Assembly: GCA_963756875.1 (NCBI GenBank)
Contig: CAVWPA010000003.1
Span: 640,001-704,000 of the forward strand
Source: an uncultured Verrucomicrobiae bacterium
Lineage (GTDB): Bacteria; Verrucomicrobiota; Verrucomicrobiia; Chthoniobacterales; UBA10450
Reading direction: 5' to 3'
Length of the DNA: 64,000 nucleotides
Numbering within the stretch: position 1 is the first letter of the stretch; the number at the start of each line of letters is the position of its first letter. A program made the position numbers and the translations under genes. This document shows, one piece after another, positions 1 through 64,000 of the stretch. The notes under the pieces are model-generated. The model did not search any database, was not told the origin of the DNA, and was given only the letters and a program-made list of their open reading frames with translations.

Positions 1-221
1 GTGCTGACGTGACGATGCTCTGTTCGGTGTTGTTGCGGCGCGGAATCGATCATATTCGAGTGATCGAACGCGAAATGCTGGAGTGGATGGAGGAACACGA
101 ATACGAGTCGGTAGAACAACTCAAAGGCAGCATGAGCCAGAAGAATTGTCCCGACCCGGCCGCATTTGAGCGCGCGCAGTATATGCGGGCGCTTTCCACC
201 TATCCCGTGGCGGACGTGTAG
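1..221 (+). CDS. Dihydroorotate dehydrogenase-like protein, C-terminal fragment (5' end outside window)
   Basis: Open from the window edge; ends ...WMEEHEYESVEQLKGSMSQKNCPDPAAFERAQYMRAL, typical of the DHOD-like family C-terminus. Confidence 0.8.
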   Translation, partial: ADVTMLCSVLLRRGIDHIRVIEREMLEWMEEHEYESVEQLKGSMSQKNCPDPAAFERAQYMRALSTYPVADV

Positions 222-282
222 GGGAAGGCCTCAAAACAGAGGTTACGGATAACTGATAACGGCCTGCGTCTGCGCGGCCCGC

Positions 283-1260
283 CTACCAGCCGAGGACCTT
301 GGCGAAGACGAGCGGGGCGACGATTGTGGCGTCGGATTCGATGATGTATTTCGGGGTATCGACGTTCAGTTTTCCCCAGGTGATTTTTTCGTTAGGCACG
401 GCGCCGGAATACGATCCGAAGCTGGTGGTGGAATCGCTGATCTGGCAGAAATAACCCCACTCGGGAACGAGTGTACGGACCACATCCTGATTGAGCATGG
501 GCACGACGCAGATCGGGAAATCGCCTGCGATTCCGCCGCCGATCTGGAAAAATCCGATGGAGGAACCAGCTGACGCGCGGCGATACCAATCCGCCAATTC
601 GATCATGTATTCGATTCCGGAACGCACGGTATGAATGTCGCCGATCTCCCCTGTAATGCAGCGGGCGGCATAGATATTTCCCAGGGTTGAATCTTCCCAC
701 CCGGGAACGAACAACGGAAGATTCTTATGGGCGGCGGCGATCATCCAACTGTCCGCCGGATCGATTTCATAGAATTTCTTAAGCGGACATTCCCGCAGGA
801 TCTTGAAAAGAAATTCGTGCGGGAAAAAGTGTTCCTTCTTTTTTGAGGCGGCGATCCATTCGTCGATGACTACCTTCTCGATCCGGCGAATTGCTTCTTC
901 CTCCGGGATGCAGGTGTCGGTGACCCGGTTCAAATGACGAGCGAGGAGTTCTTTCTCCTGCTGCGGGCTCAGCTCCCGATAATTTGGAATGCGCTCGTAT
1001 TTGCTGCGCGCGACGAGATTAAAAAGATCTTCTTCCAGGTTCGCGCCGGTGCAGGCGATGGCATGGACTTTGTCCTGCCGGATCATTTCCGCGAGCGACA
1101 CACCCAATTCGGCCGTGCTCATCGCGCCGGCAAGCGTGATCATCATTTTTCCGCCATGATCGAGATGGGCAATGTAGGCATCCGCGGCATCCTTGACCAC
1201 GGCGGCGTTAAAGTGCCGGTAATGGCGGTCAATGAATTGACTGATGCTGCCTGACTTCAT
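283..1260 (-). CDS. Deoxyhypusine synthase family protein
   Basis: 325 aa; TLAGAMSTAELG, TGANLEED, QIGGGIAGDF and GSYSGAVPNEKITWGK motifs. Confidence 0.9.
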   Translation of the reverse strand: MKSGSISQFIDRHYRHFNAAVVKDAADAYIAHLDHGGKMMITLAGAMSTAELGVSLAEMIRQDKVHAIACTGANLEEDLFNLVARSKYERIPNYRELSPQQEKELLARHLNRVTDTCIPEEEAIRRIEKVVIDEWIAASKKKEHFFPHEFLFKILRECPLKKFYEIDPADSWMIAAAHKNLPLFVPGWEDSTLGNIYAARCITGEIGDIHTVRSGIEYMIELADWYRRASAGSSIGFFQIGGGIAGDFPICVVPMLNQDVVRTLVPEWGYFCQISDSTTSFGSYSGAVPNEKITWGKLNVDTPKYIIESDATIVAPLVFAKVLGW

Positions 1261-1341
1261 TGATCCACTTTTCCTATCTGCGTTGCTCGCTGTCGATGCA
1301 AAAATTTTATGAATCGGGAGCCGAAGTCCAGTCGTCGATTT

Positions 1342-2892
1342 TTACGGGAGGGCGGCGAGAATTCGTGCGGTTAATGTTCCCGGCAGGATCCCCAGGAAAA
1401 GAACCAGAAGCACCAGAGCAGACAGCGTGACTCGTTGGAGGAAATCTCCGGACATTGAGCGATCGGGCGGTCGAGCTGTTGATGGTGCCGGCTTGTCCAC
1501 AAAGATCACTTTTAGCACCATCAGGTAATAATAGAGCGAGACGAAGCTGCCAAAGAGGGCGATTGCCACGAGCCAGAGCAGGCCGTGGTTTCCTCCGGCC
1601 CGCAACGCCGCGCTGAACAGGTAGAATTTGCCGAAAAAGCCGGGCAGCGGAGGCATACCGGCGAGCGACAACATGAAAACCGTCATGCACCCCGCAGCCA
1701 GGCCGGATCCCCGTCGCGACGAGAGGCCGGCAAAGTCTTTGAGGTCATCGCCCCCAGTTTCGCGGCGCACGATCGCGACAACGCTGAATGCGCCGATGAG
1801 TGTGACCGCGTAGACGGTTGTGTAAAACAAGGTCGCAGAGAATCCGGTGCGCCCTCCGGCGACCAGGCCAAGCAATGTGTAACCGCCGTGGGCGACCGCG
1901 GAGTAGGCCAGCAGGCGGCGCACATTCGACTGGACGAGAGCGACGAAATTGCCAACGAGGATCGACAATGCCGCCAGCACGGCGAGCACCGGCGACCAGC
2001 CGGCAGCCATTGCATGCCACGCAGCGCTGCCATGAACCGGCCCAAAGCCGACCAGCACGATTTTTCCGAGCACAACGAATGAAGCGACCTTTGAGCCGGA
2101 GGCGATGAATGCCGCGCTTGAGATGGGCGCACCCTGATAAACATCCGGCGCCCAAAGATGAAACGGCGCGGCTGCGATCTTGAATGAGAACCCGACGAGA
2201 GTCATCACGATCCCCACGGCGAGCAGCGGCGGGAGGGAGCTGGTCGTCAACGCCTGTGCGATCGCGGCCAGGCCGACTGTCCCGGACATTCCATAGACAA
2301 AACTGATTCCAAAAAGTGTGAACGCGCTTGCCGTGCTGCCGAACAGAAAATATTTCAGACCCGCCTCTGCGGAACGCAGATCGGTTTTGTCGAACGCGGC
2401 CATCACGTACAGCGAGAGGCCGAGAAGCTCGAGACCGATAAAGATCATTAGCAAATTTTCGCTCCCCACGAGAAGGAGCAGCCCGAGTGTCGCGAGCAAC
2501 AGGATGGCCAGATATTCGCCCTGGTTCCGTAATGGTTTTCCCGATTGCGTCAGCAATACGGTGAAAAAGGCGAGCCCAAGACAGATGACTTTGAACAGCG
2601 AATTCAACGGCGAAATTACAAGCATCCCGCCGAAGAGCGTTGCGTTTTTCGGTAACATGAACACGGCGCCAATGGCGACGATGAGTCCGAGCGCGGCGAC
2701 AAACGAACAAAACGCAGCCGCTTGCTCGCGAACATCATTTGGGGTCCCGTTGGCAGATCCGCCTGGTTTTGCAGGCGACACGCCAGCCTTCGTTCTTCGA
2801 CCGCCCGCCAGCCCAATAGCGAGAACGACGAGTGCCGTCACAACGACGATCGCTTCCGGCGACGCGAGCTTAAGAAGTTCGAGATAGGACAT
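1342..2892 (-). CDS. nuoN: NADH-quinone oxidoreductase subunit N (repeat-derived insert in first loop)
   Basis: EAGLKYFLFGS, FKIAAAPFHLWAPDVYQGAP, RRLLAYSAVAHGGY, SLAGMPPLPGFFGK; ATG at 2892 chosen, TTG at 2913 possible. Confidence 0.93.
   Translation of the reverse strand: MSYLELLKLASPEAIVVVTALVVLAIGLAGGRRTKAGVSPAKPGGSANGTPNDVREQAAAFCSFVAALGLIVAIGAVFMLPKNATLFGGMLVISPLNSLFKVICLGLAFFTVLLTQSGKPLRNQGEYLAILLLATLGLLLLVGSENLLMIFIGLELLGLSLYVMAAFDKTDLRSAEAGLKYFLFGSTASAFTLFGISFVYGMSGTVGLAAIAQALTTSSLPPLLAVGIVMTLVGFSFKIAAAPFHLWAPDVYQGAPISSAAFIASGSKVASFVVLGKIVLVGFGPVHGSAAWHAMAAGWSPVLAVLAALSILVGNFVALVQSNVRRLLAYSAVAHGGYTLLGLVAGGRTGFSATLFYTTVYAVTLIGAFSVVAIVRRETGGDDLKDFAGLSSRRGSGLAAGCMTVFMLSLAGMPPLPGFFGKFYLFSAALRAGGNHGLLWLVAIALFGSFVSLYYYLMVLKVIFVDKPAPSTARPPDRSMSGDFLQRVTLSALVLLVLFLGILPGTLTARILAALP
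2767..2789. repeat. Half copy of palindromic family B inside nuoN
   Basis: TTTTGCAGGCGACACGCCAGCCT matches the arms at 29870-29897 and 62343-62368; encodes KAGVSPAK. Confidence 0.65.
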
Positions 2893-2909
2893 TGTTACAG
2901 CGTTAGATC

Positions 2910-4376
2910 TCAAGGTTTCAGAAAGCGCATCGCCTCAACCGCGGGTTGAATACGATCGAGTAGAAGTCTCGGGTAAAGCCCGATGGCGAGTGTTGCGAAC
3001 ATGAGCAGGCAGGCGCCGCACTTTTCCGCAATTGTGATCGGCGGGAGATTGTGGGGCGGGGGAGATTCAGCTGTTGATGTCGCGCTGCTTTCACCGAAAA
3101 ACGATTGTTTGAGCGCGCGCAGGGTAAACGCCGCCACCAGAACCATGCCGGCGCCCGTAATCCACACTGCGACGGGATAGGTTTTCCACACACCGAGCAG
3201 GATGGTGATTTCGGCCGCGAACCCGCTGAATCCCGGAATGCCGATCGATGCGGCGCATGCGATGACAAATGTGAACGCCGCAAACGGCAGCGCGCGCCCC
3301 AGATTCATACCCGAAAGATCGCTGAGCTCGCGCGTGTGGGTGCGGCGATAGATCATGCGCCCGGCAACGGCGAAGAGCAGGGCGGCAATCACGCCATGCG
3401 AAAACATTTGCAGCACCGCGCCCGACACACCGAGCACGTTGGCCGTTGCCAGTCCGAGTAGGACGAAACCCATGTGGCTGACGCTTGAATAACCAATGAC
3501 GAATTTCAGATCGCGTTGGCGCAACGCGACGGCCGCAGCATACAGAATTCCAATGACGGCGAGGACGGCGATCCATTTGCTCCACATGTGAAAGCCTTGC
3601 GGAAACAGATTCATGGCAACGCGCAGGCCGGCGTAGGCACCGAGTTTCATCACAATGCCTGCGAGCAGCATCGAACCTGCGGTCGGCGCGGCGACGTGAC
3701 CGGTTGGCGCCCAGGTGTGCAGCGGCCAGACGCCGGCGAGAACGGCGAACCCAAGAAACAAGAGTGGGAACGCCCAGGCCTGCAGTTGCGGCCCGAATTG
3801 AATTTGGGTGAGCTGATTCAGGTCAAGCGAGCCGGCCGTCACATACGTCACGAGAATTCCGAAGAAAACCAGCGCGCCGCCGAAAAAAGAATAAAGCGTC
3901 AGTTTCATCGCGCCGTACTCCTTGTTGGTGGATCCCCAGATGGCGATGAGGAAATACTTGGGAACGATTACCAATTCGTAGAACGCGAACAGGAGGAAGA
4001 GATCGGCGCTGAGAAATACGCCGTATGAGCCGCCGACTACCAGGAGCAGCCAAAAGAAAAATTGATTTTGGCGATCTTCGACGTCCCAGGAAAAGAGCAC
4101 CGAGCTGACCGCGGCGATGCCGGTGACAAGGACCATCGTGAGGCTGACGCCATCGAACGCCAGATGAAAATTCGCCCCGAGCGCCGGCACCCATGGCACG
4201 CTTACGATCGTGGTGAAATGCGCAAGATCGGCGATCGGTATTCGAAACAGCGCGATGAGTCCGAGGACAAAGCCGGCGATCGTCGTGGCCAGCGCGATCC
4301 AGCGTGAAAGAACGCGCGGCATGAACAGCAGCAGGATCGCCCCGCCAAACGTAATGTAAATCGTCCAGGCGATCAT
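2910..4376 (-). CDS. nuoM: NADH-quinone oxidoreductase subunit M (second copy)
   Basis: 488 aa; [51 protein letters not shown]. Confidence 0.9.
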
Positions 4377-4927
4377 TGATGATTCCGTGTGCTGTAACGC
4401 GCGGATCTTTCACGAGCGTGAAACCCTATCTCGCGTCGCGGCTTCTCCGGCGGCAACATCAATTGCCGGATCGCTTCGATGATCGCGCCAATCTCTTGGT
4501 CGTGTTTGCCGACACGCCTTCGCAGTTCCTCAAATTTTTGCGCTAGTTCCCGGTTGGTCTCGAGCATTCCGCGCAACTTTACGAAGGCGCGCATGATGGC
4601 GATGTTTACCTTTATTGCGCGCTTACTGTTAAGAACGCTGGATAACATCGCTACGCCCTGTTCCGTAAATGCATAGGGAAAATGCCGACGACCACCGCGC
4701 TTTTTTGATATTCCAGATTGGAATCTCAAAGCTTTCGCCTCGTCGACAGTAAGTTGAAACATGAAATCCGAGGGAAATCGCTCAGCATTGCGCCTGGCCG
4801 CCTTATTCAGATTCCCTGTCGTTACGCCATAAAGCTCGGCAAGATCGGAATCGAGCAGGACTTTCTGGCCGCGTATCCATCGTATCGCCTGCATTACACT
4901 ACTGGCAGGGACAATTTCTTGTTTCAT
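4373..4927 (-). CDS. ORF6N domain DNA-binding protein
   Basis: [58 protein letters not shown]-terminal REIGF. Confidence 0.9.
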
Positions 4928-4940
4928 GGGAATGCAACTG

Positions 4941-6416
4941 TCACGTAAACAGATGCGCCATTTGCGCGACGGTTGTGTTAAAGATGTTCAAGATGAATTG
5001 CGGGGCGATGCCGATGGCAAACATGAGCAGCGTCACCGGTACGACGACGAATTTCTCGCTTCGGCGAATTTCCGGAAACGCGCTGCAACTTTGCGTGAGA
5101 GGACCGCTGAAGAGCGCCTGCATTGCACGCATGAATGTGATCGCGGTAAATAACAGGCCGAGCACGGCAATCGCTGTAAAGGAGGCGGCGATAGAAAAGG
5201 ATCCCTTAAAGATGAGAAATTCGCCGATGAATCCGTTCAGGCCCGGCAGACCGAGCGATGAGAACATGGCGACACTCATCCAGCCGCAGAGCAACGGCGT
5301 GCGTTGCATTAGTCCGCCAAAATTGTCAATACCGCGCAGGCCGCGCCGTTGTTCGAGCAGACCGACGTAGTAGAACAACGCTGCCGCGGTGATGCCGTGA
5401 TTGAAAATTTGCATGAACACGCCGCTCAATGCCGCCTGAGTGTCGATCCCGGCGGCGACAACGGGCGTTGCGCCGACTGCGAAGAGACCGAGCATGCAAT
5501 AGCCGAGATGGTTCACTGACAGGTAGGCGACCATCCGTTTCAGATCGGATTGGGCCCACGCGGCCAGTGAGGAAAACACAATCGAGCACACGGCAAGACC
5601 AAGCAGCCACGGGCCCGCAATTTTGAGTTCGTTAGGGAAAAGTGGAAGTAACAGGCGCGCGAAACCGTAGACGCCCATCTTTGAAAGAACGCCCGTCAAT
5701 ACCATGGAGACGCCGGTGGGCGCCGTTTCGTACGCGTCCGGCAACCAGGTATGAAATGGAAACAGCGGCACCTTGACCGCCAGCCCAAGGAAGATTCCCG
5801 CAAAGGCGAACCAGACGAGTTTGCCGGGGATCAGGCCATGTTTTCCAAGACCAGCGAGCGTGGCGAAATCGAACGTGCCTCGGGCGAAATAGATTCCCAG
5901 GAACGCGAGCAGCATGGCGACGCTGCCGAGAAAAGTGTAAACAAAAAACTTTGTGGCGGCGCGATCCCGGTTTTCGCCGCCCCAGATTTTGATGAGCAAA
6001 AACGCAGGGATCAGGCTCATCTCGTAAAACAAAAACCAAAGAATGAAATTCTGTGCGGTGAACGTTCCGTAGAGCGCCGACTGCGTGATCAGCATCAGCG
6101 CGCAGAAACCGCGATTCGATCGTTGCGCGAAGAACGCGAACGGAATGACCAGCGACGTCAGCAAAACGAGCAACAGGCTCAAGCCGTCGACTCCGACGAG
6201 ATATTCGGCGCCGATCGCAGGAATCCATGCGTGGCGTTCGACGGCCTGAAGACCGGTCGCGTGCAGGTCGAATTTTTGCCAGAGCATTAAGGCGTAGAAC
6301 GCCGACAGCGCGTTGAAAAGAAGAGCGACGGTGCGCGCGTTCTTCGGCCGCCCCACGTAGAGCGCCAATACGCCGACGAGCGGAATAATGATCAGCGCTG
6401 TGATCAAGCCAACCAT
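4941..6416 (-). CDS. nuoM: NADH-quinone oxidoreductase subunit M (first copy)
   Basis: 491 aa; [49 protein letters not shown]. Confidence 0.92.
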
Positions 6417-8377
6417 GCGTAAAGAAGCAATAGCGCGAGCATGCCAACCGCGATGACAGCGAGATAAATCTGGATTTGCCCGGAATGCAGCGCCGAGACG
6501 ACACGCCCCAGACCGCGGGCGCCGACGGTGGTCTCATCCACTCCGGCGTTGATGCCGCGCTCGTCAAAGTTCGCGGTGAAAATTCCAAGAAGCTGTCCCA
6601 GCCCGCCGACTGCGCGGACCAGGCCGTCCCAGACGTAGCGATCCATCCAGTCGGCCAATCGAGAAAGCATTCTGCAGAACGCGATGATGGTTCCGGCGTA
6701 GAGTTCGTCGAGCCACATTCTGTTTTCGAGAAAGCGAAACAGGCCGGGTTGTGCCCGGGCAAGGGGGTCGATCTCGCCGGCGTTTCGGTAGATGAAAACG
6801 CCGATGCAAATGCTTCCGACGACGAGCACCAGGGAAACGAGGATCATCGGTTGGAATACGCGCGCGAAGTCGAAGTGCGGCGTTTCTCCGATCAGATAAT
6901 CGTGCAGCCACGGCCACGCCGGCGTGAGCACAAAGCTGAGGAGAACGGTGCAAACCGCCAGCACGATCAACGGTCTGGTCATGACCGGCGGACTTTCATG
7001 CGCATGCTCGGAAGCGGACCGCCTGTTTCCGAAGAAGACGTACATCACCTGTCGCGTCATATAGAGCGCGGTGAGAATGACGCCTACGATCATGAGATAG
7101 TGCGGCACAGAGGAACTCGGCCAACGCGCGGTGAAATGCAGGATTTCTTCCTTCGTCCAACCTCCTGAAAAAAAGAGCGGCATACCACTAAGGCTCAGCA
7201 TACCGACGGCGTATGTAAGAAAGGTGACCGGCATGAGCTTCCGCAGGCCGCCCATCTTGCGAATGTCCTGTTCGTGATGGCAGCCCTGGATGACCGATCC
7301 GGCTCCAAGGAAGAGCAGGGCTTTGAAAAAGCCGTGCGCAAGCAGATGCATGATTCCGGCCGCAACGCCGCCCACGCCTAACGAGACCATCATCAATCCC
7401 AATTGCGAAATCGTTGAGTAAGCCAGAATGCGTTTGATGTCCGGTTGCGCGAGCGCAATCAGGGCCGACATCAGCGCGGTGATTACGCCGATCCATACAA
7501 CCACCGTGAGCGATGGCGTGACGCCGTTTATTGCGCCCAGGGAAAAAAGCGGATAGACGCGCGCGACCAAAAACACACCTGCCGCAACCATGGTCGCCGC
7601 GTGGATCAACGCGCTGACCGGCGTGGGACCTTCCATTGCGTCCGGTAGCCACACGTGAAGCGGAAATTGGCCGGACTTCCCAGCCGCGCCGCAGAAAATC
7701 AGGAGCGCGATGAACGTGGCGCCGGCGCCAAGCGCCGTCAGGGCCGTATTTTCGAGACAGCCGTTTCCGGAATCGTAGAAAAGCAGTGTGCCGCTCCGAC
7801 TGTAGAGCCAAAGCATGCCGAGAAAAAATCCGAGATCGCCGATGCGTGTGGTGATGAACGCTTTCTTTGCCGCAGCCGCAGCGCTCGGCCGGTCGATCCA
7901 AAATCCGATGAGCAGATAGGAAGCGAGTCCGACCAGTTCCCAGCAGACAAAAAGAAACAGCAGGCTGTTTGCAATGACCACGCCAAGCATCGCAGCGGAA
8001 AAGAACGAAAGGTACGCAAAGAAACGGGTGAAGTTTTTGTCCTCCGCCATGTAGCCGATGCTGAAAACGAAAATGCAAAGGCCGACCAGCGTGATCATGA
8101 CCAGCATTGCGGCAGCGAGCGGATCGAGCACCCAGCCAATCCGCAACGCGTGTTCGCCAAACGTGAACCAGGTAAAATTCCGCACCGCACGGAAGCCAGG
8201 CGTTTGCATCGCGGTCACAAACGCGAAGATCGACAATGCCAGCGCAATAAGCTGTCCGATGATTGCGAAGGCTGCGGCGCTGCGTCGTTGCGAATTAGGG
8301 AAGCTCAGAATCAGGAACGCGATAGCCAGCGGCACGGCCGGAATCAGGCCCAGATTGATTACGATCCAACTGTTCAT
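6404..8377 (-). CDS. nuoL: NADH-quinone oxidoreductase subunit L with extended lateral helix
   Basis: WELVGLASYLLIGFW, GKSGQFPLHVWLPDAMEGPTPVSALIHAATMV, HGFFKALLFLGAGSV; ATG at 8377. Confidence 0.95.
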   Translation of the reverse strand: MNSWIVINLGLIPAVPLAIAFLILSFPNSQRRSAAAFAIIGQLIALALSIFAFVTAMQTPGFRAVRNFTWFTFGEHALRIGWVLDPLAAAMLVMITLVGLCIFVFSIGYMAEDKNFTRFFAYLSFFSAAMLGVVIANSLLFLFVCWELVGLASYLLIGFWIDRPSAAAAAKKAFITTRIGDLGFFLGMLWLYSRSGTLLFYDSGNGCLENTALTALGAGATFIALLIFCGAAGKSGQFPLHVWLPDAMEGPTPVSALIHAATMVAAGVFLVARVYPLFSLGAINGVTPSLTVVVWIGVITALMSALIALAQPDIKRILAYSTISQLGLMMVSLGVGGVAAGIMHLLAHGFFKALLFLGAGSVIQGCHHEQDIRKMGGLRKLMPVTFLTYAVGMLSLSGMPLFFSGGWTKEEILHFTARWPSSSVPHYLMIVGVILTALYMTRQVMYVFFGNRRSASEHAHESPPVMTRPLIVLAVCTVLLSFVLTPAWPWLHDYLIGETPHFDFARVFQPMILVSLVLVVGSICIGVFIYRNAGEIDPLARAQPGLFRFLENRMWLDELYAGTIIAFCRMLSRLADWMDRYVWDGLVRAVGGLGQLLGIFTANFDERGINAGVDETTVGARGLGRVVSALHSGQIQIYLAVIAVGMLALLLLYAWLA

Positions 8378-8528
8378 GCTTTTGCAGACAGAAAACGTCC
8401 AACGCGCCTGCGCCGAGCTGTAGCCCCCCAGGCTTTTAACTCCCAAAGCTTTCGCGAGCGGGCTGCCCAGCACTTTATGTCCAAATCAAGGAAGACTCTG
8501 GCTCGTGATCGGTGGCCTTGAATCATAA

Positions 8529-8843
8529 TCATCCTTTGAGCTGGTCGAACTGCTCGACGTTGGTGGTTCGATAATGGCGATAAACAGCAATGACCAACGC
8601 GAGTCCAACGGCGACTTCGGCGGCGGAGATGGCGATGGAAAAGATGGCAATCATGACGCCGACGGGTGGTTGCGGTTGCGAGCCGAAGCGCCAGAAGGCG
8701 ATGAAATTGAGGTTGGCCGCGGCGAGCATCAGCTCGATGCCGATGAGAATGAAGATCGCGCTGCGCCGGCTAAGTGCGGCGAGCAAGCCGGTGCAAAACA
8801 GTGCCGCGGAAACGATGAGAAACATCTGAAGGGTGGGTGTCAT
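8529..8843 (-). CDS. nuoK: NADH-quinone oxidoreductase subunit K
   Basis: 104 aa from ATG 8843; IELMLAAANLNF, AAEVAVGLALVI. Confidence 0.92.
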   Translation of the reverse strand: MTPTLQMFLIVSAALFCTGLLAALSRRSAIFILIGIELMLAAANLNFIAFWRFGSQPQPPVGVMIAIFSIAISAAEVAVGLALVIAVYRHYRTTNVEQFDQLKG

Positions 8844-8863
8844 CGCGCGGGGCCCGTCTGGAT

Positions 8864-9009
8864 TGGGGAGCGCACGCGCCTCGCGTGCTCTTTCCGACGC
8901 CTCGCCGGAAAGCTTGGCCCGAACGCCGAAAACGAGATTGATCCGTCCCCGACAAAGTTCGCGATCGCGAGGGCGCGATCGCCGGCACGCGAGGCGCGTG
9001 CGCTCCCCA
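8864..9009. repeat. Palindromic MITE/REP-like element, family A, between nuoJ and nuoK
   Basis: Perfect 25-bp terminal inverted repeat TGGGGAGCGCACGCGCCTCGCGTGC; related copies at 32235, 61839, 63162. Confidence 0.92.
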
Positions 9010-9033
9010 GACGAAGAATTGCGCTTCGCAGCG

Positions 9034-9516
9034 TCATTGCCTGTCCTCCATGACCAGGACCAACGCTCCAATTAACGCCGCGGTGAGCAGCACACCGACG
9101 CATTGAAGCGGCCAGACGTAATTTGTCATCAACGCTTCTCCGATTCGTTTCACCGTGAGCGGCGGGATTGGCGACGCGAGGATAATAGACGACTGCGTTT
9201 TGAGGATGGCCCAAAGCAAGCCGCCGAACACCACGACGGCGACTACGCCGCCGCCCCAGTTGAATCCATGATCCTTTTCCGCGTCGTGACGGGTCAGCAA
9301 AATCGTGAAGACGATCAACACGGCGACGGCGCCGACATAAATAAAGACCTGGACCAATCCGACGAACTCCGCGCCAAGCAAAAAGAAAAATGCCGCCAGT
9401 CCGACAAACACGATGACGAGGCTTAGAGCCGCGTGCATGAGTTTTCGCAGGACGGCTGCGGCCAGCGCCCCGGCAAGGGTGATGCTGGCGATGAAGATGA
9501 AAGCGATGCCGTTCAT
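9034..9516 (-). CDS. nuoJ: NADH-quinone oxidoreductase subunit J
   Basis: 160 aa; LGAEFVGLVQVFIYVGAVAVL; ATG overlaps nuoH stop. Confidence 0.9.
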   Translation of the reverse strand: MNGIAFIFIASITLAGALAAAVLRKLMHAALSLVIVFVGLAAFFFLLGAEFVGLVQVFIYVGAVAVLIVFTILLTRHDAEKDHGFNWGGGVVAVVVFGGLLWAILKTQSSIILASPIPPLTVKRIGEALMTNYVWPLQCVGVLLTAALIGALVLVMEDRQ

Positions 9517-10700
9517 TCGGCGAAGCGATAGGTGCGCGGCGCAAATTTTTTTCGCGTATCGAGAAGCAGCGACAAGGCGACATAAACAATAACGATCACG
9601 GCGAGCGACCAAAGCCATCCTGCAAGCCCGCGTCCCTGATAATACCAGACGGCGGCTGCGATGACGCAAGTGAACGCCATCGGCAGCATGAATTTCCAGG
9701 CGAAATTCATCATTTGATCAACGCGCATGCGGGGCAACGTTCCGCGAAGCCAGATATAAACGAACAAAAGCACGCTGAGCTTCGCGAAGAACCAGACGTA
9801 GGAAGGAATAAACTCGAGCACGCGAATCGGCGCGTGCCAGCCGCCAAGAAACAGCGTCACGCCAAGGCCGCTGACAGCGAACATTCCCAGGTATTCCGCC
9901 ATGAAGAATGTGGCGTACTTGAATCCTGAATATTCGGTCATATGGCCCGCGACGATTTCCGATTCACCCTCCGGCACATCGAACGGAGTCCGGTTCGATT
10001 CGACCAGACCGGAAACGAAAAACAGAATGAAACCGGCTGCACCCCAGGGAGTCAAAACGAACCAATGTGGCAGAAATCCAAACTTGTAGCCATTTTGCGC
10101 CGCCACAATTGCGTTGGGGGTGAGCGAGCCGACCACCATGACGACAGGCAGCACTGTGATGATGAGCGGTAACTCGTAGCTGATCATCTGGGCGATCGCG
10201 CGCATCGCGCCCAGCATCGAAAACTTGTTGTTACTTCCCCATCCGGCCATGAAGACAGTGAGTTCCGTTGCCGATCCGACAGCGAAGAAAAAAAGGATGC
10301 CTCCGTCAATTGTGAACGGGGTCATGTTTCGTCCATACGGAATGATGCCGAGCGTAAGAATTGCCGTGGCAGCAATTAAAACCGGTGCGAGAAAGTGCAC
10401 AATCTTGTCGGCGCGCGCCGGCACGACGTCTTCCTTGATCAGCATCTTGATGCCGTCGGCGATCGGCTGGAAAAGCCCGAACGGTCCGACGCGATTCGGG
10501 CCGTAGCGGTTTTGTATGCGTCCGAGAATTTTGCGCTCCATGACGGACATGAGTGCAAAGAGAGTAAGGAAAACGCCGAGCACCGTTCCAATGTTGATCA
10601 GGCTCGAGGCGATCTGGAGTACCCAATCGGGCGCGCCCGCCAGCCAGGAAAGCAACCACTCCTTCAGGTAAACGAAGATTTGATCAACAGAAGGGCGCAT
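9513..10700 (-). CDS. nuoH: NADH-quinone oxidoreductase subunit H
   Basis: ERKILGRIQNRYGPNRVGPFG, QPIADGIK, ESNRTPFDVPEGESEIVAG. Confidence 0.95.
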   Translation of the reverse strand: MRPSVDQIFVYLKEWLLSWLAGAPDWVLQIASSLINIGTVLGVFLTLFALMSVMERKILGRIQNRYGPNRVGPFGLFQPIADGIKMLIKEDVVPARADKIVHFLAPVLIAATAILTLGIIPYGRNMTPFTIDGGILFFFAVGSATELTVFMAGWGSNNKFSMLGAMRAIAQMISYELPLIITVLPVVMVVGSLTPNAIVAAQNGYKFGFLPHWFVLTPWGAAGFILFFVSGLVESNRTPFDVPEGESEIVAGHMTEYSGFKYATFFMAEYLGMFAVSGLGVTLFLGGWHAPIRVLEFIPSYVWFFAKLSVLLFVYIWLRGTLPRMRVDQMMNFAWKFMLPMAFTCVIAAAVWYYQGRGLAGWLWSLAVIVIVYVALSLLLDTRKKFAPRTYRFAE

Positions 10701-10756
10701 GAAGCCAAACTAAAAATTCAGGTCGAAATACGTTAAAGCATTGCCGAAGAGCTTTT

Positions 10757-10806
10757 TTGTCATGTCGGGCGAAATCGAGATTCCTCGACTCCGTTCGGAA
10801 TGACAA
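10757..10806. repeat. Palindromic element, family F (TGTCAT...ATGACA)
   Basis: TTGTCATGTCGGGCGAAATCGAG...CTCGACTCCGTTCGGAATGACAA; arms recur at 29915-29943 and 59175-59191. Confidence 0.8.
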
Positions 10807-10860
10807 GCTTTTCGGCGGCGCCGTGTTGAAAAATCGTATTGTGTGATCTCATCTGCCAAA

Positions 10861-11757
10861 TCAGATGTGGTTGCTGGAATGTTTGTGTCGATCCATAAAG
10901 GTGAGCTCGGCGATTCCGGATTTGTCCAGTTCGCCAAGGCCTTCCGCAATCATACGGTCGTATTGTTCCTTTGTGGCTCGCGCAAGCGGAAGATCGAGCC
11001 CGGCTCCGCGCGCCAGTTCGAGGGCGATGCCGCTGTCCTTGGCTGCATGCGCCGCAGAGAAGAAACAGGCGTGGTCGCGGTTTTGCATGTCTTCGCCGTC
11101 TGTCTGAAGAACGCGCGAAGCGGCGCCGGTTTGCGAAAAAACTTCGCGTAACGTCTTTAGATCGAGGCCGAGGGCAGATCCCAGACCAAGTCCCTCAGCC
11201 AATCCGGCGGTATTGATGTTCATGACCATGTTGACGAGCGCTTTTACTTTCGCCGCCTCGCCGGCCTTGCCGATGAAACGCACGGTCGAGCCCAGTTCCT
11301 TCAAAATCGGCTCGGCTTTACGAAACGCTTCTTCTTTTCCGCCGCACATCAAATAAAGCGACCCTTCCCGCGCCTGAGTGATGCTCGATGCCATGCAGGC
11401 TTCGAGCGACAGCGCGCCCGCTTTTTGCGCCAGTTTTTCAACTTCAACGTGCATCTGCGGTGAAATCGTTGCGCAGTTGATGAAAAGTTTGCCACGCGCG
11501 TTGACGAGCAGATTGTCGCCGGCCCCGGCAAAAATCTCGCGCATTGCACCGTCATCGGTCACGACGGTGAAGATCACGTCCGCGCTCGCGGTTACTTCCG
11601 ACAAATCCTGACAGGCGGCACAACCAAGTTCCTCGGCCAGCGCGGTCGCCGACGGACGATTTTTATCGTACACGGCGGTGACGCCAAATTTTCGATCTTT
11701 CAATCGACGAGCCATGTTCGCGCCCATTCGTCCGACTCCGACAAAACCGACGTTCAT
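10861..11757 (-). CDS. NAD(P)-dependent oxidoreductase, 3-hydroxyisobutyrate dehydrogenase family
   Basis: VGFVGVGRMGANMA Rossmann motif; KALVN and KD motifs. Confidence 0.88.
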   Translation of the reverse strand: MNVGFVGVGRMGANMARRLKDRKFGVTAVYDKNRPSATALAEELGCAACQDLSEVTASADVIFTVVTDDGAMREIFAGAGDNLLVNARGKLFINCATISPQMHVEVEKLAQKAGALSLEACMASSITQAREGSLYLMCGGKEEAFRKAEPILKELGSTVRFIGKAGEAAKVKALVNMVMNINTAGLAEGLGLGSALGLDLKTLREVFSQTGAASRVLQTDGEDMQNRDHACFFSAAHAAKDSGIALELARGAGLDLPLARATKEQYDRMIAEGLGELDKSGIAELTFMDRHKHSSNHI

Positions 11758-11772
11758 ATAAAGTAGCGCGAA

Positions 11773-12591
11773 TTACACTTTCCCGGCGAAGAAGGGATTG
11801 TGCGCCTTCTCCTCCCGGACGGTCGTCATCGGACCGTGCCCCGGGCAAATGACAGTTTCGTCCCGAAGGGTCAGAATTTGTTCCAGGTTATTTCGAACAG
11901 CGTCTTCGTAGGAAACATTTCCGCCTCCCATGGAGCCGGCAAAAAGCGAGTCGCCCACGATCGCCACGGGGCGCGCCAAGCCCGTCACCACATAGGTCAT
12001 TCCACCAGGCGAATGTCCCCAGGTCAGCCTCGTCTCGATCTTGAGCTTGCCGAGACTAAGATGTTTGCCTTCCTCGATCGGTTCGGCGCCTGGCACGGAT
12101 TCGCGCGCCGGCGTCGAAACACGCGCGCCGGTTCTTTTCTGTAACCGCGACAAATCGGCTATGTGGTCGGGATGGGCATGCGTGAGTAAAATCAATTTCA
12201 AATTCAGTTTTTCCTTTTCCGCGAGCTGTAACATCTCGGATGCATCCGCGCCGGTATCGAACGCAACGGTCTGGCGGGTCGCCGGGTCCCAGACGAGATA
12301 GGAGTTCACCGTCATGCCGTGATAGTGAGTGGTGAATTGCGCGAGGCCATCGATCTTTTCGGGCTTTGCGGGTTGCCAGGTCCCTGTGGCGAGGTCGCAC
12401 AAAGCGCGCGCCGCCAGGCCAAGAGCGGGAGCGATGCGCATCAGGGCCAGCTCGTCATACTCACCGGCCCGCAGCTTGCGAATGGTCTGGGAACTCACGC
12501 GGGCCTTTTCGGCCAGCTCAGTATCAGAAACGCGCAAACCAGCCTGCGCTTTGCCGATTACGTCTGCGAAATTGTCTTCCAGGGGAATCAT
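11773..12591 (-). CDS. MBL-fold metallo-hydrolase with N-terminal HTH-like extension
   Basis: THAHPDH, GHSPGG, GDSLFAGS, PGHG. Confidence 0.88.
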   Translation of the reverse strand: MIPLEDNFADVIGKAQAGLRVSDTELAEKARVSSQTIRKLRAGEYDELALMRIAPALGLAARALCDLATGTWQPAKPEKIDGLAQFTTHYHGMTVNSYLVWDPATRQTVAFDTGADASEMLQLAEKEKLNLKLILLTHAHPDHIADLSRLQKRTGARVSTPARESVPGAEPIEEGKHLSLGKLKIETRLTWGHSPGGMTYVVTGLARPVAIVGDSLFAGSMGGGNVSYEDAVRNNLEQILTLRDETVICPGHGPMTTVREEKAHNPFFAGKV

Positions 12592-12594
12592 TCG

Positions 12595-13260
12595 TTAGGC
12601 ATTGGCTGGATCGGGCACGAAGCTGGCTTTCAGGTCCTGGATTCGTTCCCGGGCGATCGCTGCGAACTGAGCCGCAACATCGGTCAGAGAAAACGATCTG
12701 CCAGCTTCTTTTTCCATCGAAGTCATTGCAACATTGGTGAGGCCACACGGAACGATAAAGTTAAATGGCGAGAGGTCGCCGCCGACATTCAGCGCAAAAC
12801 CGTGCATGGTGATCCAGTGACGCACGCCGACCCCGATCGATGCGATCTTGCGTCGCTCAATCCAAACGCCGGTCATACCGTCGCGTCGTGTCGCGCGGAT
12901 CTCATGTGCCGCCAGAAATTCAATGAGGAGTTGCTCGAGCCAGCGCAAATAGCGGTGCAAATCCTGGCCGCAGCGGCGCAGGTCGAGAATCGGGTACCCC
13001 ATCAACTGGCCGGGGCCGTGGTACGTTGCCTGGCCGCCGCGATTGATCTCAAAAAGCGGATGCGGCAGATGCGCCGCGCCGAGCAGGCTGGATTGGTCCG
13101 GGTTGCGGCCGATGGTGTAAACCGGTTCGTGCTCGAGCAGGAGCAGTTCGTCGCCTAACGAACGATCTGCGTGTTTGCGCGCCATGATCTCCTCTTGCAG
13201 AGCGAGCGCGTCGGTAAATGGCATTCGTCCCAGCCAGCGCACGGTGAAATCGGAATTCAT
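12595..13260 (-). CDS. lipB: Lipoyl(octanoyl) transferase
   Basis: LLEHEPVYTIG, RGGQATYHGPGQL, KIASIG, HGFALN, IVPCG. Confidence 0.96.
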   Translation of the reverse strand: MNSDFTVRWLGRMPFTDALALQEEIMARKHADRSLGDELLLLEHEPVYTIGRNPDQSSLLGAAHLPHPLFEINRGGQATYHGPGQLMGYPILDLRRCGQDLHRYLRWLEQLLIEFLAAHEIRATRRDGMTGVWIERRKIASIGVGVRHWITMHGFALNVGGDLSPFNFIVPCGLTNVAMTSMEKEAGRSFSLTDVAAQFAAIARERIQDLKASFVPDPANA

Positions 13261-13760
13261 ATCCGGGCTCCTTCCGGCATTCCGGCCCGAACACTTTCCT
13301 GCGCACGCACGTGCGTCAGCCCGATCGCGAGCGCATCGGCTGCGTCCGGATTGGGCGTTTCAGTCAATCCGAGCAGCGCCCGCACCATGAATGCGACCTG
13401 GTTCTTCCCCGCGGTGCCGCGGCCGACGGTGGCTTGCTTGATTCGTTTCGGCGCGTATTCGAAAACAGGCAAGCCGTTTTCCGCCGCGGTGAGAATGGCC
13501 GCGCCGCGCGCTGCGCCAAGCAAAATCGCAGTCTTGTGGCTCTGCACGTAAATAACCGATTCCAGCGCGCAGCAATCCGGCCCGTGCTCGCGGATTAATT
13601 CAGAAAGCCTGTCGCGGATGGCAACGAGGCACGATGATGATCGCAGCGAGCCTGCATTGTGGATCGTGCCGAAATAGAGTGCGCGCGCCTTGCCGTTGTT
13701 TGCATCGATGATCGCGACGCCGGTGTTTCGCAAAGAGGCATCGATGGCCAGAACGCGCAT
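13257..13760 (-). CDS. ruvC: Holliday junction resolvase
   Basis: RVLAID, ALE, GRGTAGKNQV, PDAADALAI. Confidence 0.93.
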   Translation of the reverse strand: MRVLAIDASLRNTGVAIIDANNGKARALYFGTIHNAGSLRSSSCLVAIRDRLSELIREHGPDCCALESVIYVQSHKTAILLGAARGAAILTAAENGLPVFEYAPKRIKQATVGRGTAGKNQVAFMVRALLGLTETPNPDAADALAIGLTHVRAQESVRAGMPEGARI

Positions 13761-13852
13761 AATCGTTGTCCGTAAGGTTAAGATCGACCGGCAGTCATTC
13801 AAGACGCAATCGACAAGCCTCGTTTCCGGGGCTTAGTTTGCCATAAGCATCG

Positions 13853-14555
13853 ATGAAAGAGACTCCGCGTTGTGTTTGCCAGGTCTGCAAAAAACCGAAG
13901 TCGCCACAGGACGGCAGAATCGCGGAATTGATTCGACCATCCCTTCTCGAATTCATCAAGAAGCAGGTCCCTGAATGGGACGACAAGGGCTTTATCTGCC
14001 TGGAGTGTCTCGGCAAATTCCGAAAGGATTACGTCAAGGAAACGCTTGAGCAAGAGATTGGTGAGCTTTCCGCGCTCGATAACGAAGTCATCGAAAGTTT
14101 GCAGCAGCACGAGATCCTTTCCGAAAACATCAGCAAGCAGTTCGAGAAGAAGCTGACTTTTGGCGAGCGGCTTTCGGACCGAATCGCCGAATTCGGCGGA
14201 AGCTGGCGATTCATCATTTTGTTCGGAACCGTTCTGATGATCTGGATCCTTGCGAACGCCATCTTTCTCGCCAATCGCGGATTCGATCCCTATCCATTCA
14301 TTCTGCTTAATCTCATCCTCTCCTGCCTTGCGGCGATCCAGGCGCCGATCATCATGATGAGTCAGAATCGTGCCGAATCGCGCGATCGATTGCGCGCGGA
14401 GAACGACTACAAGGTCAACCTCAAAGCAGAACTGGAAATCCGGCATCTGCACGAGAAGATCGACCATCTATTGCGCCGGCAGGTACAATCGGTTGTTCGA
14501 GATTCAGCAGATTCAAATCGAGCTTCTCGAGGAACTCGGCCGCAAGCGCGGGTAA
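13853..14555 (+). CDS. DUF1003 domain membrane protein (apparent +1 frameshift at about 14482)
   Basis: FGGSWRFI, FDPYPFILLNLILSCLAAIQAPIIMMSQNR; family C-terminus YNRLFEIQQIQIELL is in the next frame. Confidence 0.88.
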
Positions 14556-14579
14556 CAGGCCAGAGATCCAAATTTTGGT

Positions 14580-14692
14580 CGCAGCCACACTCGAAAACGC
14601 GCGCCAGAACTTGACTGCTTAAAGCAGTCAAGTCTAACGAGTGCTTCCGGGGTTGAATGCCAGGGCGCCTGGTGGATAGATCGCAGGCTGCG
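14580..14692. ncRNA. Candidate structured RNA or bidirectional terminator (6S-like hairpin, unverified)
   Basis: Closing pair CGCAGCC/GGCTGCG, CACTCG/CGAGTG, 12-bp inverted repeat at 14609-14633, CCAGG/CCTGG hairpin; lies between convergent genes. Confidence 0.35.
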
Positions 14693-14706
14693 GGGGCTCT
14701 GTTGGC

Positions 14707-17271
14707 TTAACGGCCTTCCGTCTCGCCATCGACAGCCTGCGTGGCGAGCACGCAGCGGAAACCGTAAATCACATCGCGCTCGCTGCGATCGACCACGTTG
14801 CGATAAGAGGATTGCATCTCCAGGCGATTGCTCGTGGCCCAGGAACCGCCGCGCAGCACTCCCCAGTCACGGCCAGTAGTGCTGGTGTTTCCTTTGTAGG
14901 CTTCGGCGCACCATTCCCACACGTTTCCGCCCATGTCGTAAACGCCCGGCGCGTTCGGCTTGAAACTTCCGGCCGGCGCTGTTTGCGGAAAACCATCGTT
15001 ATAACCTTCAATCGCGCTCGCGCCACGCCGTTTTGCGCTTTGGTCGGCGTAATTGCCCGCGCCGCGGGGAGGCGGCCATTGTTTTCCCCACGGAAACTCA
15101 TTGCGGATCTTGCCATCGCGCGCTTCCGGGGTCGCGCCGGTTTCTTTAGGCAAGCCGGCCGCGGCGCTCCATTCGCGGTCGGTCGGGAGCCGATAAATCT
15201 GCCGGTCTTCCAAGAGATTTTCGTCGCGCTCCTTTTCGGTTAACCATTTGCAAAAGGCGTTTGCGTCGAACCAATTCACTTTTACCACGGGGTGAAGCGG
15301 TGTTTGCTGAAAATCGGGAGGTTCGTAATGGCGACCGGTGGCATTGCAAAATGTTTCGTAATCCTGGACCCGCGTTTCCCAAACCGAGATGCGAATATGA
15401 TCCAGCGGCACGAATTTCATGCCGAGCGAGTTCGTCCAGGGCTGGCCCGGCTCCGGCCCCAGGCTTTTTTCCAGGCGGGCGGCGAGAAAGGCCTGCTGTT
15501 GCGCCTCGACTTTGCCCGTTACCGAAGCCGATTTGAATCCGCTCAAACGCAGTTCGTAAGTTACCGGCCCCGGTTTTACTTCGGCGATGACCAGAGGCGT
15601 TTGACCCAGATCCCGCCCGTTCGCGATCACAGTTGCGCCGCCTGGCGCGCTCGTAATTTTCACGCTGCCATTTGCGAACACAAAATGCGCGGAGTTCTCG
15701 TGCTGCGCCTGGACCACAATCGATCGATGCTCCTCGGGCCAGCCCTTCATTCGCGCAATGAGTTCGTGAGGACGAGCGGGAATTTCCAGGCGCAGCGGCG
15801 TTTGCCCCCGGGGACTCCCATCGACAATTATTTCTGCGCTGGCCGGCTCGCTGGTGACCTTCACGACTCCATTCAAAAATGCGAACGATCTTCGCGCCGT
15901 CTGGCCGCGTTCGATCTCGACGATCTCGCGCATTTCCCAGTCGCCGCGCTTTGCGACCACTGAGTATTTGCCCGTCGGCAAATCTCCCAGAGTCGCGGGC
16001 GTAGTTCCGTCGCGCGACAGGCGGCCATCGTCGCTGCGCAGAGAAAATTTCGCGCCGGCCGGGTCGGATCGTACCTCAAGCGTGCCCTTGCTGCGTATCA
16101 AATGAAACATTGGGAATTCGGCCGAATGCCGCGTTCCGAAATCGACAATCGTTTCGACCGGGTCGTAGCCGGGGTTCATGATCCGCAATCTGTATTTGCG
16201 CGGTTCGAGGTCGCTGAAGGTCGCCGGGCTTTTTTCAACATGGTCGCCCAGGAGCACGAGCGCAGCGGGCGGATCGGTTCGGATTGTCGTCTGCAGATGC
16301 AGATCGCCAGTCGGCGGAGATGTGCGGGACCACCAAAAGATAAATCCTCCTCCGAGGGCGAGAAAAACCAGCAGTGCGACGAGCACGCGCTTCACCGGCG
16401 ATCTGGTTCCCACCGGGCGATCGCCGCGTTTCAACGCGGCGAGGTCCGCGTGCATGTTTGCCGCCGACACATACCGCTTGCGCGGCTCGTTGGCGCACGC
16501 TTTCACAAGCACGTCGTTCAATTGCAACAGCTGCTGCTTGTCCGGCCGCTGACTCAATTGCGAGTCGATCTCTGGGAAATCGAGCCGATCTTTCCCCGTG
16601 CTGATTTCGTAAATGACTTTGCCGAGGCTGAAAATATCCGCTTGCGGTGTGCCTGGTCCCTCGGGTGGAACGTAGCCCTCGGTTCCAACGAACGAACGCT
16701 GTCCGGTCGCAGCAACCAGGCCGATGTCGGCCAGTTTAGGCACACCGTCGATGAGAATGATATTCGACGGCTTAATGTCGCGGTGGGTGAGTCCGCACGC
16801 GTGCAAGGCTCCCAGCGCTTCGCTTAAAGAAAGGCCAAGCTGAATCGATTCGGCAGCAGACAGACATTTTTGGTGTTCCAGATCGCTTTTCAACGTGCGC
16901 GGTTCGTATTTGGCGACGTCGATTTTGCGGCCGGCGAGATGGTCGTCGGCCAGTTCCATAATGTAATAAAGGTAATCGTTTGTGCGGCCGACATGGAGAA
17001 TGTCCACGAAACCGGCATGCGCGCGCGAGATTGGCTCGAACGCGGACATGCCCTGAAATTCGCGCTGAAAAGCGCGTTCGCTTTCGAACGTGGTCCGATA
17101 AACAACTTTCACCGCGCGAAACGCGCCGGTCAGACTCTTCGCCAGCCAGATCTCACCATAAGCGCCGCGCCCGATCACGCGCAGTACCTCGTGATCGGGA
17201 ACAACCGGAACCTTTACCGAAACTTCGTCAGGAATGAGCGCAATTTTACACGGATCGGCAAGGTGAGGCAA
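14707..17271 (-). CDS. Membrane Ser/Thr protein kinase with PEGA repeats and C-terminal FGE-sulfatase (SUMF1-like) domain
   Basis: IGRGAYG, AVK, HRDIKPSN, LADIG; TM helix; PEGA repeats; RLPTDREW, YDMGGNVWEW, RGGSW, GFRCV; start uncertain. Confidence 0.9.
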   Translation of the reverse strand: MPHLADPCKIALIPDEVSVKVPVVPDHEVLRVIGRGAYGEIWLAKSLTGAFRAVKVVYRTTFESERAFQREFQGMSAFEPISRAHAGFVDILHVGRTNDYLYYIMELADDHLAGRKIDVAKYEPRTLKSDLEHQKCLSAAESIQLGLSLSEALGALHACGLTHRDIKPSNIILIDGVPKLADIGLVAATGQRSFVGTEGYVPPEGPGTPQADIFSLGKVIYEISTGKDRLDFPEIDSQLSQRPDKQQLLQLNDVLVKACANEPRKRYVSAANMHADLAALKRGDRPVGTRSPVKRVLVALLVFLALGGGFIFWWSRTSPPTGDLHLQTTIRTDPPAALVLLGDHVEKSPATFSDLEPRKYRLRIMNPGYDPVETIVDFGTRHSAEFPMFHLIRSKGTLEVRSDPAGAKFSLRSDDGRLSRDGTTPATLGDLPTGKYSVVAKRGDWEMREIVEIERGQTARRSFAFLNGVVKVTSEPASAEIIVDGSPRGQTPLRLEIPARPHELIARMKGWPEEHRSIVVQAQHENSAHFVFANGSVKITSAPGGATVIANGRDLGQTPLVIAEVKPGPVTYELRLSGFKSASVTGKVEAQQQAFLAARLEKSLGPEPGQPWTNSLGMKFVPLDHIRISVWETRVQDYETFCNATGRHYEPPDFQQTPLHPVVKVNWFDANAFCKWLTEKERDENLLEDRQIYRLPTDREWSAAAGLPKETGATPEARDGKIRNEFPWGKQWPPPRGAGNYADQSAKRRGASAIEGYNDGFPQTAPAGSFKPNAPGVYDMGGNVWEWCAEAYKGNTSTTGRDWGVLRGGSWATSNRLEMQSSYRNVVDRSERDVIYGFRCVLATQAVDGETEGR

Positions 17272-17289
17272 TTCCGGGCGGGCAGTGCG

Positions 17290-17910
17290 CTACACGGAGA
17301 TCTTCTCCAGCGCCTTGATCTCCTTCTTGAGCATTGCCGAGACACGGTGCCGGGCGAGGTAAACCTGGCCTATGCTGACTCTTAGCTGCTCGGCCACTTT
17401 CTGCGCGGGCCATTCCTTACGTACATAACAATCGAAGATTTGGAATTGTTTCGGGTCGACTTTCTTTTTAACCCGGGTCACGGCCGCCCCGAGCAGATTT
17501 TCCTGCCATTCCTTTTCCCAGAGAGCGTCCAGATCGACTCCGTGCGGGTCGGCCACGCGTTCTATCGTCGCCGTTGCTCGATCGTCCGCCGAGCGGGGAA
17601 ATTTACGGTTGCCCGGTTCGCGTTTACGAAATTGATCGGCAATTCGCCAGCGCGTGATTTGCAGGAGCCAGCCCTTGAAGGAGCCGATCGCGGGATCGTA
17701 TTTCAACTTATCGATCTTCTTTGCTACGGTGATGATGGTTTCCTGCACGACTTCCTGCGCTTCGGCATCGATCAGGCCCGATCTGCGCGCCGCGGAATAA
17801 ATCAGTTTCCAGTAGGTATCGAAAAATTCCTGCCAGCGCTTGCGGTCTTCCCAATCAGCCAGGCGTTCGACCAGGCTGCGGCGCGTTGCCAGTAATCCTG
17901 CGCTCTTCAT
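17290..17910 (-). CDS. ECF-type sigma-70 factor
   Basis: TRRSLVERL, AQEVVQET, GSFKGWL, region 4 HTH VAEQLRVSIGQVYLARHRV. Confidence 0.9.
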   Translation of the reverse strand: MKSAGLLATRRSLVERLADWEDRKRWQEFFDTYWKLIYSAARRSGLIDAEAQEVVQETIITVAKKIDKLKYDPAIGSFKGWLLQITRWRIADQFRKREPGNRKFPRSADDRATATIERVADPHGVDLDALWEKEWQENLLGAAVTRVKKKVDPKQFQIFDCYVRKEWPAQKVAEQLRVSIGQVYLARHRVSAMLKKEIKALEKISV

Positions 17911-18073
17911 ATCGATCTACTTAACGTAACCGCGGCGGGAGTGAAAGTAATGATCCGCCAAACACGCCAAATGCCGCCGAAAGAAGGCTGTTGTTGTGTC
18001 ATTTGCCGTATGAGAAGGCCTGGCGGGACGTCGGCGGTAGTGTTCGCTGATTGTCAGTCCCCGGGGAAATACT

Positions 18074-18131
18074 GCCCTCACCTGGCGCTTCGCGTCCTCC
18101 TCTCCCTGAGGGAGAGGACCGAGGTGAGGGC
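18074..18131. repeat. Palindromic element GCCCTCACCT...AGGTGAGGGC with inner hairpin
   Basis: 10-bp terminal inverted repeat plus TCCTCTCCCT-G-AGGGAGAGGA; single copy in window. Confidence 0.7.
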
Positions 18132-18237
18132 CAGTCATGTGCAACTGACTATTGACCAACACTACCGACCTCGGCTTGCGATTCGTTTCGGCATTGAACG
18201 TTAAGCGTTTAACGGAGAGATTCGGCGGGCGCCAAAC

Positions 18238-18942
18238 ATGTCCACACCAAACGCGCCGGTCTCAATCATTGTCCCGACCCTGAACGAGGCGGAGAATATC
18301 ACGCCGCTGGTGTCGCACATTGTCGCGACCGGCGTCCCGTTTCACGAAATCCTTTTTTTGGATGGCGCTTCCACCGACGGGACCCAGGATCTCGTCAGGG
18401 CGCTTGCGGCAAATCATCCGATTCGGTTGATCGAGCAGGAGCCGGGCGAGCCGGGACTGGCCGCAGCGATCATGCAGGGGGCGCGCGCCGCAACCGGGGA
18501 GATTCTGGTGGTAATGGATGCGGACCTGAGCCATCCGCCGGAACGCATCAATGATTTGCTGGCGCCGATTGCGGCGGGAATGGCGGATATGGCCATCGGA
18601 AGCCGATACGTAGCCGGCGGATCGACGCCCGGCTGGCCGCTCTGGCGGCGAATGTTGTCACGAATTGCGTCGGCGTTTGCCTGGCCGCTCACTGGAGTTC
18701 GCGATTCGATGTGCGGATTTTTCGTCATCGCACGGGCTCGATTGTTGGAAATCGCGCCCCCAACCAGCGGCTTCAAGATTGTCTTTGAAACAATCGTGCG
18801 CGGTCGCGATTTGCGTGTTCGGGAAATCCCAATCGCCTTCCGCGATCGTGCGCGCGGCCAATCCAAGATGTCGTTTGGCGTTGCGCTGAAGTTTTTTTTG
18901 AGATGGTTACTTGCGATCGTTCAGCATCCGTTTCGAAGATGA
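18238..18942 (+). CDS. GT2 glycosyltransferase, polyprenol monophosphomannose synthase-like
   Basis: SIIVPTLNE, VMDADLSHPPE, GSRY, FRDRARGQSK. Confidence 0.9.
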   Translation: MSTPNAPVSIIVPTLNEAENITPLVSHIVATGVPFHEILFLDGASTDGTQDLVRALAANHPIRLIEQEPGEPGLAAAIMQGARAATGEILVVMDADLSHPPERINDLLAPIAAGMADMAIGSRYVAGGSTPGWPLWRRMLSRIASAFAWPLTGVRDSMCGFFVIARARLLEIAPPTSGFKIVFETIVRGRDLRVREIPIAFRDRARGQSKMSFGVALKFFLRWLLAIVQHPFRR

Positions 18943-18945
18943 AGG

Positions 18946-19076
18946 AAAGCTCCAAATTCCAAGCTCCAACATCCAGAGAAATCCCAGGCTCCAATATTCA
19001 AAATGGCACGCATTGCCCTATTGGAGTTTGATGATTGAAGCTTCTTTGGGGCTTGGATGTTGGAATTTGGAGCTTT
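18946..19076. repeat. Inverted heptamer-array element (AAGCTCC-type)
   Basis: AAAGCTCC AAATTCC AAGCTCC AACATCC AGAG ... TTGGATG TTGGAAT TTGGAGCTTT; 17-bp perfect terminal inverted repeat. Confidence 0.9.
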
Positions 19077-20532
19077 ACACGGCGGGCCGTGCCTTGTGCC
19101 AATCGGTGCTCTGCTCGTAAGCGTGCGCGATTTGAAAGATGCGCGCTTCGTCGAGCGCGTTGCCCAGCAATTGCAGACCAATTGGCAACTGCAAGCCATC
19201 GACCGTAGCGAAGCCGCACGGCACGCTGATTCCACAGATGCCGGCGAGGTTCGCGGGGCTGGTGAAAATGTCCGCCAGATACATTTGCAACGGATCGTCC
19301 GTGCGTTCGCCAAGCTTAAACGCCGGCACGGGCGACGTCGGCGAGATAAGCGCGTCCACTTTCTCAAATGCGTTCGCAAAATCCTGCCGCATCAGTTCGC
19401 GCACCTTTTGCGCGCGTAAATAATAGGCATCGTAATAGCCGGAGCTCAGGACGTACGTGCCAAGAATGATCCGGCGTTTCACCTCCTGACCAAAACCCTG
19501 GCCGCGCGTCCGGCCGTAATGATCGAGCAGATCACGTGGATTTTCCGCGCGATAGCCGTAGCGCACGCCATCGAAGCGCGCCAGATTCGCCGAAGCTTCC
19601 GCCGTTGCCAGAAAATAATAAACAGCGATCCCATATTCCGTGTGCGGCAGGCTCACATCGACAATCTCTGCGCCTAACGAATGCAGATTTTTTACCGCTG
19701 CATCGATCGCGCTTTTTACCTGCGGATCGGTCCCTTCCACCATGTATTCCTTTGGCAAACCAAGGCGAACGCCTTTCAACTCCCTGCCAAGCGCCGCGGT
19801 GTAATCGGGCACCGGCTCGTTTAACGAGGTCGAGTCTTTTGGATCGTGCCCGGCCAGCGCATTCATGATCAACGCAGCGTCTCGTACCGTTTTTGTAAGC
19901 GGCCCGACTTGATCCAGCGACGAGGCGAATGCCGTGACGCCAAATCGCGAGACGCGGCCGTAAGTTGGTTTCAGGCCGACAACGCCGGATAGGGCGGCTG
20001 GCTGGCGGATCGATCCTCCCGTGTCGGTGCCGAGCGCGCCAAATGCGGCATCGGCAGCGACGGCAGCGGCCGAGCCGCCGCTCGAACCGCCCGGCACGCG
20101 TGAGAGGTCCCACGGATTGCGCGCGGGTTTGACGCTCGAATTCTCAGTGGACGACCCCATCGCAAATTCGTCCATGTTTGTTTTGCCGAAAGGGACCGCT
20201 CCTGCGGCGCGTAATTTACGGATCACGGTCGCATCGTAAGGCGCGCGGTATCGCTGCAGGATTTTCGATCCGCATGTGCACGGCTGGCCCATGACGTTGA
20301 TGATGTCCTTGATCGCAATCGGCACGCCGCCCAATGGAAGTTCGACATCTGTTTTTTCGGCTTCTTTCGCGGCAGCTTCAAAATCAATCGAAAGATACGC
20401 GCCGATCTTTGGATCAACTTCTTCGACGCGGGTCCGCAGCGATTCAAGCGCGTCGCGCGGCGAAACTTCGCGGCGACGAAGCAAGCCCTGCAGATCGGCG
20501 ATGGTGAGCGCCGGCAAATCAGGCCGGCTCAT
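19075..20532 (-). CDS. gatA: Asp/Glu-tRNA amidotransferase subunit A
   Basis: [51 protein letters not shown]. Confidence 0.97.
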
Positions 20533-20819
20533 TCGACGACTTTGGTGACGATGAAAAGATTGTTGGCCTTCTGCGGAGCATTGCTTAACGCCTGTTCGGC
20601 CGTGAACCAGTCACGCGGCTCGTCTTCGCGGAAGACATTGAACACCGGGATGGCGTGAGCGGCGGCTTCCACGTGGCTCACATCGACCTGGCGCAATTTC
20701 TCGGCATATTTCAAAATGTCGCCGAGTTGCTTCTGGAACAGCCGGGTTTCTTCGCTGCTCAGGTTCATGCGTGCCAGTTTCGCCACGTAGCCGACATCGA
20801 TCTCGCTTGCTTCCGCCAT
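20529..20819 (-). CDS. gatC: Asp/Glu-tRNA amidotransferase subunit C
   Basis: 96 aa; [19 protein letters not shown]; coupled to gatA. Confidence 0.95.
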
Positions 20820-20831
20820 TGCTTTCCCGAT

Positions 20832-21197
20832 CTAAAATTGCAAATGGCTCACCAGCCAGATCACTGCTGCCGCCAGAGCGATTACCAGCATTAAAAACAC
20901 AATGCGACCCTCGCGCCGTTCTTTTCGAAGCGAGCCGCGTGGCCGGATAGTCCCTCCGTCGGCCCCGTAGCGTTTGTCCTGCAACGCGACCGAAACGTCG
21001 AGGCGGCTGCCACCTTCACTCGCGCGCATCAGTAACTCTTCACGCTGTCGGCGTTCCACTTCTTCGGCCACGCGTGGCGCATCCGCGATCATGCGCTCCA
21101 GCTTTTTCATCTGCTCGCGCAGCTCCGATTCCTGGCGGGCCAGTTGTTGCTTGGTTTGATCGAGTGTGGTGGCCGATTTAATCGAACGACGAAGCAT
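20832..21197 (-). CDS. Hypothetical coiled-coil protein with C-terminal TM helix
   Basis: 121 aa ORF tiling the operon upstream of gatC. Confidence 0.7.
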   Translation of the reverse strand: MLRRSIKSATTLDQTKQQLARQESELREQMKKLERMIADAPRVAEEVERRQREELLMRASEGGSRLDVSVALQDKRYGADGGTIRPRGSLRKERREGRIVFLMLVIALAAAVIWLVSHLQF

Positions 21198-21203
21198 GAG
21201 GCA

Positions 21204-21830
21204 TCACCGCGTGGACGACCCCATCCAAAGCAAAAAGAAAAGCGCGAGCAATCCAAAAATGATCAGGGGCAGGCTGAAGGCGAATCCGATCTGCATCCAT
21301 TGCGCGAACGAGCGCCCGCCGTTGAGCTCTGACATGTCGGTCGCGACGTCCGGCAGCGCATCTTCGCCGGCGTTACTGCCGGTCGCTTGCAGGCGACTGC
21401 GTTGCTGGCTGTATTCGGTGCGCGCGCCCTCTACGGTGCTGAGCGCGCGGCTCAATTCCTTATGCAACTCCGCCGGGTTCCAACTCTTGGGATCGATCCC
21501 TTCGATTAACCCCAGATGTTGCGCAAAACTCTCCCGCATCGCCCGCAACTGCTCGAGCCGGGTCTGCGTTTCGTGCGCTTCGCGTTCCAGCACGACGAGC
21601 GACCGTGTCAGCTTGTCGGTCATCTCCGCCCGGCCGCGTTCGAGTTCTTCCTGGCGGCGACTCAACTCCTCCAGCTCGCGTTTTTGTTTTTCGATCTGTT
21701 CCTGCTGGCGCTTGAGCTGAAGCAGTTGCTCCTGCGCTTTCTGCACTTGCGAATCAAGAAGCTCGGGTGAGAGCGGGTCTTCTTCGCTTAATTCCAGCAT
21801 CTGTTCAATCGGTCGAACTTTTTCCGGCAT
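21204..21830 (-). CDS. Hypothetical coiled-coil protein with C-terminal TM helix
   Basis: Q/E/R-rich heptads and hydrophobic C-terminus; start uncertain. Confidence 0.7.
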   Translation of the reverse strand: MPEKVRPIEQMLELSEEDPLSPELLDSQVQKAQEQLLQLKRQQEQIEKQKRELEELSRRQEELERGRAEMTDKLTRSLVVLEREAHETQTRLEQLRAMRESFAQHLGLIEGIDPKSWNPAELHKELSRALSTVEGARTEYSQQRSRLQATGSNAGEDALPDVATDMSELNGGRSFAQWMQIGFAFSLPLIIFGLLALFFLLWMGSSTR

Positions 21831-21930
21831 AGCAAATTTTTTCACTTCGGCGACCTCTGCTTCATGGCGCGCAAATCGCAACTGCCGCCACATTAATGAG
21901 AGCCCTGCAGATTTCCACATTCTTTTTTGG

Positions 21931-22022
21931 AAAGCACCAGGCACCAAGCTTCAATGTGACTTCGCGCATCCTGTTTGGATATTGACGTTTGGGATTTCCC
22001 TGAGGTTTGGGAATTGGGTTTT
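21931..22022. repeat. Inverted heptamer-array element, degenerate
   Basis: AAAGCACC AGGCACC AAGCTTC AA ... TTGGATA TTGACGT TTGGGAT TTCCCTGAGGT TTGGGAA TTGGGTT. Confidence 0.75.
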
Positions 22023-22026
22023 CGCG

Positions 22027-23258
22027 TCAGCGTCCCGGCATCATCTCGAACAGCGCGCCCTTAAAATATTCCGTTTCCGGCAATGTCGGGAGCACGGGAT
22101 GATCAGCCGCCTGTTCGAACCGGCGCAATCTTCGCGCCGAGCGTCGTGCATCGACCAAAGCGTCTGCAATGGTTTGGGCAAAAGCCGATTCGCTGACGTG
22201 GTGCGAACAGGAGAATGTCGCCAGGATCCCGTTTTTCGACAAAATTTTGAAGGCGCGCACATGCAACTCGCGATAACCGCGCAGCGCGTCGCGCAATCCA
22301 CCTTTGGTTTTCGTAAACGACGGGGGATCGAGAACGATCAAATCGTATTGGCCCTCCGCTCTCTCGGCCGCGCGCAGGAACTGAAAAACATCCTGCTCTT
22401 TCCAGTCCACGCCGAGTCGATTTAGCGCCGCATTTTGTCTTGCGGCGTTGATGTTCTCCGCATTCTCTTCCACGGCGGTGACCTCCGCCGCTCCCGCCTT
22501 CGCGCACATTAGCGCGAAAGCTCCCTGGTTTGTGAAGCAATCAAGCACGCGGCGACCGGTCGCGTACTGCGCGACGATTTCGTAGTTTTGTTTCTGATCG
22601 AGATAGAAACCAGTCTTCTGCGCGTGCAAAAGATCCGCCGCGAATTTCAAGCCATTGATCTCGATTTCGATTTTGCCGTCGGAGTCGCCGCGCAAAATCC
22701 CGGTCCGCAGCTCTAATCCTTCCGCTTTGCGAACAGGTGCGTCGTTGCGTTCGATGATTGTGGCATGCGCTTCTCTCCGAGCCGCAGGCTCGGACGAGCC
22801 GGAGGCCAGCGCATGATTCATTAGCTGGAAGCCGATGCCACTTTCAATCGCGTCCGCGATCAGGTTTTTTCGCATGTCCATCGCCAGAGTGAGCGTCTGC
22901 AAAACAAAGTGGTCGCCGTACCGGTCGACAATCACGCCGGGCAAACCGTCACTCTCGCTCCACACCACGCGGCAAAGGCGAGGATCGACCCCGCGGCGTT
23001 GCCGATATTCGGTGGCTTGCGCGATTCGACGCGTGAAAAAATCAAGGTCGAGCTCCTGCTTCCGGCGGGAAAATCGCCGGGCCACGATTTGCGACCGGGA
23101 ATTATAAATCGCGCTGCCGATCAAATGGTCCTTGCCGTCCTTGAGCGAAATCACGTCGCCATCCTGTGGTTTGCCGAAGACTTTCAGCACCTCGCTCGAG
23201 AAAACCCAGTCGTGTCCGTGAAGGATGCGCGCGCGAGGTTTATGACGAGGCCGGCCAT
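22027..23258 (-). CDS. RlmI-like class I SAM-dependent rRNA methyltransferase (apparent 1-nt deletion at about 23240; internal repeat insert)
   Basis: ESDGLPGVIVDRY, QKTGFYLDQ, DLIVLDPPSF, TFSCSHH, ETEYFK; MAGLVI start lies one frame off KPRARILHGHDWV. Confidence 0.88.
22760..22841. repeat. Palindromic element family G (GTGGCAT...ATGCCAC) in frame inside the methyltransferase, with nested 33-bp insert
   Basis: GTGGCATGCGCTTC[33 nt]CAGCGCATGA-T-TCATTAGCTGGAAGCCGATGCCAC. Confidence 0.8.
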
Positions 23259-23269
23259 GGAAGGCAGAG

Positions 23270-23306
23270 AACGTCGAACGCCCAACCCCCAACGTCCAAC
23301 GCTCAA
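23270..23306. repeat. Single-arm heptamer array
   Basis: AACGTCG AACGCCC AACCCCC AACGTCC AACGCTC AA. Confidence 0.8.
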
Positions 23307-23322
23307 ATTAGATTCAAAGAAA

Positions 23323-23384
23323 TTGTAGGGCGGGCGCATCGCCTGCCGTTTTTGCGGTTGGCAAGCGGAGCGCTTGCCCTGCAA
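23323..23384. repeat. GTAG-type REP-like doublet, family E
   Basis: TTGTAGGGCGGGCGCATCGCCTGCC...GGCAAGCGGAGCGCTTGCCCTGCAA; second copy at 47017-47084. Confidence 0.85.
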
Positions 23385-23411
23385 CAGCAAATCGGCGTCA
23401 TGAGTTGTATC

Positions 23412-24305
23412 ATGCAAACCTCGCCTCAATCCTCAATCGATCTTCCCGGGATCAAAAAACTGCGCAGCGGGAAAGTCCGCGAAGTTTTCGATCTCGGTGA
23501 AACGCTACTTTTCGTTGTCACAGACCGTCTGTCGGCTTTCGACGTCATTTTACCGGATCCAATTCCGCAGAAGGGCGCTGTCCTGAACCAGCTTTCCGCG
23601 TTTTGGTTTAAACGCTTTCACCAGATCGACAATCACTTCATTACCGCGGATTTTGGCGAGTTTCCGAAAAATCTGCAGCCGTTTCGCGAGCAACTGGCGG
23701 GCCGATCGATGATTGTCCGCAAGACCAAACCGTTGCCGGTGGAATGCGTGGTGCGCGGTTATCTCGCCGGGTCGGGCTGGAAGGAATACCAGGAATCGCA
23801 GATCGTTTGTGGCGAAAAATTGCCGCCGGGTCTCAAGCTAGCCTCCCAACTGCCCCGGCCGATCTTTACGCCGGCGACAAAAAGCGAATCAGGCCACGAT
23901 CTCAACATCGATATGCAGGAATGCAGGCGAATGTTGGGCGACGAGATCGCCGGCCGGGCCAAGGAGCTTAGTCTGAAGATCTATTCCGAGGGCCGCGAGC
24001 ACGCGGCGAAGTGCGGCATCATCGTCGCGGACACGAAATTCGAATTTGGGACCCTGGACGGCAAACTGCTTTTGATCGACGAATGCTTGACGCCCGATTC
24101 GTCGCGATTCTGGCCGCGGAGCGAGTACGTGGTTGGCAAGAGTCCGCCGAGTTTCGACAAGCAATTCGTGCGCGATTATTTGGAGACGCTCGATTGGGAC
24201 AAGACGCCGCCGGGGCCGAAATTGCCGGGCGACGTTATCGCGCGCACCGCGGCAAAGTACGTCGAAGCATTCGAGCGGTTGACTGGGGAAAAGTTGAAAT
24301 CTTGA
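23412..24305 (+). CDS. purC: SAICAR synthetase
   Basis: GKVRE, TDRLSAFD, ECVVRGYLAGSG, ADTKFEFG, TPDSSRFW, FDKQFVRDYL. Confidence 0.97.
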   Translation: MQTSPQSSIDLPGIKKLRSGKVREVFDLGETLLFVVTDRLSAFDVILPDPIPQKGAVLNQLSAFWFKRFHQIDNHFITADFGEFPKNLQPFREQLAGRSMIVRKTKPLPVECVVRGYLAGSGWKEYQESQIVCGEKLPPGLKLASQLPRPIFTPATKSESGHDLNIDMQECRRMLGDEIAGRAKELSLKIYSEGREHAAKCGIIVADTKFEFGTLDGKLLLIDECLTPDSSRFWPRSEYVVGKSPPSFDKQFVRDYLETLDWDKTPPGPKLPGDVIARTAAKYVEAFERLTGEKLKS

Positions 24306-24307
24306 TT

Positions 24308-24362
24308 TGGAGGGATACGCGCTGTCGTGTCCCAAATATTTGGGCGCCGATGGCGCCCTCCA
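24308..24362. repeat. Palindromic element family D (TGGAGGG...CCCTCCA) between convergent purC and mdh
   Basis: Left arm 25/27 identical to the uvrA-internal copy at 60024. Confidence 0.85.
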
Positions 24363-24364
24363 GT

Positions 24365-25351
24365 TTATTTTCCCAACAACTCGCTCACCATCGATTTTTC
24401 TTCCCTCAGCTCGGCGATCGACTTGTCGATTTTGTCACGACTGAAATCGTTAAGAGGAAGTTTCTGCACGATCTCGCATTTGCCGCCACGCACCCGGACA
24501 GGGAACGACGAGATCAAACCGGCGTCGGCGTTGTAACTTCCGTCGGAACAAAGGGCCACGCTGTGCCAATCCGTGCCCGGCGTGTCATTAGTCAGAAAGC
24601 GCACCGTATCGACGATCGCGTTCGCCGCCGAGCCGGCCGAAGAAAGTCCGCGTGCCTTGATCACCGCAGCGCCGCGCTGTTGCACCGTGGCGATGAATTC
24701 TTCCTGCAGCCATTTTTCGTCGCCGATCACTTCGCTGGCGGGGCGGTTGTCGATGCGCGCGTTGTAAAAATCCGGATATTGCGTGGCGGAATGATTTCCC
24801 CAGATGGTCATGTTGGTGACGCGGGTAATCTCGACTCCGGCCTTGTGTGCAAGCTGCGCGCGGGCGCGGTTTTCATCGAGCCGCGTCATTGCAAACCAGC
24901 GGTCAGGCGGGACCTCTTTTGCATTGCTCATCGCGATGAGGCAATTGGTGTTGCACGGATTCCCGATCACCAGCACGCGCACGTCGGCTGCCGCGTTTCG
25001 CTCAATGGCCTGTCCCTGCCCGATGAAAATTTTGCCGTTCACTCCGAGCAAGTCTTTGCGCTCCATACCCGCCTTGCGCGGGATGCTGCCGACGAGCAGC
25101 GCCCAATTCACATCGCGAAATCCTTCATCGAGATCGGCGGTAGGGACGATGGATTCCAACAACGGAAACGCGCAATCGTGCAGTTCCATGACCACGCCGT
25201 CGAGCGCGCCGAGCACGCTCGGAATTTCGATCAAATGCAAGGCAATCGGCTGGTCTTCTCCAAACATTTGACCCGACGCAACGCGAAAAAGAAGCGAGTA
25301 ACCGATCTGTCCGGCGGCCCCGGTGATAGCGACTTTAAGTGGAGACTTCAT
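24365..25351 (-). CDS. mdh: Malate dehydrogenase
   Basis: [44 protein letters not shown]. Confidence 0.97.
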
Positions 25352-25382
25352 GATTCAATTAGCCACGGATGCCACGGTGAGC

Positions 25383-25484
25383 AATGACGAAGCACGAATG
25401 ACGAATGCGGAAGGAAGCTCGAATGCTCAAATGCCGAAGCTCACCAAACTCGAAATCGTCATTGGACATTCGACATTCGTCATT
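25383..25484. repeat. Inverted heptamer-array element (AATGACG-type)
   Basis: AATGACG AAGCACG AATGACG AATGCGG AAGG AAGCTCG ... TCGTCAT TGGACAT TCGACAT TCGTCATT. Confidence 0.85.
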
Positions 25485-25485
25485 A

Positions 25486-27183
25486 TTACGTTCGTCCGGT
25501 TTTCTCGAGTAACTCCCGTATCAAACTCATCCGCTTCCGCTCTTTCGGACTGGAGCGCAATTCCGCGATGGTGCGTTGCATCCGATGGGTCCAATTGAAA
25601 CTGGCCGCCGTTCCCGGAATGTTGAAACGATACTTGCGCGCGAGCAGGTCGGTGATCAGAACGATCGCGATCCAGGATTCGCTCTTGAAGAGGCCCTCCA
25701 TCATTGCCGGGTAAAAATCTCTTTCGAAATCGATCGGTTCGCTCGGAGGCGTAAAACCGGCGAACCGCGCGATCTTCTCCAGCTCGGAACGGGCCTGGTC
25801 GGAAGTCGAGGTCGGATGAATGAATCCCTCCTCCCATAGCGCACGCATCGGCTTGTGATCGTGCGTCGCATAGGTTGCGACGGAAAGCCGCTCGTACTCG
25901 TTACCCGGCGTGACGCGGTGGTGATAATATTCCCATTGTGGGATCTTGAACCCTGCGATGCCTAACGAACGCAAATTCGGCCGGACGTAATCGGGCACCG
26001 TGCCCAGGTCCTCACCAATCACGCGTTCGGCGCCTGCTTCATCCAAGACAATCCGCAAATATTCCTCACCGTCCCGGCGGTTGGCATCGCAATTTTCCGG
26101 GGCGGAATCGTCGCGTGGCGCGAAGTGTGGCGCGCGCCCGCCGGTTCGCTCCAGCATCTGGTTCCAGTCGAGCGGCAGGAACTCTTTGTTGTGCTGTGGC
26201 CGCCATGGAAATGCGTAGATGCGATAAAAGCCAAGGACGTGATCGATGCGAAACAGATGAAACATTCGCCGCACTCCCCGAACACGGCGCCGCCACCAAT
26301 CGAAGTTGCGCTCGCGCATCACGTCCCAGCGATAAAGCGGGATTCCCCAGTTTTGTCCCCATTTTTGCGTGAACGCATCATCCTTGAAATACGCTTCCGG
26401 AGGCGCGCCGCCGCACCAATCCAGGGCGAACTCATCGCGATGCGCAAAAACGTCCGCGCTGCAATAACTCACGCCAAACGGAATGTCCCCCATGAGGGCC
26501 ACTTCGCGTTCTTCGGCATAAGATTTAACCGCGCGCCATTGTTCGTGCGCGATCCATTGAACATATCGGAAGAAATTCTCGCGTTGAGAAAATGCCGCTG
26601 CTTTGTCGGGCGGCTGCTGATTTAGCCACGTGCGCGCCGTTTCGGGGTGCCGCAGATGCGCCGGCCATTTGTCCCATGCTTCGCGCTCGGCGTTTTCCTC
26701 CATGAGGCCGCGGAAAAACGCATACTCATCGAGCCAATCCGATTCCGCCGTGCAAAAGTCTCGAAATGCTGATCTGCGATGTTCGCCCGCGTTCGCCAGG
26801 AAATGCGCAAACGCCTTCTCCAGAAGACGTCGCTTAATTTTTTTGACCCGCCGATAGCGGACCATGCCATGCCGCAATCGCGTGAGATCGACGCCGGCCA
26901 TCACGGCATCGAAATCTTCGCGCGTTAAATCTTCCGGGGAGCCGGGCGCGAGATGCAATGTAGTCGGTTCGACCGCCGTCGAGCTGATCGCGTTGTATGG
27001 ACTGTTATCGCCGCCGGTTTCATTGATCGGCAGGAGCTCCACGAGTTTGAAACCGCCCTCCGCGGCCCAATCGACGAACTCACGCAGGGCCGCGACGTCG
27101 CCGATACCGAGGTCGTTCTCGCCGCGCAAACCAAAAAGCGGCGCGAGAATCCCGGCGATCTTCTTTTCGGGCGATAGCTCCAT
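25486..27183 (-). CDS. malQ: 4-alpha-glucanotransferase (GH77)
   Basis: GIGD, NSPY, LMGDIP, GAPPE, GQNWGIPLY, FRIDHVLG, GEDLG, ATHDH. Confidence 0.93.
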   Translation of the reverse strand: MELSPEKKIAGILAPLFGLRGENDLGIGDVAALREFVDWAAEGGFKLVELLPINETGGDNSPYNAISSTAVEPTTLHLAPGSPEDLTREDFDAVMAGVDLTRLRHGMVRYRRVKKIKRRLLEKAFAHFLANAGEHRRSAFRDFCTAESDWLDEYAFFRGLMEENAEREAWDKWPAHLRHPETARTWLNQQPPDKAAAFSQRENFFRYVQWIAHEQWRAVKSYAEEREVALMGDIPFGVSYCSADVFAHRDEFALDWCGGAPPEAYFKDDAFTQKWGQNWGIPLYRWDVMRERNFDWWRRRVRGVRRMFHLFRIDHVLGFYRIYAFPWRPQHNKEFLPLDWNQMLERTGGRAPHFAPRDDSAPENCDANRRDGEEYLRIVLDEAGAERVIGEDLGTVPDYVRPNLRSLGIAGFKIPQWEYYHHRVTPGNEYERLSVATYATHDHKPMRALWEEGFIHPTSTSDQARSELEKIARFAGFTPPSEPIDFERDFYPAMMEGLFKSESWIAIVLITDLLARKYRFNIPGTAASFNWTHRMQRTIAELRSSPKERKRMSLIRELLEKTGRT

Positions 27184-27195
27184 TAGTTTTCCTTA

Positions 27196-27652
27196 GCCAC
27201 AGATGGACACAGATGAAACACCGATCAGAAGACGAGGCGTTTAAATTCTACTTTTGTTCGTCCGAAGTTAATGAGAAGGCCGAGTTTCATGCCCGTTGCT
27301 TTAAGTTCATTGACAAGTTGAGCCTCGTCATGCTTGTCGTTCTGCGGAGCGATTTTGATTTCGATCAAGACGCAGTCTTCAATGATCAGGTCAGCGTCAT
27401 ATTCTCCGACGATCGTATCTTTGTAGCGAACAGTGATCCGCTTTTCTAACTCCGCTCGAAAAATACGCCGGACCAGCTCGACTTGAAGTGCGCGGTGATA
27501 AACGCGCTCCAAAAAACCGTAACCCAGATGATTATAGACTTCGAAAGAAGCTCCAATGATTGCTTCCGTAACTTCCTTGTGCGGAAACGGTGTTTCACCT
27601 TCAAGTCCGACTTCAAGCATTTTATCCGTGTAGATCTGTGTTTATCTGTGGC
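27196..27652. mobile_element. Putative cassette: GxxExxY gene bounded by inverted CACAGAT arrays
   Basis: Left GCCACAGAT GGACACAGAT GAAACACCGAT (27196-27225); right ATCCGTG TAG ATCTGTG TTT ATCTGTGGC (27624-27652); mobility is inferred. Confidence 0.6.
27225..27620 (-). CDS. GxxExxY protein (PD-(D/E)XK-like nuclease family)
   Basis: 131 aa; LGYGFLERVY, ADLIIEDCVLIEIK, GLLINFG. Confidence 0.92.
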   Translation of the reverse strand: MLEVGLEGETPFPHKEVTEAIIGASFEVYNHLGYGFLERVYHRALQVELVRRIFRAELEKRITVRYKDTIVGEYDADLIIEDCVLIEIKIAPQNDKHDEAQLVNELKATGMKLGLLINFGRTKVEFKRLVF

Positions 27653-27660
27653 GTAAGAAA

Positions 27661-29724
27661 TCAGCTTCTCTTTACTTGCCAGTCTTCAAGCAAATTGACC
27701 GGAATCTCTTTCAGAAATCGCGAGGGCCGCTGGAAGACATCGCCGTAACCGCCGCCGAGACGCATGTGGGGGAAAGCGAGATAGAGCTCGTCGCGCGCGC
27801 GCGTCACCGCCACGTAAAACAATCGTCGTTCTTCTTCCAGCGCCTCGCGCGTGTCGAGCGAACGCGCGCTCGGAAACATTCCGTCAGTCAACCAGATCAC
27901 GAAGACAGCGCGGAACTCCAGGCCTTTCGCCTGATGGACCGACGAGAGGTTGACCGCTTCCTTGTCGGCCCCCTGGTTCGGCGCGGCTTCGGCATCCACA
28001 TTGCTGATCAGCGCCAATTGCGACAGAAACTCGTTCAGATCCTTGAATTGTCGCGCAAACGCGGCGAGCTGATTCAAATCTTCCCGGCGCAATTCGTAGT
28101 TCGTGAAATTTACCTTCGCATAATCGTCGTACATCGCTTCGACCACGGATGTAATCATGGCGGAGGGCGGATTGGGTAGTCCGCCCGGCGCAATCTCGTC
28201 GAGCGTATAAGCCAGTTGCTCCCACGATTTTTTCGAGCGCGCGCTCACGCTCATGGCGCGCAAACGTTTGCCAAAGTTGTAGTCCCGGCTTGTCGGGATG
28301 ACCCCGGTGGGTGATGCGGCATTTTCGGTACCGCGGTCGGCGACCGCGGCTACAGGGACGGGCAGCGATTTCTCCCAGGCGTTCCAGAGGTTATCGGCAC
28401 TGCGATTGCCGATGCCGGGCAACAACTTCACCATCCGCCTGAAAGCGACTTCGTCGCGCGGGTTTGCCACGAACCGTAGGAATGCGGTGACGTCTTTAAT
28501 GTGGGCCTGCTCGAAAAAGCGGATGCCGCTGGTGATCTGATACGGAATACCGCGCCGCGACAATTCCAACTGCAACTCGATGGCGTGAAAATGCGCCCGA
28601 TAAAGCACGGCAATATCCCGGAGATCGACGTCCTCATCGCGCAGCTCCAGGATCCGTTGCGCCACGAATTGTGCCTGCTCCATTCCGTCGTTCAACGCCA
28701 CCAGCGCCGGCTTTACCGCCTGCGAAGTGCGCGTGGGCGCGAGATTCTTTCGAAATTGCTCCACGTTTGCCGCGATGGCCGCGTTTGCCACCTCGAGGAT
28801 CTCCGGCACGCTCCGGTAATTCAGCTCGATCTTAAAAACCCGCGCATCCGGATAACGCTTTGGGAATTCGAGAATGTTCTTAAAATTGGCGCCGCGCCAC
28901 GAGTAGATCGACTGCGCGTCGTCGCCCACAACCATGACGTTGCGATGATCGCGCGCCAGTGTGTCGATCAGGTCTGCCTGGATTTTGTTGGTGTCCTGGT
29001 ATTCATCGACCAGAATGAATTGAAATTGCCGGCGATAAGATTCCGCGATGTCCTCGTTCTGCCGCAACATCAACAGCGTTTTCTCGAGCAGATCGTCGAA
29101 ATCCATCGAGTTGGTGGCCTTTTTCCTTTTCTCGTACCGGGCGTGCACATCCTTGATCCTGTCGAGCAACGCCAGGAAGTAGGGAAACTTTCCGGCGAGC
29201 AATTCTTCCATCGGCGTTTCGGTGTTGACGACGAAACTGAAGATTTCCGCCAGCACATCGCCTTTCGGAAAACGTATTTCCTTCGGATCGATCCCGGCGC
29301 CGGCCACGACCGTGTTGATCAAATCTTTCTGGTCTTCGCGGTCCATGATGGTGAATGCGCTGTTGTAACCAAGGGCGCTGCCGTGACGGCGCAGCATCCG
29401 GTTGCCGATGGAATGGAAGGTGCCGCCCCAAATGCCGCTGGCATCGACCGGCAACAGATTTGCCACGCGATCGAGCATCTGCCGCGCTGCCTTATTGGTA
29501 AACGTGAGCAGCAAAATATTTCGCGGATCGATTCCGTTCTCGAGTAAATAGGCAACGCGATAAGTGAGGGTGCGCGTTTTGCCCGAGCCGGCGCCGGCGA
29601 TGACAAGCAACGGTCCCGGTCCAGCCGTTACCGCCGCCAGTTGCTGCTCATTCAGCTCTGCCGAGTAATCGATGTGGATCGATGTCGATCGTGGTGTGCG
29701 TTGTAGCGTGTATTGGCGAGACAT
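27661..29724 (-). CDS. UvrD/PcrA-family ATP-dependent DNA helicase
   Basis: AGAGSGKT, TFTNKAA, VDEYQD, VGDDAQSIYSWRGA, NYRS, HQAKGLEF, EERRLFYVAVTRA. Confidence 0.95.
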   Translation of the reverse strand: MSRQYTLQRTPRSTSIHIDYSAELNEQQLAAVTAGPGPLLVIAGAGSGKTRTLTYRVAYLLENGIDPRNILLLTFTNKAARQMLDRVANLLPVDASGIWGGTFHSIGNRMLRRHGSALGYNSAFTIMDREDQKDLINTVVAGAGIDPKEIRFPKGDVLAEIFSFVVNTETPMEELLAGKFPYFLALLDRIKDVHARYEKRKKATNSMDFDDLLEKTLLMLRQNEDIAESYRRQFQFILVDEYQDTNKIQADLIDTLARDHRNVMVVGDDAQSIYSWRGANFKNILEFPKRYPDARVFKIELNYRSVPEILEVANAAIAANVEQFRKNLAPTRTSQAVKPALVALNDGMEQAQFVAQRILELRDEDVDLRDIAVLYRAHFHAIELQLELSRRGIPYQITSGIRFFEQAHIKDVTAFLRFVANPRDEVAFRRMVKLLPGIGNRSADNLWNAWEKSLPVPVAAVADRGTENAASPTGVIPTSRDYNFGKRLRAMSVSARSKKSWEQLAYTLDEIAPGGLPNPPSAMITSVVEAMYDDYAKVNFTNYELRREDLNQLAAFARQFKDLNEFLSQLALISNVDAEAAPNQGADKEAVNLSSVHQAKGLEFRAVFVIWLTDGMFPSARSLDTREALEEERRLFYVAVTRARDELYLAFPHMRLGGGYGDVFQRPSRFLKEIPVNLLEDWQVKRS
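28278..28354. repeat. GTAG-type palindromic element in frame inside the helicase
   Basis: TGTAGTCCCGG...CCGCGGTCGGCGACCGCGGCTACA; encodes VAAVADRGTENAASPTGVIPTSRDYN. Confidence 0.75.
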
Positions 29725-29837
29725 GAGACGCGATAGGGTGGGTCGGCCTACGCTGCTTGCACGGCAACATCTCTTCAACGGAAATCTGGTTAAAGAACCC
29801 GGTCGGGTCAGTGAAAAGCCTGGGCGAAGCTGCAACT

Positions 29838-29899
29838 CCTGTAGAGGCAGCCGTGTCGGCTGCGTTGCTTTTTGCAGGCGACACGGCTGCCTCTACAGG
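29838..29899. repeat. Palindromic element family B, intergenic
   Basis: CCTGTAGAGGCAGCCGTGTCG...CGACACGGCTGCCTCTACAGG, 21-bp perfect inverted repeat. Confidence 0.92.
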
Positions 29900-29914
29900 G
29901 GGAGAGTACAATGA

Positions 29915-29943
29915 GAGATGTCTCGACTTCGCTCGACATGACA
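29915..29943. repeat. Family F half element just after the pbpC stop
   Basis: GAGATGTCTCGACTTCGCTCGACATGACA, similar to arms at 10757-10806. Confidence 0.7.
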
Positions 29944-29949
29944 GAAATG

Positions 29950-32401
29950 CTACCGCACCGTAACCGTGCACGTGCCGGCGCGGCCGCGATCGTCCAGCGC
30001 GGTCAATTCGTAATCGCCCGGCGTCGCTTTCCATGAAAGCACTTCACGCGGCTCCGCTTTCCCGATGAACGTCTTGTCTGCGAACCAATAAACCTCGCGC
30101 ACACCCGGATCCACGCCGGCTCGCAAAGGAATCGATTCTGCCGATGCCAGCAGAATCCTGCTGCCGTTGTCCGGCGACGTGATCCGTGGCGCGCTGCCAC
30201 CGAGCGAAACGACTGATGTCCCGGGAAGAAACGGCGGGGGCGATTTTCTCGGCATTCCCGCTTTCTCGAAAAGAGCGCGCAGATCATCCGGCCAAAATTC
30301 GTAAACTTCGTGACGCACCGGACGCGTTCCATCGTCGTTTGGCAAACGCAGCCCGGTTGCCGCATCGACGATTATGTCACGGTGCACGTCGCAAATTTTT
30401 ATCGGTGAAACTCCGGGAATGAACCAACCTTCGACACGGTCCGGGCAGTTCGGTCCAGGCAGGTCGCCGGACACGGCGCAAAATTCGACGCGCTTTAGAT
30501 TTGCGCCGGGCGGCGGAAGATGCGGCTGAGCGGGCTCGGGCCAGGTCGTTCGCAGGCTGTCGATGATTTGAAACAAGAGCGGCCCGGCAGCACTGCGTCC
30601 GACAAATGCCGGGTTCGGGCGTCCGTCAAAATTGCCAATCCAGACGCCGAGCACGTAGTGATCGAAAATCGCAATCGACCAGGCGTCATGAAACCCGCAC
30701 GACGTTCCCGTTTTCCAATAAACCGGCTGCCCGCCGGCGTCCACGCAGTTGGTCCCCGGGCGCGGGACGTTGCCGAGCATTTCGAGCGTTAGAAACGAAG
30801 TTTCAGGCGAAAGAACGCGCCGGCCCTTGGCGAGAATCGGATCGGTTGAAGTGTGGCGCAGCGGGCGCAGCTCGCCGTTATTTGCGAGCGCGGCATACAA
30901 CCGCACCAGATCCTGCATCGACACCTCCGCGTCGCCGAGCGGCAGGGCCAGTCCGTAGAACGATTCCGGATGCGGCAAGGGTGCGCCCGCGCCCTTGAGG
31001 AATTGATAGAGGGTGGGGTGCGACAGTTCCGATGCCAGCTCGACTGCCGGAACATTTCTACTGCGAGCCAACGCATCGCTGGCGCGAATCGGTCCGACAA
31101 ATCCGCGATCGAAGTTTTCCGGATTGTACCCTCCGAAATTGCGCGGCGCATCCGTGAGGATCGACAACGGATGAATCAATCCCTGCTCCATCGCCAGCGC
31201 ATAAACGAAAGGCTTCAGTGTCGATCCGGGCGAACGTGGACTGCGCGTGCCATCGACCTGGCCGTTGATCTCGACGCTGCTGAAATCGGCCGATCCGACC
31301 TGAGCAAGCACGTCCATTGTGCGCGTATCGATTAGTAGCGCTGCGGCATTTTGAATTCCGCGATTCCGATTTGTCGCCACGTAATCCGCCACTCGTCGCT
31401 CGATGAGCCGCTCTTTTTCCAGGTCGAGCGTGGTCACGATTTGATCGCGCCCCTTCGCGTTCTCCAGGACCTGCTGCACGAAATGTGGAGCAAGAAATCT
31501 TTGGCGAGCCTGCACGCGCGCACGGAATTCTCTGGGAGAAAACTGCGCGTTGTCGTCAATCCCGGTTCGGTCGTACCAGTTATTTTGCGCAGCGTCCACC
31601 GAGCGATTATTGCGGCCGGCGAACAACGCGCGCCGCGCCGGGCTCTGCGGAATGACGCTCAACGCCACCGATTCCAGTCCGGTCAATCGCGCAGCCGGCT
31701 TGTCGAAATAAATCTGGCTGGCTGCGCCGATGCCTTCGATGTTTCGGCCATACGGCGCGAGATTGAGATACGCCTCGAGAATTTGGGCCTTCGAATAATG
31801 CCGTTCCAGTTCGAGTGCGCGAACAATTTGATTCAGTTTGCCGGTCATTGTTCGCGTCTGTAGATGAAAACGCAGCCGCGCGAGTTGCATCGTGATGGTC
31901 GATCCGCCGCTGCAGATGCGATGAAAGCGCACGAGATCGAGCAGCGACCGGCCGAGCGCGACCGGATTTACGCCGGGATGACGTTCATAATATTTATCTT
32001 CGGTACTGCAACGTCGCGTCGATCAGTTCCGGCGAAATGTCGCGCAACGGCGTCCAGACGCGGAATTTTTGATCGGCGCTCAGCGTCACGCGCAGCAATT
32101 TGCCGCTGCGGTCGCGCACGCTTTGTGAAAACGAAATTCCGTCGAGCAAGGGCGGCCTGGGGAGCGCGAGCCAAATTGCGGCAACGAATGTGGAGAGAAA
32201 CACGAACGCGCGAAGGGTCTTCGCGATCCATTCCGGGGAGCGCACGCGCCTCGCGTGCCGTGTTCGGCGCCCTCGCCGAACATGCTGGAACGCATCACGC
32301 CACAGGTTTTTGATGAGTAAAGAGGCCGCTGGCGGGGGCGCCGGCGGCAGCACGCGAGGGCGCGTGCGGTCCCCAAACAGTGCTCGCGCGACGATATTCA
32401 T
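29950..32401 (-). CDS. pbpC: Penicillin-binding protein 1C (apparent +1 frameshift at about 32002)
   Basis: EDKYY..HPGVNP, SGGSTITMQLAR, GSTLKPF, SRN, KTGTS; ATG overlaps the alpha-2-macroglobulin stop. Confidence 0.92.
32235..32374. repeat. Family A element in the 5' coding region of pbpC
   Basis: GGGGAGCGCACGCGCCTCGCGTGC...GCACGCGAGGGCGCGTGCGGTCCCC. Confidence 0.9.
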
Positions 32402-35400
32402 TCTGTAACCGTGATGTTGCCGCCCATGCCTCGTCCCTTGACGTTGCGATCGTACATCGACTGGGCGAACACGGGCGGCACGACAAACTTTCCGCGATTG
32501 CACGATTTGATTTGGTAATCGATCTCCATCGCTTCCGGCGGCGCAGTCACAAAGAAGACTGCGCGGTCCTCGCGAAGATCGACATAATCTGCGCCCCGGA
32601 TTGAAGAGACGCCCCCGCGCAGAGAGGTGTCGACGATCTCGAAGCCGCCGGGCAACAGATCGACAACTGCCACGTTCGTCACTGCCGCATGTCCCACACT
32701 GCGGACATGAAGGCGCACATGAATCGGCTCGCCGAGATGCGTTTGGGTGACCGGTTTGTTGTCTTTACCGAGAAGCTCACGATAAACTTCCAAACCGTTC
32801 GTAAGCGCTTCTTTCGGAACTTCCCGGTCAAAGCCGGCTTCAATCACCTGGAAGAAAACACCGGGGCCGTTGATGCGTCCCGAAGTTTCAAAACGCAACC
32901 GGACCGCATCGCGGGAAAAGCCCGACTGTTCCATTAGTTTGGCTCCCCTGGCGAGGCGAACTTCCTGATTGTCGGCACGGACTTCGGTGATGGCGAGGTC
33001 GGGCGGATTTTCCGCGATCGTGTGCGAGTAGGCTTTCAGCGCGCGCACTGCGTACGCGGCCGAGAGCGTGTCGAACGAGCCTTCGCCGATCGGCGCAAGA
33101 ATATTTTTAAATTCTTCGCCTGAAACTTTTCGGAGCCGCTCGGGAAATTCGCGGGCGAGCACGGCAATGTATTGTGAATCCTCACCAAGCGGCTGGAAGA
33201 AATCGCCGCACTGCCGCGATGCTGCGGTGCCGATTTTGTATTTGCCGATCAGAGCCTCTGCCTCGGCGTCCTTGTGCAGAAGGTGGAGTGCGCCCGCGAG
33301 ATAGACTCCCGTGATATCGTTCTGCCAGCTGTCCCGCTGATTTTTGTCGAGATAATCGCGCAGATTGAGAATGTAATTGGTGGTGATGACGCCTTGCTGC
33401 GTAAGCACGTAGATGGCGTAAGCGAGTGTCCGCGCATCCGAAAGATTCGACGGCTCGCGCGTAACCATCTTTTGCAGATCGCGCAGACCGCTCGCGAACA
33501 TGTCGGGTGGTGGAACAAACCCGGCGGCCTTCGCGTCGCTTAGGAAATCCATCGCGTAAACCGAGACAAAACTGATTCCAGCCCCTGGCTCGGGTCCCCA
33601 GTAACCGAAGGCGCCCTGATCGTTTTGGCGTCGTCGCAGAAGGCCGAACGTGTATTCGAGTTGTTTATCCACCTCGGCGCGGTTCAAGCCAAAATCGGCT
33701 TCGTTAGCCAGCATCAGCCGGCAAAATGCGCCGCTGGTGACCTGTTCGCTGCAACCGTATGGGAATTTCTTCAGATACGCGTCGAGCCCATGAGCGAGTC
33801 CAAGCGGAACGGACGAGACAACTGCGTCGCGCTTGGAAAACTCGGGACGCATCGCGCGCTTGATCGCTATATCCACGCTGCCTTTAAAGCTGCCGCCACG
33901 CACATCAGTCATGTAGGGGACCGGCGGCCGAATGCTGAGCGTGGCGCGGCGTTTCGTCTGTGATGTAGCCGTTCCGGCCGCATCGCCGCGCGCGATGCTT
34001 GCGATGAAAGTGATTTCGCCCGAACCGAGTTTGTCGTTGGCTCGAAACTTGAAGACTACGCTTTGTTCGTGTCCTTCCGCGATGCGCAGAATTTGTGACG
34101 ACGACCCCAGCGTCGACAGCCCCGAAATTATCGGGGCTCGCGAATCCGTTCGGAGCTGCTCGTTGGTTTCCGCGCGCACCTCGACCTCGGCGTTTGCGCC
34201 GGAGCCTTCGACATTATTGGCCACGGTCACTCCGGCTTCGAATTCGTCTCCCGGCGCCGCCAGGACGGGAACGCTTGGGGTAATTACAAACGGCCCGCGA
34301 ATGAGCACATTGCGCTCGGCCGATCCGGTGGCTTCATTCGAAACCGCGACCGCCATGATCTTCAGTGTGCCGTCGAAGAAATCGGGAACATCGTAAACTA
34401 CGTCTCGCGCCGTCGTGTCGGCGTCGAGGATGCCCGACCAGAACACGACCGGTTTGTCGGTCATTCGCTTAAATGGATTGAGCCGTTGAACATCGCCGCC
34501 GCCACCGAACGCCGAGACGGACCGCAACAGCGAAAATTCCGGAATGATGAGATCGACAATTTGCGAGGTCTCAACTCGCAGCGCGCATTTCCGGAAATAG
34601 AAGCCGAGCGGATCGGGCGTTTTGTAATTGGTCACCTGAAGGATTCCCTGATCCACGGCAAAGATGACGATTTTGCCCGGTCGATCTGTTTTGTAGGTGA
34701 TTCGCAGCGGCTCGCCAGGCTTCGCGGTTGCCGGCGCGTCGATATCGATTTCGAGACGGCGCTTTTCCATGTTGGCGGTGAATGGAACGACGCCGTAACT
34801 CAGCGGGCTCACGAAGATTTCCTTTGCGTCGAGCGCGCGCACGAACGTCACGTTGACGTAGCCGCTGCCTTCAAAATTATCCGGAACGCGAATGTGCTGG
34901 ATGCTGCTGGCGGCGCTCGCCTGGAACCATTGATGCGCGTAAACCCTGTCGCGCTCGACCGTGATTAATCCGCTGCCCGCATACGGCGCTACGATGCTGA
35001 CCGCGATCTCGTCGCCGCTGTTGTATTGCTTGCGATCCAGCTTCACTTGCAGCTCGGCATTTCTTTCGAGCGAACGAGAAACAGCGCCGTGACCGGCCAC
35101 ACAAAATTCCAATTTTGCGAGGCGTCGATTTTGATCGTCGCGCAGTTCGAGGACATAGGTGCCCGGTTGTTGTGTCGGCAGCGTGTAATGAAATCCGTTA
35201 GCAGGAACGGCAATTTTCTCCGTGGTCGCGACGCGCTCTTTTAAGACCGATTCATACGCGAAATTGCCGTTTCGTTGTTTGGTCAGGACCGACACGTATT
35301 CCTGCGCGAGGACATTGAGCGTGATGTTTTGGACGGCGATGCGGTTGAGTTGCGGATCGACCGCGATGAATTCGAGCGCACGCGGCTTACCCATATCGAT

Positions 35401-38292
35401 GTAACGCAATTCGCCGTCCGCTTTCCATCCGATCACATACGGCCGGGCCGACACCAGAGCTTCCGCTTCGCCGGTGACGCTGCGTCCTCCTTCGGCTTCG
35501 AAGCCTTCGGCTACGAAGCGCATCGCATACGTCGCATCGGCGAAGCGTTCTAATTGCAAATCGAATTGAGTACGCCCCGCGTCGTCGGTCTTCTTTTCGC
35601 CCAGCTCGATCGTTTGTCCCTGCCGGTCCTTCTTTTCGTCGGCGAGCGGATCGAAAAAGACGAAATCGTGGAATTCCGGGAAACAAAATGCAGCGGGAGC
35701 AAGCTCGAGATGAGCAGTCACGCGGCGATTGGTTGCGGGCGTCCCGTAAAGATTGGCCAGGGTAATCGCGGCATGCATGTCGTCCGGGCTGACCCAACCG
35801 TGCTTCGTGCTCTTCGAAAGCCGGGTCTCGATCTTCATTCGATCCGGCAGGAATTCCTTTACGTTTGCCGTTGTCGATCCCAGCAGAGTCGCGCGCCTGC
35901 TGTTTTTGATCAGGTAAACGTTGAAGGTGTAAAGGCCGGTCGGCGATTCGTTTGCCGTCTCATAACTCAGCTCGGTGAAGCCGGCATCGGGCAATGCGAC
36001 TTTCTTTTTTTGCACGCACAACCCGCGCGCATCGATGACTTCCGTTTCCAATGGCAGACCGTTGAGCCGGCCCTGCCAGTTGCGCTGCTTTACGATGAGG
36101 CCGACGTGGATTTTGTCGCCCGGCCGGTAAACACCCCGCTCGGTAAACACGAACGCATCCAGGTTCTCCGGCAGGACATTTTCCTCACCTTCGATGTCGA
36201 AGCGGGAAAAGTTCAGGACGCGATCTTCGCGTGCGAACGGAATGAAAGAGATGTCGTCGCCGGAGCGCGCGACGAAGGCGACCGGCGTTTTTTCCCGCGT
36301 TGCTTTGGCGGTCGATGCAAACGCGCAATGACCGTCGGCGTCGCTCTTCGATGTTTGCACCGGGATCCCGTTCTTGCCGAGAAGATCGACCACGGCTCCG
36401 GCAATCGGTTTGCCGGTTTTGATCGACATGAGAAACACGTCGTGGCTTCCGTCCGCATTGTTCTTCATCACGATGCCGATATCGGTCACCAGAATGAAGC
36501 GAGTGTCTCTGATCGATCGGACCGGTTTCTTTTTCACCGGATCCCAGCCGCGCGCTGTCAGGAAGAACAATCCGCGCTCGCTCCCGCCGTCCGCGGGCTT
36601 TTGCAGCAGTCCGCCGAAATCGAAGGCCGAGTAATTCGCCTTCCATTTGTTTTCGAGTGCGATGTCCTGTCGCTCGATGGCGATGCGCGAAATGTTTTCC
36701 TGATTGAACAGATAGGGATCTTGAAACCGCGGGTTCTGAAATTTTCCTTCCGTCTGGCTGATGAGATGATTGATCTGCGTGGTCGCAACGCGCCCGATCT
36801 CGTATTCAATCGCGTTCAAGCCGCGCGAGCGGATTGATAATTTTCTTTCACCGCTCAGCGCGAGCAACCCACCATGACCCTCGATGCAGATCTCGCGCGG
36901 GAACTGCGGCACCGGCACGACTGCGTTGTAATCGTCCGCCAGCGGATAATCGCCGAACGCGCGCACGCCCTTGTGAACACGGAGGTAAAGCTCGCCGTCG
37001 GTTTCAACGCGCACGCGAAACGCGTGTTGCCGGTCCTGGGCTTTGCCGGAAGAGATGACGTCGAAGGCGATTCGCTTCGCGTGGTCGAGAACATCTTCCG
37101 GAACATCTGTGGGACTTTGCCATTTTTCCTCTTCGCTCGGTTGCGAATCGGCCGCGTCGGTGTCCGAATCGGTCTCGTCGTCGGCCGTTTGATCGCCTTC
37201 ATCCGGTGATTCCGTCGTGGCATCGGTGTGTTCCGGGAGTTTCCGTTTTGGCAGAAGCCGAATCTCCAGGGCTTTGGCCAGCTCGCGCGTGTTGATGTCG
37301 GCGGTTGTGGTTAGAATGAGAATCTGCTGGGGGTCGCCCTCCTGGTTGCGCGCGATGGTTCCCTGAATCGAATCGATGCGAAACATCGTGGCGACTGATG
37401 GAACGAGAACTTTCGCTTCGACTCCGCCACGGGTTTCGGCGCCGTTCTGTTGCGTGCGGACACCTTTCGCCAGGACGAGTTTGGCGAAATCTTCGCGCGC
37501 CGGCAGTGTGATCGATGAGCTGCGCAAATAGACCAACCGGTTGTGCAGACCGTAAGTCAGCTTGAAGTGAGGTTCCGGATCGGACGCCGGAAAAATTTGC
37601 GAGCCGCCGATGGTGATGAGTTGGAGGTGCCCGTCGAACGCGCCCGGGGCGACGGAGTGCGTCAGTTCAAGAGTCGCTGTGATCTGGCGCTGCTTCGGAT
37701 CCGTCGGGTCCTGATAAAATTGAAGGTCCTTGATCGCGATCTCAAACGACGGCGTGTGCGCCTCGTAAACCAATCGTCCCATCCGGATGTGTCGCGGAAA
37801 GAAGCTTTTGTCGAAAACGATCCGGAACGTTTGATCGGCCGGCCAATCCCCGGTTGGCTGAAAAACGAGCGTGTCGTCGCTCGCCCAATGCCAGCTGCCG
37901 CTAATTTCCGGCTCAAGCCGCACGCCGCTCAGCGATGGCTTCTTCAAATCTTCCAGGCGCGCCGCTGACTGGCTGAAATATACATCCAACTGCGGAAATT
38001 TGAGTTTCTCTTCCAGCTTCGTGACCGGAATCGCGCCGACCCTGACCGAGACGTAGCGCGGCTTCGGCAGGCTTTGGTACCAGTGCCATGTCCAGGCGGC
38101 GCCGCACAAAAGCAGGAAGAGAGCAACAATCGTCGGCGCGATTGCATGCGGATACCTGCTCTCGATGCGCGCCCATGCCTCGCCGATTCGGCGCGACCAT
38201 TCTGGTGGTCGCCAGGACAGGTTGCCGAAAACAGCGGCAGGAATTCGGCGGCATGCTTGGGCGAATTTCGACAGAGGCGCGGGCGTATTCAT
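32398..38292 (-). CDS. Bacterial alpha-2-macroglobulin
   Basis: About 1960 aa; FTERGVYRPG, thioester motif PYGCSEQ, DLLPGGFE, REDR; followed by pbpC. Confidence 0.95.
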   Translation of the reverse strand: MNTPAPLSKFAQACRRIPAAVFGNLSWRPPEWSRRIGEAWARIESRYPHAIAPTIVALFLLLCGAAWTWHWYQSLPKPRYVSVRVGAIPVTKLEEKLKFPQLDVYFSQSAARLEDLKKPSLSGVRLEPEISGSWHWASDDTLVFQPTGDWPADQTFRIVFDKSFFPRHIRMGRLVYEAHTPSFEIAIKDLQFYQDPTDPKQRQITATLELTHSVAPGAFDGHLQLITIGGSQIFPASDPEPHFKLTYGLHNRLVYLRSSSITLPAREDFAKLVLAKGVRTQQNGAETRGGVEAKVLVPSVATMFRIDSIQGTIARNQEGDPQQILILTTTADINTRELAKALEIRLLPKRKLPEHTDATTESPDEGDQTADDETDSDTDAADSQPSEEEKWQSPTDVPEDVLDHAKRIAFDVISSGKAQDRQHAFRVRVETDGELYLRVHKGVRAFGDYPLADDYNAVVPVPQFPREICIEGHGGLLALSGERKLSIRSRGLNAIEYEIGRVATTQINHLISQTEGKFQNPRFQDPYLFNQENISRIAIERQDIALENKWKANYSAFDFGGLLQKPADGGSERGLFFLTARGWDPVKKKPVRSIRDTRFILVTDIGIVMKNNADGSHDVFLMSIKTGKPIAGAVVDLLGKNGIPVQTSKSDADGHCAFASTAKATREKTPVAFVARSGDDISFIPFAREDRVLNFSRFDIEGEENVLPENLDAFVFTERGVYRPGDKIHVGLIVKQRNWQGRLNGLPLETEVIDARGLCVQKKKVALPDAGFTELSYETANESPTGLYTFNVYLIKNSRRATLLGSTTANVKEFLPDRMKIETRLSKSTKHGWVSPDDMHAAITLANLYGTPATNRRVTAHLELAPAAFCFPEFHDFVFFDPLADEKKDRQGQTIELGEKKTDDAGRTQFDLQLERFADATYAMRFVAEGFEAEGGRSVTGEAEALVSARPYVIGWKADGELRYIDMGKPRALEFIAVDPQLNRIAVQNITLNVLAQEYVSVLTKQRNGNFAYESVLKERVATTEKIAVPANGFHYTLPTQQPGTYVLELRDDQNRRLAKLEFCVAGHGAVSRSLERNAELQVKLDRKQYNSGDEIAVSIVAPYAGSGLITVERDRVYAHQWFQASAASSIQHIRVPDNFEGSGYVNVTFVRALDAKEIFVSPLSYGVVPFTANMEKRRLEIDIDAPATAKPGEPLRITYKTDRPGKIVIFAVDQGILQVTNYKTPDPLGFYFRKCALRVETSQIVDLIIPEFSLLRSVSAFGGGGDVQRLNPFKRMTDKPVVFWSGILDADTTARDVVYDVPDFFDGTLKIMAVAVSNEATGSAERNVLIRGPFVITPSVPVLAAPGDEFEAGVTVANNVEGSGANAEVEVRAETNEQLRTDSRAPIISGLSTLGSSSQILRIAEGHEQSVVFKFRANDKLGSGEITFIASIARGDAAGTATSQTKRRATLSIRPPVPYMTDVRGGSFKGSVDIAIKRAMRPEFSKRDAVVSSVPLGLAHGLDAYLKKFPYGCSEQVTSGAFCRLMLANEADFGLNRAEVDKQLEYTFGLLRRRQNDQGAFGYWGPEPGAGISFVSVYAMDFLSDAKAAGFVPPPDMFASGLRDLQKMVTREPSNLSDARTLAYAIYVLTQQGVITTNYILNLRDYLDKNQRDSWQNDITGVYLAGALHLLHKDAEAEALIGKYKIGTAASRQCGDFFQPLGEDSQYIAVLAREFPERLRKVSGEEFKNILAPIGEGSFDTLSAAYAVRALKAYSHTIAENPPDLAITEVRADNQEVRLARGAKLMEQSGFSRDAVRLRFETSGRINGPGVFFQVIEAGFDREVPKEALTNGLEVYRELLGKDNKPVTQTHLGEPIHVRLHVRSVGHAAVTNVAVVDLLPGGFEIVDTSLRGGVSSIRGADYVDLREDRAVFFVTAPPEAMEIDYQIKSCNRGKFVVPPVFAQSMYDRNVKGRGMGGNITVTE

Positions 38293-38363
38293 GAGAGGAA
38301 TACGGCGGCCCCGCGGAAATCTTTCAGAAAATCGCACGCCCGCCTCGCAGGCAGCCGCAGAGG

Positions 38364-38428
38364 GAAACCGTTAAAACGGTTCATGCCAGGCGGCGCGCCC
38401 ATTACCGCGCTGAAGCGCGGTGTTAATG
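38364..38428. repeat. Two-hairpin element downstream of tRNA-Thr
   Basis: AACCGTT-AA-AACGGTT and ACCGCGCT-GA-AGCGCGGT hairpins. Confidence 0.6.
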
Positions 38429-38457
38429 AAAGGCGCTATCCGATCCGCAATAGAAAC

Positions 38458-38530
<73 letters not shown>

Positions 38531-38588
38531 GCGCGAGCGGGCAAAAGATTACATCCGACGATGATGCGGGCAAGAGGAGATGAATGAA

Positions 38589-38718
38589 AAGCACCAAGCA
38601 CCAACCTCCAAGCACCAGAGAAATTCCAATCACCAAATTCCAAACATCATCGCGCGACTCCTCTTGGTGTTTGAATTTTGGTGTTTCTCTAGATGTTGGA
38701 GCTTGGAGCTTGGATGTT
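38589..38718. repeat. Inverted heptamer-array element (AAGCACC-type)
   Basis: AAGCACC AAGCACC AACCTCC AAGCACC AGAG AAATTCC AATCACC AAATTCC ... TTGGAGC TTGGAGC TTGGATG. Confidence 0.9.
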
Positions 38719-38723
38719 CTGAA

Positions 38724-39698
38724 TTACATCGGAAATTCAAAGGTTTCGCCGATTTCGCGGAGAGCAATACGTTCCGGCTCGTCGCGCAGCGCGGCTTCGA
38801 AACGCTCGATCGGCTCGCGGAATGGTTCGAAGCTCAGCTGGAATGTTTGATGGTGCATGGGGAGGATGAATTGCGCGCCGGCATCGTTTGCCATTTGCAC
38901 AGCTTCTTCGGGGCTGGAATGAGTTCGAATCCACGGGTTGTAACATCCGATGGATATGGCGGCGAGATCGATGGGCCCGAAACGGCGCAACTCGGCAAAC
39001 GTATCCGTGAATGCGGTATCGCCGCCAAAAAGAATGCGCCGGCCTTCGCGCTCGATGAGATAGCCGTTGTAGCCGCGATAATCGTCGTGCTGCATTCTGG
39101 CGCCCCAGTGTTTTACCTGGACCGCAACAATGTCGACCTTACCGGCTGACGTTTCCACAGACTCGCGCTGGTTCCATTGAAGCTCGGTAATGTCGCGAAA
39201 TCGTGCCCAGCGGAGCAAATCGCGAGTGCGCGGAGCGGTGATCACTTTGGTGGAGCGATTGAACTCCGCCTTCGCCCGGCTACGGCGCGACAGGCGATGA
39301 AGCGTTCGCAAATCGAAATGGTCGAAGTGCGCGTGCGATAAAAGAATGACGTCGATTTTCGGCAGCTCGCGAACGGTGAGCGCCGGCGCGGTGAGACGTT
39401 TTGGGCCGATGGTGAAAAGAAATGGAATCCGGATTCCGCAGCGCGAGAACAGGACGGGGTCGATAAGAATTTTGATGCCGAAGAAATTAACGAGCACGGT
39501 GGCATGACCGAGCCACGCCGCCGTGACATGCGCGTCACTCCACTCCGTCGGATCCGGTTTGGCGAACGCAGGTGCGATCGGACTCCGACTTTTAAGTATT
39601 GCCTCGCGCCAGAGATAAGAAATCCATCGGCGCACACGCGGGTTTCGATAACTGGGTTGTACAGATCCATCCCTCATCGCACCGCCCGCCTCGCGCAT
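38724..39698 (-). CDS. MBL-fold metallo-hydrolase (NAPE-PLD/RomA-like)
   Basis: WLGHAT, LSHAHFDHFD, FGGDT, PMHHQTF; start uncertain. Confidence 0.88.
   Translation of the reverse strand: MREAGGAMRDGSVQPSYRNPRVRRWISYLWREAILKSRSPIAPAFAKPDPTEWSDAHVTAAWLGHATVLVNFFGIKILIDPVLFSRCGIRIPFLFTIGPKRLTAPALTVRELPKIDVILLSHAHFDHFDLRTLHRLSRRSRAKAEFNRSTKVITAPRTRDLLRWARFRDITELQWNQRESVETSAGKVDIVAVQVKHWGARMQHDDYRGYNGYLIEREGRRILFGGDTAFTDTFAELRRFGPIDLAAISIGCYNPWIRTHSSPEEAVQMANDAGAQFILPMHHQTFQLSFEPFREPIERFEAALRDEPERIALREIGETFEFPM
39266..39295. repeat. 30-bp mini-element in frame in the MBL hydrolase
   Basis: CCGCCTTCGCCCGGCTACGGCGCGACAGGC, 24/30 identical to 43685-43714. Confidence 0.75.
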
Positions 39699-40010
39699 CG
39701 CAGAATTGTTGCACGAGAATGAATGCGTTGTTTCCCGTGATCTGCCACCCAAATCGCTGCGGTCTTGGGGTGTTCCGCGGCGATATAAGGCGGCGCCGTA
39801 CAATTTCGAAAGTCGAAAGCTCTTCGCGATCTGATGGTTGAACGAAGCGCGCCGCGGCTTGTCGAATTCGGGGTGCCGCCCAACAGCCGCGCTGCGAAAT
39901 TCTTGAACTGCTTGATTTTAAAGCCGGACTCGCGGGTGCCGCCCAAATTCTACTGCGCACCGTGCCGTTCCGCTTTTGCTTTAGTCCATGCGGCCCAGCG
40001 TGATTTCCTA

Positions 40011-41161
40011 ATGATCCACCGCGCGGAAAAAACTATCGGCATCGTCGGAGGCGGAATCGGCGGAATCGCGACCGCTTTGGCTCTTTGGCAAGCCGGCTTC
40101 AATGCGGTGGTCTATGAAAGAACGGAGCGTCTGCACGAAGTAGGCGCCGGAATGATGTTGTGGCCTAATGCCACTCGTGTTTTGCGCGAAATGGGTCTGC
40201 TCGAAAACGTGCTGGCTCGCAGCGGTGCGAACACGAATTTTTTGGTTCGAGCAAGCTCAGGCAAGGTCCTGATGGACATCGCGCTGGGACAATTCGACGT
40301 GCCCGCCGTCTGCATGCGGCGAGCGGATCTCATGGTAATCCTTTCACATGCTCTGCCAGACGACCGTGTCCGCCTCGGCTGCGAACTGCAAAGTTTGAAA
40401 CAGTTCGATCGCAAGGTGCGGCTTTATTTTGAGGATGGCCGTGTGGCAGAGCACGACGCTGTCATCGGCGCCGACGGCATTCGATCCCGAGTGCGATCGG
40501 CACTCTTCGGTACCTCCGATCCTGTTTACCGCGGTTACACGGTCTGGCGCGGCCTGGCGCGAGTACAATGGCACTGCGATCATACCGGGATTCAACAGCG
40601 AGACGTGGGGAACAGGGAAGCGTTTTGGAATTCTCAATACCGGCCATCGGAGATTTACATGGTACACAACCGCGAATGTCCCTTCGCGCCATGTGGACGC
40701 GCCTTGCGGGCGGAAACACGAGCTCCAACAAATGTTCGCCGGCTGGCACGAGCCGATCGCCGATTTTCTCGACGCAACTGAGGAGGCAGAAATCTTAAAG
40801 AACGGCGCCCGCGATTGTCCGCCGCTGCGCCGCTGGGGTCGCGGCCTGGTCACTTTGCTTGGCGACGCGGCGCATCCTTGCACGCCGAATCTGGGGCAGG
40901 GAGGTTGCATGGCCCTGGAGGATGCAATGGTCCTGGCCAAAGTGCGTGCAGAGAGCGCCGTCACTGGAAATTGCGTTCCGTCGTTACGAATCGCTCCGAG
41001 TTCATCGCACCAGGCACATTCAGCAGCGGTCCCTTTTGATGGGCCAGATTGGGCAATGGCAGAACCGGCTCTTTGTGACCGGACGCGAACTGGTGACTCG
41101 GATGCTTCCGGTCAGGCTGATCGAACACAACTTGAGAAAAGTCTACTCGTACACGACGTAA
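40011..41161 (+). CDS. FAD-dependent monooxygenase (apparent +1 frameshifts at about 40562 and 40940)
   Basis: IVGGGIGG, IGADGIRS, LLGDAAHPCTPNLGQGGCMALEDA and FRRYESLR spread across three frames. Confidence 0.85.
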
Positions 41162-41166
41162 TCGTA

Positions 41167-42006
41167 ATGCGCGTTGCGATTAGCACGTTTCTGATCTCGG
41201 TTGTTTCAATCGTCATAGTTAAGGCCGGCGATTCTACATTCAAGTCGGACGAGATCTACAAGGGTTGGATGCAAATGTACGATCTCAAATTCGATGAGGC
41301 GCACAAGACATTCGGCCAATGGCAGGAAAGCCATCCGACCGATTGCCTCGCGCCGGCCTCGGATGCCGCCGCGTATCTCTTTTCCGAACTGGCCCGTTTA
41401 GGCGCATTGGAGTCCGAGCTGTTCGTGAACGACAAGCGATTTATAAATCGCAAACGACTGGTTCCCGATCCCGACGTGAAGCGCCATTTTATGCAACGAA
41501 TCGACCAGGCTGATCGGCTGGCCGATTCTGCTCTCCAGAAATCGAACGCGGACACCGGCGCGCTGTTCGTAAAATCGCTTACCTGCGGACTCCGCGCGGA
41601 CTACGCAGCTCTGGTGAACAAGCAGAATCTCAGGGCTTTCCTTTACACGAAAGAAGGCCGTCCTTATGCCGACAGGCTTCTGGCGGCCGATCCGGAGGCG
41701 TTCGATGCTTACCTCGGCCCGGGCGTGGAAAATTATCTGCTGAGTCTAAAGCCGAAGCTTCTGCAAATTCTGCTCAGAATAACAGGGACGAGCATCGACC
41801 GAAAAAAAGGAATCGAACAACTGCAGAAGACCGCGCTCCATGGATATTACCTCGAGCCATTTGCAAAGCTCTTGCTCGCTGTCGCCGCAGCGCGGGATAA
41901 CCATCCGGAAAAAGCGCGCGAACTTCTGACGGAACTGCATAACCGTTTTCCGGACAACAAACTCTACTCGCGCGAGCTGGATGGCCTGGTCGCGGCCGAT
42001 CAATAG
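41167..42006 (+). CDS. Hypothetical exported alpha-helical (TPR-like) protein
   Basis: 279 aa from ATG 41167, signal-peptide-like N-terminus; ends LHNRFPDNKLY. Confidence 0.7.
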   Translation: MRVAISTFLISVVSIVIVKAGDSTFKSDEIYKGWMQMYDLKFDEAHKTFGQWQESHPTDCLAPASDAAAYLFSELARLGALESELFVNDKRFINRKRLVPDPDVKRHFMQRIDQADRLADSALQKSNADTGALFVKSLTCGLRADYAALVNKQNLRAFLYTKEGRPYADRLLAADPEAFDAYLGPGVENYLLSLKPKLLQILLRITGTSIDRKKGIEQLQKTALHGYYLEPFAKLLLAVAAARDNHPEKARELLTELHNRFPDNKLYSRELDGLVAADQ

Positions 42007-42033
42007 CGATCTGGTTGCCTAACGATTTTCACG

Positions 42034-42915
42034 ATGACCGCCCCGGCACAATTTCATGTCGAGATCGATGAAATCCGGAAACATTACGACCGGCTCTCCT
42101 TCTTGTACCGGATGTTATGGGGAGAGCATCTTCATCACGGTTACTGGGAAAATAATGAATCTGTTCCGCGCGCCCAAATCCAGTTGATGGAGCGTTTGGC
42201 CGAACGAGCGGTCGTGCCGCGCGGGGCGACCGTGCTGGATATCGGCTGCGGCCTGGGCGGCTCTGCTTTTTGGCTGGCGAGCCAGTACGATTGTCGCGTG
42301 ACAGGCATCACAATCAGTCCCGTCCAGGCAAGAATGGGGACCCGCAGAGCGAAAACCAGAGGCTTAAGCGACCGGGTCCGGTTTCAGGTTGCCGATGCCA
42401 ACCTGTGGCAACCGCAGCCCGAAAGTACCGATGTAATCTGGATCATGGAAAGCAGCGAACACTTTCGGGACAAGAAAGGTTTCTTTGAGCGCTGCGCGTT
42501 TGCATTGAAGCCCGGAGGCATCCTTGCAGTTTGTGCCTGGCTCCGGCGCGATGGACCGGTGCGCAGCGACGAACAAGAGTTGGTCGCGACGATCGGTGAA
42601 GCGATGTTGAGCGCAAGCCTTGATACACTTACGGATTACAAGGCGTGGATGAGTGAGTCAGGTCTCATCGTCGAGACAGCGGAGGACATCACCCCAAAAA
42701 TCGCGCCCACCTGGGAACATTGTTCCCGGATTGCCGGGCGTTTCCCGGTAAAATGGTTACTGCGGTTCACTGACGCTCCCACGCGTCGCTTCGTGAAATC
42801 GTTTCCCCTCATGAGGCAGGCATACGCCAAAGGAGCAATGGCTTTCGGTCTTTTCGTGGCCAAAAAATCGAGTCAAACCAATAACGGCCTTTACTGGAAT
42901 GAACCGCCTGAGTGA
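42034..42915 (+). CDS. SAM-dependent methyltransferase (tocopherol/sterol C-methyltransferase-like)
   Basis: WGEHLHHGYW, VLDIGCGLGG, GITISPVQ, MESSEH, LKPGG. Confidence 0.88.
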   Translation: MTAPAQFHVEIDEIRKHYDRLSFLYRMLWGEHLHHGYWENNESVPRAQIQLMERLAERAVVPRGATVLDIGCGLGGSAFWLASQYDCRVTGITISPVQARMGTRRAKTRGLSDRVRFQVADANLWQPQPESTDVIWIMESSEHFRDKKGFFERCAFALKPGGILAVCAWLRRDGPVRSDEQELVATIGEAMLSASLDTLTDYKAWMSESGLIVETAEDITPKIAPTWEHCSRIAGRFPVKWLLRFTDAPTRRFVKSFPLMRQAYAKGAMAFGLFVAKKSSQTNNGLYWNEPPE

Positions 42916-43669
42916 GATTCTTCGGGTCAAACGAGCGGAAATCGAACAGTTGCGGCCGCAGGCAGAGACGTTGCGTCGGCAAGCGGTTGAGCGGAATAAA
43001 TTCCGTGGTTTTCGCGCGGCGTTGAAACGAGGCGATGGAGACGTAGCTGTCATTGCCGAAATCAAGAAGGCTTCACCCTCCGCAGGAGTCATCGCGGAAT
43101 CGTTCGATCCCGTGGCAATCGCGAAAGATTACGAGCGGGCGGGTGCCGCGGCCATTTCGGTTCTAACCGACACGCAGTTTTTCCGGGGCAGCCTGCAAAA
43201 TCTCGTCGATGTTTGCGCATCGGTTTCGCTTCCGGTGTTGCGCAAAGATTTCATCCTCGATGAAATCCAAATCGCGGAGGCGGCCGCAGCGGGCGCAGAC
43301 GCAATTTTGCTCATCGTCGCCGCGCTCGAACAAAAGCAATTGATCGACCTGGCAAGCGCGGCGGCCAGGTATCAATTGGAAGCGCTGGTCGAAGTGCACA
43401 CCCTGGAAGAGTTGGAACGCGCGCTGGACGCCGGCGCGGAGATTATCGGGATCAATAACCGCAACCTGGAGACATTTGATGTCGATCTCGGTGTGACGGA
43501 AAAATTAAGCGAAAAAGTTCCAAACGATGTGGTGCTGGTCAGCGAAAGCGGAATCAAGTCCGCGAAAGACGTCGCCCGGGCCCGGGCATGCGGAGTGGAT
43601 GCCGTGCTGGTCGGCGAAGCTTTGATGCGCGGCGAATTGTCGATCGCAGAATTGCGATCGGAGCGGTGA
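42899..43669 (+). CDS. trpC: Indole-3-glycerol phosphate synthase
   Basis: IAEIKKASPS, ISVLTD, LRKDFI, LVEVH, GINNRNL, SESGI. Confidence 0.97.
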   Translation: MNRLSEILRVKRAEIEQLRPQAETLRRQAVERNKFRGFRAALKRGDGDVAVIAEIKKASPSAGVIAESFDPVAIAKDYERAGAAAISVLTDTQFFRGSLQNLVDVCASVSLPVLRKDFILDEIQIAEAAAAGADAILLIVAALEQKQLIDLASAAARYQLEALVEVHTLEELERALDAGAEIIGINNRNLETFDVDLGVTEKLSEKVPNDVVLVSESGIKSAKDVARARACGVDAVLVGEALMRGELSIAELRSER

Positions 43670-43674
43670 TGGCG

Positions 43675-43786
43675 CGCGAATCACCCGCCTCCGTCCAACT
43701 ACGGCGCGGCAAGCGCGAATTACGCTAAAACAATCAAAGAATCAGGATTGATTGATAAAAGTTCGCGTCGATTCGTGTGATTCGCG
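43675..43786. repeat. Gene-less inverted 9-bp-period array (CGCGAAT) with nested 30-bp mini-element
   Basis: CGCGAATCA C[30 nt]GCGAAT TACGCTAA ... TTCGCGT CG ATTCGTG TG ATTCGCG. Confidence 0.75.
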
Positions 43787-43814
43787 GGGCAAGAATCTGC
43801 CCGGCTGATCGAAA

Positions 43815-44345
43815 TCATTTAACTACGCCGATTTCCGCACGGCGGTTTTTCGCCCATGCCGCTTCATTGTGTCCGGGATCGGCCGGCATTTCCAAGCCGA
43901 AGCTGACTGTTTGAATGCGGCCGCCATCCACACCCTGCGAAATCAAACTTTCGCGCACCGCGCCGGCGCGGCGATCGCCCAGGCCGCGATTGTATTCCGG
44001 CGTTCCGCGTTCATCGGTGAAGCCGGCAATGATGATCTGAGAGGAGCCGCCTTTCATGAAATCCGCGATCTGCTGAATCTTTCCCGTGTCTGACGAACGA
44101 ACCGTCTGGCTGTCGAAATCGAAATAGACAGGTTGAAATTGATTGCGATCGACGTTGCCACCGAAAAAGGATGTGCCTTCCTGACGTTCGGGCAGCGGCG
44201 TGCCGGTAACATAGTCACCCGTCGTGCCGGCGGTTTGTCCTCCTCCTTTTTTCTCGCAGCCGGTAGCGCCAAAAATCAGCGCGATGGCTGTAACCAGAAG
44301 GAAGGAATTTAGAAGGGATCTGCGAAACGGGTGCGGTGTGCTCAT
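43815..44345 (-). CDS. pal: Peptidoglycan-associated lipoprotein (OmpA-like domain)
   Basis: Lipobox ATGC; VYFDFD, GFTDERGTPEYNRGLGDRRA, AWAKNRRAE. Confidence 0.9.
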   Translation of the reverse strand: MSTPHPFRRSLLNSFLLVTAIALIFGATGCEKKGGGQTAGTTGDYVTGTPLPERQEGTSFFGGNVDRNQFQPVYFDFDSQTVRSSDTGKIQQIADFMKGGSSQIIIAGFTDERGTPEYNRGLGDRRAGAVRESLISQGVDGGRIQTVSFGLEMPADPGHNEAAWAKNRRAEIGVVK

Positions 44346-44387
44346 AAGTTTTCAGAATAGCGCCTGCGAAATTGCGCGCAAGCGGGG

Positions 44388-45269
44388 TCACTCGCGCCTG
44401 GCGCGGAACCGCCCCTTTAGCGATGACCAGAAGGCGCGCCGAACCGGGGCCGATGCAGCGCGAGCAACGAGCACGGGACAATTTGCATGGTTCAGGATAC
44501 TGCGAGTGAGATCTCCCATAATGTAGTGGCGCACGATGCCGCGCGCCTGTGACGAACCGGTCACAATTAAATCGTGATCGCCCGCACGCGCCTCTGCAAA
44601 GACCTGTTCGAGAACCATGCCGTGCTGGATCCGCACCTCCACCGGCACGCCGAGGCGCTCGATTTCGTTTTTTTGGTGGCGCAGATTCTCTGCAAGCTCC
44701 GAGTTGGATTGGAAAAGAAGATCGACATCTTCCTCCAGGCGGACCAAGTCGGCATAGATCGCAGGCGGCTCAGCCATGACGTGCAACAGAGTGACCGAAG
44801 CGCCGGCTGCTGCGGCGATCTTTCCGGTAAGCTGCACTGCCCCCTCGATGAATTGCTTTCCACCGGTGCAGACAAGAAATCTCTTAAACTGCGTGCGCTG
44901 GCCGAGCGCGACCAGCACCGGCGGGGAGATGGATTTGATGACTTCGTAGGTTTTCACCGAGCGATACAAACCAGTCTCGCCGGTTCGCCGGGTTCCGATG
45001 ACAACGAGATCGTACTCGGCTTTCGACGTTTGCCCGAGAATTTGGCGAATGGCTTCTCCGGCCCGCACCACAATCTCCGGCGCGACCCCCTGTGCGCGAA
45101 GCGACTCTGCCTGGGTTTCAAGCGCCTCTCGCAAAGATGGTTCGTCGTTCGGTTCTTCCACGATCCCGAGAAGCGTGGTTTCGGCGTGACAAGCAGCGGC
45201 AAGAAGGCCGCCGATTCGACTCGCATTGTCCGCGTCCGGCATTCCGTTGCTGCAAATCAGGATGCGCAT
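44388..45269 (-). CDS. Universal stress protein (tandem USP domains)
   Basis: DLVVIGT, DLIVTGS, HANCPVLV. Confidence 0.88.
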   Translation of the reverse strand: MRILICSNGMPDADNASRIGGLLAAACHAETTLLGIVEEPNDEPSLREALETQAESLRAQGVAPEIVVRAGEAIRQILGQTSKAEYDLVVIGTRRTGETGLYRSVKTYEVIKSISPPVLVALGQRTQFKRFLVCTGGKQFIEGAVQLTGKIAAAAGASVTLLHVMAEPPAIYADLVRLEEDVDLLFQSNSELAENLRHQKNEIERLGVPVEVRIQHGMVLEQVFAEARAGDHDLIVTGSSQARGIVRHYIMGDLTRSILNHANCPVLVARAASAPVRRAFWSSLKGRFRARRE

Positions 45270-45273
45270 AACT

Positions 45274-46200
45274 CTAGAGTGTGTGACCGCTGAAGAGGGT
45301 GTAAATCACGACCGCCGCGCCAATGAATGGCAGCGGCACGAACGCGAGACGAATTTTCGGTCCCGTAAAATATTGCGTAGAGATTGCGCCGATTTGTGCG
45401 CCGATCGCCGCGCCGGTATTCATGACCAGCGCAATGAGGACATCGACGTTGCCTTTGACCGCGTGGCTAAACGTCCCGTAACTGGCTGAAATGATCACTT
45501 CGAACAGGTCGGTGCCCACTGCGAGATGCGTGGGAACACCGAGCACGTAAACCAGCAAAGGCATCCGGATATAGCCGGCGCCGCCTCCGAGAAAACCGCT
45601 GAATAATCCGCCGATAAAGGCGACCAGGAGAACGATCCATAATGAAATCTCCTTTATGCCCGAGGTGGGTAGTGAAATTGGGGGCCAAATTTTGCGACGC
45701 TGAATGCGGCGGGTAATGTGCGCAAAGGCCGAATGATCCTGCTTGGACTTCGCGACTTTGGTTGTTGCGGCTCGCGTTCGCCGCTTCTGCGCCATCAAGG
45801 TTTTGCGGCTCTCCCAAATCATGAATCCGGAGATACTAACGTAAACAACGATCGACACGATGCTCACGACCAGATTCACGTTCCCCGCGCGTTTCAAGAC
45901 TTGAATCAACTGCGCTCCTCCTTCCGTCCCTGCAATCGTGCCCAGAGCCATGATCAATCCGAGTTTGAGATCGACGTTGCCGAGCGCCCGATGCCGTTTG
46001 GCCGCCACGATCGATTTTCCGACGATGTGCGCCAGATCGGTCCCGATGGCGAAATTCCAATCCAGCCCCACCGCGCGCAATGCCGGGCCGGCAAGAAAAC
46101 TGCCGCCGACGCCGAAGAATCCGCCCAGGATCCCGATGAAAAAGCCGATTACCGCGAGGTAAATCGGGCTGATGTGCGCGCCGGAAACCGGGAAAAACAT
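45274..46200 (-). CDS. Sulfite exporter TauE/SafE family protein
   Basis: GFFGVGGSFL, AIGTDL, GFLGGGAG, AVGTDLF. Confidence 0.88.
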   Translation of the reverse strand: MFFPVSGAHISPIYLAVIGFFIGILGGFFGVGGSFLAGPALRAVGLDWNFAIGTDLAHIVGKSIVAAKRHRALGNVDLKLGLIMALGTIAGTEGGAQLIQVLKRAGNVNLVVSIVSIVVYVSISGFMIWESRKTLMAQKRRTRAATTKVAKSKQDHSAFAHITRRIQRRKIWPPISLPTSGIKEISLWIVLLVAFIGGLFSGFLGGGAGYIRMPLLVYVLGVPTHLAVGTDLFEVIISASYGTFSHAVKGNVDVLIALVMNTGAAIGAQIGAISTQYFTGPKIRLAFVPLPFIGAAVVIYTLFSGHTL

Positions 46201-46208
46201 GGCGTGAT

Positions 46209-46451
46209 TTATTCAGACCGGCCGCGAATGAGACGCAACAGAAGCGTGGTGACGCTTTCAAGAAGAACCGCCTGGCCAATGATCAGGAGAATCGCGACAG
46301 TTGCGTACGTGTAACGGTGATGAATCTCGAGCTGCAGCAATCCTTCGCCCAGGAAATGCAGGACCAGGAAAAAGTAGGCGACGACGAGGACGGCATAGAT
46401 GACAAGCTCGGCTGCGAAAGCCCGGAGCGTTTTAGCCGTTTCTCTTTTCAT
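46209..46451 (-). CDS. Small hypothetical membrane protein
   Basis: 80 aa, two hydrophobic segments, 8 nt upstream of the TauE gene. Confidence 0.65.
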   Translation of the reverse strand: MKRETAKTLRAFAAELVIYAVLVVAYFFLVLHFLGEGLLQLEIHHRYTYATVAILLIIGQAVLLESVTTLLLRLIRGRSE

Positions 46452-46744
46452 TGCTTGGATCAGATCAGGTTCGTCGATTCCTTACAATGTTGAAGGCGCC
46501 ATCTGCGACCGTGCGATCCGTTGATCCGGGATAGAGCGCTTCTGCACGATCGGTCGGATGTCATCCCCCGTTTTTTTCTCGACGCCGTGGCCGCCGACCC
46601 TTGGCCGGCGTGATGCATGGTCATCAGTATGTTCTTGCAGGGCGAGACAACTGCGAACGCGACCGCGTTGCGCCGGCGACCAAATTCCATTGCGTCGCCG
46701 TTATTTTCCCCTAACGTTTGATTCCGCATTTAAAGCGGAAAAAT

Positions 46745-46978
46745 ATGGCTGATGCTGCAAATAAGTACCCTGAAAACGTAGCGGGAAAATTCTACGTCGA
46801 CGATCAGTGCATCGATTGCGATCTGTGCCGGGAAACTGCTCCCGCCAACTTCAAGCGCAATGACGATGGCGGGCACTCCTACGTTTACAAGCAGCCGGAA
46901 AACCCGGAAGAGGAAGGCCTCTGTAAAGAAGCGATGGAAGGCTGTCCGGTCGAAGCCATCGGCAGCGACGGCGGCTAA
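46745..46978 (+). CDS. Ferredoxin
   Basis: 77 aa; YVDDQCIDCDLC ... CPVEAIG. Confidence 0.93.
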   Translation: MADAANKYPENVAGKFYVDDQCIDCDLCRETAPANFKRNDDGGHSYVYKQPENPEEEGLCKEAMEGCPVEAIGSDGG

Positions 46979-47016
46979 ATCTGTAGCGGCGATAATCGGC
47001 TCGACATTGTTCGGTA

Positions 47017-47084
47017 AATTGTAGGGCAGGCGCGTCGCCTGCCATGACTGGAGGGCCGGCAACCGGAGCGGTTGCCCTACAATT
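47017..47084. repeat. GTAG-type REP-like doublet, family E
   Basis: AATTGTAGGGCAGGCGCGTCGCCTGCC...GGCAACCGGAGCGGTTGCCCTACAATT. Confidence 0.88.
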
Positions 47085-47100
47085 CAAACAGCGCACGTTA

Positions 47101-47941
47101 ATGCGGCATCAAATCGAACATTAAACATCGCATATCAAAGATTCCAGTCGCACTGACTGTCGCCGGATCGGACAGCAGCGCTGGAGCCGGCATCCAGGCC
47201 GATCTCAAGACATTCGGCGCGCTCGGGGTCTACGGCCTGACCGCCGTTACGTGCGTTGTCGCGGAAACGCCGGGGAACGTTTCCCGAATTGAACCGGTCG
47301 GCGCCGAAATGGTGCGCGCACAAATCGATGTTCTCGCCAGGAACTTCCCGATCTCTGCCATCAAGACCGGGTTACTCTATTCGGCGGACATTATTTCCGT
47401 CGTCGCGGGTGGAATCGTCGATCTCGTCCGCAAAATCGGTAATCGAGTGCCGCTCGTCGTCGATCCTGTGATCGTTGCGACCAGCGGCGATCCACTTCTG
47501 CAAAAAGACGGGATCGAGATTTACCAAAAGGAACTGTTTCCGCTTGCCGCGCTGATTACACCGAACCTCCTCGAAGCGGAAAGATTTCTCGGCGAACCAG
47601 TGCGCGACTTGAAATCGATGCGTCGCGCGGGCAAAGAGTTGGAGAAGAAATTTCGAACCGCGATTCTTCTCAAGGGCGGGCATCTGGCGGGCGATCGGGC
47701 CGTGGATCTTCTTTTTGACGGCGGAAAGATTGTCGAATTCGCCGGTCCGTTTGTGCGGGACGTGGCGACGCACGGCACCGGCTGCACTTATTCGGCCGCC
47801 ATCACGGCCGGTCTGGCGGGTGGTTTATCGCTGCAGGATTCAATCGCCCGCGCCAAAAAGTTTGTGAGTAGTGCGATCGCGCGGCGATTCCGTTGGGAAT
47901 CGGCGTCCGGAAAGAACCTCGATGCCCTGAATCACTTGTAG
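47101..47941 (+). CDS. thiD: Hydroxymethylpyrimidine/phosphomethylpyrimidine kinase (start unresolved)
   Basis: From 47141 IPVALTVAGSDSSAGAGIQADLKTF is in frame with IKTG, VDPV, TPNLLEA, KGGH, THGTGC; nearest ATG (47101) is one base out of frame. Confidence 0.92.
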
Positions 47942-48020
47942 ACATCGCTCTGCGCAACTCGCCGCTGAGGCGATCAAGGTGACACGAGCCGCGCCGCGCA
48001 GAAACCGGCGGCTGCAGGTT

Positions 48021-48719
48021 TTATGCTTTGCCCTTCCACTCCTTCCAATGCTTAAGCTCCAGCGCTTCGAGCGCTGCCGCCGTCTCCGCTTGTTTCTTGC
48101 TGTGGCCGCTGCCCTGGCCAAGCACCATCTCTTCCCAGACGGCCCGCACGACAAAAGTTTTGTCATGCTCCGGACCGCTTTGTGAAACGAGCTCGTAAAG
48201 CGGACTTTGCGGCGAAATGCTTTGCAGCAATTCCTGCAACTGCCCTTTTGGATTGATGTCCACCGGCTCGCTTTCGATTTGGGCGAGATCGCCGCGCGCC
48301 TGTTCGAGAATAAATTTTGCCGCCATTTCCAGCCCGCCGTCGAGATAGACAGCGCCGACCAGCGCTTCAAAAGCATCGCCCAGCGTCGATGCGCGATTTC
48401 GGCCGCCGCTCGCGTCTTCGCCGCGCCCCATCAAAAGATGGCGCCCCAGGTCGAGCGCGGCGGCATGCGCCTTTAACGCGTCACGCGAAACCAAACGCGA
48501 CCGTAGCTTGGTTAGCTGGCCTTCCGGCGCGCTTCCGAATCGTTGAAAAAGATATTCGGTGATTACCAGTTGAAGAATGGCATCGCCCAAAAATTCGAGG
48601 CGCTGGTTGTCAAAATGACGTTGCTGGGTTTCATGGCCCACGCTGGGATGAGTGAGCGCTTCGGCCAGCAAAAGCGGGTTCCGGAACTTGTATTCGATGC
48701 GTTCTTCCAGCGGGTGCAC
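48021..48719 (-). CDS. rnc: Ribonuclease III
   Basis: ALTHPS, NQRLEFLGDAIL, DAFEALVGAVYLD, C-terminal dsRBD. Confidence 0.97.
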   Translation of the reverse strand: MHPLEERIEYKFRNPLLLAEALTHPSVGHETQQRHFDNQRLEFLGDAILQLVITEYLFQRFGSAPEGQLTKLRSRLVSRDALKAHAAALDLGRHLLMGRGEDASGGRNRASTLGDAFEALVGAVYLDGGLEMAAKFILEQARGDLAQIESEPVDINPKGQLQELLQSISPQSPLYELVSQSGPEHDKTFVVRAVWEEMVLGQGSGHSKKQAETAAALEALELKHWKEWKGKA

Positions 48720-48787
48720 GTTCTCGTCATTTGAATACTTCGACGAATCGAGCGCAAGCTCGCGAAGAATGGAGCGGGTAGGGAGGC

Positions 48788-49918
48788 CTACCGTTTCTGC
48801 TGATAGACTTCGAGCGAAGTAACGAGATCAAGCGCGCGTTGCAAAACCCGATCTTGCACCGGTCGTTTGGCCTGTCGCTGGTTGCGACGCGTGTCTGTCG
48901 CATCCAGCTCGGGGTTTGTTCCGGCCAGGAGAGCCGCTTCGTTCAGGTGCGGCCGCTCCGTTTCGTAAATAAAGGGCCCCATTCCTTTCTCTGCGCTCAA
49001 CCGGAAGATCTCCCGTTTTTCGGTCGCAGGCAGTTCCACCGGCAAATCCGGTTTCACGCCCTCAGGGAATAACGGACTGCCGTCCGGTAAAACTGCTTCC
49101 GCCGCGGCCACCCGCAGCACCTTTCCGCTTGGCAACGGCAGGTCCGAATACTCGACTGCGCGTCCGGCTGTCGGTTCGCCGACGATCAATGCCTTGTCGT
49201 AAAGTCGCAGCAACGCAGCTACCGCCTCTGCTCCGCCCGCCGTTTCTCCATCTGTCAGCACCACTATCAAACCATGGAACGCCGGATCGCGGTCCGAACT
49301 AAAGCTGCTCTCCTGGCGCGCCGGCGGCTTGCGTACCGTAAAAAGAGGTTTGCCTTTCGGACAGAAACGCTTCGCAAATTCCGCCGCGGTTTCGAAATCA
49401 GTCATCCCCGGACTATCCCGCAGATCGATGATCAATCCGTCCACCTTTTTGGATGAAAATTGCGTTAGCTTCCTGTCCATCACCTTGAGGTTTGTCCTGT
49501 TGAATGCGCCAAGTCTCAGATAACCGACGTGACCTTCAAAAATCTCGCTGTAAAGAGCGGGCCCCGCCGGAGGGTTTTTTTCCGGGCCGGGCAAAAGCAT
49601 GAGTCCGCGTGATTGCCGAACCAGGAGGCCTTCCAGCATCGCTCGATTTAGCTCGGTGTTGGTAACGGCGTCGGGGTTTGTGTAATCCTTCTTCAAGAGT
49701 TCAATCGCCGCCTGGAGATCGGCGGGCCCTAACGAATCGATCATCTTCCGCATTGTTGGAGTCGCGGCAGGAGAAACAGCGGCCGCGGCATGGCCCGGGG
49801 TCGGCGCGCTGTTTGGAGAGGGCGCTCGCGCAGACGAAGAGGGGCGGGGTTGTGCGAAGAGGCTGGCCCCTGTCACAATTGCGATTGCGATAACCGCCTG
49901 CCGAAAGAATTGAAACAT
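48788..49918 (-). CDS. S41 peptidase-like exported protein, catalytic Ser/Lys apparently replaced
   Basis: GYLRL, LIIDLR, ETAGGAE, VGEPTAGR, GVKPDL, DRVLQRALD. Confidence 0.75.
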   Translation of the reverse strand: MFQFFRQAVIAIAIVTGASLFAQPRPSSSARAPSPNSAPTPGHAAAAVSPAATPTMRKMIDSLGPADLQAAIELLKKDYTNPDAVTNTELNRAMLEGLLVRQSRGLMLLPGPEKNPPAGPALYSEIFEGHVGYLRLGAFNRTNLKVMDRKLTQFSSKKVDGLIIDLRDSPGMTDFETAAEFAKRFCPKGKPLFTVRKPPARQESSFSSDRDPAFHGLIVVLTDGETAGGAEAVAALLRLYDKALIVGEPTAGRAVEYSDLPLPSGKVLRVAAAEAVLPDGSPLFPEGVKPDLPVELPATEKREIFRLSAEKGMGPFIYETERPHLNEAALLAGTNPELDATDTRRNQRQAKRPVQDRVLQRALDLVTSLEVYQQKR

Positions 49919-49928
49919 CACCCGATTG

Positions 49929-51200
49929 TTATCCGTTAATCGCGCTGAGAGCAATATCGCGTCGGTAGTGGCACCCCTCGAAATGTATCTGTGCGACCGC
50001 TTCGTAGGCACGCGAGCGCGCTACATCAATCGTCCGCCCAAGCGCGGTGACGGCGAGAACGCGTCCACCCCCGGTGACAATTCCGTCAGCCTGTCGCTTC
50101 GTGCCGGCATGAAAAACATGGACATCCTCAAGCCTCGCGACCTCTTCCAAACCAGAGATGGGCATCCCCGTTTGATACTTGCCGGGATAACCGGCCGAGG
50201 CGAGCACGACCGTGACCGCTGGGCGCTCATCCCATTCGATGGAATGCTGATCGAGGCGGCCGTCGATCGTGGCTTCCAGCAGTGGCAGTAAATCGGATTT
50301 CATCCGCGGCAAAATCGCCTGCGTTTCCGGATCGCCGAAACGGCAGTTGAATTCGAGGACGCGCGGGCCGTCGGGGACGATCATCAAGCCGGGAAAAAGT
50401 AACCCGCGAAACACGATTTCTTCCATGAGCAACCCGCGCAAGAGCGGGCGCATGATTTTTTCATGGAACTGCGACTCCAACTCGGCGTTCCAATTATTGG
50501 CCGGGCTAAACGCGCCCATTCCGCCCGTGTTCGGCCCCAGATCGCCATCGAAGGCACGTTTGTGGTCGCGTGCCGATTCCAGCAATCGATAATTTTCTCC
50601 ATCCACCAGCGCGTGCAGCGAACATTCCGAGCCGCGTAGAAACTCTTCGATCACGACGCGCCGCCCCGCGTCTCCGAAACGGCCTTCGTTCATCATCGAA
50701 TTAATTGTCGATTGTGCGGTGGAGGGGTCCGGCGCAATGATCACGCCTTTGCCAAGAGCAAGGCCGTCGGCCTTGATCACGACCGGGAAATTAAGCTTTT
50801 TGCAATAGCGCAAGGCTTCGTCGCTGTCGGAAAACGTGCTTGCCTGCGCGGTGGGGATTCCTTGTGCTCGCATCAGTTCTTTCGCGAAAATTTTCGAAGA
50901 CTCGATTCGAGCGGCTGATTTGGTCGGTCCGAAAACGCGCAGGTTTTCCGATTGGAAAAGATCGACAATTCCGGCGGCGAGGGGATCGTCCGGGCCGACG
51001 ACTGTGAGATCGATATTGTTTTGTTTCACGAAGCGGGCCAGCGCGGCGAGGTCGGCCGCCGGGATGGCGACGTTCTCGGCGAGCTCGGCGGTTCCTGCGT
51101 TGCCCGGCGCGCAAAAGATTCGATCGGCCCGTGGCGACTGGCTCAATTTCCAAACGAGGGCGTGTTCGCGGCCGCCACTTCCGACGACAAAAATTTTCAT
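49929..51200 (-). CDS. purD: Phosphoribosylamine-glycine ligase
   Basis: VGSGGREHAL, KADGLALGKGV, GPNTGGMGA, EFNCRFGDPETQ. Confidence 0.97.
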   Translation of the reverse strand: MKIFVVGSGGREHALVWKLSQSPRADRIFCAPGNAGTAELAENVAIPAADLAALARFVKQNNIDLTVVGPDDPLAAGIVDLFQSENLRVFGPTKSAARIESSKIFAKELMRAQGIPTAQASTFSDSDEALRYCKKLNFPVVIKADGLALGKGVIIAPDPSTAQSTINSMMNEGRFGDAGRRVVIEEFLRGSECSLHALVDGENYRLLESARDHKRAFDGDLGPNTGGMGAFSPANNWNAELESQFHEKIMRPLLRGLLMEEIVFRGLLFPGLMIVPDGPRVLEFNCRFGDPETQAILPRMKSDLLPLLEATIDGRLDQHSIEWDERPAVTVVLASAGYPGKYQTGMPISGLEEVARLEDVHVFHAGTKRQADGIVTGGGRVLAVTALGRTIDVARSRAYEAVAQIHFEGCHYRRDIALSAING

Positions 51201-51264
51201 TTTATTTCATTGAGCACGCAATTGAAGACGCGCGCTGTCAGAAAAACAAGCCGCACATTCGTGA

Positions 51265-52340
51265 CTAACGTTGGGCTGTTGCACGCGATGGCGATTCAGC
51301 CGGTGTGATGGCAACTGTGAGCTTCTCGGTGTGACGGACGACTGTGATTTGGGATCGAACGCCGATTTGTTCGCCGACGAGGAGTTTATGCAAATCGTAA
51401 ATACTGGCGATGGGCCGGTCGTTGAAGGCCACAACAACGTCACCTTCGCGCAAACCTGCTTTTTCGGCCGGGCTCTCTTTCTCCACGGAAACAACCAGAA
51501 CGCCGGTTTCGCGCGGCAAATTGTAAAAACGAACGACGCGGCGATGAATGGGAACGTTTTGTCCGGCCACGCCAATGTAGCTTCGACGGATTTTCCCGTC
51601 GCGGATCAGCCAGCCGGCGACGAATTTTGCGGTGTTGCTGGCAATTGCAAAACAGATTCCCTGGGCGGGGCGGATCATGGCGGTGTTCACACCGATGACT
51701 TCACCGGCGGAGTTCACCAGCGGCCCGCCGGAATTGCCGGGATTCAGAGCGGCGTCGGTCTGGATAATGTTGTCGATCAAGCGGCCGGAGAGCGAGTGCA
51801 TCGATCGACCGAGGGCGCTGATCACGCCGGCGGTAACGCTGGCTTGAAAACCGAACGGGTTGCCAATTGCGATCGCCAGTTGTCCGACGCGCAGGTTCTC
51901 GGAATCCGCCAGGCGGACGTGTACGAGATTCGGCGCATCGATTCGAATGATGGCCAGATCGGTGTCCGGGTCGTCGCCCACCAGCCGTGCCGGGTACTCG
52001 CGTCCGTCGGGCAGGTTCACGGCGATCTTGTCGCGCCGTGCACGACGTGGCTGTTGGTCAAAATGAATCCGTCGGGCGCGATGATGAAACCGGAGCCGCT
52101 TCCGCCAACCTCGCGGGGACCGCGCCGTCCATCGGTCCGTTGGGTGACATCGATGTTGACCACCGCAGGCGCAACGCGTTCGGCGGCGCCGACCACGCTG
52201 CGTGAATAACTGTCCAGCAATGCCAGGTCATCCGGTGGAAACGGGTTGCCTGATGGCTCAAACTCCGGCGTCGAACCGGATGGATGCAAGAGGAGCGCGA
52301 CCGGATCGTCGCGCTCACCTCGCAGGTTGAAAGTTGTCAT
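51265..52340 (-). CDS. HtrA/DegP-like serine protease with PDZ domain (apparent 1-nt deletion at about 52029)
   Basis: GSGSGFII and LTNSHVV in one frame; TDLAII and [16 protein letters not shown] in the next. Confidence 0.9.
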
Positions 52341-52451
52341 GAACAGAAATTTCAAGCGGTCCGAACCCGGAGTCAATTACATGCTTCTTCAGCCTGTATG
52401 ATCAGTCAGGGATGTTACTCTCTTCTTGCACGCAGTAATAAAGCTCGTTAC

Positions 52452-52458
52452 AAGGAGG
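52452..52458 (+). promoter_or_regulatory. Shine-Dalgarno-like sequence
   Basis: AAGGAGG just before ATG 52461; spacing is short. Confidence 0.45.
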
Positions 52459-52460
52459 CC

Positions 52461-52841
52461 ATGTCAAAATCCTCCGCTTCAGTCATGGACGCGCAATGTC
52501 CGTCGCGGCTCGTGCTCGACCGGATCGCAGATAAATGGACGGCGCTCATCATTCAGATCCTGGCCAGGGGGACGATGCGATACGGCGCGCTCCAGCGCGA
52601 GATCGGCGGCATTTCCCAAAAGATGCTGACGCAAACGTTGCGCAGTCTCGAGCGGGACGGGTTGGTGCAGCGCACGGTTTATCCGGTCGTTCCGCCGAGG
52701 GTGGAATACTCGCTTACCCGGCTCGGGCGAACGTTGATTGAGCCGTTGCACGCACTTTGCCGCTGGTCGGAAAAACATTTGCCGGAGCTTCATGCGAACC
52801 GGGCGCGCGCCAGGGCAAAATCGAATTCAATGGCAGCATAG
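52461..52841 (+). CDS. HxlR-family winged-helix transcriptional regulator
   Basis: CPSRLVLDRIADKW, ISQKMLTQTLRSLERDGLV, VPPRVEYSLT. Confidence 0.93.
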   Translation: MSKSSASVMDAQCPSRLVLDRIADKWTALIIQILARGTMRYGALQREIGGISQKMLTQTLRSLERDGLVQRTVYPVVPPRVEYSLTRLGRTLIEPLHALCRWSEKHLPELHANRARARAKSNSMAA

Positions 52842-52862
52842 GAAGATCTTCCCGGTTTAACG

Positions 52863-54446
52863 ATGCAACAGGCGGAAACCATCGTTCTCCTTTTCGCCGC
52901 CGTGGCGGCGCTGGCTGTCATCGCGCGCAAGATCAGTGTGCCATATCCGGTCCTGCTCGTTCTGGCCGGACTCGGCTTGAGCTTTGTACCGCGGCTGCCG
53001 GAAGTGAAGCTGAACCCCGACGTTGTCTTTTATTTTTTTCTGCCGCCGCTTATTTATCCCGCCGCGCTGTTCACGTCCTGGCGGGACTTTCGAAGAAACT
53101 TGCGTCCCATTCTGCTTCTCGCGATTGGCCTGGTGCTCTTCACGATGGGGACGGTCGCCTGTCTGGCGCATTGGCTCGTCCCCAATTTACCCTGGGCGGC
53201 GGCTTTTGCGCTCGGCGCAATCGTCTCGCCGCCGGATGCGGTCGCGGCCACCAGCATCATTCGACGGCTTTCCGTGCCGCATCGCATCGAAGCGATCCTC
53301 GAAGGCGAAAGCCTGGTAAACGATGCGACCGCGCTGGTCGCGCTGCAATTCGCAGTCGCCGCTGTAATGAGCGGCGGCTTTTCGATTGGAGGGGCGGCGC
53401 TGCGATTCGTTTGGGTCTCGGCGGGCGGCATCGCCTTTGGATTGCTTGTTGGTCTGATCATCCGCTGGGTGCACCGGCATTTGGATGATCCGCCGGTCCA
53501 GATCACCATCTCGTTGCTCACGCCGTTTGCCGCATATCTGCCGGCAGAAAGGCTGCATTTTTCGGGAATTCTCGCCACAGCAGCGGTTGGAATGTATCTC
53601 GGCTGGCATTCGCCGCTGATTGTTCGGGCGCGGTATCGGCTCCAGGCATTCGCTTTCTGGGAGATGGTTGTGTTTTTGCTCAACGGCTTTGTTTTCATCA
53701 CAATCGGTTTGCAGTTGCCGCGAATTTTGCTTGGGATACGGAGCGATTCACTTGGCACCTTGATTAACGAAGGATTGTTGATCAGCGGCGCGGTGGTATT
53801 GGTCCGTATCGCGTGGGTGTTTCCAGCCGCTTATCTGCCGCGCTTGTTTAGCAAAAAACTCCGGGCCCGCGATCCATTTCCGTCGTGGCAACAAATCGCC
53901 CTGGTTGCCTGGGCTGGCATGCGCGGAGTCATTTCGCTGGCGGCGGCATTTGCGCTTCCATTTGTTCTGATCGACGGGAGCGCGTTTCCCGGTCGCGATT
54001 ACATTTTATTTTTCACGTTTTGTGTCATCCTCGTCACGCTGGTTTTTCAGGGTCTCACCTTGCCGTTTGTTGTTCGGAAGCTCGGCTTGAAAGACGATGG
54101 GTCGACGGATGAGGAGGAACGGCGCGCGCGTCTTGCAGCCAACAAAGCGGCGCTGGAACAGCTCGGGAATGCGGCTGGCAACGAAGATTATCGAGAGGAT
54201 GTGATCGATCGTTTGCGCGCCGAGTACGATGACCGCATTGCACAACTCGAGCTTTGCGCGCAAAGCCCTGAGGATTGCAGCGGTGGAATCGCTACGCCGC
54301 AGTATCAGCGCCTTCAGCAGATTGCGCTCAACGTCGAGCGCCAGACCATTATTGCGCTACGCAACCAGCGAGTAATCAACGATATCGCGCTGCGCCGGAT
54401 TCAACGCGATCTCGATTTGGCCGAAGCGCGCCTGGGCGGGCCGTGA
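52863..54446 (+). CDS. Na+/H+ antiporter (CPA1 family)
   Basis: FLPPLIY, LGAIVSPPDAVA, EGESLVNDA, GMRGVISLAAA. Confidence 0.93.
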   Translation: MQQAETIVLLFAAVAALAVIARKISVPYPVLLVLAGLGLSFVPRLPEVKLNPDVVFYFFLPPLIYPAALFTSWRDFRRNLRPILLLAIGLVLFTMGTVACLAHWLVPNLPWAAAFALGAIVSPPDAVAATSIIRRLSVPHRIEAILEGESLVNDATALVALQFAVAAVMSGGFSIGGAALRFVWVSAGGIAFGLLVGLIIRWVHRHLDDPPVQITISLLTPFAAYLPAERLHFSGILATAAVGMYLGWHSPLIVRARYRLQAFAFWEMVVFLLNGFVFITIGLQLPRILLGIRSDSLGTLINEGLLISGAVVLVRIAWVFPAAYLPRLFSKKLRARDPFPSWQQIALVAWAGMRGVISLAAAFALPFVLIDGSAFPGRDYILFFTFCVILVTLVFQGLTLPFVVRKLGLKDDGSTDEEERRARLAANKAALEQLGNAAGNEDYREDVIDRLRAEYDDRIAQLELCAQSPEDCSGGIATPQYQRLQQIALNVERQTIIALRNQRVINDIALRRIQRDLDLAEARLGGP

Positions 54447-54556
54447 ACGCTCGAACGTTTGCGAAGGCGCAAACGCCTCTACAACTGGCGAGAGAAGCGA
54501 GGAGAGTGAATGAGATTCCGAGCGGCCCTACAGCCAAGATGGCTGTGCCACGCTTT

Positions 54557-55765
54557 CTATCGCGACCAGCTTGGCTCGCTGATCCTGCCGAGGCCGTCGA
54601 TAATCTTGTTCCGATGGCCTGTAACGGTATCGAACAGGTAAATCGCGCTGCCGTCGGTGAAGATGATGTGTCGCGAGTCCGCGCCCCAGGCCGGATTTTC
54701 GCCGGCACAAACCACGCGCGTGCCGCCTCCGTTCAAATCGACAATCGCAACTTGAAATCCGCCGCCGCCACGGACATTGAATACAATTTTTTTTCCGTCG
54801 GGCGACCAATTTGGTTCGGTGCAATAACCGTGTCCGGTTGGGATCGGTTGCCCGGAGCCTCCGCCGGCTGAGATTCGGTATAGCTGCGGGCCGTGTCCGC
54901 CGTCGAACGAATATACAATTTCATCACCGCTCGGCGCCCATGACGGGCTGGATTCGACGCCGTGGGTGTGCGTCAATCGCCGTGCACCGCCGCCGCTCGC
55001 GCTGACAGTGTAAAGTTCCGGGTTGCCATCCCTGCTTACTGTGAGCGCAATGCGTCCGCCATCCGGCGAAAAGGCCGCGCCGCTGTTGGTGCCGGGGAAA
55101 TTGACAATTTTGTTTCGCGCGCCGGTCGCCAAATCGATCATGTAAACGTCTGGATAACCGCTTTGATAACCCGTGTAAGCAATGCGGCGGCCATCGGGGC
55201 TGATCGACGGATGCACGCTGATTACGCCGTCATGGGTCATTTGCCGGGCGTTCGAGCCGTCGTAATCGGCGACATACACTTCTTTTTTGCCGCTGCGCGT
55301 GGCGATGAAAGCGATCTTGCTGGTGGCGAAACCTTTATTGCCGGTCATCGTTTCGATGATGTCGTTGGCAAAACGATGCGCGTTTTCCCGCGCGCTTCCG
55401 CTGTAACTTTTTGAGAGCACCGTGCCGCCGCTGTGATCGGCCACTTCTCCCTGCAGGCTGCCGCCGCTGGCCGAGCCGCGCACCGTGTACGTGCCGTTGC
55501 CGGTCAATGTGAAATATCCAGAGAGCGCGAGATCGTTCTGCAATGTTCTTGTCACGGCCCCGCCGTCGCTTCCGCCGATGGGCGAAACGGTGAGATTGAT
55601 CTTCTCGCCCTTGCTGACGGTAATCGTCGGCACTTCCTCGCCACGCATCGGCCACGCACCGATCGACATCATCGCGAGCAAAATAAAAACTGACGTGCAA
55701 TTCGTCCCGCCACAGCGGGGACGGATTCGCTGCGGTGAACTTTTGACTTCTGATCTTTGCTTCAT
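54557..55765 (-). CDS. tolB: TolB-like beta-propeller protein
   Basis: PD40 repeats (SPDGRRIAY, FSPDGGRIA, WSPDGKKIV); downstream of tolQRA. Confidence 0.88.
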   Translation of the reverse strand: MKQRSEVKSSPQRIRPRCGGTNCTSVFILLAMMSIGAWPMRGEEVPTITVSKGEKINLTVSPIGGSDGGAVTRTLQNDLALSGYFTLTGNGTYTVRGSASGGSLQGEVADHSGGTVLSKSYSGSARENAHRFANDIIETMTGNKGFATSKIAFIATRSGKKEVYVADYDGSNARQMTHDGVISVHPSISPDGRRIAYTGYQSGYPDVYMIDLATGARNKIVNFPGTNSGAAFSPDGGRIALTVSRDGNPELYTVSASGGGARRLTHTHGVESSPSWAPSGDEIVYSFDGGHGPQLYRISAGGGSGQPIPTGHGYCTEPNWSPDGKKIVFNVRGGGGFQVAIVDLNGGGTRVVCAGENPAWGADSRHIIFTDGSAIYLFDTVTGHRNKIIDGLGRISEPSWSR

Positions 55766-56787
55766 TGTTCGGAACTTAATTCGAAATTAATTTTTACATC
55801 GTAATGGTCGCCGTTGGCGAGGCCATCTGGCAAAGGATCAACTTGCGTGACTCGCTTCGCAACCTCGCTCACCGATTCATCAACGATTTCATTTCCTGAC
55901 GGCTTGACGATTTCGAAACTGGAAATGCGGCCATCTTTCTCGATCCGCAATTTTGCCACCACGGAGAATTTTTCGCCCGAGGAGGCAACCGCGATGGGCT
56001 GCACCCAGTCGCTGTAAAGACGATCGTGCAACATGCTGCCGTACCAGCCGAATTGCGATTCGATGCTTCCGCCGCCGGAATGGCCGCCTGCGCCGGAAGA
56101 AGTCCCTTTGCCGCTGCCGGGATTAGCAGCCACAGCCTTTTTAATTTCCTCACCGGTTGAATCTGTTTTTCCAAGTGCGGCTTTTGCGATTCGCTTCTTT
56201 TCCGCGTCTGCTTCTGTCTCCTCTTTACTTTCTTCCTTCTTCTTTGCGATTCGTTTCGCTTTTGGTGACGGTTTCGGGGTTGCCTTGGCCAACAATTTTT
56301 TCGGAGGTGACTTCTTTTTCTTTTTCGGCTTTGGTTTCGATTTCGATTTCGCCTTTGGTTTTGGCCTCACCTTTTCTTTTGGGGTGGGTTTCGGCGTTAC
56401 TTTCGCCTTTGGAGTGGGAGTCGGTCTCGGCGTTGCCGTCGGTTCCGGGGAAGGTTTTCGCGTCGGCAGTTGGATATCGCTCCTGGCCGCGGTGAGAATT
56501 GGGCGGTCCTCCTCTTTTTTTTCTTCTCGCTTCTCTTCCTCCTCTTTCACCCGAGGCTCGGGCGTTGCTTCAACAGGAACAGGAGGAACACTGGCCTCGG
56601 CCAACTTTGGCGCCGCCATTTCCGCTCGGGCGACCGCGCCATCACCCGGACCGCCGCCCATCCAAACAATGCTGCTCGGGCCGGAGTGCTTTGGCTGGCG
56701 ACTCCAACGAATCAGCCCAATAATCAGAACAACGTGCGCCAGTCCGATAAGCGTGACGTTGCGCCAAAACCGCGCATTCTTCCGCAT
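55762..56787 (-). CDS. TolA/TonB-family protein
   Basis: N-terminal TM with His, long Lys/Pro-rich linker, TonB_C-like domain. Confidence 0.85.
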   Translation of the reverse strand: MRKNARFWRNVTLIGLAHVVLIIGLIRWSRQPKHSGPSSIVWMGGGPGDGAVARAEMAAPKLAEASVPPVPVEATPEPRVKEEEEKREEKKEEDRPILTAARSDIQLPTRKPSPEPTATPRPTPTPKAKVTPKPTPKEKVRPKPKAKSKSKPKPKKKKKSPPKKLLAKATPKPSPKAKRIAKKKEESKEETEADAEKKRIAKAALGKTDSTGEEIKKAVAANPGSGKGTSSGAGGHSGGGSIESQFGWYGSMLHDRLYSDWVQPIAVASSGEKFSVVAKLRIEKDGRISSFEIVKPSGNEIVDESVSEVAKRVTQVDPLPDGLANGDHYDVKINFELSSEQ

Positions 56788-56790
56788 TCC

Positions 56791-57207
56791 CTACTTCGCC
56801 TCGCCTTTCGTCGCAATTCCTACTTTTGTGATCTGGGCCCGCTGCAGCGCATCCATCAACGACACCAATTTTTGCACCGGTAATTCCCGGTCCGGTCGGA
56901 TCACGACTGCCACGTCGGGGTTGCTTTGTTTCAACTCCGCCAACTGCGTAGCGAGCGTCTCTGGATCGACCGTTTGATCGTTGAGTTTGATCGTGTCGGT
57001 GCGGTCGATCGAGATGGTTTGCACCTGAGTCGAATTGATGGGCGGGTTTTTCTCGCTGCTCGAAGGAATCACCAGATTCATACTGCTCTCGAGCAACGGC
57101 GTCGTGATCATGAAAATGATGAGCAAGACAAACGCCAGATCAAGGAGCGGCGTGATATTGATCTCACTGAGCGACGAAAGACTCTGGCGCTGGGAGTAAC
57201 GTCTCAT
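56791..57207 (-). CDS. TolR/ExbD-family protein
   Basis: EINITPLLDLAFVLLIIFMIT. Confidence 0.92.
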   Translation of the reverse strand: MRRYSQRQSLSSLSEINITPLLDLAFVLLIIFMITTPLLESSMNLVIPSSSEKNPPINSTQVQTISIDRTDTIKLNDQTVDPETLATQLAELKQSNPDVAVVIRPDRELPVQKLVSLMDALQRAQITKVGIATKGEAK

Positions 57208-57959
57208 CTGCGAAAATCCGGCTCGCGCGCTGCGTGGTCGACATATTTATGCTCGAATTCGGACGCGAGCTCGGCTGCGAAATTGTCCATTTCCACGATC
57301 ATTCCGCGGATCCGCGTGACCAAAAAATTGTAGCCAAACATCGCCGGGATGGCGACGCACAGCGCGGTCACAGTCGTGATGAGCGCGCCGGAAACGCCGG
57401 GGGCCATCGATGCCAGATTCGGCGAACCGGCTTCCGCCACGCCGGTGAACGCGTCCATGACTCCCCAAACCGTGCCGAGCAATCCAAGAAACGGCGAACC
57501 GCTCACGGCCGTCGCGAGAAAAATCATTTGCGATTCGAGATCGAGCGCCGTTTCGCCCACCGCGCGTTCCATTGCCGCCCTCACCGCTCCCATCTGGGCC
57601 GGCGAAATCTTGTCCGCAATTCCGAGCCGCGCCTTGAAGGTTTCATCGACTTCCGCCGAGCCGAGCATGTGAAAAGTCATCTCTTCACAGCCGGCGCGAT
57701 AGACGCTGAAATTAGGCGAACCTGGGAAGCGCGCGTTCTTTTCGAACAAGCGAAGCGGTTGCCGGTCCTGGCGGAAGGCGGCGAGAAAACGCCCGTTTTG
57801 TTTTCGGGCAAACTGGATGACGCGCAGTTTCGTGATCATGACCGACCAGCTAAACACCGAGACCACTGCGAGAAGAGACAGGACCAGCTTGCCGGCAACG
57901 GTGGCGTGCTCGAATGCGAAGAGCAGACCGCCGGCCGCGACAAAATTCAAAATCAGCAT
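57204..57959 (-). CDS. TolQ/ExbB/MotA proton channel protein
   Basis: PFLGLLGTVWGVM, APGVSGALITT, VAIPA. Confidence 0.92.
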   Translation of the reverse strand: MLILNFVAAGGLLFAFEHATVAGKLVLSLLAVVSVFSWSVMITKLRVIQFARKQNGRFLAAFRQDRQPLRLFEKNARFPGSPNFSVYRAGCEEMTFHMLGSAEVDETFKARLGIADKISPAQMGAVRAAMERAVGETALDLESQMIFLATAVSGSPFLGLLGTVWGVMDAFTGVAEAGSPNLASMAPGVSGALITTVTALCVAIPAMFGYNFLVTRIRGMIVEMDNFAAELASEFEHKYVDHAAREPDFRR

Positions 57960-58043
57960 GCCCGCTTCACCTGGGGGTAAGCATTAGCCGATTTCGGTGA
58001 AAGTGCCACCGAAAGTGAAACGCCGGGGCGAAGCACCAAAGCG

Positions 58044-58170
58044 AAGCACCAAGCTCCAATACCCAAGCACCAGAGAAGCACCAAACTCCAATATTCAAAT
58101 CGCTCGCGAGCGTTTTTGGAGTTTGGTTATTGGGATTTCTCTGGAGCTTGGTGCTTGGAATTTGGTGCTT
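58044..58170. repeat. Inverted heptamer-array element overlapping the lgt 3' end
   Basis: AAGCACC AAGCTCC AATACCC AAGCACC AGAG AAGCACC AAACTCC AATATTC ... CTCT GGAGC TTGGTGC TTGGAAT TTGGTGCTT. Confidence 0.92.
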
Positions 58171-59101
58171 TGCCTAGTTGCTTTGGATACGTTGGCCGCA
58201 TTTTGGCCGCAACGATGAACGCAATGCCAATCGCGATGAGAAAGAACGAAAAGAATTGGCCGCGGGTGAACCCGGCAATCAATGCGGCATCCGGCTCGCG
58301 GAAATTTTCGATCACGATCCGGAAGATCGCGTAGCAGATAAAGAAGAGTCCGGTCAAAACGCCGTTGGGTTGCCGCGTTCGCGTTCGCACGAACCAGAGG
58401 ATTGCGAACAAAACAATGCCTTCGAAAAAGGCCTCGTAGAGTTGCGATGGATGTCGCGGAGTCAGGATGGAGCGTAAAATCTGTTTCACCTGCGGTTGCC
58501 GATGCACTGCGGCGATAATCGCATCCGGCGTTGTGAGAGCGGGACTGATTCGGATGCATTCCATGACCGCGCGATCCGCTTCCGCCGGATGGTCGAGCAA
58601 TTCTTTTGGGAACTGCATGGCCCACGAAACGTGCGTAACGCGCCCGTAAAGCTCGCCGTTGATAAAGTTGGCGCAGCGACCAAAGAACAGACCGATCGGC
58701 GTGGTAACGACCAGATTATCGCCCAGATTCAGCCAGGAAAGTTTGTGGCGGTGCGCAAAATAAAGGCTGAAAAGCAAAACACCGATCATGCCGCCATGGC
58801 TCGACATTCCGCCTTCCCAGACACGCAGGATTGACAGCGGTTCGCGCAACATCTCGGGCTTGTAGAAGAGCACGTAACCGAGACGGCCGCCGATGATCAC
58901 GCCGAAGAGCGCAACACCGGTGACGAAATCGGCCACCTTTTCGACGGGCAAATCCGCGTAACCGCGCTTCGCCAGAACACGAAGGAAAAGATAGCTGGCG
59001 ACAAACGCCAGCACATACGCCAGGCCGTACCAGCGCGGACCAACGTTGTCCCACAGGCGGAAGATCAACGGATTGAGATCGTGCAGATAGTAAGCGAGCA
59101 C
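58127..59101 (-). CDS. lgt: Prolipoprotein diacylglyceryl transferase
   Basis: RWYGLAY, GGRLGYVLFY, GGMSSHGG, GRCANFINGELYGR, RHPSQLYE. Confidence 0.96.
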   Translation of the reverse strand: MLAYYLHDLNPLIFRLWDNVGPRWYGLAYVLAFVASYLFLRVLAKRGYADLPVEKVADFVTGVALFGVIIGGRLGYVLFYKPEMLREPLSILRVWEGGMSSHGGMIGVLLFSLYFAHRHKLSWLNLGDNLVVTTPIGLFFGRCANFINGELYGRVTHVSWAMQFPKELLDHPAEADRAVMECIRISPALTTPDAIIAAVHRQPQVKQILRSILTPRHPSQLYEAFFEGIVLFAILWFVRTRTRQPNGVLTGLFFICYAIFRIVIENFREPDAALIAGFTRGQFFSFFLIAIGIAFIVAAKMRPTYPKQLGKAPNSKHQAPEKSQ

Positions 59102-59171
59102 CGGCGCGAATTGTCACTGATGTTCGCGAAGCCCGCAATCAAAACACGCATTTCGTGGTAGCGATTACACC

Positions 59172-62100
59172 TCACTCCGTTCGGAATGACAGGACGTCTC
59201 GCAAAAACGGCGCGGTCCGGCTTATTCGGTTCTTCGCGACTTCCTCCGGTGTACCAAACGCCACAACCTCGCCGCCCTCAGCGCCCGCTTCCGGTCCCAG
59301 ATCGACGATGTAATCGGCTTCCGCAATCACGCTCAGGTTGTGCTCGATCACGATCACGGTATTGCCCTCGTCGACCAGTCGATGCAAAACCTTGAGCAGA
59401 AGGTCGACATCGGCCATGTGCAGGCCAATGGTCGGCTCTTCGAGCAAATACAACGTCGATCCCGGCTTGCGCATTTTACGGATGCGCTCGTTTTCCGCGC
59501 GGCCGACGCCGCGCTTGAGCTGCGTGACGAGCTTGAGCCGTTGCGCTTCGCCGCCGCTTAAGGTCGGACTCGGCTGGCCAAGTTTCAGATAGCCGAGCCC
59601 CGTATCGGCAAGCAACAAAAGAGGTCGCGCAATTTTCGGGTGCGCGGAGAAAAATCCAGCCGCTTCTTCGATCGTCATCTCCATCACATTGCCGATCGAT
59701 TTTTCGTTATAGAGAACTTCGAGCGTCTGCGGGTTGTAACGTTTTCCCCCGCAATCCTCACACGGCACCAGGGCGCTCGGGAGAAAATTCATCTCCAGTT
59801 TGATCACTCCCTGGCCTCTGCAGGTTTCGCAGCGTCCACCTTCCGCGTTAAAGGAAAAGCGGCTCGCTGAATAGCCGCGCACGCGTGCAACGGGCAGTTG
59901 CGCGTAAAGATCCCGGATCTCATCGAGGACCTTGATATACGTGCCGGGAGTTGAGCGCGAAGTCTTGCCGATGGGCGCCTGGTCGACTTCGTATACCGCC
60001 TCGATCTGATCCGTGCCGCTGACTGGAGGGACACGCTCTGTCGTGTCCCACTTTAGTTTCATTTGCTTGGACGCGACGGAGCGCGTCCCTCCATGCTCCA
60101 ATTGCTCGCGCACCGCAGGCAGCAGCACGTCGTGCATCAGAGTCGATTTGCCCGAGCCGGAAATGCCGGTGATAACCGACAGGCGGCCAATGGGGAATCG
60201 AACATCGACATCTTTTAAATTATTAACGCGCGCGCCGTGGATCTGGATCCAATGTTCCACATCGCCTAACGAACGACGCGACTTGCGAGTGGGATGACAA
60301 AGTGGCGTCTTCAGGCAACGCCCTGTTTCGGAGTCCGCGTTCTGTTTGATATCCTGGAACGTCCCGGTCGCCACGACTTCGCCACCGTGGATCCCGGCGC
60401 GCGGGCCGAGATCGATAATGTGATCCGCGCGCCGCATTGTCTCTTCGTCGTGCTCGACAATAACGAGTGAGTTTCCTTTTTCGCGCAGCGCCGTCAGCGT
60501 GTCGAGCAATCGCAAATTATCGCGAGGATGCAGACCGATGGTGGGCTCATCGAGCACGTAAAGAACCCCGCGCAAATTCGAACCGAGCTGCGCGGCAAGG
60601 CGGATCCGCTGCGATTCGCCGCCGCTCAATGTTTTTGCAGACCGGCCGAGCGGTAGATAACCGAGCCCGACATTTTCCATGAAATGCAATCGTTGTTGAA
60701 TCTCGGGGACCAGGTCCGCCGCGATTGTCTGGTGCGTTCCGCGGAAACGCAGCTTGTTAATCAACTGTGCGGCTTCGGCTGCGGAAAGACTTGTGAATTG
60801 ATCGATCGCGTAGTCCTGCACGCGGACGTGGCGGGCGACCGAATTCAATCGCGAGCCGTGGCAACTCGGACATTCGCGCGCCTCGCCTTCCTCGATCCAT
60901 TCCGATTCGCGCTCCGCCGCGAGCTCATTTTCCAGGTACCGACTCGCCGTCGTCGCTCTGCCCGGTTTGTAAATCCTGGTTCCAGATTTCGCCGAACCCA
61001 CCGCACTCTTCGCATGCGCCGTGCGGCGAGTTGAATGAGAACAATCGCGGATCGAGCTCTTCAAACGCGCGGCCGCACCCCGGGCAGCTCATTTCGGTGC
61101 TCATCACGGCCAGCCGATTTTTGGAATCGAGCAGATGCGCCGTGCCGCGGCCGATCTCAAGCGCGCGCTGGACGAGATTGCGCGCCTTTAAAATTCGCTT
61201 TGCATCGATCGATCCCACGACCACGTCGATGGTGTGTTCCTTGAACCGCTCGAGTTTTCGGAAATCGTCGATCGCAATCAGTTTGCCATCCACAAAAAGC
61301 GTTTCGAATCCCTGTCGCTCCGCCCAGCGCGCGACGTCGGTATGGAACCCTTTCCGGGCTTTGACCAGCGGCGCGAGCACCTTGAGCGGGCCGCGTCTTG
61401 CCGCGGCTTCGAGCTGTTTTACAATCGCGGCCGCGCTCTGTTTTTCGACCGGCAGATCGCAATCCGGACAAAACTGCGTTCCGGTTTTCGCAAAGAGCAG
61501 ACGCAGGAAGTGATACACTTCTGTCACGGTCGCCACCGTCGATTTCCCGCCGCCGCGCGTGACCCGTTGCTCGATGGCGACACTGGGCGGGAGACCTGCG
61601 ACCAGATCGACATCGGGCTTTTCAAGCTGCTCAACGAACTGCCGCGCGTAAGGCGACATGCTGTCGAGAAAACGCCGCTGGCCTTCCGCGAAAAGAATAT
61701 CAAATGCGAGCGTCGATTTTCCCGAGCCGCTCAAGCCGGTGATCACGACCATCTGGTCGCGCGGAATTTTCACGTCGATGTTTTTGAGATTGTGCTCGCG
61801 CGCACCGCGAATCTCGATCACGCCATTTGCTCTTGGATTGGTGAGCGCACGCGCCTCGCGTGCTCCGCTCGACGCCCCGCCGGGGGGCTCTTCGGCTGCA
61901 CGCAAATAGATGTCGTCTTCTTCGTCTTCGCTCGTGTACTTCGCGCGGGTTCGGAAAGTTTCCGGCGAGGCGCCGGAAGTCCGAGCCGGACTGGCGTTAG
62001 CACGCGAGGCGCGTGCGCTCCCCAGAATTGCCCGCAGAAATCTTCCGGTGTGCGATTCCTCGATCTTCGCGATTTGTTCCGGCGTTCCGGATGCGACCAC

Positions 62101-64000
62101 TTCGCCGCCTTCGTCGCCGGCCTCCGGGCCGAGATCGACGATGTAATCGGCGCATTTAATCACCTCGAGATTGTGTTCGATGACCACAATGGAATGACCG
62201 CGATCGACCAGCCGTTGAAAAAGATGCAACAGGATCGCGACGTCATCGAAATGCAATCCAGTGGTCGGCTCGTCGAATATGAAAAGGCTTCCAATTGGCG
62301 ATCTTCCTGTAGTGGCAGCCGTGCCGGCTGCGCCATTGTGACTTGCAGGCGACACGCCTGCCGCTACAGATTTTTCCGCAAGATGGCGCACTAATTTCAG
62401 GCGTTGCGATTCGCCGCCGGAAAGCGTGTTGAGCGGCTGGCCCAGCCGTAAATAGCCGAGTCCCACCTCCTCAAGCACGGCGAGTGGAGTTGACAATGCT
62501 TTCTTCTCGCCGATCTGCGCGAAGAAACGGATCGCTTCGCTTACCGTCATTTCGAGCAGATCGTGGATCGATTTGCCGTGAAGCTGGATTTTTAGCACGT
62601 GAGACTGAAAACGGCGGCCTTCGCATTCGGCACAACGTACGTAGAGATCGCTGAGAAATTGCATCTCGATTTTTTCGAAACCGGTGCCGGAGCAGCGCTC
62701 GCAACGTCCGCTGCCGGAATTGAACGAGAACGCGCTCGCCGTCAGGCCCTGCGACATCGCTTCCGGCTGCGCGGCGAACAGTTCGCGCACCCGATCATAC
62801 AAACCAAGATACAAAACCGGAGTGGAACGCGGCGTGCGCGCAAGTGGGGATTGATCGACCATCACCACTTCGTTGATGCGATGTGCGCCGGTGACGCTTT
62901 TGCAGGCGCCCGGTTCCTGATCCAGCGATTGACCCTTCGCGCGCAAAAGGTTCCGGTAAAGAACCTCGTGAACCAGCGTCGATTTGCCGGAACCGGAAAC
63001 GCCGGTTACGCATGTAAAATTTTTGAGAGGGAGATCGACATCGATCTTTTTCAGATTGTGCTCACGCGCGCCGCTGATTCGGATTGATGTCGTCGATTTC
63101 CGTCTCCGTTTCGGGACCGGAATCGATTTGCGGCCGGAGAGGTAATCGAACGTGAGGGATTGGGGAGCGCACGCGCCCCGCGTGCTGGCGATCGCGCCCT
63201 CGCGATCGCGAACTTTTTTCGATTGCGCAGCCTTGGGAGTCGTTACGTCTGAGGCATTTCGGCGAGGGCGCCGAAACGTGCACGCGAGGGCGCGTGCGCT
63301 CCCCGGATTTCCGTTATCGCGCGCAAGGAAATCGTTCAGCGGTCCGCTCCAAACCAGTTCGCCGCCCAGCTCGCCGCGGCCGGGCCCGAGGTCGATTAAA
63401 TTATCGGCGGCGCGGATGATTTGCTCTTCGTGTTCGACTACGAGCAACGTGTTGCCTTTATCGCGAAGATTGTGCATGACGCGGACGAGCCGGCCGACAT
63501 CGCGCGGGTGCAAGCCGACGCTCGGTTCGTCCATGACGAAAAGCGTGTTCACCAGCGAAGTGCCGAGACACGTCGTCAGATTTACGCGCTGCACTTCGCC
63601 GCCGCTCAATGTGCGCGTCGAACGATCGAGCGTCAGGTAACCGACGCCGACTTCGCATAAATAATTCAGACGCGCGCAAATCTCTCCGCGCAACATCTCT
63701 GTTGTGGAATCGTTAGGCGGAATTTCGATTCCCGACAGAAGATTGCGCGCCTCGGAAATGGAAAGCGCGGCGAATTCGGGAAGAGTGAACTGTAGCGGCG
63801 CTCTATGAGCGTCGCTTGAATTCATCCGACGGTCATAGACCGCCGCTACAGAAGAAATCTTATGATTGAGCGTTTCGGGCTGGAAGCGCGTGCCGTGGCA
63901 CTTCGGGCAGGTGGTGTATGCGCGATACCGGCTGAGCAAAACGCGCACATGCATTTTGTAAGTTTTGCTCTCGAGCCAGCGGAAAAATCCGCGCACGCCA
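59172..64000 (-). CDS. uvrA: Excinuclease ABC subunit A, tandem double-length form (5' end outside window; apparent +1 frameshift at about 60935)
   Basis: Four LSGGE signatures and three Walker A motifs ([24 protein letters not shown]) plus CxxC zinc modules in one chain once the frameshift is repaired. Confidence 0.95.
60024..60093. repeat. Family D element in frame in uvrA
   Basis: TGGAGGGACACGCTCTGTCGTGTCC...GGACGCGACGGAGCGCGTCCCTCCA; encodes [23 protein letters not shown]. Confidence 0.88.
61839..62024. repeat. Family A element in frame at the junction of the two UvrA halves
   Basis: TGGTGAGCGCACGCGCCTCGCGTGC...GCACGCGAGGCGCGTGCGCTCCCCA. Confidence 0.88.
62307..62369. repeat. Family B element in frame in uvrA
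   Basis: CTGTAGTGGCAGCCGTGCCGGCTGC...GCAGGCGACACGCCTGCCGCTACAG; encodes [20 protein letters not shown]. Confidence 0.9.
63162..63304. repeat. Family A element in frame in uvrA
   Basis: GGGGAGCGCACGCGCCCCGCGTGC...GCACGCGAGGGCGCGTGCGCTCCCC; inner segment matches the 8864 copy in reverse orientation. Confidence 0.92.
63790..63851. repeat. GTAG-type family C element in frame in uvrA
   Basis: CTGTAGCGGCGCTCTATGAGCGTCG...CGACGGTCATAGACCGCCGCTACAG; encodes [20 protein letters not shown]. Confidence 0.88.

Follow-up and report, generated by a model that had tools for sequence, protein, structure and literature searches.

The locus between a helicase gene and malQ raises the question of whether a small gene of the GxxExxY family and the repeats that frame it are a genetic element in their own right, and, if so, of what kind. 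Within the window (the whole 64,000-nucleotide stretch of DNA analysed here), the gene fills the gap between two inverted arrays, each made from three CAC(A/G)GAT units about 10 bp apart, in a 457-bp unit at 27196-27652 that begins with GCCACAGAT from 27196 and ends with ATCTGTGGC up to 27652. By inspection, the left array consists of GCCACAGAT (27196-27204), ACACAGAT (27207-27214) and the degenerate AACACCGAT (27217-27225), and the right array of ATCCGTGT (27624-27631), ATCTGTGT (27634-27641) and ATCTGTGGC (27644-27652). In the sense of the gene, which is on the minus strand, the 5' arm (27624-27652), the outer end of the element, reads GCCACAGAT-AA-ACACAGAT-CT-ACACGGAT, three units with 10-bp spacing, while the 3' arm (27196-27225) reads (T)GATCGGTGT-TTC-ATCTGTGT-CC-ATCTGTGGC, with a degenerate inner unit. 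CACAGATG recurs in the arms at the same 10-bp spacing. The fit is tight: the stop codon (plus-strand TCA, 27225-27227) overlaps the third left unit by one base, and the ATG (27618-27620) is separated from the right array by 3 nt.

Both neighbours, identified from the ORF list and a domain search, are transcribed in the same direction as the cassette: a UvrD/PcrA-type helicase upstream (27661-29835, minus strand) and malQ, a 4-alpha-glucanotransferase of family GH77, downstream (25486-27183, minus strand). The coordinates and an inverted-repeat search thus confirm the framing, length and position reported in the first-pass annotation. The best inverted repeat at the locus pairs 27188-27214 with 27634-27660 (27 nt, 81% complementary) and, spanning 27188-27660, extends 8 nt past the ends given there. 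The additional nucleotides are complementary flanks. On one side, 27653-27660 (TTTCTTAC in gene sense, minus strand) abuts the helicase stop codon and pairs with 27188-27195; on the other, 27186-27195 (TAAGGAAAAC in gene sense, minus strand) carries an AAGGA motif before malQ that is predicted from its sequence to be a ribosome-binding-like site of that gene.

The gene itself (27225-27620, minus strand; 131 amino acids plus stop, 396 nt) was assigned from the ORF list and profile matches, scoring 122.1 bits against TIGR04256 (cut-off 35, model positions 2-116 of 116) and 118.8 bits against PF13366 (PDDEXK_3; cut-off 22). The GxxExxY motif is present as GFLERVY at residues 35-41 (G35, E38, Y41), and D77, E87 and K89, which form a catalytic-type D...ExK core, are invariant or nearly so in alignments of 18 and 69 sequences. 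The top structural matches of its AF2 model (pLDDT 91) are all PD-(D/E)XK proteins, including Cas4 (4ic1), BpuSI (3s1s, Z 8.5) and Hjc (Z 7.2), and no single close relative stands out among them. By this model, the protein has the fold of the PD-(D/E)XK nuclease superfamily, and nuclease activity is predicted. A sequence search of solved structures returned no relative and searches of PADLOC and PHROGs no match; a Pfam scan at E <= 0.01 gave PF13366 alone and no HUH/Y1 (IS200/IS605-like) transposase domain. The GxxExxY/PF13366 family is very widespread and, in the available text of a 2012 survey, is listed as "function unknown" (PMC3424549). The sequence NELK had been read in the first pass as a sign that this copy may be decaying. 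That idea does not hold: NELK is common to the orthologues and to another subfamily, the motif and core residues named above are intact, and dN/dS is 0.078-0.087, values that indicate strong purifying selection on the protein.

Relatives of the cassette occur well beyond this junction. When six cassettes from five contexts were aligned, an invariant block was found to run from GCCACAGAT (GCCAC) to GTGGC; outside it, contexts C, D and E have unrelated flanking sequence. Homologues with at least 70% identity occupy at least four unrelated contexts, with the similarity again bounded by GCCAC and GTGGC. Among metagenome homologues (70-79% identity), eight loci are on helicase-malQ or helicase-only contigs (L168, L169, L172, L183-185, L191 and L199) and ten are elsewhere (L170, L171 and L173-180); in the three whose flanks were scanned (L170, L174 and L177), the cassette has a glycosyltransferase/methyltransferase gene on one side and a methyltransferase gene on the other. 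A further seven loci are spread over three more contexts. The copies in the glycosyltransferase island still carry remnants of the 5' end of malQ, joined in three loci by remnants of the helicase 3' end; recombination or rearrangement would account for this better than exact excision at the arms. Gene and arms are one discrete unit with sharp ends (GCCAC/GTGGC), whole in several unrelated contexts; the earlier suggestion of a discrete unit is borne out by the block ending where the arms end. Cassettes are placed inside operons in the direction of their neighbours, being in sense at 43 and in antisense at 7 of the 50 loci at which both neighbours are codirectional. Since the unit is found whole at unrelated places in other bacteria, it looks like undescribed small mobile DNA, and no description of a gene-plus-arms unit was found in the searchable literature on GxxExxY, PDDEXK_3, TIGR04256/PF13366/TIGR02436/PF05635 or heptamer repeats. 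We give an even chance to the reading that the 457-bp stretch is a hairpin cassette that is discrete and probably mobile, with a protein that would recognise its own phased units.

The same architecture is found around other GxxExxY genes, as had been anticipated. In this order, 28 of 37 GxxExxY loci have bracketing inverted repeats, and equally strong ones turn up at 4 of 1000 random 390-bp sites. Among loci from many phyla the count is 50 of 75, compared with 0 of 147 shifted controls; the cross-phylum sample was drawn with a narrow subfamily alignment and therefore covers one GxxExxY subfamily. This genome contains five GxxExxY genes: four have bracketing repeats according to the score, and those of the fifth were recognised by eye. 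The period of 10 bp, by contrast, did not prove general: among 19 GxxExxY loci it is 8 bp in 11, 9 bp in 7 and 10 bp in 1, with periods of 9-10 in this genome. Other GxxExxY subfamilies have periods of 8-9 bp and, because these prevail elsewhere, a general B-DNA helical phasing was rejected. An unrelated family of four-helix-bundle proteins (the IVS-protein family) has the same layout with 7-bp units, with inverted repeats around the gene at 26 of 32 loci (0 of 59 controls) and a period of 7 in 26 of 32; three such cassettes are found between operon genes in this genome. The arm period is thus specific to the encoded protein family and, as the four-helix-bundle family is non-catalytic, a nuclease is not required for the architecture.

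The units are also dispersed without a gene. Tandem CACRGAT pairs occur 44 times in this genome (21 + 23), whereas the reversed pattern is absent here (0 + 0) and in all 41 genomes searched. Single CACRGAT 7-mers show no enrichment (251 on the forward and 234 on the reverse strand, with about 310 expected on each). Short-period arrays are common, with 47 periodic inverted pairs genome-wide, and gene-less hairpins with CACRGAT-type units are scattered over the genome. The first-pass annotation named two gene-less relatives within the window. One stands as a degenerate inverted array with CGCGAAT-like units at 43670-43791 (18 nt, 83% complementary). The other, AGCCACGGATGCCACGG at 25361-25377, turned out in a sequence scan to be a one-armed CACGG stub with the unit type of the cassette; the hairpin that adjoins it just 3' of malQ (25383-25484; 25 nt, 80% complementary) has 7-bp ACGAATG units and is a separate, gene-less element. 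None of these three has an assigned strand.

The gene-less hairpins of this genome have only their units in common, while loops and spacers are unrelated. No near-identical copies exist in the genome, which sets these elements apart from recently spread MITEs or REPINs. Each of the five GxxExxY paralogues has its own unit type, and matching gene-less hairpin types are present. CGCCAAA arrays number 11 here, 6 in G021 and at most 4 in the remaining genomes, where controls are similar; in G021, the distance from one CGCCAAA pair to a GxxExxY match is about 110 bp. The expectation that repeat abundance would follow GxxExxY presence was borne out in part, since abundance rises with GxxExxY count (rho 0.41 in 41 genomes, 0.69 within the family), but G039, which is 99% complete, has 13 array pairs and no GxxExxY match, and in G003, which does have an orthologue, there are only 3 pairs.

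If the cassette is mobile, duplex or fold-back DNA of the arms may be the target of the nuclease, which would recognise the phased units there and cut at or near the cassette ends. A hydrolytic PD-(D/E)XK enzyme cannot by itself join DNA. Host repair, recombination or replication would then copy the cassette into short intergenic spacers, and gene-less hairpins with cognate units would be copied in trans, a scheme like that of REP/RAYT elements with a different enzyme. After insertion, the arms may also pair in the read-through mRNA, where the upstream stop codon meets the downstream ribosome site, and such pairing would keep polar effects on the host operon small. The wider proposal is more tentative, and we consider it somewhat less probable than the reading of the locus itself: the cassette would be one member of an extensive, undescribed class of miniature mobile elements, in which proteins of about 130 residues recognise the phased units of their own inverted arms (8-10 bp for PD-(D/E)XK proteins and 7 bp for four-helix-bundle proteins), thereby inserting themselves, and hairpins that lack a gene, between the genes of housekeeping operons in many bacterial phyla.

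One alternative is that the element acts at the level of RNA, like the intervening sequences (IVSs) of rRNA: the arms would form a stem in the read-through transcript, RNase III would free a small mRNA and insulate the operon, and the nuclease would be cargo spread by rare recombination. The geometry is similar. In the available text of PMC4990558, the IVS in helix 45 of Coxiella burnetii 23S rRNA is 428-444 nt long, is closed by a terminal stem of 28 bp with an ORF in its loop, and is cleaved by RNase III; both kinds of element thus measure about 430-460 nt, have terminal inverted repeats with a stem of about 28-31 bp enclosing one small ORF, and have a GC content below that of the host. At the present locus, the minimum-energy and the centroid RNA fold both contain a terminal stem of about 31 bp (z = -5.1), with the outer flanks (27653-27660 and 27188-27195) paired as well. 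The predominant sense orientation, the upstream stop codon and downstream start close against the arms, and the same-layout cassettes in this genome that carry the ORF family of IVSs also agree with an RNA-level role. However, the cassette occupies an mRNA spacer, not rRNA, with a protein gene on either side, its ORF is a nuclease and not S23p, its arms are made of phased units, and a scan of the 23S gene of this genome (C1:202042-205086) found no inverted repeat.

A wobble test also gave no sign of selection at the level of RNA. Sense G.U oppositions are not in excess of A.C oppositions (62 and 67 in 50 loci, p = 0.72; about 4 and 4 within this subfamily) and, because the two are equal, sense-RNA pairing was abandoned as the force that keeps the arms alike. 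Between the units, which are conserved, the spacer bases do not pair here (AA/CC and CU/UC). Position 4 of the unit is nearly always A or G in 19 distinct cassettes of the subfamily, and partner units differ there in about nine cases. The mirror identity of the arms is 88%, falling to 70% after a shift by one unit, but the register had been selected for the highest score and takes in the outer end, which is not repeated, and an A-G-A pattern is mirrored in one cassette only (L011); this register-specific covariation was therefore not counted as selection for pairing. In these comparisons, arm units are kept and spacers and loops are not; the conserved feature is the unit motif and not pairing. 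A generic RNase III stem needs neither a particular motif nor a particular period, whereas both are specific to the protein family here. Taken as the whole explanation, an IVS-like element is unlikely.

A second alternative, which we hold to be just as improbable, is that of a resident host gene, serving for instance in repair or nucleic-acid turnover, with the units as autoregulatory, operator-like sites or REP-like stabilisers of mRNA, and with its patchy distribution due to loss and rearrangement. At the helicase-malQ junction, the orthologues are 65-70% identical with saturated dS across four or five genera, and at this position the cassette looks old and, by sequence divergence, largely vertically inherited. 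Together with the strong purifying selection on the protein, this is what a resident gene would lead one to expect. Neither recent identical copies nor target-site duplications were found (no direct repeat at the ends of 11 hairpins here or in the five contexts), and one displaced copy retains scraps of its former flanks. Even where the loops of gene-less hairpins have lost all similarity, the units are kept, which points to a function in place.

The gene is not fixed at the junction, however. Among 18 relatives compared, three have the orthologous gene, one has arms with a 122-bp loop, four have gene-less CACAGAT or CGCAGAT hairpins, four have hairpins with other unit types, two have a different hairpin element, to which one ambiguous case is added, and three have an empty spacer of 16-19 bp, so that the gene-less and empty alleles envisaged in the first pass both exist. 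The arms with the 122-bp loop (L022) were considered as the site of a remnant gene, but the match of 8 of 19 residues (E = 0.27) is not significant. These states are scattered over the tree of the flanking genes, and sister genera show different hairpin types at one junction, with the empty spacer in three of the sister genera. Further evidence against a resident gene comes from the homologues with identical arm ends in at least four unrelated contexts, from the several paralogues per genome with a unit each, and from base composition: GC is 46-53% in the cassette genes and 55-58% in the flanks, and GC3 is 0.48 compared with 0.67-0.70. Close relatives are spread over many phyla and, for PF13366, the available text of the 2012 survey speaks of "multiple transfers, mixed clades" (PMC3424549). 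Finally, the idea that two independent short tandem arrays happen to surround a small gene, to which the abundance of short-period arrays and one case of two separate hairpins flanking an ordinary gene (a putative rplS-like ORF) lend some colour, is refuted by the reversed-pattern, random-site and shifted controls and by identical boundaries recurring in five contexts, and has hardly any probability left.

Among the known systems closest to the hairpin cassette are the REP/RAYT elements of Proteobacteria (TnpA-REP, HUH Y1; REPtrons and REPINs), in which a single small gene has a short repeat in inverted copies on either side, this repeat is scattered without a gene over intergenic spacers of the genome as well, each paralogue has its cognate repeat type and elements are found inside operons. 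The cassettes share the flanking of a gene by inverted copies of a dispersed repeat, the separate unit for each paralogue and the location within operons. They differ in that the enzyme is PD-(D/E)XK rather than HUH/Y1, the arms consist of 2-4 phased, non-palindromic units of 7-8 nt rather than a single palindrome, gene-less relatives match in their units only and not over the whole sequence, and the family spans many phyla. MITEs and small TIR transposons have several transposase-binding sites per end, and their gene-less derivatives far outnumber the gene-carrying form. The cassettes likewise have sharp-ended terminal inverted repeats with protein-site-like units repeated in each end and far more numerous gene-less forms, but they lack target-site duplications, a known transposase family and families of near-identical copies. 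The STRR repeats of cyanobacteria are short-period intergenic repeats. Heptamer repeats resemble the arms in having tandem units of 6-10 nt, an intergenic location and no known function, and the 7-bp four-helix-bundle arrays are of this kind. Short-period (heptamer) bacterial intergenic repeats are treated as tandem arrays in the available text of PMC4692102, and the searchable literature, as far as its text is accessible, offers no link between them and inverted pairing or an enclosed gene family.

The flanks of GxxExxY genes supply a candidate substrate for the family, namely phased CAC(A/G)GAT-type units that differ by subfamily. Should the arms act only as RNA stems, the cassettes would still show an insert that is tolerated within essential operons, such as nuo and gap-pgk. 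If the protein acts on the arms, this would be a new build of selfish or mobile element, with a minimal hydrolytic nuclease and no transposase, and it would tie together gene-carrying rRNA intervening sequences, REP-like operon hairpins and unexplained short-period intergenic repeats. And if the class of miniature elements is real, GxxExxY would gain a substrate, it would be clear where much of the short-period repeat DNA between bacterial genes comes from, and such repeats would be linked to the ORF-bearing intervening sequences of rRNA.

The cassette between the helicase and malQ genes of the source genome carries a GxxExxY gene of 131 codons (27225-27620, minus strand in the ORF listing of the window) enclosed by inverted arms of three CAC(A/G)GAT units. 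In gene sense, the window sequence runs GCCACAGAT-AA-ACACAGAT-CT-ACACGGAT-AAA-ATG at the 5' end and TGA-TCGGTGT-TTC-ATCTGTGT-CC-ATCTGTGGC at the 3' end, with a degenerate third unit on the stop-codon side. Between the outer 9-mers (27196-27204 and 27644-27652), complementarity is perfect. The layout of gene and arms described in the first-pass annotation, which placed the unit at 27196-27652, agrees to the base with the window sequence and its ORFs. A repeat finder returned 27-nt arms (27188-27214 and 27634-27660) that are 81% complementary, and the complementarity therefore extends 8 nt past those coordinates, to the bases right after the helicase stop codon at one end and to an AAGGA motif ahead of the malQ start at the other. 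The flanking genes, a UvrD-type helicase and a GH77 4-alpha-glucanotransferase (malQ), are both on the cassette strand. A hairpin of 7-bp ACGAATG units (25383-25484) occupies the whole spacer from malQ to the next downstream gene, which we take to be malate-dehydrogenase-like, so that malQ has a hairpin element at either end. The window also contains a period-7 inverted pair (AAAGCTCCAAATTCCAAGCTCCAA…, 18946-19076) and a CGCCAAA tandem pair (17956-17971).

By profile matches, the encoded protein is a full-length member of GxxExxY / PDDEXK_3, a family whose function is listed as unknown in a 2012 superfamily survey (PMC3424549). The suggestion that its NELK sequence marks a decaying copy does not hold: NELK is common to the orthologues and to another GxxExxY subfamily, dN/dS is 0.078 and 0.087 against the orthologues of two relatives, G010 and G017 (with dS saturated), and the motif and catalytic-type residues are intact, G35, E38, Y41, D77, E87 and K89 being invariant or nearly so in alignments. 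The AF2 model (pLDDT 91) has structural matches among PD-(D/E)XK nucleases only, none of them close; the best were Cas4 4ic1 with Foldseek (E = 1.4e-4) and a Z of 8.5 with VIA-align.

The source genome encodes five GxxExxY genes, and four of them are bracketed by an inverted repeat that scores 12 or more without gaps, a level reached at only 4 of 1000 random 390-bp “pseudo-genes” from the same genome. The fifth (10042 on contig C2) has AACGAAG-type arrays on both sides by eye, without a clean bracket. Each paralogue has its own unit type: CACAGAT, CACGGAT, CACGAAT, CGCCAAA or AACGAAG. Three four-helix-bundle genes of the TIGR02436 family, which was originally known from intervening sequences (IVS) of 23S rRNA, are likewise enclosed by inverted arrays, here of 6-7-bp units (L006-L008, at C1:687987-688376, C1:485518-486093 and C3:103811-104323). 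In one copy of this type, the upstream side has a run of about 10 tandem CAGAGGA units. Six of the eight cassettes have co-oriented genes on both sides: NuoK-like and NuoL-like, NuoF-like and NuoG-like, GAPDH and PGK, two PilT-type ATPases, helicase and malQ, and a WecG-type transferase with a carbamoyltransferase. All eight cassette genes have a GC content of 46-53%, compared with 55-58% in their flanks, and GC3 of the gene at 27225-27620 is 0.48 versus 0.67-0.70 in its neighbours. The helicase-malQ cassette thus lacks GC amelioration despite orthologues at this site that are old enough to have saturated dS.

The units themselves are not a product of chance word frequency. CACRGAT pairs 1-4 nt apart occur 21 + 23 times in the source genome (2.69 Mb), while the reversed pattern is absent from it and from all 41 genomes searched; at the level of single 7-mers there is no enrichment (251 forward, 234 reverse; about 310 expected per strand). 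A bracketed ORF is not always cassette cargo, as an inverted period-7 array pair also surrounds an ordinary gene, presumably ribosomal protein L19-like, at C1:107536-108055.

GxxExxY matches were found in 29 of 41 genomes (the source genome plus 40 others from its family or order). When the flanks of other GxxExxY genes were inspected, as the first-pass annotation had proposed, brackets proved general: the ungapped score was reached at 28 of 37 loci, three of them (L012, L044 and L047) from unpublished genomes, versus the 4 of 1000 random sites. A cross-phylum sample of one subfamily comprised 80 loci from about 17 phylum-level groups, judged from record names. Of its 75 analysable loci, 50 scored 29 or more for a gapped inverted repeat, versus none of 147 control windows shifted by 700 bp at the same loci (highest score 28). 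Unit types there were CAC(A/G)GAG, CACGAAG, CGCAGAG and CACAAAG, and the purine-rich arm came first in 43 of the 50.

Repeat abundance follows gene presence in part. CACRGAT pairs are most numerous in cassette carriers (44 in the source genome, 37 in G010, 36 in G017 and 15 in G002), with 88 in G021; genomes lacking a GxxExxY match (12) have a median of 2.5, those with one (29) a median of 5. Spearman's rho is 0.41 for the 41 genomes and 0.69 for the 25 of the family, figures that are too high because kinship is ignored. There are exceptions in both directions: G039, 99% complete, has 13 pairs and no GxxExxY gene, and G003 has an orthologue and only 3 pairs. CGCCAAA arrays number 11 in the source genome and 6 in G021, one pair of the latter about 110 bp from a GxxExxY match, and are at background level elsewhere.

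The helicase-malQ junction was compared in 18 relatives in which both flanks were found. An orthologous gene with 65-70% identity is present in three (G010, G017 and the unpublished G002). In G021, the arms enclose a 122-bp loop whose resemblance to the GxxExxY gene is not significant. Gene-less CACAGAT or CGCAGAT hairpins are found in four, hairpins of other unit types in four (one the unpublished G007), a different hairpin element in two and a bare 16-19-bp spacer in three (one the unpublished G014); one is ambiguous. In G003, a 66% homologue adjoins malQ and the helicase match is 3.7 kb off. In other genera (L019 and L023), the spacer holds a distinct hairpin element (TGTCATTCCGAGCG...GAGGAATC with its complement), which in L015, from G007, is nested within a CACGAAGG-type hairpin. 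The junction states are scattered over the tree of the flanking proteins, which includes L012 and L015 from unpublished genomes, and gene-bearing genomes lie on either side of its deepest well-supported split. This distribution would fit either a long-standing resident that has decayed and been replaced several times or recurrent insertion at a favoured site.

A scan of metagenome contigs with the cassette protein gave 80 loci, and homologues at 70-79% identity provided the contexts. The helicase-malQ context is seen in L168, L172, L183-185, L191, L199 (broken) and L169 (contig ends), a second context in L170, L171 and L173-180, and three further ones in L186-190, L182 and L181. In L170, L174 and L177, the second context has a glycosyltransferase/methyltransferase gene on one side and a methyltransferase gene on the other. 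An alignment of six cassettes has invariant columns that start with GCCACAGAT, end with GTGGC and coincide exactly with 27196-27652; outside them, contexts C, D and E are unrelated in sequence. No target-site duplication was seen at 11 hairpins of the source genome or in the five cassette contexts. The glycosyltransferase-island copies retain the first ~40 codons of malQ, and L170, L171 and L174 also some 30 nt from the 3' end of the helicase gene, which tells against a precise cut at the arms; either flanking DNA was carried along or the original locus may have been rearranged. L010 (2550-2630), L011 and L172 carry a tandem duplication of the post-stop arm and the final few codons (…CTTCTGA plus arm, twice). 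In L174-L176, L179, L180 and L211, the full cassette is preceded, at a distance of about 400 bp, by a second, partial copy of the gene (its first 33-43 codons).

Among known systems, MITEs have target duplications and families of near-identical copies, and the cassette has neither. The ORF-bearing 23S IVS (PMC4990558) is built alike, but the cassette is not in rRNA. REP/RAYT elements share the layout, but the cassette enzyme is not HUH/Y1. In a full-text literature that includes few subscription journals, no description of a gene-plus-arms unit was found in work on GxxExxY (where one passage concerned a mislabelled cas4), on PDDEXK_3, on TIGR04256, PF13366, TIGR02436 and PF05635 or, at the level of abstracts, on heptamer repeats. 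The proposal of a candidate autonomous element is partly supported. What the sequences show is a discrete unit that is transplantable, has cognate gene-less relatives and encodes a protein under selection; the lack of duplications and of recent copies, and the flank scraps in one displaced copy, are unlike known mobile elements.

Pairing of the arms in read-through mRNA is very likely, because the cassette folded as RNA has a terminal stem in both minimum-energy and centroid structures (z = -5.1), in which the AAGGA ahead of malQ is predicted to pair with the bases that follow the helicase stop codon, and because 43 of 50 loci with co-directional neighbours have the gene in sense orientation. 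Such pairing is arguably not what keeps the arms alike, since 50 cassettes have no excess of G.U (62 sense-strand G.U versus 67 A.C oppositions, p = 0.72), unit position 4 can be A or G in each arm, for the most part independently, in the helicase-malQ cassette subfamily, and the spacers between units are unpaired in the helicase-malQ copy. Conservation lies in the motif of the unit and in its phasing, as would be expected of protein recognition sites at the two ends of an element.

The period of the arms varies with the protein family. For GxxExxY genes, it is 8 in 11 loci, 9 in seven and 10 in one, counted in the 19 of 50 loci with a clearly periodic ungapped block of 24 nt or more, and 9-10 in the source genome. 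Four-helix-bundle loci of the source genome and relatives (L006-L008 and L139-L167, two loci being from unpublished genomes) have an inverted repeat in 26 of 32 cases, versus none of 59 controls, and a best period of 7 in 26 of 32; 6-bp units are rare. The gene-less hairpins of the source genome can therefore be assigned to the four-helix-bundle type where the period is 7, as it is in many, and to the GxxExxY type where it is 9-10. We infer, mainly because a generic stem would need no family-specific period, that each cassette protein recognises the arms around its own gene.

What the first reader, a model, noticed from the sequence alone, without database searches (positions are those of the whole stretch)
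59172..64000. UvrA carries five in-frame palindromic DNA elements from four different repeat families
Seen: five DNA hairpin elements lie inside the open uvrA frame (63790-63851, 63162-63304, 62307-62369, 61839-62024, 60024-60093). Three of the four families have intergenic twins in this window: A at 8864, B at 29838, D at 24308 (25/27 arm identity). Each adds a 20-60 aa peptide between conserved UvrA blocks, e.g. between QRLKLVRHL and [12 protein letters not shown]. Known: Rickettsia palindromic elements insert in frame into proteins, and REPs are normally extragenic. Inference: several unrelated families are colonising loops of one core repair enzyme and creating new protein sequence. I do not know of a description of this for Verrucomicrobiota.
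Basis: partly seen in the sequence, partly recalled or inferred. Interest (0 to 1): 0.88.

Follow-up and report, generated by a model that had tools for sequence, protein, structure and literature searches.

The report
Mobile REP hairpins inside double uvrA
A DNA-repair gene of a soil verrucomicrobium carries six small mobile hairpin repeats that appear to be read through as extra protein loops; this is already described in a related bacterium, but here the transposase linked to such repeats also sits in frame inside essential genes.

Summary
All five elements are strong inverted repeats at the stated coordinates. They belong to four multi-copy families (about 21 to 91 arms each genome-wide). 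A sixth element lies just past the window end.

They are REP/REPIN elements: a GTAG or GGAG head plus a hairpin, paired head-outward. [quoted passage not shown]

The host gene is a fused double UvrA of about 2,090 aa, conserved as one ORF in 17 of 20 relatives examined. It is under strong purifying selection (dN/dS 0.05-0.15). Inserts sit in linkers and loops and are lacking or shorter in most other families of the order.

The single frameshift in the assembly is missing from an independent short-read contig.

Novelty is low. Di Nocera et al. 2013 reported intragenic GTAG REPs in Opitutus terrae (Verrucomicrobia), including its 1,995-aa uvrA, and noted a bias towards repair genes.

New here:
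- six elements from four families in one gene;
- repeated occupation of the same loops across genera;
- whole REP-RAYT-REP units lying in frame inside metH (this genome) and inside recG, alaS, thrS and carB (relatives). I found no description of this in the literature I searched.

The parts
60925..64000 (-). Upstream open frame of the fused double-UvrA gene. The stop-to-stop ORF is 1488 aa and continues beyond the window end to G000:C3:705391. It covers the first UvrA module, the linker, and the N-terminal part of the second module.
   Evidence: NCBIfam NF001503 UvrA 1288 bits; PDB UvrA chains at E about 1e-233
59172..61064 (-). Downstream open frame (630 aa from the first start codon) holding the rest of the second UvrA module.
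   Evidence: NF001503 743 bits, profile positions 386-941
60935..60936 (-). Frameshift site. One C too many relative to the frame kept by 17 orthologues. An independent 151-nt short-read contig lacks this base.
   Evidence: alignment block FS; table 4, place 60935; record 12 of run X2 with 0 other letters
63790..63851 (.). E1: family A REP doublet, GTAG heads outward, 62 nt. It lies after the zinc-finger CxxC of module 1. G015 carries a near-identical copy at the same site (58 of 66 nt).
63162..63304 (.). E2: family B REP doublet, GGAG heads, 143 nt. It lies in the connector between the two ATPase halves of module 1. B-type elements occupy the same site in G016, G001 and G012.
62307..62369 (.). 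E3: family C REP doublet, 63 nt. It lies between the ABC signature motif and Walker B of the second ATPase domain of module 1. 27 residues stand where T. maritima UvrA has 4.
61839..62024 (.). E4: family B REP doublet, 186 nt with 26-nt arms 96% complementary. It lies in the linker between the two UvrA modules.
   Evidence: an independent 181-nt contig covers 61848-62028 (record 5)
60024..60093 (.). E5: family D REP doublet, 70 nt. It lies in the loop after the Walker A helix of the second ATPase domain of module 2. G001 has a B-type doublet at this site.
8865..9008 (.). Twin: family B doublet elsewhere in the window.
29839..29898 (.). Twin: family C doublet elsewhere in the window.
24308..24332 (+). 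Twin: single family D arm. It lies in a 471-aa ORF with no Pfam match.
32235..32259 (+). Single family B arm.

Best explanation
The elements are REP doublets (REPINs): non-autonomous mobile hairpins of the kind thought to be mobilised by REP-associated tyrosine transposases (RAYTs).

The genome holds at least four REP classes and six RAYT genes. Most copies lie between genes. Copies that landed inside genes persist only where they keep the frame, contain no stop codon and sit in a tolerant loop or linker. There they are translated as Gly/Ser/Ala/Arg/Pro-rich peptides.

The fused double UvrA is long, modular and rich in such loops, and it has accumulated six of them. The same loops are occupied by the same or other REP classes in related genera. 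This points to old insertions that are kept similar to the family consensus, to repeated insertion at permissive sites, or to both.

Shown: repeat identity and copy number, the RAYT link, in-frame position, lack or shortness in most other families of the order, and purifying selection on the gene. Inferred: transposition by RAYT, translation of the inserts, and their near-neutral effect.
For: REP architecture and copy numbers.

All 55 doublets are head-outward.

RAYT link: the RAYT at C3:12137 is flanked by 13 C arms. The RAYTs at C3:1631734 and C2:26294 are flanked by B arms. The RAYT at C3:1385666 has a D arm 191 nt away.

RAYT identity: 4 of 5 tested ORFs exceed the cut-off of NCBIfam NF047646, and the fifth scores 70 of 80 bits. 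There are 6 Y1_Tnp hits in the genome.

Depletion in ORFs: 27 of 186 clusters lie in ORFs with at least 100 aa on both sides, against 1627 of 3720 random placements.

Orthologues: 17 of 20 fetched are single ORFs of 1842-2080 aa. Inserts are lacking or shorter in most orthologues of the seven other families, and 202 excess residues are summed over the six sites. G023, G025 and G029 have comparably long segments at some of these sites.

Selection: dN/dS is 0.05-0.15 against four relatives, on both sides of the frameshift.

Position in connectors of solved UvrA structures.

Same phenomenon in other genes: 14 of 20 other large ORFs that carry REP arms are recognisable genes (MetH, DnaE, SMC, MutS, FtsK, PolB, ThiC and others).

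Enrichment: 6 clusters in a 6.2-kb gene against 0.43 expected, Poisson P = 6e-6.

Age of family B: the B element has DNA matches in 17 of 30 relatives.

Precedent: PMC3733652.
Against: - There is no direct evidence that the inserts are translated or that RAYTs move them here. No RNA run was listed.
- No cognate RAYT was found next to family A arms.
- The assembly shows a frameshift in the gene. Only one low-depth contig (depth 2.1) contradicts it.
- E1 and E5 add only 15 and 9 residues over the outgroup median, so they partly replace older loop sequence.
- Some outgroup orthologues (G023, G025, G029) have loop segments as long as G000's at E1, E3, E4 or E5.
- REP arms at orthologous sites stay near-consensus although synonymous sites of the gene are saturated (dS 1.0-1.4). 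E1 is 58 of 66 nt identical to G015, and G016 has perfect 26-nt arms at the E2 site. This fits maintenance or selection better than simple neutral passengers.
- No 3D model could be made.
Confidence: 0.85

Rival explanations
1. The gene is a decaying pseudogene that tolerates junk insertions because it is no longer used.
For: One frameshift in the assembly at 60935/60936. The genome is only 87.6% complete by marker genes.
Against: dN/dS is 0.05-0.15 on both sides of the frameshift. 17 of 20 orthologues are intact single ORFs, several with their own inserts. An independent contig lacks the extra base. All six inserts are stop-free and in frame. The three other broken orthologues come from assemblies of 5-8 contigs. 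I infer that these may be error-prone assemblies.
Confidence: 0.04
2. The inserts are kept because they are useful, not merely tolerated. They could act as mRNA hairpins that tune stability or translation, or as protein linkers that alter UvrA activity. Di Nocera et al. speculate on mutator effects.
For: REP arms at orthologous sites remain near consensus while synonymous sites are saturated. The same loops are occupied in several genera. Repair and replication genes are prominent among hosts here and in PMC3733652.
Against: The same loops are short in most other families of the order and in several genera of the same family, so the inserts are dispensable. Different REP classes fill the same loop: D in G000 and B in G001 at the E5 site. 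Terminator-like sites are not enriched (8 found against 6.3 +/- 2.5 in shuffles) and none falls on a REP on the sense strand. Long multi-domain proteins simply offer more permissive loops.
Confidence: 0.12
3. The elements are assembly or binning artefacts, meaning repeat-induced misjoins.
For: Repeats attract many partial contig matches with loose ends (table 7).
Against: Orthologues from independent assemblies carry inserts at the same sites. A separate 181-nt contig spans E4 with its flanks (record 5). The reading frame continues through every element.
Confidence: 0.01

Closest known systems
Intragenic GTAG REPs of Opitutus terrae, including its uvrA genes (Di Nocera et al. 2013, BMC Genomics 14:522)
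   Same: Same phylum and the same kind of element (GTAG-type REP singles and dimers coding about 7-50 aa). The host gene is of the same type: Oter_2709 is a 1,995-aa 'excinuclease ABC, A subunit'. Several REP families occur in one genome, and replication and repair genes are prominent hosts.
   Different: There are six elements from four families in one gene, against two per uvrA in O. terrae. The REP-coded peptides listed for O. terrae differ from those seen here, so the REP families are different. Here occupation of the same loops is traced across genera.
Rickettsia palindromic elements (RPE)
   Same: Palindromic repeats inserted in frame into genes that probably remain functional (cited in PMC3733652; further detail recalled).
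   Different: Di Nocera et al. place intragenic R. conorii repeats RPE-4 and RPE-6 among CGTC-type repeats, which lack a dedicated transposase. The elements here have GTAG or GGAG heads and cognate RAYTs. No sequence comparison with RPEs was made.
REPIN-RAYT systems of Pseudomonas and E. coli (Bertels and Rainey 2011; Nunvar et al. 2010)
   Same: REP doublets in inverted orientation, one RAYT per REP class flanked by its own REPs, and long vertical persistence (abstracts seen).
   Different: Those systems are described as extragenic, with single free-standing RAYT genes. Here many copies are intragenic and one RAYT copy is itself inside a gene.
Inteins (comparison for the in-frame RAYT units only)
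   Same: A whole enzyme domain encoded in frame inside conserved, often essential genes. Presence at the same sites is sporadic across relatives.
   Different: No splicing motifs were looked for. The flanks are REP hairpins and the domain is a HUH/Tyr transposase. Removal, if any, would occur at the DNA level.

Membership tests
REP / REPIN elements | Short imperfect palindrome with a conserved GTAG-like tetranucleotide at one end | tested here: met
   The consensus of each family starts with a GTAG (A, C) or GGAG (B, D) head followed by a 7-9 bp stem. GTAG variants are allowed by PMC3733652.
REP / REPIN elements | Dispersed, high copy number within the genome | tested here: met
   271 arms in 186 clusters across all three contigs. 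Family D is small, with 21 arms.
REP / REPIN elements | Two REPs in inverted orientation that fold into one long hairpin | tested here: met
   55 of 55 two-arm clusters are +/-. Folds have z-scores of -4.5 to -12.
REP / REPIN elements | Cognate RAYT gene flanked by REPs of the same class | tested here: met
   Met for B (two RAYT copies) and C (13 flanking arms), and on one side for D. No family A arm lies beside a RAYT (nearest 2.2 kb away), so A is open.
REP / REPIN elements | Predominantly extragenic | tested here: met
   14.5% of clusters lie in ORFs with at least 100-aa flanks, against 44% of random placements.
REP / REPIN elements | Binding, cleavage or mobilisation by the RAYT | not testable with these tools
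   Needs biochemistry or population sequencing.
RAYT (REP-associated tyrosine transposase) | HUH motif, catalytic Tyr motif, and a match to the curated model | tested here: met
   NF047646 scores are 85-98 bits (cut-off 80) for 4 of 5 ORFs and 70 bits for the free B copy. His-x-His is kept in 25 of 26 aligned B-type domains and the Tyr in 26 of 26.
UvrA | Two ABC ATPase modules with zinc fingers, and a match to the curated UvrA models | tested here: met
   NF001503 scores 1288 bits (cut-off 1147) for the upstream frame. PDB UvrA chains match at E about 1e-233.
Long duplicated UvrA (NCBIfam NF001885, 1809 positions) | Score over the curated cut-off of that model | tested here: not met
   685 bits against a cut-off of 3054. 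The gene has a similar tandem layout but is not a member of that equivalog.
Rickettsia palindromic elements | Sequence relation to RPE families | not tested
   No RPE sequence was compared. The head motif differs from the CGTC type assigned to RPE-4 and RPE-6 in PMC3733652.
Inteins (for in-frame RAYT units) | Splicing blocks at both junctions | not tested
   The junctions are REP-coded peptides. No intein model was run.

The most novel reading that the evidence does not exclude
In this verrucomicrobial order the B-type RAYT transposase commonly lives as an in-frame passenger inside essential host genes.

Complete REP-RAYT-REP units, with HUH and Tyr motifs intact, are embedded without stop codons in these hosts:
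- metH: this genome, G017 at the same site, and G082 at a second site;
- recG: 17 genomes from five families of the order;
- alaS: 11 genomes;
- thrS: 3 genomes;
- carB: 1 genome.

A search of 5.8 billion proteins found 1,544 longer proteins with this domain at E <= 1e-20. Of the best 120, 117 also carry MetH, AlaRS, ThrRS or helicase domains.

Different RAYT lineages occupy the same host site, which suggests homing-like reinsertion or replacement.

If these units are translated, the transposase borrows the host gene's expression. It cannot be lost by sloppy deletion, which is an intein-like persistence strategy for a DNA transposase.

Five literature searches and passages of three papers found no description. 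One survey discarded 'unexpectedly long proteins' as fusions or errors (PMC6006769).
Probability: 0.55. Interest if true: 0.8.

Novelty: new member of a known kind. Interest (0 to 1): 0.45.

Why it matters
For the uvrA inserts themselves the finding is a dense further example of a documented oddity. Mobile REP hairpins can be absorbed into proteins as new loop sequence, and repair and replication genes are frequent hosts.

Comparison across genera adds that the same loops are occupied again and again. It also adds that the repeat arms stay close to consensus while the rest of the gene has diverged to synonymous saturation. This bears on whether REPINs are neutral passengers or actively maintained.

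The side result may matter more. Whole RAYT genes sitting in frame inside metH, recG, alaS, thrS and carB would offer a new way for a transposase to persist. It would also give a testable handle on how RAYTs are expressed and kept, a question raised in the REPIN literature I read.

Tried and rejected
- **Expression:** no RNA holder was listed for the stretch. The three runs laid are soil-metagenome contigs with partial cover.
- **Structure model:** Structure prediction was not accepting jobs, so inserts were not mapped on a model. Alignments to solved UvrA chains were used instead.
- **Rfam:** only one sub-threshold hit over E5, to a miRNA family (27 bits against a gathering score of 92), taken as chance on a hairpin.
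- **Internal terminators or promoters:** not enriched over shuffles.
- **Earlier notes of this scan:** nothing found.
- **Is the second B-type RAYT of G000 inside recG?** No. Its neighbouring ORFs have no Pfam match. The G000 recG-like hit is only 36% identical and carries no insert, and G000 alaS carries no insert.
- **Untested ORFs:** 6 of the 20 REP-bearing ORFs tested had no Pfam match. A further 25 smaller candidate ORFs of the 47 were not tested. The two uvrA frames were examined separately.
- **N- and C-terminal cases:** the REP arms in the T2SSE and SDF ORFs lie N-terminal to all domain matches and may be upstream of the true start. The arm in DnaX lies C-terminal to all matches.
- **Phylum-wide sample:** only 2 of 200 other genomes hold a B-type RAYT at E <= 1e-25.
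Full report
**What is there**

The window is G000:C3:640001-704000 of a 2.69-Mb, three-contig genome. The minus strand from 59172 to beyond the window end encodes one very long UvrA-like protein made of two tandem UvrA modules.

It is split in the assembly into two frames. One is a 1488-aa frame (60925 to C3:705391). The other is a 638-aa frame (59172-61088 stop to stop). Both match the curated UvrA models and solved UvrA structures.

The closest named relatives of the C-terminal part are Chthoniobacterales MAGs (Verrucomicrobiota) at 75-83% identity.

**The five elements**

All five inverted repeats are at the stated places (E3 by fold). They fold far better than shuffles, with z-scores of -4.5 to -8.9 and 0 of 200 shuffles as stable.

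Fuzzy searches with each arm (at most 4 mismatches) find 69 (A), 91 (B), 90 (C) and 21 (D) copies. These group into 186 clusters: 126 single arms, 55 doublets and 5 arrays. All 55 doublets are head-outward.

E2 and E4 are both family B, so the count of four families is right. The twins in the window are confirmed. A sixth element of family B lies in the same gene just outside the window.

**What they are**

Each family consensus is a GTAG or GGAG head followed by a short stem-loop. This is the REP architecture, and the doublets are REPINs.

The genome has six Y1-transposase hits. Four of five tested ORFs exceed the cut-off of the NCBIfam model for REP-associated tyrosine transposase, and the fifth scores 70 of 80 bits.

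The REP-RAYT link is direct:
- One RAYT is flanked by 13 family C arms.
- Two RAYTs are flanked by family B arms.
- One RAYT has a family D arm 191 nt away.
- No RAYT was found beside family A arms.

REP clusters are depleted in long ORFs: 27 of 186 against 1627 of 3720 random placements with at least 100 aa on both sides.

**Are they insertions into a live gene?**

All 30 relatives searched have a match (the tally includes the unpublished G002, G007 and G014).

Of 20 orthologous loci fetched, 17 are single ORFs of 1842-2080 aa. The 3 broken ones come from assemblies of 5-8 contigs.

In the alignment of G000 with those 17 orthologues, the sites of the six elements are short in most of the seven orthologues from other families of the order. 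G023, G025 and G029 have comparably long segments at some sites. G000 has 63, 15, 51, 21, 43 and 9 residues more than their median, 202 in all.

Against solved UvrA chains the elements fall in connectors:
- E2 falls between the two aligned halves of module 1.
- E3 puts 27 residues where T. maritima UvrA has 4, between the signature motif and Walker B.
- E5 lies in the loop after the Walker A helix.

dN/dS against four relatives is 0.11-0.15 for the upstream frame and 0.05-0.11 for the downstream frame. dS is 1.0-1.4.

**The frameshift**

Orthologues read straight through where G000 has one C too many at 60935/60936.

A 151-nt contig from a soil metagenome run matches 60879-61030 with no other difference and leaves out exactly that base. 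Its depth is only 2.1, so this is suggestive rather than final.

I read the frameshift as an assembly error or a strain variant.

**History**

Relatives carry their own elements in the same loops:
- G015 has the E1 insert, 58 of 66 nt identical although synonymous sites of the gene are saturated.
- G016 has a B doublet with perfect 26-nt arms at the E2 site.
- G001 and G012 have B-like inserts at the E2 site.
- G011 has a C-like insert at the E3 site.
- G001 has a B doublet at the E5 site, where G000 has family D.

DNA matches to the B element occur in 17 of 30 relatives: 15 of 18 in the same family and 2 outside it (the tally includes unpublished G007).

So these are old REP families in this bacterial family. 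The loops are either re-invaded, or their REPs are kept near consensus. Which of the two applies is open.

**Not only uvrA**

Twenty other large ORFs that contain REP arms were scanned. Fourteen are recognisable genes: MetH, DnaE, SMC, MutS, FtsK, PolB, ThiC, a T2SS ATPase, a TPR-sensor cyclase, an AIR-synthase-type enzyme, GGT, an SDF symporter, DnaX and MgsA.

In eleven of them the arm is flanked by domain matches on both sides. Recurrent REP-coded peptides appear in them.

The uvrA gene still stands out. It holds 6 of 186 clusters in 0.23% of the genome, against 0.43 expected (P = 6e-6). It holds 6 of the 27 clusters with long ORF flanks.

**What is known**

Di Nocera et al. 2013 (PMC3733652; abstract, passages and supplement 3 read) describe GTAG and CGTC REPs across prokaryotes. 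They report intragenic REPs, with the most GTAG cases in Opitutus terrae (Verrucomicrobia).

They list inserts in both O. terrae uvrA genes, one of which is 1,995 aa long. They note that replication and repair genes are frequent hosts, and they cite the Rickettsia elements as the earlier precedent.

Quentin et al. 2018 (PMC6006769; passages) also mention in-frame REP insertions.

This is a further, unusually dense member of a known kind.

**The side result**

One of the two B-type RAYT copies of G000 lies inside metH (C2:23186-27811, a 1542-aa open frame). It sits between the homocysteine and pterin domains, in frame, flanked by B arms that match each other in 43 of 46 bases. G017 has the same arrangement at 77% identity.

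Searching relatives with this domain showed that it usually sits in long open frames. Pfam scans of 24 such frames found host domains on both sides in all 24:
- RecG: 7
- AlaRS: 11
- ThrRS: 3
- CarB: 1
- MetH: 2

In a sample of 121 genomes of the order, 14 have a stop-free RecG-RAYT-RecG match. Many others have an uninterrupted recG.

Eighteen of 20 units have flanking inverted repeats of at least 16 matched bases, up to 53 of 53. Fifteen of them have GGAG or GTAG heads.

His-x-His is kept in 25 of 26 domains and the Tyr motif in 26 of 26. On a tree, RAYTs from the same host site fall in several clades.

In the 5.8-billion-protein collection, 1,544 proteins of 271 aa or more match at E <= 1e-20. 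Of the best 120, 117 also carry MetH (90), AlaRS (15), ThrRS (9) or helicase (3) domains. Some automatic annotations name both parts.

Five literature searches and passages of PMC3733652, PMC6006769 and PMC5581495 gave no description of this arrangement. Supplements and papers outside the held library could still hold one. All of these frames are stop-to-stop translations, and translation has not been shown.

**Verdict**

The best explanation is REPIN insertions tolerated in loops of a conserved double UvrA (confidence 0.85). As a phenomenon it is already known in the same phylum and the same gene type. The in-frame RAYT units are the part worth following up.

Noticed in passing
G000:C2:23186-27811 (locus L039), outside the window: metH is a 1542-aa open frame with a complete B-type RAYT domain (about aa 372-564). 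The domain is flanked by B REP arms and lies in frame between the homocysteine and pterin-binding domains. A further B arm lies near aa 1181.
   Followed up: yes
Loci L063-L087 (relatives G003, G004, G015, G016, G017, G022, G025, G037, G057, G061, G062, G071, G080, G082, G087, G088, G097, G112, G129, G130): The same RAYT type lies in frame inside recG, alaS, thrS, carB and a second metH site. It is mostly flanked by REP-like inverted repeats. RAYTs at one host site belong to several clades.
   Followed up: yes
window 60935-60936: A single extra C breaks the uvrA frame in the assembly. One independent short-read contig lacks it.
   Followed up: partly
G000:C3:704683-704840 (window-equivalent 64683-64840, just outside the window): A sixth REP doublet (family B) in the same gene adds about 63 residues in module 1.
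   Followed up: partly
G000:C3:11640-12651 (locus L001): A RAYT gene is bracketed by arrays of 7 and 6 family C REP arms in alternating orientation.
   Followed up: partly
window 63790-63851 against G015 (locus L019): The E1 insert is 58 of 66 nt identical between two genera whose uvrA genes are saturated at synonymous sites (pS 0.34 in the insert against 0.60 gene-wide). This hints at maintenance or re-insertion.
   Followed up: partly
table, canonical uvrA paralogues of many relatives and G000:C3:533337-534461: Matches to the single-module uvrA paralogue are flagged with '1 TGA' inside the match in many genomes. I could not tell whether this is an effect of joined alignments or something real.
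   Followed up: no
locus L087 (G062 alaS): This in-frame RAYT has lost the second His of the HUH motif, the only one of 26 to do so. It may be an inactive copy.
   Followed up: no
G000:C3:1631542-1632219 (locus L003): The stop-to-stop frame of the free-standing B-type RAYT reads through both flanking REP arms, so REP-coded peptides may also cap the free enzyme.
   Followed up: no
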